The notes beneath the pieces were generated by a model, which did no database searches, was not told the origin of the DNA, and worked only from the letters and a program-made list of their open reading frames with translations. The translations under genes and the position numbers were made by a program. A DNA stretch of 64,000 bases from Marispirochaeta sp. (lineage in GTDB: Bacteria > Spirochaetota > Spirochaetia > JC444 > Marispirochaetaceae), in the NCBI GenBank assembly GCA_963676835.2, contig CAXXFF010000001.1, positions 256,001-320,000 on the forward strand, in the 5' to 3' direction. Of the stretch, positions 1 through 64,000 are shown in pieces (position 1 is the first letter of the stretch; every line of letters starts with the position of its first letter).

Positions 1-2367
1 GAGAGTTACATCTCCCGACAGATTCCCCCTGAGCGGGATATCTCCAAAGCGGTTTAACGGTGCGTTAACGAAGGAAAGATCAGATTCGATCTCATCATCG
101 CTTAAACTGGCGAGAAGCTGATAGGATTCTTCGCCATCCTCTGATGAAAGTTGAAGCCAGCCATTACCGTTAAAAGGCAGTTCAGAGAAATTTATACCAT
201 TCTCAAAAGAGCTGGTACTTTTCCGCTCAAGTGAGAAAAAACCGTTACCTTCAATATCCGAGACGGAGTCCGCGTAGGCCAGTTTGTATATGGAAAGCTC
301 GCTTCCATCACTGAACATGGTCACAGAGAGGGTGTTACCCCCGCCTCCTATGGGCAGATTCCTGATACGGGTATTTTCAAGCCAGATATTCCATCCCTCA
401 GCTATATTGAACAAACCACGGGCATTTATATCAAGTCTGCTGACCCCTTGGGGCAGCGGCAGGGGCATGTCCCGGGTCTTTATCATGAAACGTCCGGGGG
501 TGCCGAAATCAATAAAGAAACTGTCAAGATAACTTCCCGATAACGAAACCTGATCCCCGGCCAGACTTCCGGTAAAACGGTAGGCGGTCTCCTGCACATC
601 TGCATTCAGGCTGAAATCAAAACCTTCTGAAGTTTTTTCAAGTGCAAATTTTGCACTCCCCTTATAGTCATCAAATCGGATAGCATCAAGGTTTATATCA
701 AAGCGATCGCCGTTACCGCTTACCTGCAGGGTAACACTTCGCCGAGGATCATCAGGTTTATCCAGAACACAGTCGGGCAGGAAAAAGGTGAATTCGTCTC
801 CGCTTGTGTACAAAAACAGAGAACTGTTAATGCGGTAGTTTTCGTTCCTTAACAGATCCGGAGGGTTCTCCCCGGTATAGAGCTCAAGAGCAGCATTCAG
901 GGGCAGATCCGCAAGAGTTCCCCCCAGCTGAATCATTCCGGAATCCTGATAATATCCCCCTTCAACTGATACGCGGGAAGTCTGAATGGTGCCGTTCTCA
1001 ACAGGCGCATCCAGTGAGAACTCCCAGCGGCTGCCTTCATGCAGCAGACTGCCGGTAATTCCCGGAAATAAGACTCCACCAATGCGGGCTCCCCCGGAAG
1101 CGGATACCCGGTTTCCGCGTCGATAAAACTGAAGATCCGTGTTAAAAAAATCCCCGGTACTAAGCTGATAATCCCTGATTTTAAGCTGTCCGGAAGGCAG
1201 CAGATTACTGAAACGGAAATCTCCTGCGTAGGTAAGTCTGCCAATTGTGGAGTTTACCAGTGCTTTATTAAACTCTACAGTTTCCTCGGTTCCGGAAAAG
1301 CTGAGTTCTGCATCTGCAGGTACGGGTAAATAGAGGTTATCCGCTTTCAGCTGCAGATCGCCACTGTAAGCGATAGTTGCCAGATCAAAAGGAAAGTCAC
1401 TTCTGGCATGTCCCGTAACCAGAGTAGAAAGCCAGGGATTTACCGGAGCAAGGCTCTCTTTGAAAGTCATTAAATTGGCGGGGGTAAAATTTTCCGAGCG
1501 GAATTCTACGGCAGCATGTCGATCTTTTAAATCTGCTTCCAGAGAGACATCGAAGGGTTCCCTGTCCTGAATTTTACGCAGAAGAAGCTTTTCCGGCTGG
1601 TAATCAGCAAACAGGGTAAGTTCCGGCAACTCCAGAATGTTCGTATCTGTTCTTTTCAGATTAACCGTGAAGGTACCCGAACGTAAATCGGGAAGTACAC
1701 TGCCTTCAGCACTTATGTCACTGGCCAGGGTTTTCAAAGGGGAGGTATCTCCTGTAAGAAGCAGCTCCACCTGCCCGGAAAAATCAAGATTGAATCTGTT
1801 TTCCCCGGGGACAAGATCAAAAAATATCCGCTCAACACTTAAGGAACCCTCAGGTGCTTTTACAAAGACCTTGATATTTCGTCCGCTCACGGTAAAACGC
1901 GGTTCTTCCGCCGCTAAAGGGTCTCCCCTTTGTGTGTCTGCAGCCCCGGTATTCAGATCCCTGATAAGCTCAATCAGATCTGCATCTTTGTCCGTATCGA
2001 TGCTGACAGAAGTATTTTCAAACCTGATCTCCCGCAAAGCGTTGAGAGGCTGACCGGAAAAGAGCCTGAAAAAATTATACCTGACCTTAACCCTGTGTAT
2101 GGTCAGCAGTTTTTTCTGATGGTCGTTTTTATCGAAAATTGAAAGATCCCGTATTTCCAGATGGCGGAGAATGGCGGGAGAAATACTTTGATAACTTATA
2201 TGCCTGCCAATCCTCCCCTCGACATACTCCACAAGCTGCTGTCGGAATTCCCCCATGCTCTCATCCAGGGCTGTCTGAAAAGGTATGAGAATGAACACCG
2301 TCAGAGAGACAAGAGATATCAGCAGCAAAACTTGCAAAAGATGTATATTCCGGACGGAAAGGGCCAT
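1..2367 (-). CDS. tamB: TamB-like translocation/assembly module protein; 3' part runs off the window
   Basis: Not in the ORF track because it has no stop in the window. Manual translation: SD GGAGGAG, ATG at 2367, MALSVRNIHLLQVLLLISLVSLTVFILIPF (N-terminal TM anchor), frame open to position 1 (>=789 aa, beta-rich). Adjacent to tmk, as I recall for Borrelia tmk-tamB-bamA. Confidence 0.65.
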   Translation of the reverse strand, partial: MALSVRNIHLLQVLLLISLVSLTVFILIPFQTALDESMGEFRQQLVEYVEGRIGRHISYQSISPAILRHLEIRDLSIFDKNDHQKKLLTIHRVKVRYNFFRLFSGQPLNALREIRFENTSVSIDTDKDADLIELIRDLNTGAADTQRGDPLAAEEPRFTVSGRNIKVFVKAPEGSLSVERIFFDLVPGENRFNLDFSGQVELLLTGDTSPLKTLASDISAEGSVLPDLRSGTFTVNLKRTDTNILELPELTLFADYQPEKLLLRKIQDREPFDVSLEADLKDRHAAVEFRSENFTPANLMTFKESLAPVNPWLSTLVTGHARSDFPFDLATIAYSGDLQLKADNLYLPVPADAELSFSGTEETVEFNKALVNSTIGRLTYAGDFRFSNLLPSGQLKIRDYQLSTGDFFNTDLQFYRRGNRVSASGGARIGGVLFPGITGSLLHEGSRWEFSLDAPVENGTIQTSRVSVEGGYYQDSGMIQLGGTLADLPLNAALELYTGENPPDLLRNENYRINSSLFLYTSGDEFTFFLPDCVLDKPDDPRRSVTLQVSGNGDRFDINLDAIRFDDYKGSAKFALEKTSEGFDFSLNADVQETAYRFTGSLAGDQVSLSGSYLDSFFIDFGTPGRFMIKTRDMPLPLPQGVSRLDINARGLFNIAEGWNIWLENTRIRNLPIGGGGNTLSVTMFSDGSELSIYKLAYADSVSDIEGNGFFSLERKSTSSFENGINFSELPFNGNGWLQLSSEDGEESYQLLASLSDDEIESDLSFVNAPLNRFGDIPLRGNLSGDVTL

Positions 2368-2455
2368 CTAAGCTCCTCCGCCAGCTGAGGTCTGGACTGA
2401 AATCACCATACTATTGTACCAATATACTACACTTGTAAGAAGTAGTTCCGGTACA

Positions 2456-3082
2456 GTGAGGAAAAGGCTTTTGGAAAAAATTGATAACTTCTTTGTCATT
2501 GAAGGTTTGGACGGATCCGGCACAACAACCCAGCTCCACCGCATAGAGGACGCTGCGGCCGGTATGGAACCTTTACTACATGCAACTTTTGAACCCACAG
2601 ACAACCCTATCGGAAGAATCATCCGTTCCGTTTTGACCGGGGACATGCCCGTTCCTCCTGATACCCTCATGCGCCTTTTTTCCGCTGACCGGTCCATGCA
2701 TCTCTATGAAGATGATGCAGGCATTAAAGCCAGATCTGCCCGGGGAGAACTTGTACTGTGTGACCGCTACCTTTTTTCCAGTATTGCATACCAGGCTCTG
2801 GGTAACCCCATTGAAGAGGTTATCAGCATGAACCGGTTTCCCCTGCCGGAAAAAGTCTTTTTCATCGAAGTCAGCCCCGAAGAGTGCGCCCGCCGCCGCA
2901 GTTCCCGGGAAAAGGAAGAACTCTTCGATAAAACCGAAACACAGAGAAAAATACGCGATAATTATTATCGCGCTTTTGACGCATTTTCCGCTTGTACTAT
3001 TGAGATTATCGACGGAACCCTGCCAATAGAAGAGATCACTGTTCAGATATGGAGATCTTTACCCTATCCGCCGATAGTATAA
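2456..3082 (+). CDS. tmk: Thymidylate (dTMP) kinase
   Basis: FVIEGLDGSGTTTQ P-loop, TFEP, LFSADR, VLCDRYLFSSIAYQ. Start is GTG 2456 or TTG 2471. Confidence 0.92.
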   Translation: MRKRLLEKIDNFFVIEGLDGSGTTTQLHRIEDAAAGMEPLLHATFEPTDNPIGRIIRSVLTGDMPVPPDTLMRLFSADRSMHLYEDDAGIKARSARGELVLCDRYLFSSIAYQALGNPIEEVISMNRFPLPEKVFFIEVSPEECARRRSSREKEELFDKTETQRKIRDNYYRAFDAFSACTIEIIDGTLPIEEITVQIWRSLPYPPIV

Positions 3083-3084
3083 AG

Positions 3085-3702
3085 GTGAAAACAGAGGGAA
3101 AAATAAAGATATTCCTGACAGTCGGACTGCTGATTCTCACGGTATCCGGTCTTCAGGCTTATCCTGTGCAGTTTGCAGAGCAGTTCTACCGGCTTTACCA
3201 TACCCAGATGTATATGTACCCGGAGAACATTGAAGAAAATCTCTGGTATCTTGAAAAAGCCCTTAATTCGGACTTCTGCAACCCCCTGTACGCTCTTGCC
3301 CGGCCCCTGAATGATTCAACCGACTGGGCAAAATACCGGGCCCTGTTCAGAATGCATGTCAACCTTACCATTATTCAGCAATACCGCACTCTGGGACGCC
3401 GTTTTGACAAGGAGAAAGCCTGGTTCTTCAATGCACCATGGAAAGAGGAAAATCTTGAAAGCCTTGAAATAGCGGAACATTTCTATCGCGCTGCCCTCTA
3501 TTACTGGCCTGAAGCCTTGCGCTGGGCGAAAGCCGCATCGGTAAACCCCTGGGACCATTATGAGGGGATCGAAGCCTGGGAGGACGAACGCTACCGGATT
3601 CGTCAGGGGGAACTTGACTATGCGGATATCATCAGGATGGATCTTGAGCATCTCCAGGAGGTACGGGAAGACTTCATGGCCATGGATGACACCACCTATT
3701 GA
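3085..3702 (+). CDS. Exported hypothetical protein (helical)
   Basis: GTG just after the tmk stop; signal-peptide-like KIFLTVGLLILTVSGLQA; aromatic-rich helical body. Confidence 0.7.
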   Translation: MKTEGKIKIFLTVGLLILTVSGLQAYPVQFAEQFYRLYHTQMYMYPENIEENLWYLEKALNSDFCNPLYALARPLNDSTDWAKYRALFRMHVNLTIIQQYRTLGRRFDKEKAWFFNAPWKEENLESLEIAEHFYRAALYYWPEALRWAKAASVNPWDHYEGIEAWEDERYRIRQGELDYADIIRMDLEHLQEVREDFMAMDDTTY

Positions 3703-4709
3703 ATAAACATGGCGTCGCCGTAACTGAAAAAGCGGTATTGCTCTTTAACTGCAGCGGCATATGTATCAAGTATTGTTTCCCTGCCCGCAAAAGCTGAAAC
3801 CATAACCAGCAGGCTGGATTCGGGGGTGTGAAAATTGGTGAACATATGATCCACAACCTTAAATTTATACCCCGGTGAAATAAAAAGCTCCGTAGCATCT
3901 CTTCCCGTACGTAACCCGTTATCTTTCCAGCTGCTCTCAAGGGTGCGTACCGTAGTTGTTCCCACTGCAATTACCGGCCGCCCCTCTTTTTTGGCAGTGT
4001 TCACCTTTTTTGCAGTTTCAACAGACACCTCATATTCTTCCCGGTGCATTTGGTGATCCGCAAGGTATTCACTGCGTATTGGCTGAAAAGTTCCTATGCC
4101 CACATGAAGAGTAACATAGGCGATTTCCGCACGCGCTCTTATGGCCTCCATCACACCATCGGTGAAATGAAGCCCCGCAGTGGGAGCTGCAACAGAACCG
4201 GTTTCCCGGCTGTAGACAGTCTGATAGCGTTCATCGTCGGTATTTTCCCCTTCCCTGCGGATGTAGGGAGGCAGGGGAATATTTCCATTGCGTTCAAAAT
4301 ACCCGTCATCGAGGCTTGCGGAAAACTGCAGAATCCCCAGACCTTCAGGCTTTTCTACAAGTTCCGCTTCCATGTTTTCGGGAAAGGTATATCGTCGGCC
4401 CACCTGCTGCCGTTTCCGCCGCTGAACGACTGCTTCCCATCTGTTTTCGCCAAGATTTCGGAGAAGCAGAAACTCTACAGTTCCCCCGCCTTCTGTTTTG
4501 GCGAACAGCCTGGCTTTCCTGACCCGGGTATTGTTAAAAACAATGAGCGCCCCTTCCGGAATAATGGAAGGAAAATCACTTATCATGCGGTGGCTGATAT
4601 CACCGGTGGGACGATCTAAAATAAGCAGGCGCGATTCGCCCCTGTTTTCTGCGGGATACTGAGCAATCAGTTCCTCGGGCAGATCAAAAGAGAAATCCCT
4701 GGTCTTCAA
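3696..4709 (-). CDS. queA: tRNA preQ1 S-adenosylmethionine ribosyltransferase-isomerase
   Basis: [54 protein letters not shown]. Confidence 0.97.
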
Positions 4710-5739
4710 TGGTTCCTCCAGGTTCTATATTAAGATGTTCATAGGCAAGGTCAGTCACCTTCCGCCCCCGGGGGGTACGCTGAAGAAATCCCCTCTGAAT
4801 AAGATAGGGTTCGTAGAAATCTTCCAGAGATTCTATCGCCTCGCCGACTGAAATAGCCAGGGTCTCTGCGCCAACAGGGCCGCCGTTATATCTGGCAATT
4901 ATGGTGGTAAGAATCTGACGGTCTAGTCGCTCCAGGCCATAGCTGTCGATTTCCAGACGTTTAAGACCATCGGTAACTATCTCTTCTGTGACAATACCGC
5001 CCTGCTCTCTTCCCAGAATCTGGGCAAAATCCCGCATTCTTTTAAACAGCCGGTTAGCCACCCTGGGAGTTCCCCGGGCGCTGTCTGCCAGGCGTATGAC
5101 CGCTTCATCGGTAATATCACACTCAAGGATACCGGAAGTACGGCGTATAATCTTGCGTATATCTTCAGGATCATAGAAGTTCATGCGGAAAGAAATTCCA
5201 AAGCGGCTGTACAGTGGGCCTGCTACCTGTCCGGCCTTGGTGGTGGCTCCGATAAGGGTGAACTTCGGCAGCTGAATACGAATGGTCCGTGCCGCAGGGC
5301 CCTGTCCGATCACCCAGTCTATTTCGTTATCTTCCATGGCAATATAGAGCATCTCTTCAACCACAGGTTTCAGTCGGTGAATCTCATCGATAAAGAAAAC
5401 AGCGTTCTCCGGAAGAGAAGTGAGAATGCCCGCAAGGTCTTTCGGCTTATCCAGTGCAGGCGCAGAAGTTGCCTTGAACTCAGCCCCCATTTCTTCGGCA
5501 ACAATACCTGCCAGGGTTGTTTTTCCCAGGCCCGGAGGACCTGCAAGAAAAAGATGATCAAGGGCTTCATGGCGCTCTTTTGCCGCCCGGATAAATACCC
5601 TCAGGTTATCCTTGATCCCCTGCTGGCCGAGAAACTCATTGAGACTGGAGGGACGGAGGGAAATCTCAGGTTCATCCTCGCCGCCCATAAAATCGCCCCG
5701 AACCATGGAAGCGCCGGGATCCTGATTAAAACTGTCCAT
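4684..5739 (-). CDS. ruvB: Holliday junction branch migration helicase RuvB
   Basis: [48 protein letters not shown]. Confidence 0.98.
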
Positions 5740-5740
5740 A

Positions 5741-6337
5741 TCAGCTGCCGCCTTTCCTGCTCAGCTGAACAATAGCCTCGCGCAGAAGACGTTCTTCTTT
5801 TTGTTCGGTAGACAAATCAGATGGCAGCTCCCTCGAGATAGATGTAACCGTATCTTTTGCAAGCCCTTTATCAAAGCCCATATCTGCAAGGGCATTAACC
5901 ACATCTGCATAAGGGCCGTCGAAGTTTCCATTTTCCGCTTTTGCAATGGTACCCTGCAGGGCAAGAATAATTTTCTGTGCCGTCTTCTTTCCGAGGCCCG
6001 GAATCAGGCTGAGAGAGGCAACATCTTCGCTTTCGATGGCGGCTTTCAGGTTTGCCGCGTTCAGGCCGGAAAGGATTTTCATGGCAAGCCCCGGGCCTAC
6101 ACCGGATACCTTCAACAGCTTGAGAAATACCTCCCGCTCTTCTTCATCAAGAAAACCGTAAAGCTTCATCTGATCTTCTTTATGGTGAAGATAAGCAACC
6201 ACCCGCTGAACTGACCCCGATGAAAAACTGCGGGCGGCAGTGGCTGAAACAGCCAGGGCATATTCCACCCCTGCAACATCGACTGTGCAGAGTGATTCGC
6301 TGTGAACAATGACTTTTCCGGTAAAACTGTTAAACAT
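5741..6337 (-). CDS. ruvA: Holliday junction branch migration protein RuvA
   Basis: KLYGF, HhH motifs VSGVGPGLA and [19 protein letters not shown]; lies between ruvC and ruvB. Confidence 0.96.
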
Positions 6338-6360
6338 TAGGGGCAGCCCTCTGTTAACCC

Positions 6361-6843
6361 CTAAAGACGGGGTTGATTGAGAAAATTATACCTGCAGACA
6401 GCAGCAGCAAGTGCATCTGCCGCATGATCAGGCCGGGGGACTTCCGGTAGAGCGAGAATAACCTTTATAAGCTGCTGCATCTGCCGTTTATCGGCAGTCC
6501 CCGTGCCTACAACTGCCTGTTTTATTCTTGGCGGGGAGAAAGCCTCCACAGGAAGCCCCAGTTCTTCACAGGTTACCAGAACCACGCCCATAGCCTGTGC
6601 AACAGGAATGGCCGACGACTGATTTTTAGCAAAGTATATGCTCTCTATTCCGGCAATCTCCGGATGATAGGTTTCATAAATATCGAGAACAGCCCGGCGG
6701 ATGGCCAGCAGGCGCCGGCCGTTATCTTCATCTGCCCTGGTTACAATACTTCCGTGGGCAATATGCTGAAACCGTGTGGCATCAGCATCAATAATGCCCC
6801 AGCCTGTATTGGCAAGCCCCGGATCAATACCGAGAACCCTCAT
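6361..6843 (-). CDS. ruvC: Crossover junction endodeoxyribonuclease RuvC
   Basis: VLGIDPGLANTGWG, ESIYF, KQAVVGTGTADK, DHAADALA. Confidence 0.97.
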   Translation of the reverse strand: MRVLGIDPGLANTGWGIIDADATRFQHIAHGSIVTRADEDNGRRLLAIRRAVLDIYETYHPEIAGIESIYFAKNQSSAIPVAQAMGVVLVTCEELGLPVEAFSPPRIKQAVVGTGTADKRQMQQLIKVILALPEVPRPDHAADALAAAVCRYNFLNQPRL

Positions 6844-7589
6844 TAATCTTCAGGCATCTCGAAATCGTCAGGAATATCCAGGTTGGTGGAAACAGACTGT
6901 ATGTCATCATGATCATCAATACGTTCGATAAGCCGCATTGCCTTGGCGGTAGATTCGTCATCAAGGCTGATTGTTGTTTCCGGAACAAGGCTGACTTCTG
7001 CCATTTCTTCGTTAAACCCGGCAGCCTGAAGCGCATTGAGAACCGTCTCAAAATCTTCCGGCTCGGTTGTAACCTCAATGGTATCGCCGTCATGGCTTAC
7101 ATCTTCGGCTCCCGCCTCAAGGGCCGGCTCAAAAATATCCTCTTCAGAGTAGGTTTCATCGGAAAAAGCAATAATTCCCTTTCTTTTAAACATATAGGAG
7201 ACACAGCCGGTTTCCCCGAGACTGCCGCCGCCCTTCTGAAGGATACTTCTGACATCAGCAGCGGTACGGTTCTTATTGTCCGTAAGAGCCTCTATCATTA
7301 TAGCCACACCATTGGGGCCGTATGCTTCGTAGGTAAGTTCAATGTAATCTACACCGTCAAGATCGCCGGTTCCTTTTTTAACCGCCCTTGTTACATTGTC
7401 CTTAGGCATATTGGCGGCTTTTGCCTTCATAATTGCCGCACGAAGCCGGGGGTTCGCTTCCTCGTCGCCGCCTCCAAGCCGCGCTGCCACGGTAATTTCC
7501 TTGATAATCTTTGAGAAGATTTTTCCCCGTTTGGCGTCTGCTGCGCCTTTTTTATGCTTAATACTAGCCCATTTACTATGGCCGGACAT
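6843..7589 (-). CDS. yebC: YebC/PmpR family protein
   Basis: MSGHSKWASIKHKK, NPRLR, NMPKDN, YEAYGP, TDNKNRT. Confidence 0.96.
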   Translation of the reverse strand: MSGHSKWASIKHKKGAADAKRGKIFSKIIKEITVAARLGGGDEEANPRLRAAIMKAKAANMPKDNVTRAVKKGTGDLDGVDYIELTYEAYGPNGVAIMIEALTDNKNRTAADVRSILQKGGGSLGETGCVSYMFKRKGIIAFSDETYSEEDIFEPALEAGAEDVSHDGDTIEVTTEPEDFETVLNALQAAGFNEEMAEVSLVPETTISLDDESTAKAMRLIERIDDHDDIQSVSTNLDIPDDFEMPED

Positions 7590-7626
7590 ACAGTCTCCTT
7601 GAAATACTATCGTGATTTAACACAGA

Positions 7627-7656
7627 ACAGTAGCACGTTCAAAAAATTGGTGTCAA
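7627..7656 (-). promoter_or_regulatory. Putative sigma70 promoter of yebC-ruvCAB-queA
   Basis: TTGACA-18 nt-TACTGT on the minus strand; the -35 overlaps the hemW stop. Confidence 0.45.
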
Positions 7657-8839
7657 GCAAAGGGCTTTCCATTGTCCATTTCTTCCCATGCTTCAAGAAT
7701 AAGCCTGTTCTGAGTAGAAAAAGAATCACCTCTCAGGCATAAACGATCATTCTCCACCTCACATAAGCCCTTTTCCAGCCAGCGGCCAAGGCTGTCTGGA
7801 ATAATCGCAGAAATATCCTTATCCAGGCGGGCCGTTATCGACGGTAGAAACAATCCACGCACCTGCCGGAAGCCCATAATAAGATGTTCAATAAAAAGAT
7901 CCTCAGGGCTTAAAAGTTCAGTATGAGTATATCCGTCCGGAGATTCCGTCAGATACTCCTCCAGGGATGAAGCTACAGATAGATGCCTTGCACTACGACC
8001 TCCTGATGCCCCGTTATTGTCATAATAGGATAATGAAACCGCCGAAGGCCCTAATCCGAGGTAGGGATTCATCTCCCAATACCCCTGATTATGCATACTT
8101 TCCGCACCGGGTCTGGCATAGTTGCTGACTTCATAGCGATGAAAACCTGCTTCTTCAATAATGCCGTAATCTTCCAGATCGCCCGGGACAGGACCATTAA
8201 AATGAGTTCCTGTTCTCACGGCCAGAGGAGTTCCATCTTCAATGGTTAAATCATAGATTGATACATGATCGACCATCTCGGGATTGAAACTGCCAAGTTC
8301 AGCCTGAAGATCATGAGCATATTGACCTGGCAGCCCACGGATCAGATCGATGGACAAACGCCCGCTCCAACAGTCTTTCAAACCTGATAGAGCATCATAT
8401 ACATCATCTACTGATCCATGTCTGCCGAGAAAATTGCGGGAATCCCTGAAGAAACTCTGTACGCCCATACTTATACGGTTAACAATGCTCTCTTCGAGAA
8501 GGCTGATTTTTTCATTTGATAAAGATTCGGGATTGGCCTCGAAGGTAATTTCCGCTGTTTTTTTTTTACAAAGTTCTGAAAAAGATTTATCAGGCGTTGA
8601 ATACCTTCGGCAGAAAGCATGGAAGGTGTTCCTCCGCCGATATAAACCGTAGAAAACTCCTGAATACCCTGATGTTCCATATTCTCTTCCAACTGACGGG
8701 AAATGGCAGCTATAAACCTCTTTTCAGTCTCTTCTGTCCACACAGGTTCTGAAAAGAAATCACAGTAGTCGCATTTTCGGGAACAGAAAGGTACATGAAT
8801 ATACAGAGATGAAACAGGATTTACCCAAGGACCGCTCAG
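7653..8839 (-). pseudogene. hemW: Radical SAM heme chaperone HemW (HemN-like), frameshifted at an A10 run; probable CTG start
   Basis: N-half: LYIHVPFCSRKCDYCDF and YIGGGTPS. After A10 (8558-8567) the sequence continues in another frame: EITFEANPE, NRISMGVQSF, DLIRGLPGQ, YEVSNYA, HNQGYW. A8 or A11 would give one ~395 aa ORF. May be a sequencing error. Confidence 0.88.
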
Positions 8840-9582
8840 CGTTTCACCGACCAGTACGATAGAAGTACTTTTCCCAGTATTGCAGTATCGGGCAATGGCC
8901 CCCAGAAGCGGGAATCATCCATTATTTTACGGTTATCCCCCAGGACAAAATATTCACCATCCTTCAGGACTGTCATCTCCTGATTATAGGGCCCTGGAAA
9001 TATCCCGCCTTCAGAATAGATGGACATATCAATCAGAACTTCATAGGGGACAGGTGAAAGTTCATCTTCGCTGCGGAATGAAGGAGAACCCGCCGCCTTA
9101 ATGAAGCATTTACCGTTCTCAATATAGAGGGTGTCTCCGGGAAGACCGATAATTCTGCGGAGATACATGGTATCTCCCCGGTCTTCGCCAAGAATATCCG
9201 CAAGGCTTATTTTCTGAAAAGTAACTGTCCGTAAAACAGAATCGACCAGTGAAGTCAGCCGTGACTGATTTGCATTATATGCGGGACGCAGCAGAACAAC
9301 ATCGCCCCTGTCCGGATCGGTGAAGCCGAAGTATTTTTCACTGCCGGTACCGAAACGAATACCATAGGGAAGCGCTGCGGCAAACATCCGGTCGCCGTCG
9401 GTACAGGCAGGATTCATGGCATCACCATGTACGCGCACTGTCGTAAACCCTGTATAACCGAGAAGAAATAGAACTGCAAAGAAAATTAGAATGGTTATAA
9501 TAGTTTTAATAACCATTGTTCGCTGATGTTTTCCGCGAATATATGCTGACGAGCGGTAGAATCCGCCGCTTTTTTGAAACAT
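8836..9582 (-). CDS. lepB: Signal peptidase I homologue (S26), catalytic residues substituted
   Basis: TM anchor; PDRGDVV, RIIGLPGD, YFVLGDNR..DSRFWG boxes; AMNP in place of SMxP and RR in place of KR. Confidence 0.85.
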   Translation of the reverse strand: MFQKSGGFYRSSAYIRGKHQRTMVIKTIITILIFFAVLFLLGYTGFTTVRVHGDAMNPACTDGDRMFAAALPYGIRFGTGSEKYFGFTDPDRGDVVLLRPAYNANQSRLTSLVDSVLRTVTFQKISLADILGEDRGDTMYLRRIIGLPGDTLYIENGKCFIKAAGSPSFRSEDELSPVPYEVLIDMSIYSEGGIFPGPYNQEMTVLKDGEYFVLGDNRKIMDDSRFWGPLPDTAILGKVLLSYWSVKR

Positions 9583-9679
9583 AACGTAAGGGAGGCTATC
9601 AGAAATAGCAGCCTGCTGCAACAGTATCTCCGGGACTTGCACAGGCTCTATCTTTTACCTTAGACTGCGTAATCTGATT

Positions 9680-10141
9680 ATGGCAAAAGAAGGAATTAAG
9701 ATCCTTGCGGACAACCGCAAGGCACGATACAACTACCTTGTTCTCGACTCCCTTGAATGCGGGATTGCCCTGCAGGGCACAGAAGTAAAATCCCTGCGTT
9801 CAGGGAAATTCTCTTTTACCGATGCCTATGCGCGTATAGAGAATAACCAGCTCTGGCTTGTAGGACTGCACATCACCCCGTATGAATTCGGGAATATCTT
9901 TAACCATGTTCCCGACAGAAAGAGGCGTCTCCTTGCCCACAAGGACGAAATAAACAGACTGCGAAGAAAAGTCGATGAAAAGGGGCTAACCCTGGTTCCT
10001 CTGAAATTTTATCTGAAAGGACGTCTGGTAAAACTTGAAATCGGGGTATGTCAGGGAAAGAAACTGCATGACAAGCGTCAGAGCATTAAAGAACGGGACG
10101 ACAAACGTTCCATGGATAGAGAGTTTAAACAGCGGCTCTAA
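9680..10141 (+). CDS. smpB: SsrA-binding protein
   Basis: NRKARYNY, GIALQGTEVKSLR, RRLLAHKDEI, GKKLHDKR; directly upstream of tmRNA. Confidence 0.98.
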   Translation: MAKEGIKILADNRKARYNYLVLDSLECGIALQGTEVKSLRSGKFSFTDAYARIENNQLWLVGLHITPYEFGNIFNHVPDRKRRLLAHKDEINRLRRKVDEKGLTLVPLKFYLKGRLVKLEIGVCQGKKLHDKRQSIKERDDKRSMDREFKQRL

Positions 10142-10148
10142 GCTGCGC

Positions 10149-10177
10149 TTGATACCTTATCACTATTGCAGTATATT
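10149..10177 (+). promoter_or_regulatory. sigma70 promoter of ssrA
   Basis: TTGATA-17 nt-TATATT, about 30 nt upstream of the mature tmRNA 5' end. Confidence 0.6.
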
Positions 10178-10206
10178 ACGGATTAACAATTGATTATGCA
10201 TCCGTC

Positions 10207-10559
10207 GGGGGTGTAAGGGTTTCGACTGTGGGATGCAGAGTCATGAGTTGCAGGTGGAGCGGTACCTCCTTAATCTGCCAAAAACTATAACTGCTAACAA
10301 TAACGAAGCAGACTACGCAATCGCGGCTTAATTAAGCCTCGTCGGGTACCCGGGATGCTGCTCAGAAGCCCGGTGTGCTTGTAATAAATCAGAGCTTACC
10401 TGTTAAGAGGCCTGTGCTTCTCGGGGACATTTAAGCAGGCTGTGGATTCGGGAAGGGCTGCCGGCTCACCTCACCTGAACCGAGATCAAAGAGAAGGCTA
10501 AACCTGTAGAGATTTATGGCATGCCCTGTAGGACAGGGGTTCAACTCCCCTCACCTCCA
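10207..10559 (+). ncRNA. ssrA: tmRNA; tag (A)ANNNEADYAIAA at 10293-10331; 3' CCA not encoded
   Basis: 5' GGGGGTGTAAGGGTTTCGAC; 3' GACAGGGGTTCAACTCCCCTCACCTCCA (Ala acceptor stem with G3.U, T arm); resume context ATAACT-GCT; follows smpB. Confidence 0.97.
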
Positions 10560-10560
10560 T

Positions 10561-10593
10561 AAAAGACCTCGTCATTCGACGGGGTCTTTTTTT
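10561..10593 (+). terminator. Rho-independent terminator of ssrA
   Basis: AAAAGACCTCGTC-attc-GACGGGGTCTTTTTTT. Confidence 0.85.
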
Positions 10594-10749
10594 CAGGGAA
10601 AAACAGAAAGGGAGTTGAACCGGAATGAAGGCGCCCAGCATTTTCATCCTTCTTTCCATGATTTGTAGAAAAATCACTTTAAAAACTATTTTTTTATATA
10701 GCCCTGCCATGTGCTGTTGTAAGATAAGAAATATCTTACTCGGGGAGAA

Positions 10750-11751
10750 ATGTTCATGAACTTTAAACTACTGGGAAGAACTGGTGTATTTGTATCCGGA
10801 CTTTGCTTCGGAACGATGTCTTTCGGAGGAATAGCTGACAAAAACGAATCAGCAGCCATGTATAAAGCAGTCAGAGAAAAGGGAATAAACTTTTTTGATA
10901 CCGCCAATGTTTACAACAAAGGTGTATCCGAAGAGATATTCGGAGAACTGATGGCCCATGAGCGGGATGAACTTGTAATTACCAGCAAGTATTCCGTCCG
11001 TACCGGCACAGATGTAAATGCAGTAGGTTCGTCCCGGCGTCACCTTATGCTTGAAGTGGATAAAAGTCTGAAGAGATTGAAAACAGACAGGATTGATCTC
11101 TACTTTGTCCATAATTTTGACCCCTATACCCACGTGGAAGAAGTACTCAGGGCTCTTGATGATCTGGTAAAACAAGGGAAGATTCTCTACCTGGGAGTAA
11201 GCAACTGGGCGGCATGGCAGATTGCCAAAGCACAGGGACTTGCCTTTCATTACGGCTGGAGCCGTTTTGAATGCATTCAGCCCATGTATAATCTGGTTAA
11301 ACGGCAGGCGGAAGCAGAAATTATCCCCATGGCCATGGCTGAAAATATGGCTGTAATGACCTACAGTCCCCTTGCGGGCGGTATGCTAACCGGTAAATAC
11401 CTTGCAAAACAGGCACCTGAAAAAGGCCGCTTTGTTGAGCAGAAAATGTACGCCGACCGCTACAGCAGTGAGGAATACCTTAAAGCCACAGAGAAATTTG
11501 TCAACTATGCAGAAAGCCATGGAGTAAATCCTGCAACCCTGGCCGTTGCATGGGTTGCCGCCAGGCCGGGAATTACCGCGCCCATTATCGGTGCCCGAAA
11601 TACGGACCAGCTTAAATACTCGCTGGACGCGGGGGATTTTTCCATGACAACAGAAATGCATGGAGATATATCCCGGTTTTTCCCGGGACCACCACCGGCA
11701 AACGACAGATCGGAAGAGAATATAAGCAGTTCATATAAAATGCGGGGTTAA
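10750..11751 (+). CDS. Aldo/keto reductase
   Basis: LGRTGVFVSGLCFGTM, FFDTANVY, ITSK, SLKRLKTDRIDLYFVH, YLGVSN, YSPLAGG, PIIGAR. Confidence 0.95.
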   Translation: MFMNFKLLGRTGVFVSGLCFGTMSFGGIADKNESAAMYKAVREKGINFFDTANVYNKGVSEEIFGELMAHERDELVITSKYSVRTGTDVNAVGSSRRHLMLEVDKSLKRLKTDRIDLYFVHNFDPYTHVEEVLRALDDLVKQGKILYLGVSNWAAWQIAKAQGLAFHYGWSRFECIQPMYNLVKRQAEAEIIPMAMAENMAVMTYSPLAGGMLTGKYLAKQAPEKGRFVEQKMYADRYSSEEYLKATEKFVNYAESHGVNPATLAVAWVAARPGITAPIIGARNTDQLKYSLDAGDFSMTTEMHGDISRFFPGPPPANDRSEENISSSYKMRG

Positions 11752-11776
11752 GCATTCACTTGGCAAATGACAGCTG

Positions 11777-14197
11777 CTAATACATTTGGTAAATCAGAGC
11801 CAGGATCACCCTCCAGTCGAAGGGGTCACGATCTTCTGCAACAGACAATGCGGTATCGCCGAGATAATTATCAACCCCCACATTCAGATTGAAGGTCCAG
11901 AGACGGTCAACAGTTTTCCGTATTACTGCTCCATATGATACTTTTTCAATATCAAGCCATTGGGTATCATCCGGAATACCTGAGTAAAATGATTTAAGAT
12001 AACCATGGTCGGCAAGCTGCAAACCTGCGTACAGCCTCGCGGCCATGTTCATTTCCGAAAAAGCACGGAGATATTCCAGTTCTGCGTAAAATCTGGCCCC
12101 CCGGTAGGACTGACCGGAAGGGTCAGTGGCCGCTTCGGCGGAGCCCCAGAAAGATCCGAACAGCCTCATTCGCCCGGAAGCTATCGATTCGAATGATAAA
12201 GGGGTTTTATAACCTGCCACCGCATTGGTGGACGCTATCCCTTCTGCTCCTTCACCGCCACTAAAACCATCCTCGGCGGAAACACGCTGATCCACATGTT
12301 CAAACAATGCCGCAGCTTTTAGAGATAGATCAGCATAGAACGGGGATCCTTTTCTGTAGGCCACATACTCAAACTCTGGAAAACGAATAAAAAAGCGGTT
12401 GAACACACCAACTTCAAAATGGGGTATAATTGTATTCTCATAATCTTCAAATCCGCTGATTTCAGGTAGAAACTCACCAATCCCTCCCATCTCCATGCCT
12501 GAAATAACCGGAACCGGCAATGAGAAAGAGGTATCAATATTTTCAAGAGTTCCGGGAGGATTAATCTTTCCATCCAGAATCCCACCGTTTGCAACCGCCG
12601 GGACATCAGGACCGTCCACCGACCTTAACGTAAGACTTCCGCCGTTATCAACAAGACAGGGTCCCTCCAACTCGGAGAAAAATGCAAGAACCTGTCCACC
12701 CGTGGCAACAGTGACTGCACCCCGTATTACAGAATCCATGAAAAATGCACGGCTTCCCAACTCAACCGTGAGCTCTCCATCCTCCCCACCTATTTCACTC
12801 TGCATTACCGTCAGGGATGTATCATTACCATAAATATTCACTTTATTGATATCTGAATTACGAATAACCAGGGATGATCCGTTTTCTGCAACAAAGTTCC
12901 ACAAACCGGGGGAGACTCTTCGGTTAAAATACATCTGATAAAACTCAGGCTGCAGCATTCTCCCCGGAGGCAGTTTGTAGTTTCTTATTCCACTGAAATC
13001 AGCTTCATACCCTTGAGGTACAACAACCTCAATCCCAGATAGCTTCCCTTCCAGTATTGTTCCCGTAACACCGGGATGAAGCCGGAGCCCCCAGCTTACC
13101 TTTTCAGATTCCTTAACGTATACCCGAAACACAGACCTTCCATCCCAGGTTTTTATCCTGTCCTGCATGGGCAGGCGGGTTATTCCCTTAAGATTCTCAC
13201 CTCCATAGAGCCATAGCTTAAGCAGGTTACAGTCATTAATAGAAATTTCAGAATCCAGATCGTAGCGGATCTCGCCCATGTTTTCACAACGGGTTGCCTC
13301 TAACACAGACCCGCTTTCGATTGTATGCCTCAGGTCACCAACCCCTTCTACATTTTCCAGGATTATTTTCGACCCCTTTGATGCATGAATACCGGAAGGA
13401 TAAATGGATACAAGCCTGGCTCGCTGCATGGATACCCGGGCGTCCCGGGTGGCATTGATAACCTGACCGGAACGTTTGGTCTGAAAAAACCGGATAGAGG
13501 AATCTTCCACGTTCAGCTGACCACCAAACAGTAAAATCCTCCCATTTATCTGTATATTCGTTCCCCGTACAGTGAGAGTAGCACCCTTGTCGACAATCAC
13601 ATCTCCATTAATTTTCCAGGGATTGCTGATTTCAAGATCGTGGCTGATTCTGAGTATGCCATTATACTCCGGCAACTGGGGTAAAATCGATGTCAAATGG
13701 TGTATGACAATACGATTGCGCCGGGGAATAAAAGCATTCGCTGTTCCGGAATCATAAATTTCAAGTGAATCCTGAACCTCCGTCGAGTTAAGAGGATGGA
13801 GAAAAAACTGTTCTTCCGGCATGGCACGGAAATCATGAGGTTTCAGGGTTAAACGGTTTATACGCTGAGCTTTTACTTCTTTGACTGCCACATAGCTTCT
13901 ACTGCGGTAATCCTTAAGGGTAATTTGCAGTTCAGTGGCAGCGGCGGAGAAAATCTCAAGTCGTATTTCACTGAAATCCTTCAGTTCAAGTTGATGATGA
14001 ATAAAGTAGGGGGTGGAAATGGTGGAATATTCACGGAACAGGTAACGGGCCTCGAGAGGAGTGCCGAGAGCGTCAAGCATCTTCCACCCGTCGGTTACTT
14101 CAACCGTGTTAGTTTCAGCCGTCAGGACCGCTGGAGTAAGGCAGAAAAAAAGAGTAAGTAAAAGAAACGGAACAAGGCAAATGAATGGTTTCTTCAC
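11777..14197 (-). CDS. Secreted/outer-membrane protein: CBM11/CIA30-like N-domain, beta-helix-like middle, MipA/OmpV-like C-terminal barrel (predicted)
   Basis: Signal peptide MKKPFICLVPFLLL; alternating beta patterns; C-terminal PEISGFEDYENTIIP, YLKSFYSGI and terminal strand WRVILALIYQMY. The CDS is secure; the domain calls are tentative. Confidence 0.55.
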   Translation of the reverse strand: MKKPFICLVPFLLLTLFFCLTPAVLTAETNTVEVTDGWKMLDALGTPLEARYLFREYSTISTPYFIHHQLELKDFSEIRLEIFSAAATELQITLKDYRSRSYVAVKEVKAQRINRLTLKPHDFRAMPEEQFFLHPLNSTEVQDSLEIYDSGTANAFIPRRNRIVIHHLTSILPQLPEYNGILRISHDLEISNPWKINGDVIVDKGATLTVRGTNIQINGRILLFGGQLNVEDSSIRFFQTKRSGQVINATRDARVSMQRARLVSIYPSGIHASKGSKIILENVEGVGDLRHTIESGSVLEATRCENMGEIRYDLDSEISINDCNLLKLWLYGGENLKGITRLPMQDRIKTWDGRSVFRVYVKESEKVSWGLRLHPGVTGTILEGKLSGIEVVVPQGYEADFSGIRNYKLPPGRMLQPEFYQMYFNRRVSPGLWNFVAENGSSLVIRNSDINKVNIYGNDTSLTVMQSEIGGEDGELTVELGSRAFFMDSVIRGAVTVATGGQVLAFFSELEGPCLVDNGGSLTLRSVDGPDVPAVANGGILDGKINPPGTLENIDTSFSLPVPVISGMEMGGIGEFLPEISGFEDYENTIIPHFEVGVFNRFFIRFPEFEYVAYRKGSPFYADLSLKAAALFEHVDQRVSAEDGFSGGEGAEGIASTNAVAGYKTPLSFESIASGRMRLFGSFWGSAEAATDPSGQSYRGARFYAELEYLRAFSEMNMAARLYAGLQLADHGYLKSFYSGIPDDTQWLDIEKVSYGAVIRKTVDRLWTFNLNVGVDNYLGDTALSVAEDRDPFDWRVILALIYQMY

Positions 14198-14248
14198 TCC
14201 ATAACTATATCTCAGGTACGGAAGCTTTAAAAACCATATTTTACCTTA

Positions 14249-14270
14249 ATCACCGGATTTTTCCGGTGAT
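14249..14270 (-). terminator. Hairpin downstream of guaA (probable terminator)
   Basis: ATCACCGGA-tttt-TCCGGTGAT inverted repeat about 24 nt after the guaA stop. Confidence 0.55.
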
Positions 14271-14293
14271 CAGGCAAAAGAACTTAAATCAGC

Positions 14294-15841
14294 CTACTCC
14301 CATTCGATGGTGGCAGGAGGTTTGGAGGAAATATCGTAAACAACCCTGCCAATTTCTCTGACAGAGTTTGTTATCAGACTTGAAATCTCCAGAAGATCCT
14401 TCGTTTCAAAAGGATAGACATCTGCAGTCATACCGTCGCGTGATATAATCGCCCTGAGGGCAAGTACAAAACCGTACTCCCGGGCGTCTCCCGTTACCCC
14501 GACAGAGCGAACAGGCAGAAGTACCGTAAAAGCCTGCCAGATCTCATCGTAAAGATTTCTGCTTTTTAACTCGGAAATAAAAATGGCATCCGCCTCTCGA
14601 AGAATATCACATTTTTCCCGGGTTATATCACCAAGGATACGAACTGCAAGGCCGGGACCGGGGAAAGGATGACGACGAATAACATCTTCTGCTATTCCAA
14701 CAGTTCTTCCAAGCTGCCGTACCTCGTCTTTATAGAGTTTGTCCAGGGGCTCAATTATACGACCGGCGTCTCTTTTAGCCTCAACCAGCGGGGAACGTAC
14801 ATTGTGGTGGGATTTTATTACCTTGGCTTTCTTCCCCACACCTTTCCCGGATTCGATCATATCCGTGTAGAGTGTACCCTGGGCAAGGAAAGCATCACCG
14901 ATTGCCAGCTTCTCGACTTCCCTGGTCTGGATGGAAATAAACAGGTCACCTATTATCCGTCGTTTTTCTTCCGGATCGGAAACTCCCGCAAGAGAAGAAA
15001 GATACTCTTCTTCTGCATGTATAATATAGAGATTTTCTGCACCAAGAGATTTGAGTGTTTTCTCAACCTCCACAGACTCGTTCTTACGCATCATGCCGGT
15101 ATCTATATACAATAAATATACTTGATCATGAGGGAGTGCCTTTAGCAGAAGACCACCGACAACTGTAGAGTCAACACCGCCTGAAATCAGAAGAAGAACT
15201 TTTTCCTCTCCCACCTTCTCGCGGATTTCGGCAGAAACCTGATCAAGGTAGGCATCCATGGTCCAGCTGTTTTCTGTGCCGCAGATGTTTATAACAAAGT
15301 TTTTCAGAATTTCCGTGCCGTATTCACAGTGACTTACTTCAGGATGAAACTGAATGCCGAAGATATTCTTTTCCCGCAGCCAGCCGGCGGCGATATGATG
15401 CTCGGAGGTTGCAACAAGCTCAAACTCCCGGCCCAGTTTCTCAATACTGTCACCATGGCTCATCCAGGATACAAAGCCTTCCGGTATACCTTCAAAAAGG
15501 GGACATTCCGCTGCATATTCCACTTTGGAACGGCCGAACTCCCTTTTTTCAAGAGGAGCAACATTACCGGCATGGTCTTTGGTCATTCTTTGAAAGCCGT
15601 AGCAGATCCCCAGAACAGGCAGCCCCAGTGAGTAGACAGCCTGATCAACCTGGGGAGCTCCATCTTCATAAACTGAAGATGGACTGCCGGAAAAGATCAA
15701 TCCTTTTACCCCATTTAGGGGAAGATCCTGAGCAGGAGTATCACCGGGAACAATATCGGTATAGACTCCGGCCTCACGGATTCTTCTGGCAATCAGCTGA
15801 GTAGTCTGACTTCCAAAATCCAGGATCAGGATGCTTTCCAT
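14294..15841 (-). CDS. guaA: GMP synthase (glutamine-hydrolysing)
   Basis: ILDFGSQ, GICYG, QFHPEV, SGGVDS, IKSHHNV, HPFPGPGLA, KPPATIEWE. Confidence 0.98.
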   Translation of the reverse strand: MESILILDFGSQTTQLIARRIREAGVYTDIVPGDTPAQDLPLNGVKGLIFSGSPSSVYEDGAPQVDQAVYSLGLPVLGICYGFQRMTKDHAGNVAPLEKREFGRSKVEYAAECPLFEGIPEGFVSWMSHGDSIEKLGREFELVATSEHHIAAGWLREKNIFGIQFHPEVSHCEYGTEILKNFVINICGTENSWTMDAYLDQVSAEIREKVGEEKVLLLISGGVDSTVVGGLLLKALPHDQVYLLYIDTGMMRKNESVEVEKTLKSLGAENLYIIHAEEEYLSSLAGVSDPEEKRRIIGDLFISIQTREVEKLAIGDAFLAQGTLYTDMIESGKGVGKKAKVIKSHHNVRSPLVEAKRDAGRIIEPLDKLYKDEVRQLGRTVGIAEDVIRRHPFPGPGLAVRILGDITREKCDILREADAIFISELKSRNLYDEIWQAFTVLLPVRSVGVTGDAREYGFVLALRAIISRDGMTADVYPFETKDLLEISSLITNSVREIGRVVYDISSKPPATIEWE

Positions 15842-17055
15842 GGGTCCTCACGAAGCATTGTCTGATTTCTCTCATAGCCGACAGAAATTATTTCCACCGG
15901 TGTTCCGGTGTACTCTTCGATAAACTTGATATAAGTGCGGGCCTCTTCGGGAAGATCACCATAGCTTTTTACGGCTCCCAGAGATTTCTGCCAGCCCGTG
16001 AAATCTTTGGTAACGGGCTTTGCCTTTTCAAGATCTTCAATACGGGTGGGAAAATCAGTAACCAGCTTGCCGTCAATCTCATAGCCCGTACAAAGTGTTA
16101 CGGTATCCAGGGTGTCATACACATCAAGATGAGTAAGCACCAGAGCGTCGAGAGAGTTTGTCCTGCAGGCATATTTCAATGCAACAAGGTCAAGATATCC
16201 GCATCTCCTGGGACGTCCGGTGGTCACCCCATATTCACGGCCGGTTTCACGTACGAGATCAATTAATCCACCCTGTTCAGTTTCAGAAAACTCACTGGGA
16301 AACGGACCATTTCCTACTCTGGTGGTATAGGCTTTGAAAACACCAAGAATTTTATCAAGATCACGGGGCCCTACACCGCCGCCGAGGGCAGCTCCTGCCG
16401 CATTTGAGTATCCTGAAGAAACAAAGGGATAGGTACCGGTATCCAGGTCAAGAAGGATTCCCTGCGCACCTTCAAACAAAGCGTTCTTATCTTTATGCTC
16501 AGCCATAAAAGAAGCAATATTTATTACCATACCGCTCAAGCGTTCCTTAAAGGGTGCAAGAAACTGACGATCCTCTTCAAGCAGGCTTTCCCAGACCCTG
16601 GAATCCCAGAGATCCCCGGCTCTGACACCTTCACGCTGAGCTTTTTCCGCGTAGGCAATTCCGATACCCCGCCCGGTAGTACCGATGGGCAGTCTCCGGT
16701 GAGACTCCATTTCGACATCCATCTGCTTGTAACGGGGAAGCACAAGATGGGCACGATCGGAAATTACAACCCGTCCTTTCCACGAAACACCCTGAGTCTC
16801 CAGCATTCCCAGTTCACTGAAAAGAGCTTCTGGATCAATGACCATCCCGCTGCCGAGAACTGCTATCTTATCTTCAGAGATAACTCCGGAAGGAATAAGG
16901 TGAAGTTTATAAGTAGTATCGTCAATTACGATAGTATGACCGGCATTGGCACCGCCGGAGTAGCGTACAACAACTCCTGCTTCTCCCGACAGGAAATCTA
17001 CTATCTTACCTTTTCCCTCATCACCCCACTGAGCTCCGATTACGACTAAATTCAT
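15826..17055 (-). CDS. purA: Adenylosuccinate synthetase
   Basis: GAQWGDEGKGK, GGANAGHT, IGTTGRGIG, EGAQG, GTYPFVSS, EYGVTTGRPRR. Confidence 0.98.
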   Translation of the reverse strand: MNLVVIGAQWGDEGKGKIVDFLSGEAGVVVRYSGGANAGHTIVIDDTTYKLHLIPSGVISEDKIAVLGSGMVIDPEALFSELGMLETQGVSWKGRVVISDRAHLVLPRYKQMDVEMESHRRLPIGTTGRGIGIAYAEKAQREGVRAGDLWDSRVWESLLEEDRQFLAPFKERLSGMVINIASFMAEHKDKNALFEGAQGILLDLDTGTYPFVSSGYSNAAGAALGGGVGPRDLDKILGVFKAYTTRVGNGPFPSEFSETEQGGLIDLVRETGREYGVTTGRPRRCGYLDLVALKYACRTNSLDALVLTHLDVYDTLDTVTLCTGYEIDGKLVTDFPTRIEDLEKAKPVTKDFTGWQKSLGAVKSYGDLPEEARTYIKFIEEYTGTPVEIISVGYERNQTMLREDPWKAS

Positions 17056-17063
17056 TGTTTCCC

Positions 17064-18506
17064 CTAGTTACGCGAATAGTTCGGTGCTTCCTGTGTAATG
17101 GAAACGTCATGTGCATGACTCTCCTGAAGACCGGCGCTGGAGATCTTAACAAAATTTTGATATAAGCGCAATTCATCGATGGTTCTGCATCCGCAGTATC
17201 CCATACCCTTTTTCAGTCCCGTTACCATCTGATGAAAGAAATTTTTCAGTTCACCCTTATACGGCACCCGGCCTTCAATGCCCTCCGGCACCGGCTCTTC
17301 GTCTGCCGCCATCTGGTAGCGGTCGCCGGATCCCTGTTTGATTGAAGAAATACTGCCCATACCGCGGTACTCCTTGAACATACGGCCGTCATAGATGATC
17401 TCCCTGCCGGGGGCCTCTTTCAGGCCGGCAAACAGATTTCCGATCATAACAACACTTGCCCCGGCACAGATGGCCTTGGTGATGTCACCGGAAAATTTGA
17501 TTCCTCCGTCGGCGATAATGGGAATATCAGATTTGGCCGCCTCTTCTGCACACTCAAGCACAGCGGTAAACTGGGGAACACCTATTCCTGCAACAATTCT
17601 GGTAGTGCAGATTGAACCGGGACCAACCCCGATTTTAACCGCATCTGCACCGGCGTCTATGAGCCGTCGGGTACCTGCCGCAGTAGCGACATTACCGCCA
17701 ATAACCGCAACATGGGAGAACTCTTTTTTTATACCCTTAACGGCATCAATAACACTCTTACTGTCGCCATGGGCGGTATCAAGAACCACAAAATCAACAT
17801 TTGACTCTGAAAGCAGCGGCAGCCGTACCATCCAGTCGTTCGGAGAAACGGCTGCTCCAACAATAAGCCTTCCCCGGCCGTCTACAGCAGCATTGGGAAA
17901 GTCCTGATGCTTCTCCATATCCTTAACAGTTACCAGACCGGTGAGCTTTCCATTCTTATCCACCACCGGAAGCTTCTCTATTTTATGGGCATCAAACTTG
18001 GCCTGAGCACTTTCAGGAGTAGGTTCACCGGTTTCAACAACAGGATCCGCAGTCATCACATCTGCCACTTTGAGCATATCATCCTGACAGAACCTCAAAT
18101 CGCGACCGGTAATAATTCCTTTTAAAATACCTTTTTCATCAACCACTGGAAGTCCGGAAACCCGGTTCCGTGATGTTTTACGTTTTACCTCTGCTATAGT
18201 ATCATCGGGATGTACGGTTACCGGGTTTTCTATAACCCAGTTCAGATAACGCTTGACCGCACTCACATGACTGGCCTGCTCTTCCGGAGACAGATTCCGG
18301 TGTATAACTCCGGCACCGCCCTGCAGGGCAATAGCAATTGCCATACGCTTCTCGGTAACCGTATCCATTGCGGCGGATATAATAGGCGCCTGAAGGGTTA
18401 TAGATCCGGCAAGTCTGGTGGTAACCCGGGCTTCACCCGGAAGAAAATCGGCATACGAGGGAACAAGAAGAACATCATCGTAACTGAGGGATTCCTTGAA
18501 TTCCAT
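17064..18506 (-). CDS. guaB: IMP dehydrogenase (with CBS pair)
   Basis: [47 protein letters not shown]. Confidence 0.98.
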
Positions 18507-18508
18507 GA

Positions 18509-19933
18509 CTATTTCATTACTCCTGTTAGATCCATATCGCTGTATCGGGCCGCGATCTCTTCAGCTTTCTTGACTGCAATTCCCCGATACTGTTCCTGGT
18601 GAGCGAAAAACTCGTCCGCAGAAGGCAGTCCCACCGATTTAAGTGAAGCACTGATCATTTCTGATGTAGATGGATCCTCTGCAATCGCTTTCGCAAGGGT
18701 TATACCTTCATTTTCACAGCGGAGAGTCAGCTGTTTAATAATCTCATGGGCGTCCGACTCACCCGCCGCGGCAAGCAGAATATAGGCTGCCTCTGCCAGA
18801 ACAAGATCTCCCGATGCTTTTATATTCTGCATCATGACATTCTCATTAACATGCAGACTGTCGAGGACTTTATACATTCGTGCCACAGCAGCTGCAAAAC
18901 CGGTAAGATAATCCGCAATAAAACGCATAGAAGCGGAATTGCTGAGATCCCTCTGATGTTCGGAGATCTGGTCCATGTAAAAGGTCATAACCCGGGGAGC
19001 AAATGCCTTCCAGAGACTTTTTACATGCTCTGAATTCCAGGGATTTCTCTTCTGGGGCATGGTGGATGAACCAACCTGTGAACTGGTAAAAAGCTCTCTT
19101 ACCTCATTCAGTTCGGAACGCTGCAGATGCCTGAGATCATCAGCCAGATTTGCAAGGATTCCAAAGGCAACATTTACTTCCAGCAGCAGCCTGAGCAGAT
19201 ATTCAGGTTCAACCATCTGGGTTGACGTTTCGGATGGTTTAAGCCCCAGGGATGCCAGGATTTCCGCCTCGAAGGCTTCCGGATCGGCGGTCAGCAGCGC
19301 AGTTGAGTTATATGAACCCACTGCACCGGCAATCTTTCCACGGAGATCCGCCGAATATTCAGCAATTTTAAGGATTGATTTACCGAGTCTGGAGGCATAT
19401 TCAGCCATGGCAAAACCAAAGGTTATGGGGACCGCATGTTGTCCATGGGTTCTGCCGACCTGAGGAACCGAGGCGTTCTCCCGGCAAAGCTGTACAAGCT
19501 TCTCTTCCACCTTTTTAAGCTGAGGCAGAATAACCTGCTGCACACTGTCCCGCATACGCATGGACTGAGCGGTGTCCAGAATATCAACAGAGGTGGTACC
19601 GAGATGAACGTACGGAGCAGTTTCTGCAGGTACCTTTTTTTTCAGTACATTCACCAGGGCACGGATATTATGCTGGGTTTTTTCTTCTTCTTCGTAAACT
19701 TCGGCGGGACTTACAGTTTCTTCTACTGAATCAAGGGCTCTAATAAGATCAGCCCGTCCGTCAAGACTCAGGTTTACATGGCTTTTAAGCAGGGCGATCT
19801 CGACTTTAATACAGTACATGATCGATGCTTCTTCGCTGAGATAGTTGGTCAGATTGTCAAACAGTTCGCGATTTGCGAGATAATAACGGTGGTCCAGGGG
19901 GGACAAATTATGAAAAATGCTTCTCTCTTCCAT
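18509..19933 (-). CDS. purB: Adenylosuccinate lyase
   Basis: SPLDHRY, HLGTTSVDI, GRTHGQHA, GAVG, GSSTMPQKRNP, HQRDLSNSA. Confidence 0.95.
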   Translation of the reverse strand: MEERSIFHNLSPLDHRYYLANRELFDNLTNYLSEEASIMYCIKVEIALLKSHVNLSLDGRADLIRALDSVEETVSPAEVYEEEEKTQHNIRALVNVLKKKVPAETAPYVHLGTTSVDILDTAQSMRMRDSVQQVILPQLKKVEEKLVQLCRENASVPQVGRTHGQHAVPITFGFAMAEYASRLGKSILKIAEYSADLRGKIAGAVGSYNSTALLTADPEAFEAEILASLGLKPSETSTQMVEPEYLLRLLLEVNVAFGILANLADDLRHLQRSELNEVRELFTSSQVGSSTMPQKRNPWNSEHVKSLWKAFAPRVMTFYMDQISEHQRDLSNSASMRFIADYLTGFAAAVARMYKVLDSLHVNENVMMQNIKASGDLVLAEAAYILLAAAGESDAHEIIKQLTLRCENEGITLAKAIAEDPSTSEMISASLKSVGLPSADEFFAHQEQYRGIAVKKAEEIAARYSDMDLTGVMK

Positions 19934-19938
19934 ACGCT

Positions 19939-20004
19939 ACTATGCCAGAATCGTTCCGGGTTTGTCAAAGCCCGGTGGCCCAGATAGGCTTAATTTGTTA
20001 CACT
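19939..20004. promoter_or_regulatory. Divergent promoters of purB and the TPR gene, both possibly leaderless
   Basis: Minus strand: TTGACA(19968-63)-18-CATAGT, then 5 nt to the purB ATG. Plus strand: TG-t-TACACT(19999-20004), then 5 nt to ATG 20010. Confidence 0.45.
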
Positions 20005-20009
20005 CAGGT

Positions 20010-21908
20010 ATGGAAAAATACGGGAAAATTCTGAAGAAAGCCTTAGATGCCGGGCGTCAGCGTGATTATCAGGGCGCCATTAAGCTTTTAAACCAGGTAA
20101 TCACAGAATCGGATGAATACCCCCAGGCCTATCTTTATATAGGCAGAAGCTACCATGCCCTCGGTGAATATCACCGGGCGGTTATCTATCTGCAGTTTTT
20201 CTGCCGAATGAACCCCGACTCCTCTGCGGCCAACTTTTTCCTCGGCCGCGCTTATCTTGCCGCCGGTATCCCGGCCAAAGCTCTTCCTCATCTGGAAAGA
20301 GCGGTGGAAACCGGCTCCAATTCCAAACCGCTCATTCTTCTTGGTCTTGCATGTCTGAAAGTAAAGGAATTCAGTTCTGCCGTAACATACCTCGGCCGGG
20401 CAGTAGAAATGGAACCAGAGAACCGCGGCGTGTACACTGCCTATCTTAATGCCCTGTATGTTCATGCACTGAGAAGATTTAATTCCGGAGATTTCGATCT
20501 GGCCGGGCAAATCCTTGCGTTCCTGTCAAACCTGGATCTCAACTCAGTGAGCATCCATCTTTATCTGGCAAAAATTCTCAGAGAACAGAACGATTTCACC
20601 GGAGCAGCCCTGCAGTACTCTAAAGCCGCAACTCTCGAGCCTGATGATGAACTTATTCAGCTGCAGCTTGCTGATTGTCTCAATTCTACAGGGAAAACAG
20701 CTGAAGCAGAAAAAATCCTTAATAATATTCGCTCAACCCTGCCTGGAGGAGAAGGTTTTTCCCTGGGAGAAGAAAATGTCGATCCCCTGCTCGCGGTGCG
20801 CAATTTTCAGGAAAGCAATTTTCGCAAAGCGGTTTTCCACGGCTGCCGCGCATTAAAACACCGGAGAGATGCGGACATGCACCTTCTTGTAGGAGAGTCC
20901 TACAGAAATATAGGCAGCCTGTCAAAAGCTGAAAATCATTTTAATCAGGTACTCAAAGGAAACCCCAACAGCAGTGAAGCCCAGATGGGGCTTGCCATGA
21001 CCGAATGGCAGAGGGGAAACTATGAAGGGGTTATCAGCCACCTCACTCCCCTCCTCAAAGATCAACGTTACAGCAACCTCTCACGATACTATATTGTTCT
21101 GAGTAAATGCCGGCTGGACTTTCCTGCGGAAGAAATGCTTGCGGCGGTTATTCAGGAAGTTCGGGATAATGGTCCGGATCAGTACCTGCTCACCGCTCTG
21201 GGAGATCAGTACGTTAGAAACAGCATGCCGGAGTTGGCGGTTAAATGGTATCAGAAATCACTGGTACTTAATCCCGAAAATACCCCGGCAAAAGAGGGTC
21301 TAAGCGTCTGTTACCGGAGCATGGGAGACACTGAGAACCTTATATCCCTGTTACGTGAGATTCTTGAAAAGGATAATACCAACATCCCCGTTATTGTACA
21401 GCTTGTAGATCTCCTGTACGAAGAAGAGTTCTACCATGAAGCTGCCGCAGAGGCGGAACGCCTGCTGGGACTGACAGAACTGAACACCCGACTGCAGCGC
21501 CTCCTTGCTATCTGTTATAGAAAAACCGGACGATATCGCGATGCAGCGGTAATTTACCGGGAACTGCTGAAAGAGGAGCCTGAAAGTGAAGTATTCCTCC
21601 GGTCCCTACTTTTCTGCCTTGATAAATGCAGAAGAAGAAAGCAGGCACTTGAATTGCTCGAAAAAGCCATGGAATATCTGAAAAAACCAAGTGCCTCTCT
21701 GCACCTTATCCATGGGGTATTTCTGCATAAAGAAAAAAATATAGAAAAAGCACTGGCAGCATTCCGCTCTGCAATGGACAGGGCGCCAAAAGACTGGAGA
21801 CCTTATTATAATATTGGCCGGGTTTATGAGGAAAAAGATATGAAGTCGTTTGCGGCAAAGTTTTTCAAGAAGGCGGAAGAACTTAAGATTTCAGAAAAAC
21901 GTGCTTGA
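20010..21908 (+). CDS. Tetratricopeptide repeat protein
   Basis: Multiple TPR-like repeats (AYLYIGRSYHALGEY, FFLGRAYL, YYNIGRVY). Likely start is MEKYGK at 20010; the track start overlaps purB. Confidence 0.9.
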   Translation: MEKYGKILKKALDAGRQRDYQGAIKLLNQVITESDEYPQAYLYIGRSYHALGEYHRAVIYLQFFCRMNPDSSAANFFLGRAYLAAGIPAKALPHLERAVETGSNSKPLILLGLACLKVKEFSSAVTYLGRAVEMEPENRGVYTAYLNALYVHALRRFNSGDFDLAGQILAFLSNLDLNSVSIHLYLAKILREQNDFTGAALQYSKAATLEPDDELIQLQLADCLNSTGKTAEAEKILNNIRSTLPGGEGFSLGEENVDPLLAVRNFQESNFRKAVFHGCRALKHRRDADMHLLVGESYRNIGSLSKAENHFNQVLKGNPNSSEAQMGLAMTEWQRGNYEGVISHLTPLLKDQRYSNLSRYYIVLSKCRLDFPAEEMLAAVIQEVRDNGPDQYLLTALGDQYVRNSMPELAVKWYQKSLVLNPENTPAKEGLSVCYRSMGDTENLISLLREILEKDNTNIPVIVQLVDLLYEEEFYHEAAAEAERLLGLTELNTRLQRLLAICYRKTGRYRDAAVIYRELLKEEPESEVFLRSLLFCLDKCRRRKQALELLEKAMEYLKKPSASLHLIHGVFLHKEKNIEKALAAFRSAMDRAPKDWRPYYNIGRVYEEKDMKSFAAKFFKKAEELKISEKRA

Positions 21909-21932
21909 TATTTTCATTTCGATACTTATACT
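21905..21932 (+). promoter_or_regulatory. sigma70 promoter of the 181 aa gene
   Basis: TTGATA-16-TATACT followed by SD AGGAGGAG. Confidence 0.55.
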
Positions 21933-21949
21933 AGACACAGGAGGAGTAT

Positions 21950-22495
21950 ATGGCCGTCAAAGCTCTTGATCTTTTTCAAGCCTATGCCGAAGGAAAACTG
22001 CCTACGGATGGCGGATTTATTATTTCATCATTTTTTGACAGGAACTCTGCTTATTCTATCTACGAAGTTGTTGCCTATAATGCAGTTAAGAATATCTATC
22101 TCGGTGGAGACGGACTAACGTTTCAGACCGACGGCTGTAAACTCTTTGTCCTGGCAGAACCACCAAATTATTCCGAAAAACATGTTGAACCCTACGTGAG
22201 GAAAATGAACTATCAGATCCCTCACCGTTTCAGTGAAGTTGAAATCCTTACTGCTAAAAATCAGACAAAAATAATGGTCAGCAAAGAACCGACCATGACT
22301 TATGGTTCTTTTACCATTCTCAAACCTACAGGAATCAACTTTGCTCTATGCGTTTTTAATACGCCGGATGTTAACAGTACTATGGAATTTTTCTTTACAG
22401 AAACTCTGAACAAAGAAGCAGGCATCCCTAAACTCGACGCGAAGAAAGCAGCTGCTCTTGTTGTTGAAGGTATTAAAAAGTTCTCTATTTTCTAA
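21950..22495 (+). CDS. Hypothetical cytoplasmic protein
   Basis: Strong SD, own promoter and terminator, globular composition; no recognised motif. Confidence 0.8.
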   Translation: MAVKALDLFQAYAEGKLPTDGGFIISSFFDRNSAYSIYEVVAYNAVKNIYLGGDGLTFQTDGCKLFVLAEPPNYSEKHVEPYVRKMNYQIPHRFSEVEILTAKNQTKIMVSKEPTMTYGSFTILKPTGINFALCVFNTPDVNSTMEFFFTETLNKEAGIPKLDAKKAAALVVEGIKKFSIF

Positions 22496-22551
22496 CATAT
22501 TCAGTTTACTGTAACTATTTTTCAATGAATGATAGTGCCTTTACGGGCAAT

Positions 22552-22589
22552 AAAAAACCGCCGGATTTACTGTTATCCCGGCGGTTTTT
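22552..22589. terminator. Bidirectional Rho-independent terminator
   Basis: AAAAAACCGCCGG...CCGGCGGTTTTT between convergent genes. Confidence 0.85.
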
Positions 22590-22612
22590 AATTTTTATAC
22601 CGATTACCTGTA

Positions 22613-25264
22613 CTATTTTGAAGCGCCTTCTTTTTCGAGCTCAAGCTGTGCTACAGCAAGCATTGCAATTGGAACGCTATAAACAGAACAGGATACATAA
22701 TCCAGACCGGAATCCATACAAAAGCTGATATTTTCGGGTATTGCACCATGCTCACCGCAGAGACCTTTTTTAAGCCCCGGCCGTGTCATAACGCCCCTGC
22801 GCACCGCTGCCTGAATAAGCTCTTTTACATTCTTGTCCAGCTCCTGAAACGGATTCCCGCTGAGAATATCAAACTGCGTGTAATCGGGCATAAAGGAGTT
22901 GAAGTCATCCCGGCTTAAGCCAAGGGTTGTCTGGGTCAGGTCGTTAGTACCAAAAGAGAAGAACTCGGCGTACCGTGCTATTTCCCCGGCACTCAAAGCA
23001 GCAGCGGGAAGTTCAATCATGGTGCCGATTTTGTAGCCGATCTCTTTACCGCCCTGTGCTTTTCTTACCTCATCGGCAATGGTATTCAGCCCTTCGTATG
23101 AATCACCTTCTATCTTTTTTCCGTAGACAATAAGTTTAAGTTCGTCTGCGTTCATAATCAGGGGAATCATAATTTCAGGCAGCACTGTAACCTTATCTTT
23201 TTGAAGAGCATATGCAGCCTCAAAAATAGCTTCCACCTGCATACGATAAATCTCAGGGTAAGAGACAGCAATACGGCAGCCCCGATGACCAAGCATCGGG
23301 TTGAACTCACGCATGCCTTCACAGAGAGATTTAACCTCTTTTTTTGTCACCTTGGCATACTTGGCCTGACTTTTAAGATAATCAATAAAGTGATCCATCT
23401 CTGCATCGTTATGAGGCAGAAATTCGTGAAGCGGAGCATCCAGCAGCCGAATGGTAACTTCCTTACCATCCATGGCACGAAAAATACCGGTAAAATCATC
23501 CACCTGCATTTTTTTCAGTTTTTTTAGCGCACTGCTTCTGCCGGCGGCACTATCTGAAATAATCAGTTCACGAAAAACATTTATCCTCTTTTCATCAAAG
23601 AACATATGTTCTGTACGACACAGTCCAATACCCTGGGCACCGAAACGTACGGCAAGCTCAGCATCTTTGGGATTATCTGCATTAACACGAACATGAAAAT
23701 CTTTTGTATACTTTTTTACAATATCAATATACTCAAGCAGCCCTGAACCTTCCGGTGAAGGTTCGATCAACTTTGCCTTTCCGATATAAACTGATGCATC
23801 TCCGTAATGAGGAACGTTAAGGGTCAGATAGTCGCCCTCCTTAATGGATACCCCATCGATAACAGCCTTGTTCCCGTTTATTTTCATCTCCGGCTTAACC
23901 AGAGAGACTTTTCCATACTGGCGGGCAACGACAGATGCATGAGCACTGTATCCTCCCTCACAGGAAAGAACACCGGTAGCAACTTCTATGGCTTTAACAT
24001 CTTCTGCAAATGTCGCAGGCATACACAGAATAAACTGCGTATCGATTCCATCCAGTTGAGCGCTCTTATACGCTTCAAGCAACCCTTCGGTGGTGAAATA
24101 TACCTTACCAATGGCAGCTCCCGGCGCACCGGATATTCCGCCGGTGAGCTCTTTGAAATCAGTGATCGATTTGAGATCTACCACGGGATGCAGTATTTCA
24201 TTCAGCTGTCCCGGTTTAATATTGCGGATAATGTATTCATCATCCACTACCTTGCGCCGATTAAGATCGAGCAGGGTCTGAATATCTGCCTGAGTAGATT
24301 TCGTCATTAATGGTCTCTGCTCAATGAGCCATACTTTTTTGTTTTCAATGGTAAACCTTATAAAACGTATTTCCTTAAAATGGTCTTCAACAGTTTTGGC
24401 AATTTTCTGCAGCTCTTTCAGAAAACCCGGTCCGATCTTGTTTATGTCTTTACCTTCAGTGTCAATGGTATCGAACTCATTCTGATTAAACCAACCTTGA
24501 AGCTGATCATTACCTGTAACAATATCCCGGGTATAAAAACTACCGGAAGAACTGTCTTTTCCATAGTTTCCGTAAACCATGGGCTGTACAAGAATTGCTG
24601 CGTCTTCATCGTCTAAATCATCAAGCTTAAGCATGAGGCTGATTCGCTTGAGGGCAATTTCAGTCTGCTCAAGACCGCTGGCAAAAAACTCTTCCGGAAG
24701 CAGAGTACGATGTTTCTGAAATGCCTTTTTTAAAGCATCAACACCGGCTTTACCTTTCAGCACTTCCTTAAGTTCTTTAATGGCATCTTCAAACTTCTTT
24801 TTATCCTTATCCCGTTCTTCCAGTTCCGCAATTTTTAACTCTATTTCAAGAAATCCGTGCAGCATAAAAAGAATTTCATGATATCCGAATTTTTCACCTA
24901 CATACTTACAAAATCCAGGAATAGTTTTCTCTGTAAGTCCAAAATTGTGGAGCGTCGGGTAATGAACTATGGCAAGGTTCGGGCTTATAACAAATTTCAA
25001 AAGAAGAGGGTTTTCCGGATCATCAAACTTCTTATTGACTACATCCTCAAACTTTTTGAGGTACTGCTTTGCCTCGCTTTTCAGGTCGACACTTTGAAGA
25101 TGCGCAGCTATTTCAGCATCAATGATAATGCCCGGAAGAATAGGCAGATCAAGGGAAGCAAACTCAAGGGCCTGTTTTCCCCGTAAACCGGCTTTATCCA
25201 TAACCTGCGAGTTTGCTGATCGTACTCCGGGTCCGAAATATTGAATATTTTTATTGGCAGCCAT
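22613..25264 (-). CDS. ppdK: Pyruvate phosphate dikinase-like PEP-utilising protein with degenerate nucleotide-binding domain
   Basis: QPMVYGN, PGAAIGKVYF, GGYSAHASVVAR (His442), GIGLCRTEHMF, IRLLDAPLHEFLP, NPMLGHRGCR, GTMIE, FSFGTNDLTQ, GLCGEHG. Confidence 0.88.
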   Translation of the reverse strand: MAANKNIQYFGPGVRSANSQVMDKAGLRGKQALEFASLDLPILPGIIIDAEIAAHLQSVDLKSEAKQYLKKFEDVVNKKFDDPENPLLLKFVISPNLAIVHYPTLHNFGLTEKTIPGFCKYVGEKFGYHEILFMLHGFLEIELKIAELEERDKDKKKFEDAIKELKEVLKGKAGVDALKKAFQKHRTLLPEEFFASGLEQTEIALKRISLMLKLDDLDDEDAAILVQPMVYGNYGKDSSSGSFYTRDIVTGNDQLQGWFNQNEFDTIDTEGKDINKIGPGFLKELQKIAKTVEDHFKEIRFIRFTIENKKVWLIEQRPLMTKSTQADIQTLLDLNRRKVVDDEYIIRNIKPGQLNEILHPVVDLKSITDFKELTGGISGAPGAAIGKVYFTTEGLLEAYKSAQLDGIDTQFILCMPATFAEDVKAIEVATGVLSCEGGYSAHASVVARQYGKVSLVKPEMKINGNKAVIDGVSIKEGDYLTLNVPHYGDASVYIGKAKLIEPSPEGSGLLEYIDIVKKYTKDFHVRVNADNPKDAELAVRFGAQGIGLCRTEHMFFDEKRINVFRELIISDSAAGRSSALKKLKKMQVDDFTGIFRAMDGKEVTIRLLDAPLHEFLPHNDAEMDHFIDYLKSQAKYAKVTKKEVKSLCEGMREFNPMLGHRGCRIAVSYPEIYRMQVEAIFEAAYALQKDKVTVLPEIMIPLIMNADELKLIVYGKKIEGDSYEGLNTIADEVRKAQGGKEIGYKIGTMIELPAAALSAGEIARYAEFFSFGTNDLTQTTLGLSRDDFNSFMPDYTQFDILSGNPFQELDKNVKELIQAAVRRGVMTRPGLKKGLCGEHGAIPENISFCMDSGLDYVSCSVYSVPIAMLAVAQLELEKEGASK

Positions 25265-25289
25265 TGTTACTTCCTTTCACTTATCATGT

Positions 25290-26300
25290 TTAGAACAGAT
25301 TCAATACGGTGTTGACCGGGAATCTTAGAAAATCTTCAAACCTCGGGCTTGCACCCTGCCGAAGATAACGCTGGAGTTTGGCAACATCCTTGATATCTTC
25401 TCCTGCCACAGCGAACACAATGGTACTGCCATGTTTAACTTTGCCCCATTTAAACAGGGCGTGGATATCGTGAATTCGCTCGCCTTCATAAAAAATAAAG
25501 ACATCAAGCCCCGGATGTTTTGCTTTATAACTCTGTATTATTCTTTTCCAGGCTTCAACATTTCCATTATGAAAAAGTTCATTGCTTACTGGAACAGAAT
25601 AGAGAGGGGTCATACGTTTTTTTGCACCCGAAGACTCTGCAGGAGCGGCTTCCTCTCTTACAGGTTCATTCTTTTTAACCGCGGGGCGCCCACGGCGGGG
25701 CTGGCGTGTTTTGCGTGCAGGAGTGCTTTTCTGTTCAGAAACCGCTTTTTTGGGTTTAGTCCATTTAAAAGTACCGTTCAGGAGTACAGCCGGGCTTTTG
25801 GCAGGTTTGTTATTCAGGAAATTGATGAGGGTTTCTGCTGCTTTGAGAGCAACTTTACCATCAACCCCCTTCTCAAGACCTCCGGCATATACAGTTACCA
25901 GTTCATTTTTGCGCAGGTTTCCGGCGGCTTCCCACTGTTCAATGGATTTAGGATTAATTACCTGTAAACCAAGTTCGGGATGAATGTAAGTTAATACCAG
26001 ATCAACCGCATTCCAGGTTTTAACTGCTTCGCAAAGTTCATCAAAGGAGTCCACCGTTTGAAGCATATTATTTGAGCTGCAGATATATTCATATTTGTCC
26101 ACAAGCAAAGCATAAATTATCGGACTAACCTGATTTTGAGAAATGGACCCGTCACTTATACCTTCGTTGAGGACATCCGCCAAATTGCGCTTAGACTGTA
26201 TTTCGGGGATAATATTGGCTACTGCCTGAAAATGACCGAGGGAGGAATTAAATCCGTCACGAGTATAAAAATGTTCAAAGGCGTGCTGTAATGTTCCCAT
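25290..26300 (-). CDS. cfpA-associated protein: N-terminal domain, basic AT-hook linker, C-terminal HPr-like domain
   Basis: SD AAGGA then ATG 26300; linker contains PRRGRP; C-terminal VPVSNELFH...GSTIVFAVAGED resembles HPr. Confidence 0.75.
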   Translation of the reverse strand: MGTLQHAFEHFYTRDGFNSSLGHFQAVANIIPEIQSKRNLADVLNEGISDGSISQNQVSPIIYALLVDKYEYICSSNNMLQTVDSFDELCEAVKTWNAVDLVLTYIHPELGLQVINPKSIEQWEAAGNLRKNELVTVYAGGLEKGVDGKVALKAAETLINFLNNKPAKSPAVLLNGTFKWTKPKKAVSEQKSTPARKTRQPRRGRPAVKKNEPVREEAAPAESSGAKKRMTPLYSVPVSNELFHNGNVEAWKRIIQSYKAKHPGLDVFIFYEGERIHDIHALFKWGKVKHGSTIVFAVAGEDIKDVAKLQRYLRQGASPRFEDFLRFPVNTVLNLF

Positions 26301-26325
26301 ATTGCTTCCTTTTTTAGAAATACCG

Positions 26326-26361
26326 AAAAAAAAGATACCCCCTCCAGAAAGAGGGGGTATC
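26326..26361 (-). terminator. Rho-independent terminator after cfpA
   Basis: Minus strand GATACCCCCTC-tttctg-GAGGGGGTATC-TTTTTTTT. Confidence 0.85.
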
Positions 26362-26375
26362 ACTGAAATACTAAC

Positions 26376-28436
26376 TTATATAGTTGTCAATCCGGAATCT
26401 TTAGATTTGGATTTCCTGGGGCGTCCTCTGCGTCCGGGTTTCTTTTTCGCCGGTGCATCTACAACACCTTTTGACTTTGCTCTGCCCTTTGCAGGAGCAG
26501 TTGTCTTAGGCTCGGAAACCGCAGCGGGCTCCGAGTCACTGTTGAGCATATCAAGATACGCCATACCAGCGCTCTGTTCGCCAGCAGGATCATCTTCTCC
26601 ACCAAGACCGGAAGCAAAGTGCATATCGATGTCTTCCCGTACAGTTGATCGACGTCTTGAGAAGGCTGCGAAAGCTGCGTCCTGGAATCCCTTGGAAACA
26701 CCATGGAGGAACTCGTTCAGAACGTTAGCCATACCATCGAGGGTTGCTTTTTTGCGCTTGATTGAGGTGATATCCACATCAAGAAGCAGACCGGGCTGAA
26801 TATGGTAGGGGTTGATCATGTAGTCGAACTTATTGAATTCCTTCTCCAGGAACTGGAGGCGGTCTTCCATAACGCGTCGCTGTACCGGATAACGGAAACC
26901 ATACATATCCTGAAGCTTGTTCTTCATCAGAATAAGGCGGTTTTTGATCTTGTCCTTCTCGAAGACATATGTTCTGTTCATCTTCTCTACCTGAGTCTCT
27001 GCAGGCTGAACAAAGGAGATCTCGTCCCAGCTCTTTTCGATATCTTCGTATACGGGATCGCCGGTTTTTGTCTTGATCTTCTTGCGGATCTTTGTTTTGT
27101 AGATTGCCGCAAGGTCATTGAAGTCAGATATCCGTTTCCAGAACTTGCTGTCTTCATAAACCATATCCAGAACATCCCAGATGTGCTGAACCTCAACCTC
27201 GAGGGATTTAACCATTACGTCATATGCCTTCCGCTCTTCGATGAGCTGGGCATTATCGTAATACTTCATGCGTATCTGGTACCGCTCATCGGGAAGATGC
27301 TGAGTATCAGTATCCTCATATTCGCGGAGAACCATTTCGCGGGTGTTCTTAAGGTTTTCGATATACTGATAACCCATTTTTGAGGTATCAAGTATTGAGG
27401 TAATAGAGTTAATGGCAGTGTTGTATCCGCGGTTACGGATATTTTCAATGTCGATAATCTCTTTCAGGTTTTCCCGGATATTGAGCTGATCAAAAGATTC
27501 AGGATCAATTTCCGCGCGAAGACCTTCGATTCTTTCCATCAGGCTCTTTGCGAAGTACCGGTACCTGTTTGACTTGGGATTTTCCTTGTCATCAGATGTG
27601 TGATTTTCAACCCTCTTCATCTTCTCAAAGATGATTTCGCTGTCGTTCAGCTCATCAAGACCCTCATCGATCCGCTGATCCTTCAGCAGTTCAATCTCCT
27701 TATCAATATTATCCATAATATGTTTGGAGATCAGGTCCTTGATCAGGTACTCAACGGTAACCTGATAGTGAAAGATGGGGCTGATAAGTTCTGAGTCGAG
27801 TATATTTACAGAGAGTTTAACATCGCATACTGTTTTTGGTTTGTGCAGGTTATCCTTAAAAGAACACTTTACAATTGAGTAAGCATTCTCTCCGCGAATA
27901 AACGCACCAACATCCGTTTTCTGCCGCAGCAGAGAGTTGGTGAGGTTTTCGAGATCGTTCACACCGCGCTGTATGTGTCCCTGAAGGTGCCCATACATAT
28001 TAACGATGGATTTCTCAATCTCACCGGTGTTGAACCGGTCTGTACCGCCTACTTCATCAAGAAGTGCGGCTATTTCTTTCGGGGTGTACCTGGTAAGTAC
28101 CTTCATCTCCTCGCGGTCAATGAAATTTCTTACCTTTTTAACCATTTCGTCTTCAGCAGTGACGATATAACGGTTGAACATGTTCTGGTAGTTCTGGTTG
28201 AAATAGTTATAGACTTTCTCTTTCAGCCCGCCCATTACGTCAAGGCGTTCGAGAACTTCCTTTGGCAGTTTTGCTTGAACATGGTTCATGACCTTGTCGA
28301 CTTCTTCTTCAAGAAGCCTGTCTACTTCAGCCTGCTGATCCCGGCTTTCCTGGGCGAGGGAGTTTCTTGAACCCACGGCACTTCGCTTTTCCGGGTGAAA
28401 AACCATCGGACTCTTTGGTAGATCTATGCTTCCCAT
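26376..28436 (-). CDS. cfpA: Cytoplasmic filament protein CfpA
   Basis: N-terminus [69 protein letters not shown]; 686 aa, coiled-coil rich; linked to a ppdK-like gene as recalled for Treponema. Confidence 0.93.
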
Positions 28437-28468
28437 GCTACTCTCCTTACATCATTGTTCCTTATAAG

Positions 28469-28523
28469 ATTATCAACATGGGAAGAAAAATGTAAAGCAT
28501 GTTTTTTTTTTTTTTTATTTTTT
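28469..28523 (-). promoter_or_regulatory. cfpA promoter with long A-tract (UP-element-like)
   Basis: Minus strand A6-T-A15, then TTTACA-16-GATAAT, then SD AAGGAG before the ATG. Confidence 0.55.
28502..28523. repeat. Homopolymer tract T15-A-T6
   Basis: Directly visible between divergent cfpA and vWA genes. Confidence 0.95.
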
Positions 28524-28603
28524 GCCCTTTGTATACCTTTCCCGCCATGGTACTATCTAAATAAGGACACAAAACAATCCCTGTTTAGAAGAAAAAGATA
28601 GAT

Positions 28604-30010
28604 ATGAAACAGAAAATTTCCAAAACATCCATTTTTGCCGTTTTTTTTATAATTCTGGTCTGCGTTACAGCTTCGCCCCTTTTCAGCGATGAACGCACGG
28701 AGAATATCGACGTTTTCCTTGTTCTCGACAAGTCCCTCAGCATGGTCGAAGAAATTGATTCAGTTGCCGACTACGTAGTGCAGGAACTTATCGAATCTAC
28801 CCTTATACCGGGAGATTTCTTTCTTGTTATCCAGTTCTACGGCCAGGCGGAAACTCTAGTGACCAGGAATATCACAGATACTGTCTCTTCCAAAACAGAA
28901 GTAGAAGACATTATCCGCACAATAGAGGCAGACGGCCATTTTACCGATATAGGTAACGCCCTGGACACACTGCGTTCGACACTTTCAAACTATCAGGACA
29001 GGGACAAACGCCGCTATATGCTGCTCATTACCGACGGAAAACAGGAAGCACCGCCACAGAGCATCTACTACAGCCCCGACGGGACCTTTAACCACGAATT
29101 CCTCGAGAACAGCAAGGTTATTCAGAAACAGGGCTGGAAGATTCATATTCTCGGAATAGGTGCCGGAACCTCTGCAAAAGAGCTTGCTGAAAACCTCAGC
29201 GCCACCTACTCGGAGGTTCCGGAAAACCCCGACGCCGAAGATCTTGCGGGAAGCACGGAAGATCTTCTCGGTATAATAGAAGCCGCTGCACCCGGATCGA
29301 TAGGTGCATTCAGTAAAAAAGGGAAAGCAAATATTAATCTGAGTCTGACAAGCAGCGGATATAACGAAGCGAAAACAGTACGCATTAAAAATCTGTATGT
29401 AACCTGGCAAGGTGTAGAATATCCGGCGGCTTCCGAAATCTCTATTGAAGTTCCCGCCGAAGGGAGTGTCACAGAGACAGTTAATCTGGAGCTTGAGCAC
29501 TATTCCGAGACCAACGGAAGGCTGGCTGCCGGGAACATTGAACTGCGGGCGGAATTCTACCCCGGGCCAGTATTTACCCCGGCCATAATAACTATTCCTG
29601 TCTCTCCGGTCAGCTTCTTTGGGCGTTTCTGGCCGCTGCTGCTTGCATTACTGCTGGTACTTCTTATAATTACTCTTATTGTCGTGCTTATAATCCGGGG
29701 CACATTCTCCAAAACCGGCATAGAAATTGAAGTTGATTTTGAGGAGACCGGGGAGAAGAAATTTTTTACCCTCGGAGAGAAAACACTGCTTTTCATATCT
29801 GAAGGAATCAACGGCATCAGTGTTGCAGCGAGGAAAACCGGCGAATTACTGGCTACCCTGCATACGGAGGGCGACCAGCTGATTATGATGCCGGAAAAGG
29901 ATGATGTACTGCTTGGCGGCCCAGTCAAAGGAAATATATTCGGCAGGAATCTTAAAATCAGGGACCGGTATGGAAAGTTCAAGGGACTTTTATTCAGCCG
30001 GAAAAGCTGA
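28604..30010 (+). CDS. von Willebrand factor A domain membrane protein (Tp0750-like)
   Basis: Signal peptide; MIDAS LVLDKSLSM, TDIGNAL, LLITDG; TM helix around aa 340-365. Confidence 0.85.
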   Translation: MKQKISKTSIFAVFFIILVCVTASPLFSDERTENIDVFLVLDKSLSMVEEIDSVADYVVQELIESTLIPGDFFLVIQFYGQAETLVTRNITDTVSSKTEVEDIIRTIEADGHFTDIGNALDTLRSTLSNYQDRDKRRYMLLITDGKQEAPPQSIYYSPDGTFNHEFLENSKVIQKQGWKIHILGIGAGTSAKELAENLSATYSEVPENPDAEDLAGSTEDLLGIIEAAAPGSIGAFSKKGKANINLSLTSSGYNEAKTVRIKNLYVTWQGVEYPAASEISIEVPAEGSVTETVNLELEHYSETNGRLAAGNIELRAEFYPGPVFTPAIITIPVSPVSFFGRFWPLLLALLLVLLIITLIVVLIIRGTFSKTGIEIEVDFEETGEKKFFTLGEKTLLFISEGINGISVAARKTGELLATLHTEGDQLIMMPEKDDVLLGGPVKGNIFGRNLKIRDRYGKFKGLLFSRKS

Positions 30011-30033
30011 GACAGGTCTGGTACAGGGAGATA

Positions 30034-31011
30034 ATGAATTTTCCACAGTTTGATCAGCTAATACATTCCTGTGATGAATTCATTCTTACCTGTCACGAAA
30101 CCCCGGACGGTGATGCAATTGGCAGCGAAATAGCCCTCTACCATGGGCTGAAACAGCTGGGAAAAAATGTAAGAATAATCAACAATGATCCGGCACCGGA
30201 TAAATACTCTTTTCTCTATAACAAAGAGACCATTGAAATTGCCTCCGACTTAAAAAGCATAGATCCCTCAGGTGCGGTAGTAATCATTCTCGATACGAAC
30301 GATATCAACAATACTGGCCTTGTGGGACGGGAAATTCTTCCCCGGGCATCCGGCTACTTTATAATAGACCACCATGAAAGTGGAACTGACATTGCAACGG
30401 GCAAACTTATCGAGGTCGATGCATCATCAACCTGCGAAATTCTTTTCAGGCTTATTTCCGACCTGGATATCGATTTGACTGAAATTATGGCCCAGGCCCT
30501 GTACACGGGTATTATCTATGACACAGGCTGTTTTGTTTACCCGAAAACAACGGCCTACACTTTTCAGGCAGCCAGAAAGCTGGTGGAAGCCGGAGCAAAA
30601 CCCTATGACATGTATTCTGCAATCTATGAGAGCAACTCAGTGTCATCCCTCAAGCTTCAGTCAAAGGTGCTTGCTACCCTGGAACTGTTTTATAATCAGC
30701 AGGTTGCAGTTCAGGTTATGGAAAAAAATGTCCTCCAGGAGACCGGCGCACAATACGAAGAAGCTGATTCACTTATCAATATACCCCTTAGATCAGGACG
30801 GATAAAAGTCAGCCTCTTTTTCAAGGAAAACCAGGAAGGACTGCTCCGCTGCTCTCTCAGATCAAAAGGCAATATCAACGTGGCGGCAATTGCTCAAAAA
30901 TATGGCGGCGGAGGACACAGAACCGCCGCGGGATTTAAATCCCCCTCCCCCCTGGCTCAGATTAAGGAGATGGTACTTACGGATCTTTCAGAGTATTTCG
31001 ATACTTTGTAA
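30034..31011 (+). CDS. nrnA: DHH family bifunctional oligoribonuclease/pAp phosphatase
   Basis: HETPDGDAIGS, IIDHH, GIIYDTG, SLRS, GGGGHRTAAG. Confidence 0.93.
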   Translation: MNFPQFDQLIHSCDEFILTCHETPDGDAIGSEIALYHGLKQLGKNVRIINNDPAPDKYSFLYNKETIEIASDLKSIDPSGAVVIILDTNDINNTGLVGREILPRASGYFIIDHHESGTDIATGKLIEVDASSTCEILFRLISDLDIDLTEIMAQALYTGIIYDTGCFVYPKTTAYTFQAARKLVEAGAKPYDMYSAIYESNSVSSLKLQSKVLATLELFYNQQVAVQVMEKNVLQETGAQYEEADSLINIPLRSGRIKVSLFFKENQEGLLRCSLRSKGNINVAAIAQKYGGGGHRTAAGFKSPSPLAQIKEMVLTDLSEYFDTL

Positions 31012-31103
31012 GGGCTCTTCATAAGGTCTATTTTTAAGGTCCACCCACAATAAACAGACTGATAATTGCCGGGGTTCGTATTTTAGGCTACAATCCCATC
31101 AAT

Positions 31104-32636
31104 ATGAAATACTTCGTGCTGAGTCTGCTGCTTTGTTCCCTTTTTATCTTCTCAGGTTGTCCGGAAGATGACGGGGCAATAGAAATCCTGTCAGAACCTG
31201 TTATAGTCACCACCACCGGCAGAACCGGCGCTGATAATAATCTCTCTGAAGCCTATTCAAATGAAGAGGAAGAAATCCAACCCAAGATTGATCTTTCCCG
31301 AGACAGTTCGATCATTCAGATTGTTAATGAAAATCTCGACATTGATCAGATAGAAGAACAGATAATTGCCTACCGCCCGGGGGACCTCCCGGGAACCCCC
31401 ATTCACCTCCTGGTTGCTGATTATGACGCAATACAGGACAGTTATTTTCCTGCCTGGGAAACAGTTCTGGATATTACCAACGGCATGAGCTTTGCCCTCA
31501 GTTTTATTGACCTGGTCGGGGACCATATACCGGAAATAGTCTGTACCGGCACCGATTCCGAAACCGGCAGCCAGTTGATGCGGGTCTATCGAAAGAGTAT
31601 AAGTCCCTCCGGTTTCGGCCTCTTTTTTTCTGAGGTTTGCAGCTTGTCAGTTCATGGATCCATACAGATAACCCAGATGGAACGGGATCAGGCATATTTC
31701 AACGGTCAGAAAAACGGAAAAAGCTTTCCCATTGTAACCCATGAGCAGGACAGGGATTCCTCGAATTTAAGCGACCTTATAAAAACAACCTACTACTGGC
31801 GCTATCAGGACAACGCTTATGTACAGGTTATGCGGGAAAAGGTGTATGGAGAAAAGATCGAAGACGAACGGCTGAGTCAGTTGTTCCGTTCCGGTGAAAA
31901 GGAATTTGAAGATTTTCTGCAGGGCCCATGGTTGAAATCTACTCAGGATTCCAGCGGCAGGGTATCCCGGTCCATCCTCTACTTCGACCGCAGTGAGGAC
32001 AGCTTTTCCATTTTTTCCGGTGACATACAGGAAGAGTATCTCTGGCAGGCTTCAAACAGAACCAACTATAATCAGCTGTATCTTATCGGCGCCAATGAGC
32101 TTATCCGCTTTATCAGGAAGCAGCTTTCAATTACTGTCCGGGATATGAACAATATCTATATCTGGACCAATGATACAAATGATACCTGGGGCGGAGATTA
32201 CCAGAGGGTTAGCGGCGATATTTCCCATCTTTTCAGGCAGCAGCAGGAAGGAAATGCACTGCCGGATATTTCATTGAGTGGTGTGTTTTCCAATGATTCC
32301 GGAGAATCCATTGTTTTTGATGAGCCCTGGTTTCAGTTCCGTAACAGCGAAGGAGAAAGAAAGGGAGGATATGCCCTCTATATTTCCGGATCCGGAATAG
32401 GCCAGAATATTGTGCTGGAGTTTAAATATCTCACCGATGCCGGGCTTGTAGAAGAACGTCAGGTCTACAAGACGGATTATATGGAAGAACTCAGGGGAGA
32501 TGAGATTATCCGGACCCTGGTACTTATTCCCGGGCAGGTAAGCATTTTCGGCTTTCAACCGAGTGAAAGCGGATATCTCCAGTATGAACAGATTGAAACG
32601 ATTGATACCGATAGCACCGATAGCGGGAAAAACTGA
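31104..32636 (+). CDS. Lipoprotein, pallilysin (Tp0751)-related adhesin
   Basis: Lipobox FSG-C; DLVGDHIPEIVCTG; position near a vWA gene and upstream of SPOR/LapA/miaB, as recalled for TP0750-0754. Confidence 0.6.
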   Translation: MKYFVLSLLLCSLFIFSGCPEDDGAIEILSEPVIVTTTGRTGADNNLSEAYSNEEEEIQPKIDLSRDSSIIQIVNENLDIDQIEEQIIAYRPGDLPGTPIHLLVADYDAIQDSYFPAWETVLDITNGMSFALSFIDLVGDHIPEIVCTGTDSETGSQLMRVYRKSISPSGFGLFFSEVCSLSVHGSIQITQMERDQAYFNGQKNGKSFPIVTHEQDRDSSNLSDLIKTTYYWRYQDNAYVQVMREKVYGEKIEDERLSQLFRSGEKEFEDFLQGPWLKSTQDSSGRVSRSILYFDRSEDSFSIFSGDIQEEYLWQASNRTNYNQLYLIGANELIRFIRKQLSITVRDMNNIYIWTNDTNDTWGGDYQRVSGDISHLFRQQQEGNALPDISLSGVFSNDSGESIVFDEPWFQFRNSEGERKGGYALYISGSGIGQNIVLEFKYLTDAGLVEERQVYKTDYMEELRGDEIIRTLVLIPGQVSIFGFQPSESGYLQYEQIETIDTDSTDSGKN

Positions 32637-32643
32637 TAAGGGT

Positions 32644-33438
32644 TCAATTAAGAATAAAACCTTCTATTCCCATCTCTTTTAAACGTATCAGCTCCGTTTG
32701 GGCCTCACCGCTTTCAGATACGGGTACTACGGTTTTGTAGATGATTCTGCCGCCGGGTCTCTCTTCTTTGATTATCCCTGCAGCGATACCCCTGCCTTTT
32801 AAAAATGCGACATGCTGATCGGCATTTTCTTTTTCGGAAAATGCACCGACCTGGATATTTACCATGGCGCCGTCAGAGGATCTGCTTTCAGTCTGAGGTA
32901 CAATTTCCTGCACGGCAAGTTCGTTATAGGGAGAAAAGAGTAGGCCTGTGCTGATTAACATGCCGCGATTGTGCGCATACGATTCCGGAGTACCGGCGAG
33001 GGAACTCTGACGGGATTGTATGGAAGCCTCACTGACACCGGGGACTGTCTCTTCCGTCGTGGCTGCAGGAACAGGAAGCAGACCGTGAGTCATTGCAAGG
33101 CGCTCTTTAAGGTATGAAACTGATACGGGATCTGTAATGCTGTTCAGCACAGCTTCAGCCTCCTCTGTTCTGCCTCCGAGAAGGAGAAGCTCAAGGGTTA
33201 ACTGCAGTGCAGCGGGCTTAAGTCTTTCTACAGATGCTGCATCTTCAAGGAGGGAAAGTCTGCCGTCAATAGTGTCGGCGGCCGAAATCCTTTTATGCAA
33301 AGCAATTACCGTGTCAGCAAGATTTACGGTCTGAGGAAAATCCTCCCATTCTGAATAAGATTCGTTCACAGAAGGTTCAGCCATGAGAGAAATGGCTGAA
33401 AAGGCCGCAATAAATATAAGCAGCGGGAAGAGCTTCAG
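32644..33438 (-). CDS. SPOR domain-containing exported protein; probable CTG start
   Basis: C-terminal IQVGAFSEKENA...YKTVV...LKEMGIEGFI. Signal peptide LKLFPLLIFIAAFSAISLMA lies upstream of the track ATG at 33384. Confidence 0.85.
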   Translation of the reverse strand: MKLFPLLIFIAAFSAISLMAEPSVNESYSEWEDFPQTVNLADTVIALHKRISAADTIDGRLSLLEDAASVERLKPAALQLTLELLLLGGRTEEAEAVLNSITDPVSVSYLKERLAMTHGLLPVPAATTEETVPGVSEASIQSRQSSLAGTPESYAHNRGMLISTGLLFSPYNELAVQEIVPQTESRSSDGAMVNIQVGAFSEKENADQHVAFLKGRGIAAGIIKEERPGGRIIYKTVVPVSESGEAQTELIRLKEMGIEGFILN

Positions 33439-33797
33439 GGAACTTTCTCCGGCTCCGGAACTTCTTTCTGACTGTCAGTTTTTTTATCACCTTTCTTTTT
33501 CCAGAATTTTTTACCGCTGAACTCAACCCCTACAGCATCCTGGGGAAGTTTACCCCTCTGAGCAGATTTGGCTTTAGCAATTTTCTGCCTTGATTTTTTC
33601 CTTCCAATAAAGCCGAGGGTAAAGGGGAGCATTATCAGAACTCCCGCAAAAAATGCAATGGAAAGGCTTATATAGACAGGAACATCGGAAAATGTATAGA
33701 AACCGAAGGAAATATCAGCCCGGTTATCTATATTTATTCCGACAAAAGCTATCACAAGACCTATAAAAATAAAAAAGATCAGTAATCTCCAGGGCAT
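33435..33797 (-). CDS. LapA-like two-TM membrane protein
   Basis: Two hydrophobic helices, N-x3-DISFGFYTFSDVPV, basic tail. Confidence 0.65.
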   Translation of the reverse strand: MPWRLLIFFIFIGLVIAFVGINIDNRADISFGFYTFSDVPVYISLSIAFFAGVLIMLPFTLGFIGRKKSRQKIAKAKSAQRGKLPQDAVGVEFSGKKFWKKKGDKKTDSQKEVPEPEKVP

Positions 33798-33843
33798 GGA
33801 AAAACCTCCAGGTACTCCGATGTTTTATTACCATATATTCGTA

Positions 33844-35136
33844 TCATACACGATATGTTATTCCGGACAATGTCCGCGGAACAAGTTTCAGAAACTCTCC
33901 GGGAACGTTTGAGCTGCCGGAGAAAACAATCATCTCATTTCTTTCGGTCCTGCCTAAAAGCTCCTCCGGATTTTTCCGTGAAGGACCTTCAACCAGTACC
34001 TTGACCGGCTTTAGAAGCCGGCTCTTTTTATTATCCTCGGTAATTTTACGCTGTTTATCAATAAGCTTTGCCAGCCTTTCAGTTTTGACATCCTCAGCAA
34101 CCTGATTCGTAAACCCCGCGGCTGCGGTTCCTTCCCGGGTGTTGTATTTGTAGGTGAATGCATCATCGTAACGGATTTCGTCAAGAAGCATAAGAGTATC
34201 TTCAAAATCCGGACCGGTTTCCCCGGGGAAGCCGATTAGAAGATCCGTAGTAAGTGAAATACCCGGGATAGCTTGTCTTATTTTCTTAACAAGAGAAATA
34301 TACTGCTCCCGGGTATATTTCCGGTTCATCTTTTTCAGCACGGAATCAGCTCCATGCTGAACAGGCAGGTGCAGATGCCGGCAGATGCGGCTATTCTCCG
34401 CCATAACTTCAATCAACCTGTTACTGAGGTCTTTTGGGTGGGAGCTCATAAACCTGACCCACTCAATAGAACTGACCTCACCGCAAATCTTTTCCAGAAG
34501 GTCCGGAAACAGAAGGCCTGAATCATCCCTGTAGGAGTTGACGTTCTGTCCTATGAGGGTGATCTCTTTTACCCCGGCATCATCAAGTCGTTGAATCTCT
34601 TCAATAATATCACCATAGCTTCTGGATACTTCACGTCCCCGTACATACGGGACAATACAGTAGGTACAGAAATTATTACAGCCATGCATGATCGGGACAA
34701 ATGCACTGTGACCACCGGGAGAAATTTCAGCAGAAAGAAATTCATAAATTTCTCCGCCGAAGAAATCCATGCGGCCCTTCAGATTCTCCGTCCGCGAAAG
34801 AAACTGGATAAACTCCTGCTTGCCGAAGGTACCGACAAGCATATTAACCGTAGGAAAAGCGTCCCGGAGAGAGGTCTGCATGCGTTCCGTCATACAGCCC
34901 ATCACCACAAGGGAAAGATCCCGGGTCTCTTTAAGATGCTGATAATGACCGATACGGCCGTGTATGCGCTGCTCTGCAGACTTACGCACAGCGCAGGTAT
35001 TGAGTATTACAATATCTGCGTCTTCTCCGCTTTCTGCCTGCTGCCAGCCGCGGTTTTTCAGTTCCCTTTCCAGAGAAAAGGACTCGGACGCGTTCATCTG
35101 ACAGCCGTATGTTTCCAGAAAAAAAGTGCCCTTCAT
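33844..35136 (-). CDS. miaB: tRNA-2-methylthio-N6-dimethylallyladenosine synthase
   Basis: ETYGCQMN, NTCAVR, GCNNFCTYCIVPYVRG, GQNVNSY, SHPKD, GFPGET, C-terminal TRAM domain. Confidence 0.96.
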   Translation of the reverse strand: MKGTFFLETYGCQMNASESFSLERELKNRGWQQAESGEDADIVILNTCAVRKSAEQRIHGRIGHYQHLKETRDLSLVVMGCMTERMQTSLRDAFPTVNMLVGTFGKQEFIQFLSRTENLKGRMDFFGGEIYEFLSAEISPGGHSAFVPIMHGCNNFCTYCIVPYVRGREVSRSYGDIIEEIQRLDDAGVKEITLIGQNVNSYRDDSGLLFPDLLEKICGEVSSIEWVRFMSSHPKDLSNRLIEVMAENSRICRHLHLPVQHGADSVLKKMNRKYTREQYISLVKKIRQAIPGISLTTDLLIGFPGETGPDFEDTLMLLDEIRYDDAFTYKYNTREGTAAAGFTNQVAEDVKTERLAKLIDKQRKITEDNKKSRLLKPVKVLVEGPSRKNPEELLGRTERNEMIVFSGSSNVPGEFLKLVPRTLSGITYRV

Positions 35137-35156
35137 GCTGTGAACTGCTGCTACGC

Positions 35157-36404
35157 CTAATGCTTGAAGGAACGCTGGCCGGTGTAGACCATGGTGGCCT
35201 TAAATTCGTTAACTGCTTCGATGGTTTCAAAATCCCGCAGCGAGCCGCCGGGCTGTATTATTGCAGAAACACCCTCGTTCAGCCCCACTTCCGCACCGTC
35301 ACGGAACGGAAAAAACGCATCGGAGACCATGACAGAACCTTCTATACCGCCTTTGAGTTTCCGTACCTCTTCCTGTATTTCATTGCGCTTATCCGCATCT
35401 GTCAGAAGTGCAAAGGGTGTTGCATAACGCTCCCAGCATATACGGTCTTCAAGTTTGCGGTAGGCTTTATCCCTGGCAATTTCAGCGACCCCTACCCGAT
35501 CCTGCTCGCCGGTTCCGATACCGACAGAAACACCGTCTTTTACGTAGATAACTGAATTACTGGTAATACCGGCCTCAAGATACCATCCAAAGATCATGTC
35601 CTGTATTTCTCTATCTGTAGGAGCCCGCAGAACTTTATAACTGCTTCCCTTGTAATCGGAGGAAGCCGGCAGCAGCTTTTCGGGGGTCAGTTTTTCGGGG
35701 ACAAAGGACCACTGCATGACAATTCCCCCGTCAATGAGAGACTTGAAATCCAGAACTCTTGCTCCGATATACTGCTCAAGGCGTTCAATATTTCCGATCC
35801 GCATAACACGGAGGTTTTTCTTTTTGGCGAAAAGATCAAGGACTCCGTCGGCATATTCCGGAGCGGCAACAACCTCGCAATAGCTTTCGCATATAGCCTC
35901 GGCGGTTGCCATATCCATAGTCCGGTTTACCACAACAGCCCCGCCGAAAGCGGCAATGCGGTCCGCCATAAGGGCTTTTCTGTAGGCCGATTCAAGGGAA
36001 TCGGAAACCGCGGCACCGCAGGGATTGTTATGCTTAACAATTACTGCACAGGGCGTATCACAGAAATAGCGGAGAATATTGAGGGCATTGTCCACGTCGG
36101 TAATATTTGTTTTCCCCGGGTGTTTGCCGCTCTGGAGAAGTTCCACATCTGATGCAAGATATTTACCTGCCTGCAGAGTTGCAAGCTCTCCAAGGGTTAC
36201 ATTTCCGTTTACCAGTCGGTAGAGAGCTGCAGGCTGATCCGGGTTCTCACCATAACGGAGTCCATTTGATTCACCATCAATGGTCCAGAGCATCTTTTCA
36301 TAAAAGAGGGTCTGGCTCCCTCTGTCATCCCGGAGAGTTATCTCCATATTTGAAGGAAAATCATCATGAAGTATGGTGCTGTACTGTTTACGGTTTGCCT
36401 GCAT
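35157..36404 (-). CDS. purH: AICAR transformylase half of a split PurH
   Basis: LRYGENPDQPAALY, KHNNPCG, AFGG, SDAFFPF, IIQPGGS, RSFKH. Confidence 0.88.
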   Translation of the reverse strand: MQANRKQYSTILHDDFPSNMEITLRDDRGSQTLFYEKMLWTIDGESNGLRYGENPDQPAALYRLVNGNVTLGELATLQAGKYLASDVELLQSGKHPGKTNITDVDNALNILRYFCDTPCAVIVKHNNPCGAAVSDSLESAYRKALMADRIAAFGGAVVVNRTMDMATAEAICESYCEVVAAPEYADGVLDLFAKKKNLRVMRIGNIERLEQYIGARVLDFKSLIDGGIVMQWSFVPEKLTPEKLLPASSDYKGSSYKVLRAPTDREIQDMIFGWYLEAGITSNSVIYVKDGVSVGIGTGEQDRVGVAEIARDKAYRKLEDRICWERYATPFALLTDADKRNEIQEEVRKLKGGIEGSVMVSDAFFPFRDGAEVGLNEGVSAIIQPGGSLRDFETIEAVNEFKATMVYTGQRSFKH

Positions 36405-36406
36405 GA

Positions 36407-37096
36407 CTACTCCTTTTCCTTGTAGGTATACAGGTTCAGACTGCCGATGTCACTGAAGCCCTCAAGATAAGCGGCGATTGCAGTATCATACTCTGCGGTA
36501 TGATTGAAGGCTTTTTTCGCCAGCCGAAAGCGCTGCTCCATGCTGGTACAGCCGCCCTGGTTTTCTATGTTTTTGAGGATTGCCGGGTAATCAGCAGGGT
36601 CGCATACCGGTGCTACCCGAAGAAAGTTCTTGGCCGAGGCCCGGATCATACAGGGTCCGCCGATATCAACATTCCCCCGGGCATTCTCCAGGGTGGCATT
36701 GTCTTTCGCAATGGTCTCCCGGAAGGGATACAGATTAACCACAGTCATATCAAACTGAATCCCGCCGGTGCGGGCCAGGTCCTGCTGATGGGATTTATTA
36801 AAGCTTTCCGACAGCAGCCCCAGATATATTTTAAAATCCAGGGTCTTTACCAGTCCCCCCTGCATTTCCGGCTGGCCGGTGTAATCGGCTACCTTTTTAA
36901 GGCGGTCGGCGTTCTTTTTGCCGAGGATTTTTTCGAGGGCGGCATAAGTGCCACCGGTGCTGTAAAAGGTAATTTCCGGCACCGCCCGAACAAGACCGGC
37001 AACAAACTCTTCCAGACCAGATTTATCCGCCACACTGAGCAGTACATTGCGCACTTTGACCAGGTTTTCCGCCTGGGAAACATAATTAAGATTCAT
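36407..37096 (-). CDS. purH: IMP cyclohydrolase (MGS-like) half of a split PurH
   Basis: LLSVADKSG, STGGT, TGQPEMQGGLVKTL, VVNLYPF, VDIGGPCMIRASAKN, AFNHTAEYD. Confidence 0.88.
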   Translation of the reverse strand: MNLNYVSQAENLVKVRNVLLSVADKSGLEEFVAGLVRAVPEITFYSTGGTYAALEKILGKKNADRLKKVADYTGQPEMQGGLVKTLDFKIYLGLLSESFNKSHQQDLARTGGIQFDMTVVNLYPFRETIAKDNATLENARGNVDIGGPCMIRASAKNFLRVAPVCDPADYPAILKNIENQGGCTSMEQRFRLAKKAFNHTAEYDTAIAAYLEGFSDIGSLNLYTYKEKE

Positions 37097-37109
37097 ACTG
37101 AACTATTCC

Positions 37110-37997
37110 TTATTTCCGTCGTTTAAGCGCTGCTTCCGCAGACGCAACGGTGTTGTACATCAACATGGTAATGGTCATGGGGCCGACACCTCCCGGAACA
37201 GGAGTAATCATGGACGCAACCTTTTCTACACTGGTAAAATCAGCATCCCCCTCCAGACGGTAACCGCGCTTTTTGGTTTCATCCGGCACCCGGTTAACCC
37301 CTACATCGATAACTACTGCTCCGGGCTTGACCATATCTCCCGTTACAGTGCCCGCACGTCCGGCAGCTACAATGAGAATATCCGCTCTCTTTGTGTGAAA
37401 GGCCATGTCTTTGGTTCCTGTGTGGCAGACTGTTACCGTTGCATTTCCCGGCTGAGCTTTTCTGAAAAGAAGGTTGGCAATGGGCTTTCCCACAATATTG
37501 CTGCGCCCGACCACGACAACTTCCGCCCCGGAGGTTTCCACCCCCGACTCTTCTATCAGTTTCAGAATACCGTTGGGCGTACAGGGCAGAAAACAATCCT
37601 GTCCGAGAACCATATTCCCCACGCTGACCGGATGAAACCCGTCCACATCCTTTTCCGGATTGATTGCCATAATAACCCTGTTTTCATCTATCTGAGAAGG
37701 CAGTGGAAGCTGCACAAGAATACCGTGAATAACGGGATCAGCATTCAGCTCTTCAACTATCTTTAAAAGATCCATTTCGGAAGTAGATGCCTCTAATCGT
37801 ATCTCCCTCGAATACATCCCGAGCTGCGCGCAGGCACGTTCTTTTGCAGTAACATACGAAACGCTGGCCGGATCCTCACCCACCAGGACTACTGCAAGCC
37901 CGGGTGTTACCCCTGCCTGCTTCAGATTGTCTATGCGTGACTTCAGATCTTCCCGAACTTTTTCCGCTATCTGTTTACCGTCGATCAATTTAGCCAT
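37110..37997 (-). CDS. folD: Methylenetetrahydrofolate dehydrogenase/cyclohydrolase
   Basis: GILVQLPLP, EKDVDGFHP, PCTP, GRSNIVGKP, DVGVNR, TPVPGGVGPMT. Confidence 0.98.
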   Translation of the reverse strand: MAKLIDGKQIAEKVREDLKSRIDNLKQAGVTPGLAVVLVGEDPASVSYVTAKERACAQLGMYSREIRLEASTSEMDLLKIVEELNADPVIHGILVQLPLPSQIDENRVIMAINPEKDVDGFHPVSVGNMVLGQDCFLPCTPNGILKLIEESGVETSGAEVVVVGRSNIVGKPIANLLFRKAQPGNATVTVCHTGTKDMAFHTKRADILIVAAGRAGTVTGDMVKPGAVVIDVGVNRVPDETKKRGYRLEGDADFTSVEKVASMITPVPGGVGPMTITMLMYNTVASAEAALKRRK

Positions 37998-38092
37998 GGA
38001 TGACTCCTTGAGTGTTTATGAGGTGTACCATAATTTCACTACAAAATCAATTAACACCCTTTTTCGGTCGAATGTGTGCAGAGTATTCAATA

Positions 38093-38121
38093 TTGAAAAA
38101 ATCAGACCCGGGTGATACTAT
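38093..38121 (+). promoter_or_regulatory. sigma70 promoter of the OMP-lipoprotein pair
   Basis: TTGAAA-17-TACTAT; palindrome TTCAATATTGAA overlaps the -35. Confidence 0.55.
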
Positions 38122-38163
38122 CAACCATTATATACGAACCCAATATATCCAGCGAGGTGTCCC

Positions 38164-38808
38164 TTGAATAAACGGTTCTTCATGTTGTTCCTGCTTTTAC
38201 TGCTTTTTGTAACCTTACCTCTTATACCGGTCTTTTCTCAGGAAAAGCCACAGGAAGATCCACCGGAAGAACAGCCAATAGAGGAAACACCCTCTTTTTA
38301 TCAGCTGGGAGACCAGGTATTCTCGGTTCAGGCAGGACTTTTCATACCGCTCTACTATAGAAACCCCTATGATTTTTCCACAGCTCCGGCAAATCTGACG
38401 TTGGGAGGAACCGGAGGGCTTGAATATTCGAGCTTTATAAACAGCACAATGACCCTCGGCCTGGGGCTGAAAGGCATGTTTGCCTATACACCCACAGACA
38501 GACTCCTGTCCATGTTTCCCATTACCGCCAAGTTCACCTACTATCTTTCAAATTATTATCCCTTTGAGTTTCCACTGTATGTGAATGCCGGGCTCTGCAT
38601 ATCCCGTCTGGAATCGGAAACCTTCTATGGTCCCACCATAATTCCCGGTGCCGCTGCCATATGGAACATGAGTTCAGCCTGGGGGTTCGGTATAAATATG
38701 GAATACTGGTGGGTTCCCATGTGGTACGGGCCGTCCAACGATCTGGCCAACCAGAGCAGATTCGGCAACTTTATGGATATCAGCCTGTCAGCGACCTACC
38801 ACTTTTAA
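38164..38808 (+). CDS. Small outer-membrane beta-barrel (TP0733/OmpW-OprG-like)
   Basis: Signal peptide, about 8 amphipathic strands, terminal SLSATYHF; next to folD as recalled for TP0732-0733. Confidence 0.75.
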   Translation: MNKRFFMLFLLLLLFVTLPLIPVFSQEKPQEDPPEEQPIEETPSFYQLGDQVFSVQAGLFIPLYYRNPYDFSTAPANLTLGGTGGLEYSSFINSTMTLGLGLKGMFAYTPTDRLLSMFPITAKFTYYLSNYYPFEFPLYVNAGLCISRLESETFYGPTIIPGAAAIWNMSSAWGFGINMEYWWVPMWYGPSNDLANQSRFGNFMDISLSATYHF

Positions 38809-38826
38809 TTGAGGATGAATGTAGTT

Positions 38827-39912
38827 ATGAAACGATATATATTTCACGCACTTTTGCTTCTCCTGCTGCTGTTTTCTTCCTGCACAGAAAACGGAGCAGG
38901 AATATTCTACTCCATTGAAATTGAAGAACCGATTTCGAACGATTCCCTGTCGGATTATCTTTCCGCCACAGAAGTAGCGATTGTGGGAACCGATTACTAT
39001 CTACCGGCTAACAGGCTCTACCATTGGGACAGCGGAACAGCAGGAACTGACTTCTCGCGAATGACCCTGCCTGGCAATTGGTACGGGACCATTGATACTG
39101 CAGAAAATAATGACAATGCACTTCTTTACGCAGTACTGGAAAATAGCGACGGTGACGATAGTGGACTTTTTATATATGACGGAACGAGCTGGACCGGGGC
39201 AGTGACTGTTCCTGATGGACGTCCCGTTGCTGTTTGGTATGCTGACAGTGATATTTTCGTTTTGACCGTGGACAGCTCTGAAAGTAATAAGTACCGGCTT
39301 TACAACAGCTCTGACAACAACACAACCACTCCTGCCTCAATTACATTTTCCCAGGTTCAGGTAAGTGCAACAGATTATGAAACATACAACCCCGTTCGCG
39401 ATTTGGATGTTTACAGTGGAACAGTATTTTTTATAACAGCTAGTAACATGTACTCAGGAAATGACGCCACATTTTTTGCTGCAGTTACAACAAACATTAC
39501 AGCAGGTCTTACTTATCGCAACCTTTATTACTCTTCCACGTTTACAACACTTTATCTAACTGCAATAGATTCAGCAGTTAACGGAACAGGTTCAATCTGG
39601 GGTTGGGACGGTGGCTGGACTGGTCTTGATACAAGTATAGGCAGTGACCTTAATGATATGTGTGAAATAATAACCAATGGCAGTTCCACATATTTACTGG
39701 TAGGCAATCAAAGCGGATACCTTGAAAGCTCTAATGGATCTTCTTTTACAGGTGAAACCAGCAGCACCATCGATTCCAACTACGACAATACCGACCTTGA
39801 AGGTGCTGTGGTAAACGGATTCTTCGACGGCCCCGGCGATACCTTCTATGCCATGACATCCGGAACCGGACTGTGGGTAAACAACGGAACCGGCTCCTGG
39901 GACCTTAAATAA
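38827..39912 (+). CDS. Surface lipoprotein, beta-propeller-like (Tp0136-like N-terminus)
   Basis: Lipobox LFSS-C, then GIFYSIEIEEPI; S/T/G/W-rich blades (GLFIYDGTSW, SIWGWDGGW, GLWVNNG). Confidence 0.65.
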   Translation: MKRYIFHALLLLLLLFSSCTENGAGIFYSIEIEEPISNDSLSDYLSATEVAIVGTDYYLPANRLYHWDSGTAGTDFSRMTLPGNWYGTIDTAENNDNALLYAVLENSDGDDSGLFIYDGTSWTGAVTVPDGRPVAVWYADSDIFVLTVDSSESNKYRLYNSSDNNTTTPASITFSQVQVSATDYETYNPVRDLDVYSGTVFFITASNMYSGNDATFFAAVTTNITAGLTYRNLYYSSTFTTLYLTAIDSAVNGTGSIWGWDGGWTGLDTSIGSDLNDMCEIITNGSSTYLLVGNQSGYLESSNGSSFTGETSSTIDSNYDNTDLEGAVVNGFFDGPGDTFYAMTSGTGLWVNNGTGSWDLK

Positions 39913-39923
39913 TACGGAAATAT

Positions 39924-42900
39924 TTATTGAGCGTCGCCGGGGTAGAACTCGTCGGCGCCGATATCCGGAAATGGCCTGATCCCGTGCTCGGGGTTGGGCC
40001 TTTTTTGTCCATCCATATCTAAAGATGAAGGCCCGGTAACAACCCCGGCATCTATACAGGCGGAACTTTCTTTCAGCGCAAAGGGCCTGTCAGAGAAGGT
40101 CATCCCGGGAGATTCTTCAATATTTCCGTTTAACCATCCGCCAAAAGGGTCTGCATCGAGCATATCAAGATCCTCAGGACTTTTACACTCAGCATCTCCA
40201 TAAACAGCCGTCCTGCTCCAGTTTCCGAAGTTTGAACTGCGGATACTCCAGCTGGTGGAAGAATCACCGCTGAGGGCAGTTCCGTTTTCAGAGCCTGTGT
40301 TGCTCAGAATTGTATTGGTTACAAACAACTGAGTTCCGTTTTTAGAGAGAATACCCGCAGGGCTCCTTCTATCGGAGGCCACCAGTATCGTATTGTGATT
40401 AAGGGTAAGACGGCCGCCTTTTACATCCGCTATAACAGGCTCACCGGAAGCTGCAATTGATACAGTGGTATTCTGCATATCTACCGCTCCGTTTTCCTGC
40501 TGCAGCATAAAAACAAAGCCCGGATGATTTCCGCTTCGAACCTTGCTGTATTTAATATCGAGCTGAGAGTCTTTCAGCAGAAAACCGGTTGTTCCGCTTT
40601 GTCCCGAAAGGATAACCGTACTGTTCTCAATTGAAAGCCTGGCTCCGGCGGCTTCTACTGCCACAGAAGTTCGTGCGCCCGCTTCGTTCTCCATCTGACT
40701 GTTGCGGATGCTCAGTTCTCCCCGGGTAACAGAAAAAACCGTTGCCTTTCTTCGCCCGGATCCGGAATAAATATGGGAATCATTTACTGCTATGTATGCG
40801 TTTGCTGCTGTCACAGCAGTAGTGCGCTCCCCGGTGGAGGGCAGCAGGCTGCTGTGCTCCACCTGGAGGCTGCCTCCTTCCAGCTGTATCAGCGATACAT
40901 CGTTTCCGCCGGGACCGGAAATTTCACAATTTTCCAGGGTGAGGTTACCACGGTTTATCGCGAAAAAGCCATTTGAACCACCGGCTGTAAGCTTTGAATC
41001 AGAGATATGCGTACTGCCCCGTTCCTGCTTAAGGAGATACCTGAACGAAGAACCGGCGAGTGTATCCACATTGCTGATTATTAAATCGGAATTTAACCCT
41101 GTTATGGGTGATTCAATATTCCTGTCCGACCCGAAACGAATATCACGGATTTCCGCAGTCCCACGAAAGGAAAAAAGAGGCTTGTTTTCCGGAAAATACC
41201 GGCCGGTTTTTATCAGACTCACCCCTGAAGGCTCCCAGGTCGCTTTATCCAGACCACCAAGAAGGGAAATTTTTCCACCGGCTTCAACGGGCCGGTTTAT
41301 TTCATAACTTCCGGCGGAAATATAGATGGTGGTTTTTTTCTGAACCCCCGCAGTAATTAAAGCCTTTTCTATACTGCGGAAAGGACGTAAACGGGTACCT
41401 TCATACAGATCGTTACCGGAATCTGATACATAAACAATATCCTGGTCAAGGAGAACACTCCATGTATCTTTTCTGCTCTCGTTTCCGACCTTATCCACCG
41501 ACCAGGCGGTAACCTCCACTATTTCTCCTGCCTTGCCTCGGGTATCCAGGCTGAGGACACCCTCATAGCTGAACGGTCCGGACAGAACACCTTTTTCACG
41601 GAGTGTGTATTTAACCAGTTCCCCCCGGGAATCAAGCTCAATCAACTTGAACCGGGACTCTACATCCGTATTAATTACCTCTGTAAGTACCGGAGGAACC
41701 GGTGGTGACCGGTCTATGGTAAATGTAAGACTTTCTGTCTTTGCGGGCACACTGGAGTTACGGTCTGTAAATAGGCCAAATATCAGGTTAAACACCTTTT
41801 CTGTTCCAAAGGGAACATTAAAAATCAGTTTATTGTTGAACAGCGGCGACAGCCGTTTCAGTTCAGGATTGTTTCCATTATAGCCGGCCTCGTACCTGAC
41901 TACACTTCCTGAACTGTTCTCAGCAGGAGAAAGCGAAACTTCCCCGCCGTAGGTTTGACCATTCTGTATGCCCTTAAATAAATGACCGGCGGATATAGCA
42001 GCAGTGCTTCTTATATCCATACTGTGCATTGCAGACCGTATGCCGGACTTCTGCTCCAGATAATACTGAATCAGGCTTTCTCCCTGGTCATGTAGAGTCA
42101 CCGAAACAGGTGTTACATACTGAACAAAATCCCCTCTGCTGCCAAGGCGGAAAAACAGTTCCCCCCCGCTGTTCCAGGGCCAGGAGAGCAGCGCCCGCCC
42201 ATCGGATTCTGCATAAGTTACTACCGGTGCGTCCGGCTGAGGGATAGTCCGCCGGTCGAGGGTTATGGTGGTTATCCCTGTTTCAGCAGAAAAATTACCC
42301 GCAGCGTCTTTACTGCGGTACTCAAACTGATAAACCGTAGAAACCTTTTCATTTCCTTCTATACTCACAGGTCCGGTATATTGTTTAAAAGGAACAAGTG
42401 CATTGGAGGATAATTCCCTTTCGGAAATAAGCCGATATTCTGCACTCACCTCGTCGGGAGTTACAATCTCTATCCTTAACGGATTACTGGACACACCGCT
42501 TACCGGTACGCCGTCAATAAAAGGCAGAGCCGGGGGATTACGGTCGATACGGAACAGAAGAGGTTCTTCCAGGGCATTGCGGTTACCTGCCTTGTCAGTT
42601 ACGGCAATAGAAAGAGAATACTCAACATCTTCACCTGCAGATGGTTCAAAAATCAGGGGAGCAGTGTATACTTCACCCTCGATAACCGGATCTGCTGCAC
42701 TGTCAAATGTTTCCTCAGAATTATGATTTTTTCTCCCCAGACGGTAATACACGGTCTCGTCTTCACCAATTCCACCCAGGCTCAACTCTACCCTGCCTTT
42801 GCTGACACCGGCGCCTGGCAGCCCGATTATTTCGGGGAGATCCGGAAGCTTGCGGTCTACACTGAAGCGATAGGAGACTACTTTACCGATCCTGCCTCTT

Positions 42901-45024
42901 ACCGGAAATACCGGAAGAAGTTTGAGATGATAATAGACCTCTTCTCCTTCAGGGGTCTCTATGATACAGGTGTTCAGAAGAGGAGAATCAACAGTCGGAT
43001 CCTCAGGGATCTGCTCGTTCATACCAAGGGTATAACGAATTTCAAAGTCATGGTCCTGAATCGTATATGAAGGCTTAACAGTTGAAACATTATAAACCCG
43101 CCGGTCTTCTATTCCGCGGATAAGCGGGACAACCGGCAGACGTTCATCCAGAAAAATATCCTGCTGAACAATCGCACTGCGGTTTCCGGCTTCGTCTTCG
43201 CTGTAAGCGGAAACTCGATAGCTTGAAAGCAAACCGTCTCTGGGCGAAACAGAAATCGGCAGGGTGTATTCAGCAAAACCGGAATCGCTGCTTTTTGCAT
43301 CGTCCCTGGATGAAAGGGAATAATAGATTCTTCCTTCACCTTCGATAACTGCATTGTTATCGACAAAGCTTATTGAAGGCTCAGACGGAGGGGTTCTGTC
43401 CAGAAAAAAAGAGGTCTCAACCCAGGTGGATATATTTCCCGCCCGGTCTTTACTGGCAAACCGGATTTTTCCATCACAGCTCATACCCCAGGGAACCTGC
43501 AGAGCTTCGCCCTGCCATTCCGGAGAGAGAATGCCTGGCTCGGAGGGGAATGCAGGCAGAAATGCAATCTCGTAAACTGCTGCAGTATCTTCCGGAAGGT
43601 TTAGTTCAAACTCTATATTGTGATCACTTGGTATGGCGGTAACTTCAGGTACTGCGGGCTTTTCAAAATCATATGGAATAAGCCTGACTGCAGTATCACT
43701 TCTCCGCCCGTTTTTACTGTATGCGGCAGCTTTGACAGAAAGCACACCGGTGCCGGAACGTATTTCGGGAGAAAACGGCTTTTCATAGAGTTTAGAGTTG
43801 AGGTCCGGCTCTGTTCCATCCAGGGTATAGCGTACCTGCGCATAATCGGATGCAGTAATTGTAAGTTCGGGACTTCTGCTGTATGGCGCAGAACCTTCCA
43901 CAGCAATAAGCGGTTCTGCGGGATTCCTGGCGTCTATAGCATAAAAGTATCTGTACTGACCTGCACTAAGCTTCTCCTGCTCCAGGAGACGGCATCTGAG
44001 ACTGTAAAATATTATCCCCCCCTGCACAGGATAGAGAGTCACCTGGGCATCGGAATCAAGATCACTGATTACCGGCATCCGTTCATCAAAGGTATAACGC
44101 AGACTTTCCCCGGTCAGACTGAAAGAGAGATGTCCGTCAAACACTCCTGAGGCAACAACAGCAGGAATATCCCTGCCGCCTGAGACAGTATAGCGAACAG
44201 ACTGTATTGAACTTTCAATTCCGCTGCTGCTGCGGGACGCCACCTGCAGGTGAATGCTGCCCCGCTCTTTAATCAATATACCTTCGGTATATTCACGGCC
44301 TTCAGGTCCAAGAGGGTTTCCTCCATCGAGAGTATAAAATATCCGGTCATCTCCGGTTCTGTTTATGTAGAGAAACTGAGGATTAATGAAATCACCGCTG
44401 ACAGGACTTTCCACACTGAAACTCTGATGAGTAACAGCAGCCTCTGTATTTACTGAATACTCCCAGCTTGACATTGAACTGACATTCCCCGCAGCATCTT
44501 TGCGGTATGCAAGCACATGATAGGGCCGCGGAGAAGGTTCAAGAAAAATTGGAGCCCCCGTCCCATTTTTGAGGTGAGCCCGTAATATCACCATTGAGGG
44601 AGTAAAAAAGGAGGTCCGGACGTTCGTCAAAACGGAGTTCCATTCTGCCCGCATAGTGTCCAGGTCGCATATCTGTTTCCGGTTTTGCCGGAGCCTTTTT
44701 ATCAATTACCCATCGTCCACCGGCCGCCGGTTCCAGCCCACGGGGCCCGGAAACAAAGAATTGAATTGAATAGCTTCTTTCTTCACCTTTAAGGGCTGTC
44801 AACTTGAGAGGAAACTGATAAGCCACGGCCGCGGCCTGTGTACTTTCCTGAATTTTGTAGTATATATCCCGGCTGCCCTCATATACAGTTAGAACCACAT
44901 CGCCGGAGTATATTCCCGGAGAATCAGAAAGCCTGAGGTCCGTACTGCCCGCAGTCTGACTGAACAGTTGCGCAGAAAATATCAGAAAAATAATAACTGC
45001 CAGACAAACCGGTACTTTTTTCAT
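39924..45024 (-). pseudogene. Giant exported protein (~1699 aa): tandem Ig/FN3-associated repeats, DUF1565-like motif, beta-helix; frameshifted at a G5 run
   Basis: Signal peptide MKKVPVCLAVIIFLIFS in ORF 44539-45024. Removing one G at 44555-44559 gives QKWDGAPIFLEP and fuses it to the 1593 aa ORF. Repeats YTLDG.P, D.AGN.S, D..PP..P; VYVSDSGND..GTRLRPFRSI; ACIDAG..DMDG..RP..PDIGADE. Confidence 0.8.
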
Positions 45025-45638
45025 AAAAGAGCTGTCTCCAGAGCCTCTTTAAGCTCATCATCTTCGCCGTAATAGTATTTTTCAAGTTCTGAAGCTGTCA
45101 GACCTATCAGTTCGTGACTTGCGTAATGAATCCAGTAGTCATCTTCGGGTTTATGGATTTCGTGTCTTCTACAAAAATAATCTGGCGTAAGGGGAAGCCG
45201 TTCCTCTTCCGTATGGAAGGTGAAATCCTTGTAATCATGGACCGCAATTTTAACATCCGAGCGGGGGATCCCTTTCTGCATGATGATTTCAGCAAGATGA
45301 TTTATGGTTCTGCCGGTATCATAGATATCATCAACAAGCAGTATTCTATCTCCATGACGAAGATATGCCGGATCATAGGTCCAGCCGTCAACCATTACCT
45401 TTGACTGTTCACGGATATCCGTGTACGACCTCGCCACTACTGCAGCGTAAAAAACGGGACGGTCTTTTCTCCTGACAGCCTTGAAATACTCACTGATTAT
45501 GTTGCCCAGGTAAGCGCCGCCCCGGAGAGATACATAGATAACATCCGGAACAAAACCTTCCTTATATATCTTATGGGCAAGTTTTATGGCATTATTGCGC
45601 ATTTCGTTGTATGGAAGAAACTCTTTATTCATTACCAA
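45021..45638 (-). CDS. Type I phosphoribosyltransferase (purine salvage-like)
   Basis: VSLRGG; PRPP loop ILLVDDIYDTGRTI. Confidence 0.88.
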   Translation of the reverse strand: MVMNKEFLPYNEMRNNAIKLAHKIYKEGFVPDVIYVSLRGGAYLGNIISEYFKAVRRKDRPVFYAAVVARSYTDIREQSKVMVDGWTYDPAYLRHGDRILLVDDIYDTGRTINHLAEIIMQKGIPRSDVKIAVHDYKDFTFHTEEERLPLTPDYFCRRHEIHKPEDDYWIHYASHELIGLTASELEKYYYGEDDELKEALETALL

Positions 45639-45642
45639 CCGC

Positions 45643-47049
45643 CTATTCGCTGAGTGTTGTTCCGGGAAAATCTATGGAAACCTGCTCTCCTTCCCTGTTG
45701 ATGGACAGAGTAAAGCCCTGAGACTCCCCGCTTCCCAGTACCCGATAAAAATCAGAAAGGGAGACGATGTCCATATCGCCTGATCCGACAATGATATCTC
45801 CCGCACGAATACCGGCAGTTTCCGCAGGAGATCCCTTATCGACAGACAGCACATAGACACCCTTTTCCGGGCTGGTCTCAATTTCTTTCTTTATCTCCCC
45901 GGTTAAAGGATATAGCCTCAATCCCGGCCAGAAACGGGTAACCTGGGAGCGGATGGTCTCATCGTCGGCCCTTTCGCTTACTGTAATGTTCAGTTCAAGG
46001 CGCTCACCCTTTCGAAGGATTACAAAAGGCGTTGAACTTCCTATGGGAAGATCGCTGACAGACTGAATAAGGTTGTCGGAATTTTCTATAAGCCTTCGGC
46101 CGATCTTGAGAATTATATCTCCCGGGCGGATACCTCCGAGATACGCAGGACTGCCGAGATATACATTAGTTACCACCGCACCGGATACCAGCTCCTCACC
46201 CAGACTTGCAACAAGATCCGGGAGCGGATCATTTATACTGACACCAAGCCAGCCATAGGCAAGACGCCCGGTATCGATAAGCTGGTTAATCACACCTTTA
46301 GCACTGTTTATGGGGATCGCAAATCCAAGTCCGATGCTGCCCCCGGTTGGCGTGGTTATCCATGTATTTATGCCAATAAGCCTTCCCCGCAGATCCACCA
46401 GTGCTCCCCCGGAATTACCCTGGTTAATGGAGGCATCGGTCTGTATGAAATCGGCAATGTCTGTAGGCCCGGAACGGTGCAGCCCCGAGATGAGACCGGA
46501 TGTTACAGTCCCGTTATAACCGAAAGGATTTCCCACAGCGACAACCAGATCACCTATACGAAGATCATCGGAATCACCAAGACTGACCACAGGGAGATCC
46601 TCTCCGGGAGCGGTGAAAGAAACTACCGAGAGATCCCGCCTCGGATCTTTACCGATTACCGCAGCCTCATAGGTACGTCCGTTATGCAGGGTAATACTAA
46701 TTTCATCAGCCTCTCCTACAACATGATTATTGGTTACCACGTAATAGGATTCGTCTATCCTGCGGACGATAACCCCGGATCCAAGCCCCTCGGTGCGGAA
46801 CTCATGTTGCTCCATTTGGCTCTCCCCGCCGGGATCGGGAAAGAAAAAATCCCATCCATCGGAATTCGGTACCTCCTGGGAAAGGATATCTACGGTATTA
46901 ACCTGAACTACCACCTTGAGAGTATCTTCCGCAACATCACGGTAGGTAGACTGCAGAGTAAGCAGTGTAATTCCGGCACATCCGGAAAAAAGTACTGCCG
47001 CCGCAATCAGAAGAAAAATAAGTTTTTTGTAAAACAAAGATCCACCCAT
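45643..47049 (-). CDS. degP: HtrA/DegP (Do family) serine protease with 2 PDZ domains
   Basis: GLGSGVI, TNNHVV, DLSV, QTDASINQGNSGGAL, GFAIP; start chosen after SD AGGAG. Confidence 0.93.
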   Translation of the reverse strand: MGGSLFYKKLIFLLIAAAVLFSGCAGITLLTLQSTYRDVAEDTLKVVVQVNTVDILSQEVPNSDGWDFFFPDPGGESQMEQHEFRTEGLGSGVIVRRIDESYYVVTNNHVVGEADEISITLHNGRTYEAAVIGKDPRRDLSVVSFTAPGEDLPVVSLGDSDDLRIGDLVVAVGNPFGYNGTVTSGLISGLHRSGPTDIADFIQTDASINQGNSGGALVDLRGRLIGINTWITTPTGGSIGLGFAIPINSAKGVINQLIDTGRLAYGWLGVSINDPLPDLVASLGEELVSGAVVTNVYLGSPAYLGGIRPGDIILKIGRRLIENSDNLIQSVSDLPIGSSTPFVILRKGERLELNITVSERADDETIRSQVTRFWPGLRLYPLTGEIKKEIETSPEKGVYVLSVDKGSPAETAGIRAGDIIVGSGDMDIVSLSDFYRVLGSGESQGFTLSINREGEQVSIDFPGTTLSE

Positions 47050-47111
47050 ACTAAGAAACTCCTGTGGGAAGAGAGGTACTTGTTTCATTGTCGATCGTTA
47101 GCCCCATAATC

Positions 47112-47864
47112 TCAAGTCCCGGAAAGGGTCAGAATCTCTGTATGATCCTCAAGGACAAGTACTGTATGTTCAAAATGGGCAGAGGGCTTCATATCCTGGG
47201 TGATCACGGTCCATTCATCATCAAGAATATCTATTTCATGGGTGCCGATATTTATCATCGGCTCAATTGCCAGCACCATGCCCGGCTTGAGCCGGGGATT
47301 GGGACCCCTGCCGACATAATTGGGAATCTGCGGCTCTTCATGCAGCTCAATACCGGTCCCATGACCGCAGAAGTCACGGACAACCCCAAAGCCTGCTGCA
47401 TCGGCATGATCAAAAACTGCCCGGGAAATATCCTTAACCCGGTTTCCATTTACAGCCTGTGCAATAGCCAGATCAAGGCATTCACGGGTAACTTTTATCA
47501 GATTTTTCTTGTCGCTGCTTATTTTGCCAACCGGCCATGTCATTGCGCGGTCGCTGAAAAAACCATCAAGGATTATCCCCATATCAATGCTGAGAATGTC
47601 ACCTTCCTTCAGTTTCAGATCCCCCGGAATACCATGGATAACCACTTCATTAACTGAGGCGCAAATACTGGCGGGATATCCCATATACCCGAGAAATGCA
47701 GGTTCTCCGCCGGCTTTGCGTATGGCAGTTTCCGCTATCCGATCCAGCTCTGCTGTAGACACCCCGGGGTTTACATGCTGTTCTATCTCGTCAAAAACAT
47801 CAGCAAGAAGATGACACGACTTCCTTATGCCTTCAAGCTGTCTCTGATTCTTTATTCTTATCAT
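47112..47864 (-). CDS. map: Methionine aminopeptidase type I
   Basis: SVNEVVIHGIP, IDMG, FSD, GHGTG, HEEP, IEPM, AHFEHT; real start MIRIKN at 47864. Confidence 0.97.
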   Translation of the reverse strand: MIRIKNQRQLEGIRKSCHLLADVFDEIEQHVNPGVSTAELDRIAETAIRKAGGEPAFLGYMGYPASICASVNEVVIHGIPGDLKLKEGDILSIDMGIILDGFFSDRAMTWPVGKISSDKKNLIKVTRECLDLAIAQAVNGNRVKDISRAVFDHADAAGFGVVRDFCGHGTGIELHEEPQIPNYVGRGPNPRLKPGMVLAIEPMINIGTHEIDILDDEWTVITQDMKPSAHFEHTVLVLEDHTEILTLSGT

Positions 47865-47889
47865 ACAAATCCTTCTTTCTAACGGTAAA

Positions 47890-49524
47890 CTATGGAGTAA
47901 TTGATCTTCTAAGCAGTGCAGCCTTAAGATTACCGGAGTCCAGATCCAGGGCATAATCAAGGCTGCGTTTTCCGTTTTCAATATCACCTATTCCGATTTG
48001 TGCTTCTCCAAGAGCAAGCCACACCATACTTTTTATCTTCGGGGAGACCTTCCCCTTGTTATTTAAATAGATATCGACCTGGTGAAAAGCATCAACAGCA
48101 TGCTCATACTCACCCAGATATATATCGATAAGACCTTTATTATACAAATATTCCCAGGCTCCGGGGTTTTTAAGAAAAGCCTGCTGAAACATCCCGGAAG
48201 CTTCCCGGTAACGTCCTGCGGAAGTAAAAAACAGTCCTTTAACCGCCTGCAAATCCGGCCCCTGGCGTTTTTCCTGACGTGCAGTCAGGAGTTCAAGTCC
48301 TTTTACATCATGCAATCCATACAGTTTCCAGGCGAGCATCAGCGCCAGGGTCTCTCCATATTCTTCATTATGGTAGGCATCCCAGAGAACAGCCTCACTG
48401 CCCTTGCTGCCTGCGCCGTCGGCCATTTCCCTGAGACGCACCGCAGCACGAATATAATCGGGCTGTAAAAGATTCAGACGGGTATAGATTTCTCTGGATT
48501 CCGAATATCTGCCTGATTTGAAATAGCCTTCGCCAAGCTGTTCCATTAAGGCGGTAGAGTCAGGGAAGCATTCAAGTCCCCTCTCCAGGATATCCACTCT
48601 CATTCCTTCATCGAGAAGATAGCTGTTCAGATATGGAATAACCGAAAATTCTGAATCCGCCGAGATTATTTTATTGTATTTCTCTATGGATTCCCGGTAA
48701 TGACCCTGCTCAAAAAGAAACTGAGCCTGGTACAGCAGATATAATGGCCTGAGCTCTGAACTGTCTGCAGCAAGTCGCTGAATAAGGAAAATACCAAAGG
48801 ATGAGTCACCGGCATCGTAGGCAAGCTGAAGAGCAAGTTCGGGATAAATGTTCAACGGTGCATTCTTTATAATTTCCACCCCGCGCTGGATTTCTCCCTG
48901 TTCTGCACAGAGAATGGCAGCGTCAGCCTTAAACTCGGGGATATTCCAGCTGGTGCCCAGCCGGGATAAGGTATCTGCAGACGGTTTTTGTACTGCCTCA
49001 AGCAGGCCTCCCCAGGCATACCCGGTTTCGGCGGCAGCTTCTACAAACTCGTTTCCAGGAGCAGTCCCCATTTCAAGTAATGCCTGGGCATGAATAGACA
49101 AAAAACGCGGGGTGCTTATATAGTCGGCCGCCATTTCCGCTGCCTTCCGGGCCTGACCGTTATTGAGCAGTTCCACCGCATAGACCGCCCAGAACTCCTC
49201 CCGACGGGGAAATATTTCTGCGGCTGCACGGCTGTATTCCAGGAGAAGACTGTACGAGTCGTCCTGTCTGTCGATAGTTCTGCACCGCCGCAGCAGTTGA
49301 AGGTACTGGTAACTGGCGAGCCGGGTATTATCAATTCCGCGGATAGAATCTGCGGCTTCAATTACCCGCCCCTGGTTGATCAGGGTATCCACAGCAAGTA
49401 TTTTGTCTCGAAAAGTGTTATCTGAAGATTTTTTATCCAGCCGTTGAAAAACAGCGATTCCCAGAATAATAATGAAGGGAATGAGAATTAAAGTACGAAG
49501 GATCTTCCCGTCATCTCTTTTCAT
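47890..49524 (-). CDS. Membrane-anchored TPR protein
   Basis: N-terminal TM helix; TPR-like repeats. Confidence 0.8.
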   Translation of the reverse strand: MKRDDGKILRTLILIPFIIILGIAVFQRLDKKSSDNTFRDKILAVDTLINQGRVIEAADSIRGIDNTRLASYQYLQLLRRCRTIDRQDDSYSLLLEYSRAAAEIFPRREEFWAVYAVELLNNGQARKAAEMAADYISTPRFLSIHAQALLEMGTAPGNEFVEAAAETGYAWGGLLEAVQKPSADTLSRLGTSWNIPEFKADAAILCAEQGEIQRGVEIIKNAPLNIYPELALQLAYDAGDSSFGIFLIQRLAADSSELRPLYLLYQAQFLFEQGHYRESIEKYNKIISADSEFSVIPYLNSYLLDEGMRVDILERGLECFPDSTALMEQLGEGYFKSGRYSESREIYTRLNLLQPDYIRAAVRLREMADGAGSKGSEAVLWDAYHNEEYGETLALMLAWKLYGLHDVKGLELLTARQEKRQGPDLQAVKGLFFTSAGRYREASGMFQQAFLKNPGAWEYLYNKGLIDIYLGEYEHAVDAFHQVDIYLNNKGKVSPKIKSMVWLALGEAQIGIGDIENGKRSLDYALDLDSGNLKAALLRRSITP

Positions 49525-49936
49525 GCCATGATTTTATTATTCCGTCCAGAACACCATTGATAAAGCGGTAGGACTCATCGCTACCGTATATTTTCGCAAT
49601 GTCTATTGCTTCATCGATGGTTACCGTATGGGGAATATCCTTCTGATACTTCAGGGAATATACGCTCATCCGCAGAATAGCAAGGTCAACTTTGCCCACC
49701 CGCTTCAGATCCCAGTGTTCAAGATGATCTTCAATAATTTTATCCACGGCTTCAATATTTTCGATTGTGCCGTTAAGAATATATCTGGCAAAAACCAGTA
49801 CATCTTCATCGTACCGGCTGCGCATATCATCGTCGAGCCAGAGAAAGCTGTTTAAATCTTCTGAACTGTCACGGTTGCTGTCCCAGCTGAACAGTGCCTG
49901 AAATGCCAATACGCGCGCTTTTCTACGGGATCCCAT
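49511..49936 (-). CDS. nusB: Transcription antitermination factor NusB
   Basis: RRKARVLAFQALF, DLAILR, IDEAIDIAK, FINGVLD. Confidence 0.96.
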   Translation of the reverse strand: MGSRRKARVLAFQALFSWDSNRDSSEDLNSFLWLDDDMRSRYDEDVLVFARYILNGTIENIEAVDKIIEDHLEHWDLKRVGKVDLAILRMSVYSLKYQKDIPHTVTIDEAIDIAKIYGSDESYRFINGVLDGIIKSWHEKR

Positions 49937-49939
49937 ATT

Positions 49940-51010
49940 CTACTCAAAAACTCTTATCTCAGCCTGTTCTTTCAGCCTGGCAACAACATTTATATATGCC
50001 TGCCGGAATGCATCCTGCTGGCGTTCATTGATAATCATGCGGCTAAGTGATTCCCTTACCGTCATGCTTGAAGTCGGGTTAATGAGATCGTCCAGTTTCA
50101 GCATCTTTGCATCCCGGTGTTCAAGAACTTTTACTATATGAAACCCGATATTTGATCGCAGTACTTCCGAGATACTTCCAGGTTCCAGAGTAAAAAGCTT
50201 ATTGAAAAAGCTGCTTCCGAAATATGCTTCCGCCCGGGCGTCATCCCTGGCGATATAACCGAATTCTCCTCCGGAATATCTTGATTTGGCGTCGTCGGTG
50301 TATTCTGTTACCACAGATGAAAAATCCGCCCCCCGTTTCATTTCAAGTAAAGCCTGTTCAGCCCTTTCCTGAAGGGATGCATAATCAGCATCACCTTTAT
50401 TTATGGTGGAGATGATAATCTGGCTGAACCGCACAAGTTCGGGGTTAACAAGTTTGGTTGCATTCTTGCTGTATTCAGCCTGTATGTCTGCCTCTGTGGG
50501 AGCCTTGATTGATCCAAGGGTTTCCGCCTGAGTCTGAACCGTATATTTCTGCTGGATAAGCTGTTTACGTATGGAGCCGCGAATTTCTTCCCAGGACATC
50601 CGCGTCTGCTCTTCCATAAGATCCTTAAACCTGTCGACCGCAAGGGATTCGGTTGATTTAAGCTGATTAGCCGCTTTCAACTGTAGCTCAGCTGTTTTTC
50701 TCTGCTTTTCAAGGGCGTTATCTATCTCCGTATCGGTAACATAAACACCGTCCCGCTCTGCTGCCTGCTTAATGAGAATTTCAGCAATCATGGTATCAAG
50801 AACCTGATCTTCCGTCTGCGGAGGAATTGGCAGACCTGCCTGAATCCTGACCTGTTCAGTCTCTTCAAAGCGCTGCTGAAGCTGTTTTTTTGTAATTACT
50901 TCATTGCCGGTTAAATTTACCATAGCAGCGGGTCCATCTAAAGGGGCTGCAGATATTGAAAGTGTGCAGATGCATAGAGCCGACAATAACAAAAAAAGTT
51001 TTTTTGACAT
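49940..51010 (-). CDS. SurA/PpiC-type peptidyl-prolyl isomerase
   Basis: Signal peptide; SurA-N-like helices; parvulin motifs GGEFGY, GSISEV, GFHIVKV. Confidence 0.85.
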   Translation of the reverse strand: MSKKLFLLLSALCICTLSISAAPLDGPAAMVNLTGNEVITKKQLQQRFEETEQVRIQAGLPIPPQTEDQVLDTMIAEILIKQAAERDGVYVTDTEIDNALEKQRKTAELQLKAANQLKSTESLAVDRFKDLMEEQTRMSWEEIRGSIRKQLIQQKYTVQTQAETLGSIKAPTEADIQAEYSKNATKLVNPELVRFSQIIISTINKGDADYASLQERAEQALLEMKRGADFSSVVTEYTDDAKSRYSGGEFGYIARDDARAEAYFGSSFFNKLFTLEPGSISEVLRSNIGFHIVKVLEHRDAKMLKLDDLINPTSSMTVRESLSRMIINERQQDAFRQAYINVVARLKEQAEIRVFE

Positions 51011-51013
51011 ATT

Positions 51014-51445
51014 TTACTCCTGAAAAATATGGAGTCTACTTCCCAGATTCAGGGCTTCATTACAGGTAGACAATATCAGAGAATTTTTAATCAACATTCC
51101 TTCAGATTCCATTAGCGTCATCAGATCAAGCAGCGTTTTCCGCCGGCGCAATCCGGGATTGCTGACAAAAGCACAGCATTTCTTTCCGAGAACGCTGCCA
51201 ACCTGAGAAAGATACTTCTTAAGCTCCGGAGAAACCCGCCCGCCCCAAACGGAATCAGCTGTTGTACCTAAGGCAATATACGAAAACCCGGATAATGACC
51301 GGGTTCTGTCGTTTCGTATATCTATTATCTCCGCAACAAGGCCTTGTTGGCGGACCCCTGCAGCTATAGATTCAGATATTTTACGAAGGCTTGGGTTCTC
51401 GTTGTTCGAAAAGTACGCTACCGCTACCCGCAAACTAATCCTCAA
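51014..51445 (-). CDS. Flavodoxin-fold hypothetical protein
   Basis: IAAGV, YIALGT, LGKKCCAF pattern; canonical FMN loop absent; start uncertain. Confidence 0.55.
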   Translation of the reverse strand: MRISLRVAVAYFSNNENPSLRKISESIAAGVRQQGLVAEIIDIRNDRTRSLSGFSYIALGTTADSVWGGRVSPELKKYLSQVGSVLGKKCCAFVSNPGLRRRKTLLDLMTLMESEGMLIKNSLILSTCNEALNLGSRLHIFQE

Positions 51446-51447
51446 GG

Positions 51448-51480
51448 ATTGACTGCGGCCCGGATTCGGGCCGTGTCAAT
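51448..51480 (-). terminator. Stem-loop downstream of secG
   Basis: ATTGAC..CGGCCCG-gatt-CGGGCCG.GTCAAT inverted repeat; no clear U tract. Confidence 0.5.
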
Positions 51481-51499
51481 GTAAATTTGGGCAGAACCC

Positions 51500-51835
51500 T
51501 TATTCTGCTGCAGCATTCTCAGCGGGCGCATCGTTCCACCACTCAGTCTGAGCAGCATCCGCGGCCATTCGGCGGGCAGCACCTTCAACATCACCTTCAC
51601 TCTGGGCAATATTGAACCAGGCAAGAGCAAACGCACTGGACATGAAAACCACAGCAAGTATCGAAGTAAACCGGGTCAGAATGTTACCTGACCGGGAACC
51701 GAAGGCTGTTGAACTTCCTCCGCCCAGCATGCTGCCGAGGCCGTCGCCCTGATCATCCTGAACAAGAACCATAAAAATCAGCAGAAGTGCGCTGATAATA
51801 AAGATAATCAGCAACAGAATCGAAATAATACCCAT
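51500..51835 (-). CDS. secG: Preprotein translocase subunit SecG
   Basis: VLVQDDQGDGLG..GGGSSTAFGSR..LTRFT; follows tpiA. Confidence 0.93.
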   Translation of the reverse strand: MGIISILLLIIFIISALLLIFMVLVQDDQGDGLGSMLGGGSSTAFGSRSGNILTRFTSILAVVFMSSAFALAWFNIAQSEGDVEGAARRMAADAAQTEWWNDAPAENAAAE

Positions 51836-51846
51836 TATAAAAGCTC

Positions 51847-52599
51847 CTAGGCGTCAAATTTAACAATGGGTACGAAGGTTTCTGCCTTGAGAGCGGCACC
51901 GCCTACCAGGGCGCCGTCAATATTTTCCATACCCATCAGTTCTTTCGCATTATCCGGCTTAACCGAACCGCCGTACTGAATAACAATCTTTTCAGCGGCG
52001 TCGTTAGAGTATAATGCGGTTATCTTCTCACGTACAGCCCTATGTATCGCATCTGCGTCATCAGGGGTCGCGGTTTTACCTGTTCCAATGGCCCATACAG
52101 GCTCATATGCAATAGTAATCTTTTCCAGCTCCGAAGCACTGATGTCCTTCAGACCGCCTTCAAGCTGCTCTTCTACCACAGCCTCGGCTTTACCGGCCTC
52201 ACGCTGATCGAGAGTCTCCCCTACACAGAGGATAACTTCAAGACCGTGCTTGAGGGCAAGTTTAACCTTGCGGTTGATAAACTCATCGGATTCTCCGTAA
52301 ATGAGCCGGCGTTCCGAGTGTCCAAGAATAACCACTTCAACACCGATATCCTTGAGCATTATTACAGAAACTTCTCCGGTATGTGCGCCGGACTCCTCAT
52401 CGGACATGTTCTGAGCACCAAGCATGATATTGCTGCCTTTAACCGCATCAGCAACCGCTGATAGAGCAGTAAAGGGGGGCACCACCAGAACCCGGTGAGC
52501 AGATCCTGCCGCCTCAGGCTTGAGTGCATTTACCAGTTCCACCGCTTCTGCGATGGTTTTATTCATCTTCCAGTTACCAGCGATAAAATATTTACGCAT
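51847..52599 (-). CDS. tpiA: Triosephosphate isomerase
   Basis: AGNWKMN, GHSERR, AYEPVWAIGTG, YGGSV, GALVGGA. Confidence 0.98.
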   Translation of the reverse strand: MRKYFIAGNWKMNKTIAEAVELVNALKPEAAGSAHRVLVVPPFTALSAVADAVKGSNIMLGAQNMSDEESGAHTGEVSVIMLKDIGVEVVILGHSERRLIYGESDEFINRKVKLALKHGLEVILCVGETLDQREAGKAEAVVEEQLEGGLKDISASELEKITIAYEPVWAIGTGKTATPDDADAIHRAVREKITALYSNDAAEKIVIQYGGSVKPDNAKELMGMENIDGALVGGAALKAETFVPIVKFDA

Positions 52600-52638
52600 G
52601 ATAGAACCTTCCTGTTATCGTATCGTATTAATAAGATC

Positions 52639-52662
52639 AGTCCCGGCCGCAGGACCGGGACT
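52639..52662 (-). terminator. Stem-loop between pgk and tpiA
   Basis: AGTCCCGG-ccgcagga-CCGGGACT. Confidence 0.45.
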
Positions 52663-52684
52663 ATAAAAACCGTTTTACCGTCGG

Positions 52685-53866
52685 CTATACAGTAAGTGCA
52701 GCGATTCCGGGAAGGTTTTTGCCTTCCAGAAACTCAAGGGATGCACCGCCTCCGGTAGAGACATGGTCGATTTTGTCAGCAAGATTGAACTTGTTGACCG
52801 CAGCTACTGAATCACCCCCGCCGACAACCGTAGTTCCGGCGCAGTCAGCAACATAGTTGGCTACCGCAAGAGTACCTGCAGCAAAAGCATCGAACTCAAA
52901 AACACCCATGGGACCATTCATTACCACATTCTTTGCTTCCGCAATGGCGGTCCTGATTTTTTCAAGGGTCTTGGGTCCGACATCCATGCCGATTTTTCCA
53001 TCGGGAATATCAACGGAATCTACCGCTTCAGCTGCAGCAGTTTCTGAAAATTCACCGGCAACCACGTGATCCAGAGGCAGAATAATATCAACGCCTGCTT
53101 CCGCTGCCTTCTCAATAAGAGAAGAAGCGGTTCCCAGAAAATCCTCTTCAAGAAGAGAGTTTCCAATGGTTTTCCCCTGGGCTTTCAGAAAGGTATATGC
53201 CATACCTCCGCCGATTACAAGGGTACTGCACTTGGGCAGCAGCGACTCCAATACTGCAATCTTGGTGGAAACCTTGGCTCCTCCGATGATTGCAACAAAG
53301 GGCTTGGCAGGATTATCAAGCAGGGGTGAAAAGAACTTCACCTCTTTCTCAATAAGAAAACCCGCTGCGGCCTCCAGATGATGGGCAACTCCCTCGGTTG
53401 AGGCATGGGCCCGGTGAGCGGTGCCGAATGCATCGTTAACATATACATCGCCGAGCTTAGCCAGGCTTGATGCAAACTCAGGGTCGTTTTTTGTCTCACC
53501 TGCATAAAAACGGACGTTTTCAAGCAGAAGCACATCGCCGCCTTTGAGATCGGCAGAAAGTTTTTCAACCTCCGGACCAATACAGTCCGGGGCCATGGTA
53601 ACCTTTTTGCCAAGAAGTTCACTCAGACGTCCTACGATAGGTGCAAGACTGAACTCGGGATTCTTTTCGCCCTTGGGGCGGCCAAGGTGAGTCATGATTA
53701 TCAGAGACGCACCTTCCTGCTCAAGGATATACTTGAGTGTAGGAAGGGCAGCCCTGATCCGGGTATCATCGGTAATTATCCCCTCTTTCAAGGGGACATT
53801 GAAATCTACCCGGACAAGAACGCGTTTATTGCGCAGATCAAGGTCTTTTACTGTTTTAAGAGCCAT
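52685..53866 (-). CDS. pgk: Phosphoglycerate kinase
   Basis: [48 protein letters not shown]. Confidence 0.98.
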
Positions 53867-53895
53867 ATACGGTTCCTTATCCTAAACCGAATGGA

Positions 53896-54897
53896 TTAAA
53901 GAATCTTCTCCGCAAGGTCTACAACTCTGTTGGAGTAACCCCACTCGTTGTCATACCAGGAAACAACCTTGAAAAATCCCTTGCCCAGCTTCATGGTGCA
54001 GAGAGCATCGAACAGGCTGGAGTTGGAATTACCCTTAACGTCCATGGAGACGATGGGGTCTTCAGTATATGCAAGAACACCCTTCATGGGGCCTTCTGCC
54101 GCAGCCTTAACAGCCGCATTTACCTCTTCTACACTGGGGTCTTTGTCCAGCTGAACAGTAAGGTCTACAACAGAACCGGTGGGAGTAGGCACACGCATTG
54201 CCATTCCGTTCAGTTTACCGTTGAGTGCAGGAATAACCAGCCCTACAGCCTTGGCCGCACCGGTTGTGGTGGGGATAATGGAAAGAGCAGCAGCTCTTGA
54301 CCGGCGAAGGTCTGAGTGGGGAAGGTCGAGAATATTCTGGTCGTTGGTGTAAGCATGAATGGTATTCATGAGACCCTGCTGGATTCCGAAATTATCGTTC
54401 AGAACTTTTGCCAGGGGTGCAAGACAGTTGGTGGTACAGGAAGCATTTGAGTAAGCCTCGATGCTGTCACTGATTTCGTCCTCGTTAACACCGAGAACAA
54501 CAGTCTTGTCGATTGTATCCTTTGCAGGTACGGTAAGAATTACCTTTTTGGCACCGGCCTTGATGTGGTCCTTGTAACCGCCGCGGGGGCCTTCTGCAGT
54601 TGCGAAAATACCGGTGGATTCGATGGCTACATCAACACCGAGCTCTCCCCAGGGAAGAGAAGCGGGTTCGCGGATAGCAAAAATCTTGACTTCTTTGCCG
54701 TCAACCACGATAGCATCATCTTTAACTTCTACAGTCTTGTCGTAAACACCGAATGTTGAATCGTACTTGAGAAGATGAGCCAGTGTCTTGGGGCTGGTAA
54801 TATCGTTAATTGCAACTACTTCGATATTGTCCCGTTCAAAGGCTACCTTAAAAACATTTCTTCCGATTCTTCCGAAACCATTAATAGCTATTTTCAT
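53896..54897 (-). CDS. gap: Type I glyceraldehyde-3-phosphate dehydrogenase
   Basis: [37 protein letters not shown]. Confidence 0.98.
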
Positions 54898-54931
54898 CCT
54901 ATTCCTCCTGGAAATCTATGCCTTGGCAAAT

Positions 54932-54960
54932 ACTATAAGAAAAAGAGTGGCAAGTGTCAA
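54932..54960 (-). promoter_or_regulatory. sigma70 promoter of gap-pgk-tpiA-secG
   Basis: TTGACA-17-TATAGT followed by SD AGGAGG. Confidence 0.7.
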
Positions 54961-54999
54961 TTGAATGTAATAAATAGCGATTTTTTTACCGATTTTAAC

Positions 55000-56994
55000 T
55001 TATTGTATTGTAAGCAATTCCTGATACAATCCGTTAAGCGGAAGTTCTTCCCGGGACTCCTGCGTACCCTCTTCCACCGGCAGAATAAGTGTGTCCCCTT
55101 CATTTATGTAATCGAAGAATCCTGAATTTTCGATTACACCTTCAGCAACCAGTTCATCCAGTCCTGTTATAGTCAGTTTCCCGGCAACATCTTCCGGTGA
55201 AAACTCAAAACCCAGGGCATCACGTTTTAAACTGAGACTGCGGGGAGGCAGAATAAGAAACACTTCATCCCCCTGAAGACCGTCGAATCTTCCGGCATCA
55301 ACAAGTCCCCGGTCGAAATCCCGCTGAACCAGCCTGGCTTTAAGAGGCAGAGATGCTACAAGATCCTCAGTGGCCCGGTTTAACGCATCGGTTACTCTGT
55401 CGTTTCCGGTTCTGAAGGTCTTAATCTTCTTCAGAAGAGTACCGTTCTCTGCAAGGTACAGTTCCATATAGACAGTGAAGTATCTGGCCTTCTCATCGAA
55501 TGAGACCAGTACAAAATAGTCATCGCCCCTGCTGCGGGCTTCCTTGAAGGCGGCAGAATAGCCCTCAACAGCATGAACACCACCATCAGCAACGGCAACC
55601 CGCTCTCTGCCCTTGAGCATATTAATCAACAGGGTTCCAGCCACCTGATCCCCGGCATAATGGACTACATCAGAACCGCCGGGGATTGCGAAAATACCGA
55701 GACGGTACTCGCTCCGGTCGAGTATGAACTGATTGATCCCCCAGCGGGAAGCAAGATTATCCTCCTGAAGGCTGCGCTGAATTTCCAGTTCATCCGTCAC
55801 AGCTTCATCGGAGAGACTCTTTTCTGCAATAACCTCAAGTTCGGTGAGATATTTTGCGGGATACCCGAGGGTTTTATAAATACCGGCATAAGCCCGGCGG
55901 TACTCACTGCTGGAGGGATCAAGCTGAACAGCAAAACGGTACTCCACCAGTGCTTTATCAAGAAGAAAGCGGGCCTCAAACTCCCTGCCCCTCTCCAAAT
56001 GGTAAAGAGCAAGAGATTGCCTCAGTGCTTCGTCTCCGGCTCCCTCGGCTTTAACAAGTTCTTCCAGAGCGTACCGGGCCAGTTCATCGTCCCGGCTCTG
56101 GCGGAATACGGAGGTAAAGCTTCTGACCGCTTCATCGGTTCTACCGGTTCGGGAGTAGGCTATTCCAAGGGTATAAAAGGTTTGCGCATCGCCTGGCCGT
56201 ATATGCAAAGCCTCATTGAGATAGGTTATGGCACTGTCATATTCGCCCAGAACAAGGTGGGCAAGGGCTGCAGCCTGAAGGCCGGGATAATAGTCGGGAC
56301 GGATTGATATGGCAAGACGGGCATGATAAAGAGCATCTTCAAGACGTCCCCGCCGCCGGTAATGACGTGATACTGCAGTCTGCACCTGCGGACTGTCTCC
56401 ATGGTAACGAACCGCAGCGTTAACGTAGGTTTCCGAGGCATCGAACTGCTCAAGCTCATCGGAAAGAAGAAGAAGCCCTAACAGGGCACGCTTTTCTCCG
56501 GGGACAAGGTCCAGGGTCTCGGTATAGGTTTTCAGTGCGTTTCCAACATCTCCGGTGGCGACATTCATCTCGGCAATACCCAGAAGTGCTTCAGTATTAT
56601 TCGGCTCTGCTGAAAGAACTTCATCAAAAACTGCTGCTGCCCGCTCAACGGAACCGAGACCGACAAGAATTCTGCCGCTCAGCACTTTCAGAGAGCTGTC
56701 GGCACGGCTCAGCTTCAGGGCCCGTTCTGCAAATGTCAGGGCATCCTGATATTCACCCAGCAGAAAATAGGATTCTGCCAGGCCCGTAAGGGGCTCGAGA
56801 TAAACCGGATACTCCCGGACAAGCTCTGTATACCCCTCGACGGCTGCAAAATACTCACCCTGTTCCTGCAGCCCCTTTGCCGCCTGATACTGCTCAAGCC
56901 GGCTCTGACCGAACACCGGCAGCAGGCTCAATACAAACATAGAGATAAAAAAAACTTTTACATATATACAACCTGAAGCCCTACTCACCCTCAT
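55000..56994 (-). CDS. Exported TPR protein
   Basis: Hydrophobic N-terminus, many TPR repeats, non-TPR C-terminal domain; start approximate (56994 or 56988). Confidence 0.8.
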   Translation of the reverse strand: MRVSRASGCIYVKVFFISMFVLSLLPVFGQSRLEQYQAAKGLQEQGEYFAAVEGYTELVREYPVYLEPLTGLAESYFLLGEYQDALTFAERALKLSRADSSLKVLSGRILVGLGSVERAAAVFDEVLSAEPNNTEALLGIAEMNVATGDVGNALKTYTETLDLVPGEKRALLGLLLLSDELEQFDASETYVNAAVRYHGDSPQVQTAVSRHYRRRGRLEDALYHARLAISIRPDYYPGLQAAALAHLVLGEYDSAITYLNEALHIRPGDAQTFYTLGIAYSRTGRTDEAVRSFTSVFRQSRDDELARYALEELVKAEGAGDEALRQSLALYHLERGREFEARFLLDKALVEYRFAVQLDPSSSEYRRAYAGIYKTLGYPAKYLTELEVIAEKSLSDEAVTDELEIQRSLQEDNLASRWGINQFILDRSEYRLGIFAIPGGSDVVHYAGDQVAGTLLINMLKGRERVAVADGGVHAVEGYSAAFKEARSRGDDYFVLVSFDEKARYFTVYMELYLAENGTLLKKIKTFRTGNDRVTDALNRATEDLVASLPLKARLVQRDFDRGLVDAGRFDGLQGDEVFLILPPRSLSLKRDALGFEFSPEDVAGKLTITGLDELVAEGVIENSGFFDYINEGDTLILPVEEGTQESREELPLNGLYQELLTIQ

Positions 56995-57763
56995 TACTCC
57001 GGACCACAATCTTTATTGTTTTAATCTTATGGCCCTCCATCTCCTGAACGATAAAATCCCACTCTTTGTGACTGATTTTTTCGAACTTTACCGGTATTTT
57101 GCCGAGCAGATCAAAAACAAAGCCTCCAAGGGTATCAAAATCATCCAGAGGAAGCTCGATGCCGGTCTTTTCATGAAGATCTTCCAGGTTAACTCTGGCA
57201 TCACAGAGAAATACCCCGTCACCGATTTTAAGAATATCCTCAACCTCGTTGTCGAATTCATCCTGGATTTCACCGACGATCTCTTCGATGATGTCCTCCA
57301 TGCAGACAATTCCGCTGACACCGCCGTATTCATCCACAGCAACGGCAATGTGCACCCTGCGGCGCTTGAATTCTTTCAACAGGCTGTCCAGCTTTTTGCT
57401 CTCCGGGACAAAATAGGCCTTGCGGGTAAGGGTGCGGATATTTATCTCTTCCGGTTTAAACATGAAGGTAAGCAGGTCTTTTGCATAGAGCACACCGATC
57501 ACATTATCGATGGTCTCCTCATAAACCGGCACCCTGGAATGACCGCAGCTGGTGAGAATATCAAGCAGTTCTTCCACTCCTGTATCGACGGAAACAAATA
57601 CGACATCTATACGGGGAACCATGACTTCCTTCACGCTGGTATCGGAAAGTTCCACGATACCCCGGATCATGTCTTTTTCCTCTATATTGAGGGAATGAAA
57701 TGACTCCTCGTCGTCCTCGCTTTTGAGTTTAAACAGTTTTTGCAGCAATCCCATTTTTTTCAA
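56981..57763 (-). CDS. corC: CorC/TlyC (YbeX-like) CBS-pair and transporter-associated domain protein
   Basis: VKEVMVPRID, GHSRVPVY, VDEYGG, EDIIEEIVGEIQDEFD, DTLGG. Confidence 0.9.
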   Translation of the reverse strand: MKKMGLLQKLFKLKSEDDEESFHSLNIEEKDMIRGIVELSDTSVKEVMVPRIDVVFVSVDTGVEELLDILTSCGHSRVPVYEETIDNVIGVLYAKDLLTFMFKPEEINIRTLTRKAYFVPESKKLDSLLKEFKRRRVHIAVAVDEYGGVSGIVCMEDIIEEIVGEIQDEFDNEVEDILKIGDGVFLCDARVNLEDLHEKTGIELPLDDFDTLGGFVFDLLGKIPVKFEKISHKEWDFIVQEMEGHKIKTIKIVVRSNEGE

Positions 57764-57766
57764 CGG

Positions 57767-58216
57767 CTATTCCTTTTCTCCGAAGGATTTCAGTATCTCT
57801 TCCTGCAGCTTGAGCATAGGCTCATCGGCGTCACTGCTGGCATGATGATGTCCCGCAAGATGCAGCACCCCGTGGATGGTCATTCTGTACAGCTCCTCCA
57901 TAAAGGTAACCCCGAATTCCTTCGCCTGTGTTTCTATACGGTCAACGGCTATGACAATATCTCCAGCCGGTATGGGACCTTTAGATGCGGGAATCTCGTT
58001 TCCCTCGACTTGAGGAAAAGAGAGTACGTCGGTGACCTCATCACGATTCCTGTAGCTTTTATTCAGCTTGCGGATCATCTCCCCGTCACATAAAAGTACG
58101 GAAATTTCCCAGTTGTCAATACTCAGGTGGTCCAGAAGCAGGGAAATAAATTCCCGGTAGGAGTCCATCCAGTCGGGAAGTTCAATCCTTTCCAATGTAA
58201 TTTCGATATTATTCAC
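57767..58216 (-). CDS. ybeY: rRNA maturation RNase YbeY
   Basis: LNKSYRNRDEVTDVLSF, GDIVI, HGVLHLAGHHH; GTG start at 58216. Confidence 0.94.
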   Translation of the reverse strand: MNNIEITLERIELPDWMDSYREFISLLLDHLSIDNWEISVLLCDGEMIRKLNKSYRNRDEVTDVLSFPQVEGNEIPASKGPIPAGDIVIAVDRIETQAKEFGVTFMEELYRMTIHGVLHLAGHHHASSDADEPMLKLQEEILKSFGEKE

Positions 58217-60440
58217 CCTGGACCTCTTTTTTCTCTTCCCGCTGATCGGGGTACTCGATACGGGTATGAAAGTGCCCGGCCAGAATCTGAACAAAAACCT
58301 TTTTGATCTTTTCCAAATCCTGAAAAGTAAGGTCGCTGTTCTCCAGCTGGTGGGACTCAAACTTGGACATAATCTGTTTCCAGATGAATTTTTCAAGCTT
58401 CGCCACCGTAGGATTACTCAGGGTTCGTGTGGATGCTTCTACCGTATCCGCCAGCATGACCACTGCCGCCTCCTTGCTTGTAGGGGGAACGCCGTTATAG
58501 CTGAAATCCTCAGGCTTTGTATCCCGGTCCTTCTTGAGCGCTTCGGAATAGAAGTAGTTGATCAGACCGCTGCCGTGATGCTGGGCAACAATTTCAATAA
58601 CCTCTTCCGGAAGTTTCAGTTCCCGTGCCTTCTCTATCCCTATTTTAACATGGGATTTGATAACCGCGGCGGAGAGACTTGGTTTTAATTCGTCATGCTT
58701 ATTGAGCCTGTCCGGCTGATTCTCCACAAAATATCCGGACTGATCTATCTTTCCAATGTCATGATAATAGGCGCCTACCCGGGCAAGCAGGGCATTTGCT
58801 CCTATTTCCCGGGCTGCAGATTCAGCGAGATTTGCAACACTCACGCTGTGGCTGTAGGTTCCCGGCGCAAGGGTCAGCATCCGCCTGAACAGGGGTGTAT
58901 TAAGATCAGAGAGCTCTATCAATCTGAATGTTGTGGGTATATTGAGCAGATGTTCAAAAAAAGGAAGCAGTCCAATATTCAGTACCGAACAGAACAGAGC
59001 ATTAGCCACAGCCCAGCCGATAAGGGTCAGCACCTGCATAACCTGAAGATGCCCGAGAAGCCCGATCACAAAGGCAATAACCATATGGTAGGCGATCAGC
59101 AGCACTGTTCCGCGAATAAGGTCCAGACGCTTGTCTGCACCGAGTACCACCACTGTCGCGGCAACACCGCTTGAGAAGGCGAAAATCTGTTCAAAGGGAC
59201 TGGTCCTGCTGATGAACAGCAGGCTGAAAGAGAGAATAAGGGATATACTGACTGCAATCTCCGGCGAGATAAGCAGAGCCAGAAGCGAGGCCGCCAGTGC
59301 GGTTGGCAGAAAAACGGAGAGAGGCACATAATCCGGTACCGGGACCACTTTAATTACAACAACAGCCACAACGACAAACACCGCCGCTGCACCGAGAACA
59401 AGAAAAAGCTGACTGTCTTTCAGACGGGTACCGGCGAAGGATGAACCCAGAAGCCAGACTGCAAGCAGATAGAGTACCAGAAGCAGGAGACCGGTACCGA
59501 TAATTCCTGTTGTATTGAAGCTTGTGGCAGAACTTCCGATGGCCTCAATCTTCTCCATTTCATCTTCGGTTACAATAAAGCCCCTGCGCACCACCGGTTC
59601 TCCGGCTTCAAGATGGACCACAACAGGCTCCACCTCCTGCCGTACCCTCTCACGGTTGCGGGCTGTCTGGTCATCATCATAAAAGGCGTTGGCGGCGGCG
59701 AAAACCCTTATTATATCCGAGTAAATCGGAATAAACCCGGCGGAAACACCAAGATCGGCAAGCTCATCCTTAAGCCGATCTTCCAGGTTTGCAACCGTAT
59801 AAAGCTGCCCCAGGGGAATTTCTTCATGCTCTCTGGAACCGTTTCTCCAGCGCCAGATGTCTACAATACTGCTGCCGGTTTCCGCCCAGTTGTCGGGAAA
59901 TCGGACAAGACCGAAGCGGAGAATGCGTTTAAGCAGATCTTCCGACAGTTCCAGCCCGAAAGGACTGCGGGCCACCATGAGAATATCCTTAAGTTCTTCA
60001 GGGGTGAACAGCCCGGGATATTCGGCTTCGATCTGCAGCACAGCGGTCTCTTCCGCACTCTTTTCCTCTATAGTCCGGTCAACGGTATCGATAAACCCGT
60101 GCAGCAGTGCCGTGCTTCTCTCGGTTATATCTTCTTCAACCACAAAAATCGGCCGCACCAGCTGCACCTTGGCCGCAATTTTCAGATCTGTTGCGTCCTG
60201 ATCTATGTAGGAAATACTGCGGTCAAGAATAAGATCCTTTTCCGCTACCCGACCGGCTTCATATTCGGTAAGCTGTTTGCGGCTGAAAATCCCTCCGGAC
60301 TGGGTTGTCAGAACCAGGACAAGGTAGATCAGTAGAAAACTGCCGGCAACAAGCAGAATACGCCGGCGATTACGCCCTCCGTACCGGGAGAAAAGGTCAG
60401 ATAGTGCTGAACCTTTTATTTGATTATTTCTGGTCTTCAT
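58209..60440 (-). CDS. 7TM-HD family phosphohydrolase (PgpH-like, possible c-di-AMP phosphodiesterase)
   Basis: Extracellular domain, about 7 TM helices, APGTYSHS, YYHDIGK, YFVENQ, QHHG, MLADTVEA. Confidence 0.88.
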   Translation of the reverse strand: MKTRNNQIKGSALSDLFSRYGGRNRRRILLVAGSFLLIYLVLVLTTQSGGIFSRKQLTEYEAGRVAEKDLILDRSISYIDQDATDLKIAAKVQLVRPIFVVEEDITERSTALLHGFIDTVDRTIEEKSAEETAVLQIEAEYPGLFTPEELKDILMVARSPFGLELSEDLLKRILRFGLVRFPDNWAETGSSIVDIWRWRNGSREHEEIPLGQLYTVANLEDRLKDELADLGVSAGFIPIYSDIIRVFAAANAFYDDDQTARNRERVRQEVEPVVVHLEAGEPVVRRGFIVTEDEMEKIEAIGSSATSFNTTGIIGTGLLLLVLYLLAVWLLGSSFAGTRLKDSQLFLVLGAAAVFVVVAVVVIKVVPVPDYVPLSVFLPTALAASLLALLISPEIAVSISLILSFSLLFISRTSPFEQIFAFSSGVAATVVVLGADKRLDLIRGTVLLIAYHMVIAFVIGLLGHLQVMQVLTLIGWAVANALFCSVLNIGLLPFFEHLLNIPTTFRLIELSDLNTPLFRRMLTLAPGTYSHSVSVANLAESAAREIGANALLARVGAYYHDIGKIDQSGYFVENQPDRLNKHDELKPSLSAAVIKSHVKIGIEKARELKLPEEVIEIVAQHHGSGLINYFYSEALKKDRDTKPEDFSYNGVPPTSKEAAVVMLADTVEASTRTLSNPTVAKLEKFIWKQIMSKFESHQLENSDLTFQDLEKIKKVFVQILAGHFHTRIEYPDQREEKKEVQGE

Positions 60441-61377
60441 AGGCCTGTATTATTTTTTTGACCACCGGATGACGTACAACATCGTGGGCGGTAAAATAGG
60501 AGAAAGCAATCTCATCGATTCCATGAAGAACATTCACTGCATCGACAAGTCCGGATTTACGCTTTGACGGAAGATCTATCTGGGTTATATCACCGGTTAT
60601 GACGGCTTTTGACCCTTCACCCAGGCGGGTCAGAAACATTTTCATCTGCTCAGCGGTGGTATTCTGTGCTTCATCGAGAATTATAAAGGCATTGGAGAGG
60701 CTGCGTCCCCGCATATACGCCAGAGGTGCAATTTCGATAATGCGGTTCTCTTCCATTCTGGCGACAGTCTCGTAGGGAACCAGAAGATCCATGGCATCGT
60801 ACAGGGGCCGCAGATAAGGGTTGATCTTCTGAGCCAGGTCGCCGGGGAGAAAACCGAGACTCTCTCCTGCTTCAACCACCGGCCGGGTAAGAACGAGCTT
60901 ACGCATACGTTTACTCAGAATTTCCTGAAGTGCATAGGCTATGGCAAGAAAGGTCTTGCCCGTACCTGCAGGCCCTACACCGAAGACTATATCCTTGTGA
61001 TTCATTTTTTCTATGTAGGCGGCCTGATTGAATCCCCGGGGGAAGACCTTGGCCTGACTGCCGGGTATATGAAGAACACTGCTTCTGAGAAGAGAGAGTT
61101 CCTCTTCCTTTCCTTCACGGATGGAGTTGTACAAGCCCTGAATAAGATCACGATCGGGAGAATGGCCGTTCCGCAGATGGGTCTGCAGCTCCCCTACCAG
61201 TTCCCTGAAGATATCCTGATCTCCCTGCTCATGAGAGTCGAGATAGAGCTGATTTCCCCGGGTAAAAACGGGTAAACCGAACACGCCCTCCAGAAGTCTG
61301 AGGTTGCGGTCGTTTACTCCGCATAGTTCGTGAAGTGTTTCACTGTCTTCCAGTACTATTGCAACGTTGTCTTTCAC
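60424..61377 (-). CDS. phoH: PhoH family ATPase
   Basis: GPAGTGKTFLA, RPVVEAGESLGFLPG, YMRGR, DEAQN, GDITQIDL, VVRHP; GTG start after GGAG. Confidence 0.95.
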   Translation of the reverse strand: MKDNVAIVLEDSETLHELCGVNDRNLRLLEGVFGLPVFTRGNQLYLDSHEQGDQDIFRELVGELQTHLRNGHSPDRDLIQGLYNSIREGKEEELSLLRSSVLHIPGSQAKVFPRGFNQAAYIEKMNHKDIVFGVGPAGTGKTFLAIAYALQEILSKRMRKLVLTRPVVEAGESLGFLPGDLAQKINPYLRPLYDAMDLLVPYETVARMEENRIIEIAPLAYMRGRSLSNAFIILDEAQNTTAEQMKMFLTRLGEGSKAVITGDITQIDLPSKRKSGLVDAVNVLHGIDEIAFSYFTAHDVVRHPVVKKIIQAYEDQK

Positions 61378-61421
61378 TCTGTCTCCGTAGTGTAATGGCC
61401 CGATTCGATCCGCGTCAAGCG

Positions 61422-64000
61422 TCAAAAAGAGAAGTCCCCGTCACTGTAATCAACGGTCTGCTCAAGTTCAGGTATAGGATTCCACTGCACATAGATGGAA
61501 AAGGCCGATTCCCAGACATACCTGGACTGGGATCCGCTGGTATCAAGTTCAGGGAGACCTGCATATTCCACAGTAAGATCCCATTGATCAAGATGGTGTA
61601 CCGCTTTCAGATCGATGGACTGAAGGTTGAAGTTTGACAGTCTCCGTTCGTCATCGTTAAAGAAGTTGAAGGATTTAACCAGATCATCCAGAGGGTTGAG
61701 CGGCTCTATTCCGGTACCGTCCAGAAGCCAGGGAAGATACCGGAAGATGGCGGTGTTTTCAGAAGAAGAGCTGAATGTCAGATCCAGAAACTTGTATACC
61801 GAGAAATTCAGGCCTGTTTCAAAGTAGAAGCTTGAGTCTGAGAATTTGTTCAGGTCCTGGGTCAGTCCTGTTTCCAGACTGAAATCAAGATTGATCCGCC
61901 TCTTCCAGATTGGATCCGGTTTATAGCTCTTTTTATATGACATGGCTACTTCGCTGGGAATAAACTCAGGATTTGCAGCCTTTACCCACCCGCTCCCGGG
62001 CAGTTCGAGACTGTAGGGTTCTGTATAATCCATGGAATAACTGGCAGTAAACCCTCCGGCCCAGCTGCTGAGGGTTAAAGCATAGGGCTGCAGGGGATGA
62101 TAATCACCTGAATCGTCATCGTAGTCTATGAGATATGCAAAGTCGGCTTTTGATCCGAAGAAATTATCATCAACAGCAGCTGATAATACCGACTCGCCTT
62201 CACGCAGACGGAAATTCGAGCCGTCTTCCTCATTTAGGGTCAGTTCCTGACTGACATATACCCTGTCGGCAAAGCTGTACTTTCCAAGCAGGGTGGTTTC
62301 CTGGGGCTCCCAGTCGTTATCATCCACCTCCTCAACTCCTCCTGCGGCATAGATATCCAGAGGACCGAAATCCCCGGTATAGCTTGCGCTGATATCGCCG
62401 AGGAGCGGCGGAAGTACAACAGAAACAACAAATGTCTGATCAAAGCCTCCCGGACTGAAACCGGTAGTGGAGCTTATGGTCTGCTGCTGCAGGGTGGACC
62501 GCTCCCAGGGAAGAACCTTTGTCTGCTGTCCGTCATCACTGTCGTATTCCCGGCTGTAAAGATAATGCTTCAGGCGGTACTCAATTACCTGATCCACCGG
62601 TACGGCGCTGTTGATGAATGGTCTGGCCGTAAGGGTAAGCGAGTGCGACAGGCGTTCATAACTTGCCTCTTTATCGTTCTCAAGGAGATCCTGCCAGGAC
62701 TCTTTTTCGGGATCGGGGATTGCAGAATCGATGGTAAGCTGACGGATCTTCTCCTGATAGGTAAATGTCAGGGACTCTTCCAGAGACCATATGCGGTCAC
62801 TGAAATCACTGGCAAAATTAAGCCGGGCATCACCGGAAAGGGTTGTAAGGGAATATGCCGTGTCAAAACTTACATCCTCCGGAGAAGGATAGCTGACAAC
62901 ATCCGGGTCAGCCAGGCCCCAGTCATTCCAGCTGTTGTCCCACCCGTAGATATCAAAGGTGTAACCGTGGTTCAGGTAGGGGTTTAACTGATATGTCAGG
63001 CTTGGTGTCTGTCCGGAATCGCCATCCAGGGAAAAGCTGTAATCCTCCAGGGCTGCAGGTCCGGTAATGGACATACTGTCTTCGTTCTTTTCTTCTACAG
63101 GATCATTCTGTTCCGGTTTCCATGGCGGTACAAGCTCCAGATCATCATTTCCCGACTCCACGTCAGCCTTACCGTCACTGCTCCAGGGATAGAGGGTTCC
63201 CTGCAGAGAGAGGGATATCTCGGGAAGAACCAGGGTTTTGGCGTAGGGGAAATAGATGGACGAGTATGTGCCGGATACGGCATCATAGTGGGGAAGAAGC
63301 TCCTCTATCTCCGCTGCAGTCAGGGCACCGCTGGTCATTTTCCCATAGACCCAGTCCAGGGAGCTTGAAAAATTCTTTACCGAAAATGAGCTTATCCATG
63401 GAGACAGACCGGAGGTATCAGCAGTCCAGGAGGTGCTGAGATCCCAGGTAAAGCCGGAAGAGAGGCTGCTTGAGCTGGTTTGTGACTCCTCTCCGGTTAA
63501 GGCCAGCAGTTTTCCCCAGTCTATGCTTTCACTTCTGTTTTCATAAAGATCTTCAATAAGAGGATCGGAAACAAAGGGCATCTCCAGGCTCAGCTTAAAC
63601 CGGTCCATGGAGGCCTCCATGCCGGCATTGAGATTAAGCCTTACCGGCAGATAGAGCCCGCCAAGCCAACTTCCTTCCCACACGGAAAGAAATTCTCCAT
63701 CGTCGGGGTCCTGCCAGGTATATGTGTAGGGAGCATAGTCTGCCACAACCCGGGTAATGCCGACTCCCCCGAAGAGTTTCAGACTGTCAAACCATGAGGT
63801 ACTGCCGAAAGAGAGATCCAGGGCAGAAACAAGACCGGTGCGGGAATAGTAATCCATAAGCAGCCGGAAATAATCACCCCGGCTGTTCCTCTCTCTGGCA
63901 GCGGCCAGCTCTTCTTCGCTTGGATTATCTTTGGTGCGGTTATAGAGGCCCTGCCATTCGGTTACCCGGTCGGTATCCTCGACGGTGGTCATCTGCAGAA
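61422..64000 (-). CDS. lptD: LptD-like large outer-membrane barrel; 5' end outside the window
   Basis: Frame open past 63992 to the window edge; amphipathic beta strands; C-terminal HHLDQWDLTVEY, FSIYVQW, terminal F. Confidence 0.6.
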   Translation of the reverse strand, partial: LQMTTVEDTDRVTEWQGLYNRTKDNPSEEELAAARERNSRGDYFRLLMDYYSRTGLVSALDLSFGSTSWFDSLKLFGGVGITRVVADYAPYTYTWQDPDDGEFLSVWEGSWLGGLYLPVRLNLNAGMEASMDRFKLSLEMPFVSDPLIEDLYENRSESIDWGKLLALTGEESQTSSSSLSSGFTWDLSTSWTADTSGLSPWISSFSVKNFSSSLDWVYGKMTSGALTAAEIEELLPHYDAVSGTYSSIYFPYAKTLVLPEISLSLQGTLYPWSSDGKADVESGNDDLELVPPWKPEQNDPVEEKNEDSMSITGPAALEDYSFSLDGDSGQTPSLTYQLNPYLNHGYTFDIYGWDNSWNDWGLADPDVVSYPSPEDVSFDTAYSLTTLSGDARLNFASDFSDRIWSLEESLTFTYQEKIRQLTIDSAIPDPEKESWQDLLENDKEASYERLSHSLTLTARPFINSAVPVDQVIEYRLKHYLYSREYDSDDGQQTKVLPWERSTLQQQTISSTTGFSPGGFDQTFVVSVVLPPLLGDISASYTGDFGPLDIYAAGGVEEVDDNDWEPQETTLLGKYSFADRVYVSQELTLNEEDGSNFRLREGESVLSAAVDDNFFGSKADFAYLIDYDDDSGDYHPLQPYALTLSSWAGGFTASYSMDYTEPYSLELPGSGWVKAANPEFIPSEVAMSYKKSYKPDPIWKRRINLDFSLETGLTQDLNKFSDSSFYFETGLNFSVYKFLDLTFSSSSENTAIFRYLPWLLDGTGIEPLNPLDDLVKSFNFFNDDERRLSNFNLQSIDLKAVHHLDQWDLTVEYAGLPELDTSGSQSRYVWESAFSIYVQWNPIPELEQTVDYSDGDFSF

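Follow-up and report, generated by a model that had tools for sequence, protein, structure and literature searches.

The PTS relay of Enzyme I and HPr, including its regulatory EI-Ntr/NPr branch, passes a phosphoryl group from the swivel histidine of a donor with a PEP-binding barrel to an acceptor histidine of HPr. In HPr this residue, His15, stands just before helix 1 (PMC8509676), and the PEP-to-histidine step is common to Enzyme I and PPDK (PMC5371819). In T. denticola, the genes TDE0842-0844 (cfpA, a hypothetical gene and 'PPDK') follow the same order as at the locus described here and are repressed together (PMC3914990). In T. pallidum, cfpA is 0748 and ppdK is 0746 (PMC8525777, PMC10013896), and TP0746 has been read as a glycolytic PPDK (PMC10013896, PMC8525777). 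CfpA filaments are linked to cell division, and T. denticola cells that have lost them show condensed chromosomes and grow as filaments (PMC3398590). No regulator or partner of the CfpA filament was found named in the papers examined. Searches of the openly available literature found neither HPr together with TP0747, nor HPr with spirochaete and cytoskeleton, nor TP0747 by name, while TDE0843 appears in one paper; within the same scope, no description of an HPr fold or a relay was found for the three genes.

The window analysed here, a stretch of 64,000 nucleotides from Marispirochaeta sp., carries this trio, in which cfpA and a PPDK-like gene flank a 336-aa open reading frame:

26376..28436 (-): cfpA, cytoplasmic filament protein, 686 aa (NF040882 1222 bits, cut-off 500)
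26334..26361 (-): hairpin resembling a terminator (12 pairs, T run) in the gap that separates cfpA from the TP_0747-family gene, a consensus match only
25290..26300 (-): TP_0747-family protein, 336 aa (ATG at 26300; 3146 homologues; PF27497; structure model)
22613..25264 (-): PPDK-like protein, 883 aa, 25 bp downstream of the 336-aa frame (TIGR01828 639 bits, cut-off 843)

An initial annotation of this DNA had described the middle gene as lying downstream of cfpA, which is the case, and the C-terminal sequence that it quoted was recovered identically from 25290-25613 (-), as 107 aa followed by a stop. A longer GTG start at 26363 was rejected because it would run through the hairpin (26361-26334) and because homologues start near the ATG at 26300; terminator-like hairpins were found at 6 sites, against 6.7 expected in shuffles. 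The 336-aa protein belongs to the TP_0747 family, PF27497 (TP_0747_N, the Atlas name) being present on the window's own protein and on all 120 listed homologues (precomputed; 3146 homologues among 5045 candidates). Pfam and NCBIfam searches returned no meaningful family for the whole protein or for its C-terminal domain. The trio is flanked by a 181-aa protein that neither Pfam nor NCBIfam recognises (21950-22495 (+)) and by TPR protein/vWA protein genes (19917-21908 (+) and 28604-30010 (+)), and these flanking genes are shared with several close relatives only.

In the TP_0747-family protein, a helical N-terminus is followed by a first HPr-fold domain, a basic Ala/Pro/Lys linker and a second HPr-fold domain:

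25806..26087 (-): N-terminal HPr-fold domain, residues 72-165 (80 residues align with HPr 9s8b_C at VIA Z 8.8, rmsd 1.9)
25614..25760 (-): linker rich in Ala, Pro and Lys, modelled at low confidence (pLDDT 46-56), with an RGRP motif that resembles an AT-hook
25293..25613 (-): C-terminal HPr-fold domain, residues 230-336 (model pLDDT 95; HPr is the top fold match)
25569..25571 (-): His244, candidate phospho-acceptor (codon CAT), directly before helix 1 (domain residues 16-32) in the model

The C-terminal domain is the most conserved part of the protein (across 91 rows, 31/107 positions do not vary). A model of this domain by itself, built from 49 sequences, reached a pLDDT of 95.2, with strands at 5-8, 37-42, 45-47 and 64-70 and helices at 16-32, 51-55, 77-87 and 90-95 (DSSP). 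The Foldseek rows listed for this model are all HPr or Crh, or complexes containing them, up to rank 21, and another fold first appears at rank 22; the best row has an E of 4.9e-3 and a prob of 1.00, TM to the query is 0.39-0.59, and no row has an E under 0.001. With VIA-align against 48,161 chains, the top four matches are HPr (Z 7.3-6.5, rmsd 2.3-3.0, 78-81 aligned), followed by an unrelated chain at Z 5.5 and NPr at Z 5.1, values to be read with the caution that a Z below 8 may reflect a common arrangement of elements. Identity in the HPr rows of both programs is 9-19%. The HPr-like C-terminal domain proposed in the initial annotation, with Foldseek as a check, therefore stands at the level of the predicted fold, of which HPr is the top structural match, but not at the level of sequence, where no profile method supports homology. 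The histidine that had been aligned with His15 of HPr is encoded by CAT at 25569-25571, as had been given; His244 is domain residue 15 and, in the single-domain model, is predicted to precede helix 1 immediately. In the full-length model (overall pLDDT 80), the helix starts at residue 247, three after His244, in a block with a pLDDT of 65.

The full-length model also contains the HPr fold at residues 72-165, which was absent from the initial annotation, and HPr is thus the top fold for both domains, each compared with 48,161 chains. The N-terminal domain has no conserved histidine ahead of its first helix. A convergent match, with a small alpha/beta sandwich unrelated to HPr and a histidine placed by chance, would agree with a Z of 7.3 below the caution line of 8, with the Foldseek E values and with the missing profile support. 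We regard it as highly improbable: two separate domains each rank HPr first, the order of the elements and the position of the histidine match HPr, and the neighbour is a PEP-utilising histidine enzyme.

The linker between the two folds ranges from 37 to 92 residues across homologues. The C-terminal tail of CfpA (window 26376-26450) likewise ends in a basic R-G-R-P motif, which we take to be AT-hook-like in tail and linker. GRP occurs in 42/120 linkers of TP_0747-family proteins and in 49/95 CfpA tails (loci L031-L070, L094-L173). The motif might possibly contact DNA, which would fit the chromosome phenotype of cfpA mutants.

As had been anticipated for standard profiles, PF00381 misses the domain: it gives no match for the window protein, at its genome position or for 28 relatives. 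A search of PDB sequences with the domain profile found no HPr, and its best row, an oomycete repeat protein, was judged a chance match made of two weak pieces. Comparison by hhalign with 25 spirochaete HPr sequences gave probabilities of 0.4% and 0.6%, which are not significant and come from shallow profiles. An Atlas 'HPr domain-containing' cluster, with a score of only 0.80, was set aside as a lead at best. The H-x-R-P signature (Arg17, Pro18), present in 25/25 spirochaete HPr, is replaced by H-N-G-N in 49/49 phylum-wide rows, the very replacement that the initial annotation had read in the window. Its G-x-x-I-x4-GED element is in fact spaced G-x-x-I-x5-GED. As for the regulatory Ser46, said to be absent, the window protein has no Ser there in either register, but which position is equivalent depends on the register: in the (non-significant) hhalign register it is Asp49, with Asp/Asn in homologues, and in the register of the initial annotation it is residue 52, which is Ala in the window and Thr or Ser in 91/120 homologues. 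Since no sequence method links the two and H-x-R-P is absent, the C-terminal domain is HPr-like and not an HPr family member. Separately, a partial PF00381 match with H-V-R-P (positions 4-48, at the cut-off) was seen in a 529-aa open frame (G000:C2:795463-795600 (-), L093), an HPr-like module in a larger protein.

His244 is kept in 120/120 close homologues (those listed, of 3146) and in 49/49 phylum-wide sequences, in agreement with the invariance among orthologues on which the first reading of the domain depended, as well as in 80/80 metagenome loci retrieved by patterns in which the histidine has no part. The counts from 80 GTDB loci were left out as partly circular, one scan pattern having contained it. 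A library-wide HMMER search gave 129 hits, of which the repeat proteins P0356 and P0368 were dropped; in the 107 aligned rows His244 is kept in 97 and comes 16th among the columns. The ten rows without it are the full-length P0316, P0326, P0332 and P0361 and small stand-alone proteins. The whole 12-residue motif around His244 is nearly as invariant as the histidine, so that His244 is not singled out, and it is no more conserved than N18, E20, A21, W22 or F14 (domain numbering). Within the cassette it is invariant in the sequences aligned, though not uniquely so. The stand-alone relatives of the domain (111-147 aa; P0336, P0341-P0343, P0346, P0348-P0350, P0354, P0359), including one cluster source-named SAR324 and one Deltaproteobacteria, mostly have no histidine at position 15, and some have one at 16 or 18; they are possibly Crh-like regulators. 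On a 1-kb contig (L213 3-647), the PPDK-like gene is immediately preceded by two tandem copies of the domain.

This pattern of conservation might also be expected if both HPr-fold domains were non-phosphorylated binding modules of an adaptor through which a PPDK-derived sensor is anchored to CfpA. In that case the invariant motif would be an interface and the histidine would bind a partner or a metal, by analogy with HPr bound to Rsd, glycogen phosphorylase or CcpA. Such HPr complexes do appear among the fold matches, the whole motif and a C-terminal Leu-Phe are conserved as well as the histidine or better, one of the two domains has no histidine at all, and copies that lack it retain the fold motif. 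The place of His244 in the model, at the position of the HPr histidine, speaks against an adaptor, as does the chemistry of the neighbouring protein (see below), and we hold this explanation to be unlikely.

The domain is inherited together with its neighbours. Among 301 Spirochaetota genomes, it gave a strong match in 106, cfpA was found in 107 and both in 105; G012, where the match is weak (E 3e-4, residues 30-86), was left out of the homologue count. A PPDK-like match is present in 103/106 domain carriers and adjacent in 97 (read by hand among the matches listed, beyond which there are 171 weaker ones). The six non-adjacent carriers form one family, f44 (G076, G086, G103, G146, G191, G221), whose genomes have all three genes, but scattered over separate contigs; each of three members examined retains the His motif. 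Where genomes are discordant, the contig runs out at the place expected for the missing gene in 5/6 regions (4/5 genomes: G075, G168, G048 and, on its PPDK-like contig, G261), and G278 has cfpA with neither of the other two genes nearby. Of 572 GTDB loci, the best 80 have cfpA upstream in all 72/72 with room for it and the PPDK-like gene downstream in 80/80; in the best 80 of 469 metagenome loci, the corresponding counts are 51/57 and 60/62. As kin genomes are non-independent observations, we give no statistic on co-occurrence. Ordinary HPr is found in 297/301 genomes, a distribution that does not follow that of the domain, cfpA and the PPDK-like gene. One genome (G005) has three full-length cfpA matches, on contigs C97, C69 and C102. 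The near-perfect co-inheritance with cfpA and the rebuilt PPDK-like neighbour were both absent from the initial annotation; together with the second HPr fold, they supply the likely donor and context.

The candidate donor residue lies in the PPDK-like protein:

23939..23941 (-): His442, swivel histidine, candidate phospho-donor (91/91 rows, 53/53 metagenome copies)

This protein falls short of the cut-offs of both TIGR01828 (639 vs 843 bits) and the Enzyme I model TIGR01417 (105 vs 342 bits). Its N-domain aligns to PPDK, and the helical HPr-binding N-domain of Enzyme I was not found in it. His442 corresponds to His455 of C. symbiosum PPDK, and His442, R550, R606, E751, N774, D775 and C836 are each kept in 91/91 PPDK-like rows, which gives a swivel histidine and a PEP site with its catalytic Cys. 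At the positions of Arg92 and Glu323 (C. symbiosum PPDK numbering) the expected residue occurs in 0/91 rows each, so that these ATP-binding residues are lost; the former position is Val or Ile and the latter mostly Arg or Lys, Lys22 is changed to Arg in 90/91 and the Thr two before the histidine to Ser or Ala. In a study of Flaveria PPDK, Arg95 and Glu324 are directly involved in ATP binding (PMC5507339). By the offset between the two numberings, we infer that these are the equivalents of Arg92 and Glu323. Both residues are retained in 20/20 canonical PPDKs, and a comparison of these with 36 PPDK-like proteins showed the histidine and barrel sites kept and the nucleotide-site motifs lost. Loss of Gln335 and Arg337 was not counted, the alignment register being ambiguous there. 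The old nucleotide site holds a new basic cluster (R28, K90, H106, R300, R/K303, K322), and R28, K90, S94, H106, R300 and K322 are kept in 89-91/91 rows and in all 53 metagenome copies, K322 being Arg in one. This pattern of residues is that of a rebuilt N-domain, not of a dead one. In the tree (FastTree), the PPDK-like proteins are set apart from the 20 canonical PPDKs by a long branch with full support. In five loci (L045, L048, L049, L051, L062), the PPDK-like proteins have 962-965 aa, and ~80-90 residues inserted into the N-terminal domain interrupt the match.

A site that is rebuilt and not decaying could also belong to a metabolic enzyme, which would for example convert PEP and phosphate into pyruvate and PPi, or use a nucleotide without the usual metal ligands, with the HPr-fold protein as its regulatory subunit. 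K90, two residues ahead of the lost Arg92, could perhaps substitute for it. In one genome (G102), the rebuilt PPDK is the only PPDK-type match and there is no pyruvate kinase match, and T. pallidum ppdK is listed among the highly expressed genes of that species (PMC8525777). In G102, however, PEP could still reach pyruvate by way of GTP-PEP carboxykinase and oxaloacetate decarboxylase, for both of which there are matches. A further PPDK match, more distant than the first, is present in most carriers, and the 20 such proteins examined are all canonical. The genome of the window itself encodes a separate canonical PPDK and a pyruvate kinase, along with two full-length HPr and one more PEP-utiliser taken to be Enzyme I; here the pair of PPDK-like and HPr-fold proteins is therefore extra. 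The basic cluster is moreover kept where the PEP site is dead, and the tie to cfpA has no metabolic explanation. Thus, we consider a metabolic role quite improbable.

The PEP site is intact in 46/53 metagenome copies and decayed in 7. These seven have lost R550, H553 and D775, they keep the basic cluster and the swivel histidine, and their partner proteins keep His244; in the tree they form a separate long-branched clade (FastTree). They come from a divergent cassette (L206-L212, e.g. L207 3416-11051) with the order cfpA, TP_0747-like gene, PPDK-like gene, second cfpA, the second cfpA following the PPDK-like gene in five of the seven loci. The cassette was found with P0222, whose source name is Deltaproteobacteria, which implies no host assignment for the contigs. 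The reverse case occurs in G078 and G105, drafts ~80% complete (the G105 gene contains an N), which have lost the basic cluster and keep the PEP motif and both histidines. The two histidines are thus the only catalytic elements common to all forms in the sequences seen. PEP cannot be the donor everywhere, given the decayed site in seven copies, and no other result weighs as heavily as this clade against a simple Enzyme I model.

The survival of both histidines beside a decayed PEP site would be accounted for if an ordinary PTS Enzyme I phosphorylated His244, which would pass the group on to His442, the PPDK-like protein being an acceptor or sink. The wide occurrence of HPr, in nearly every genome surveyed, and the presence of further PEP-utilisers in all five genomes checked agree with such an input. 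Against it, the helix-1 surface is wholly unlike that of HPr, having neither Arg17 nor Pro18 at the low identity given above, and the domain occurs where cfpA and the PPDK-like gene do, not wherever the general PTS does; we give this direction of transfer only a slim chance. That the PEP site can decay is also in keeping with the adaptor described above. An adaptor, however, leaves the neighbour with full PEP-to-histidine chemistry in 91/91 rows and with lost ATP residues, hence with a phosphoryl group that has no obvious exit. When the C-terminal domain and the 883-aa PPDK-like protein were modelled as a complex, the score was 0.19 against a mark of 0.32, which speaks neither for nor against an interaction.

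Our preferred reading, which we put at an even chance, is that the divergent HPr-type domain and the PPDK-like protein form a dedicated His-to-His relay regulating the CfpA filament. In a first step, the swivel His442 would be phosphorylated by PEP as in PPDK and Enzyme I, as its intact catalytic residues suggest. His442, no longer serving an ordinary ATP site, might then exchange the phosphoryl group with His244. The basic cluster could stabilise this transfer in place of the missing Arg17 of HPr or, just as speculatively, bind PPi, a nucleotide or the like as a second donor or effector. Finally, the state of phosphorylation, set by the PEP:pyruvate ratio, would control either the CfpA filament itself or how it is attached to the chromosome, as co-inheritance hints, by way of the HPr-fold domain that has no histidine and the basic linker. 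The fold matches, the position of the histidine in the model, the conservation pattern and the synteny support this relay, in which phosphotransfer and binding are putative. We also count for it that, in the copies compared, both histidines persist where the PEP site (7/53) or the basic cluster (G078, G105) decays, and that in the genome of the window the pair is additional to a complete set of the ordinary enzymes named above. Against it stand the missing sequence link to HPr, the absence of H-x-R-P, the position of His244 as one of many invariant residues, the distant copies without it, the non-adjacent genes of family f44 and the seven metagenome copies with a decayed PEP site. A more specific version, which we find doubtful, is a private, PTS-independent phosphohistidine relay of cfpA-bearing bacteria, in which a rebuilt PPDK is paired with a tandem HPr-fold protein. 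Its swivel histidine would have two inputs, PEP at the barrel and PPi, a nucleotide or another donor at the basic site, and would set the state of His244 and thereby control filament assembly or chromosome attachment.

Taken together, the co-inheritance of the TP_0747-family protein with a filament gene and a rewired enzyme suggests an unstudied phosphate relay attached to a bacterial cytoskeleton. If this is true, a PTS-like relay would have been built from PPDK instead of Enzyme I and would be invisible to HPr profiles; in the more specific version, the T. pallidum gene annotated as a glycolytic PPDK would encode a signalling enzyme. The glycolytic reading of TP0746 may indeed be questioned, because family membership and gene order are shared with the PPDK-like neighbour described here, a comparison made at the level of the family. 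A possible link from PEP to the filament is, with this trio, open to a specific and cheap biochemical test.

Compared with known systems, the locus shares its family and gene order with TP0748-TP0747-TP0746 and TDE0842-0844 of Treponema, for which the literature examined calls the middle gene 'hypothetical', treats the third as a glycolytic PPDK and mentions neither an HPr fold nor a relay. The C-terminal domain shares with HPr of the PTS (PF00381; 1POH, 2HPR, 1KA5), NPr and Crh a predicted beta-alpha-beta-beta-alpha-beta-alpha fold, a histidine immediately before helix 1 and a G-x-x-hydrophobic-x5-G element before the last helix. It differs from PTS HPr in having no H-x-R-P and no PF00381 score, a longer helix 1, an extra C-terminal helix and a tail; the fold is present twice in a 336-aa chain that is inherited with cfpA and the PPDK-like gene, while ordinary HPr is encoded elsewhere in the genome. 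With PPDK (TIGR01828; 1DIK, 1KBL, 1VBG, 5JVJ), the neighbour shares the three-domain layout, the swivel histidine and the PEP/pyruvate site. Unlike PPDK, it has lost Arg92, Glu323, the G-E-D-V-V-A-G loop and the Thr two before the histidine, and it has a new basic cluster, a score below the cut-off and a long supported branch of its own. The relay of Enzyme I and HPr, in turn, resembles the proposed one in its PEP barrel and swivel histidine and in an acceptor histidine on an HPr fold. In the proposed relay, however, the donor would be carried by a PPDK frame with a rebuilt ATP-grasp domain instead of the helical HPr-binding domain, the conserved trio includes no IIA or permease gene, and the output would be a filament.
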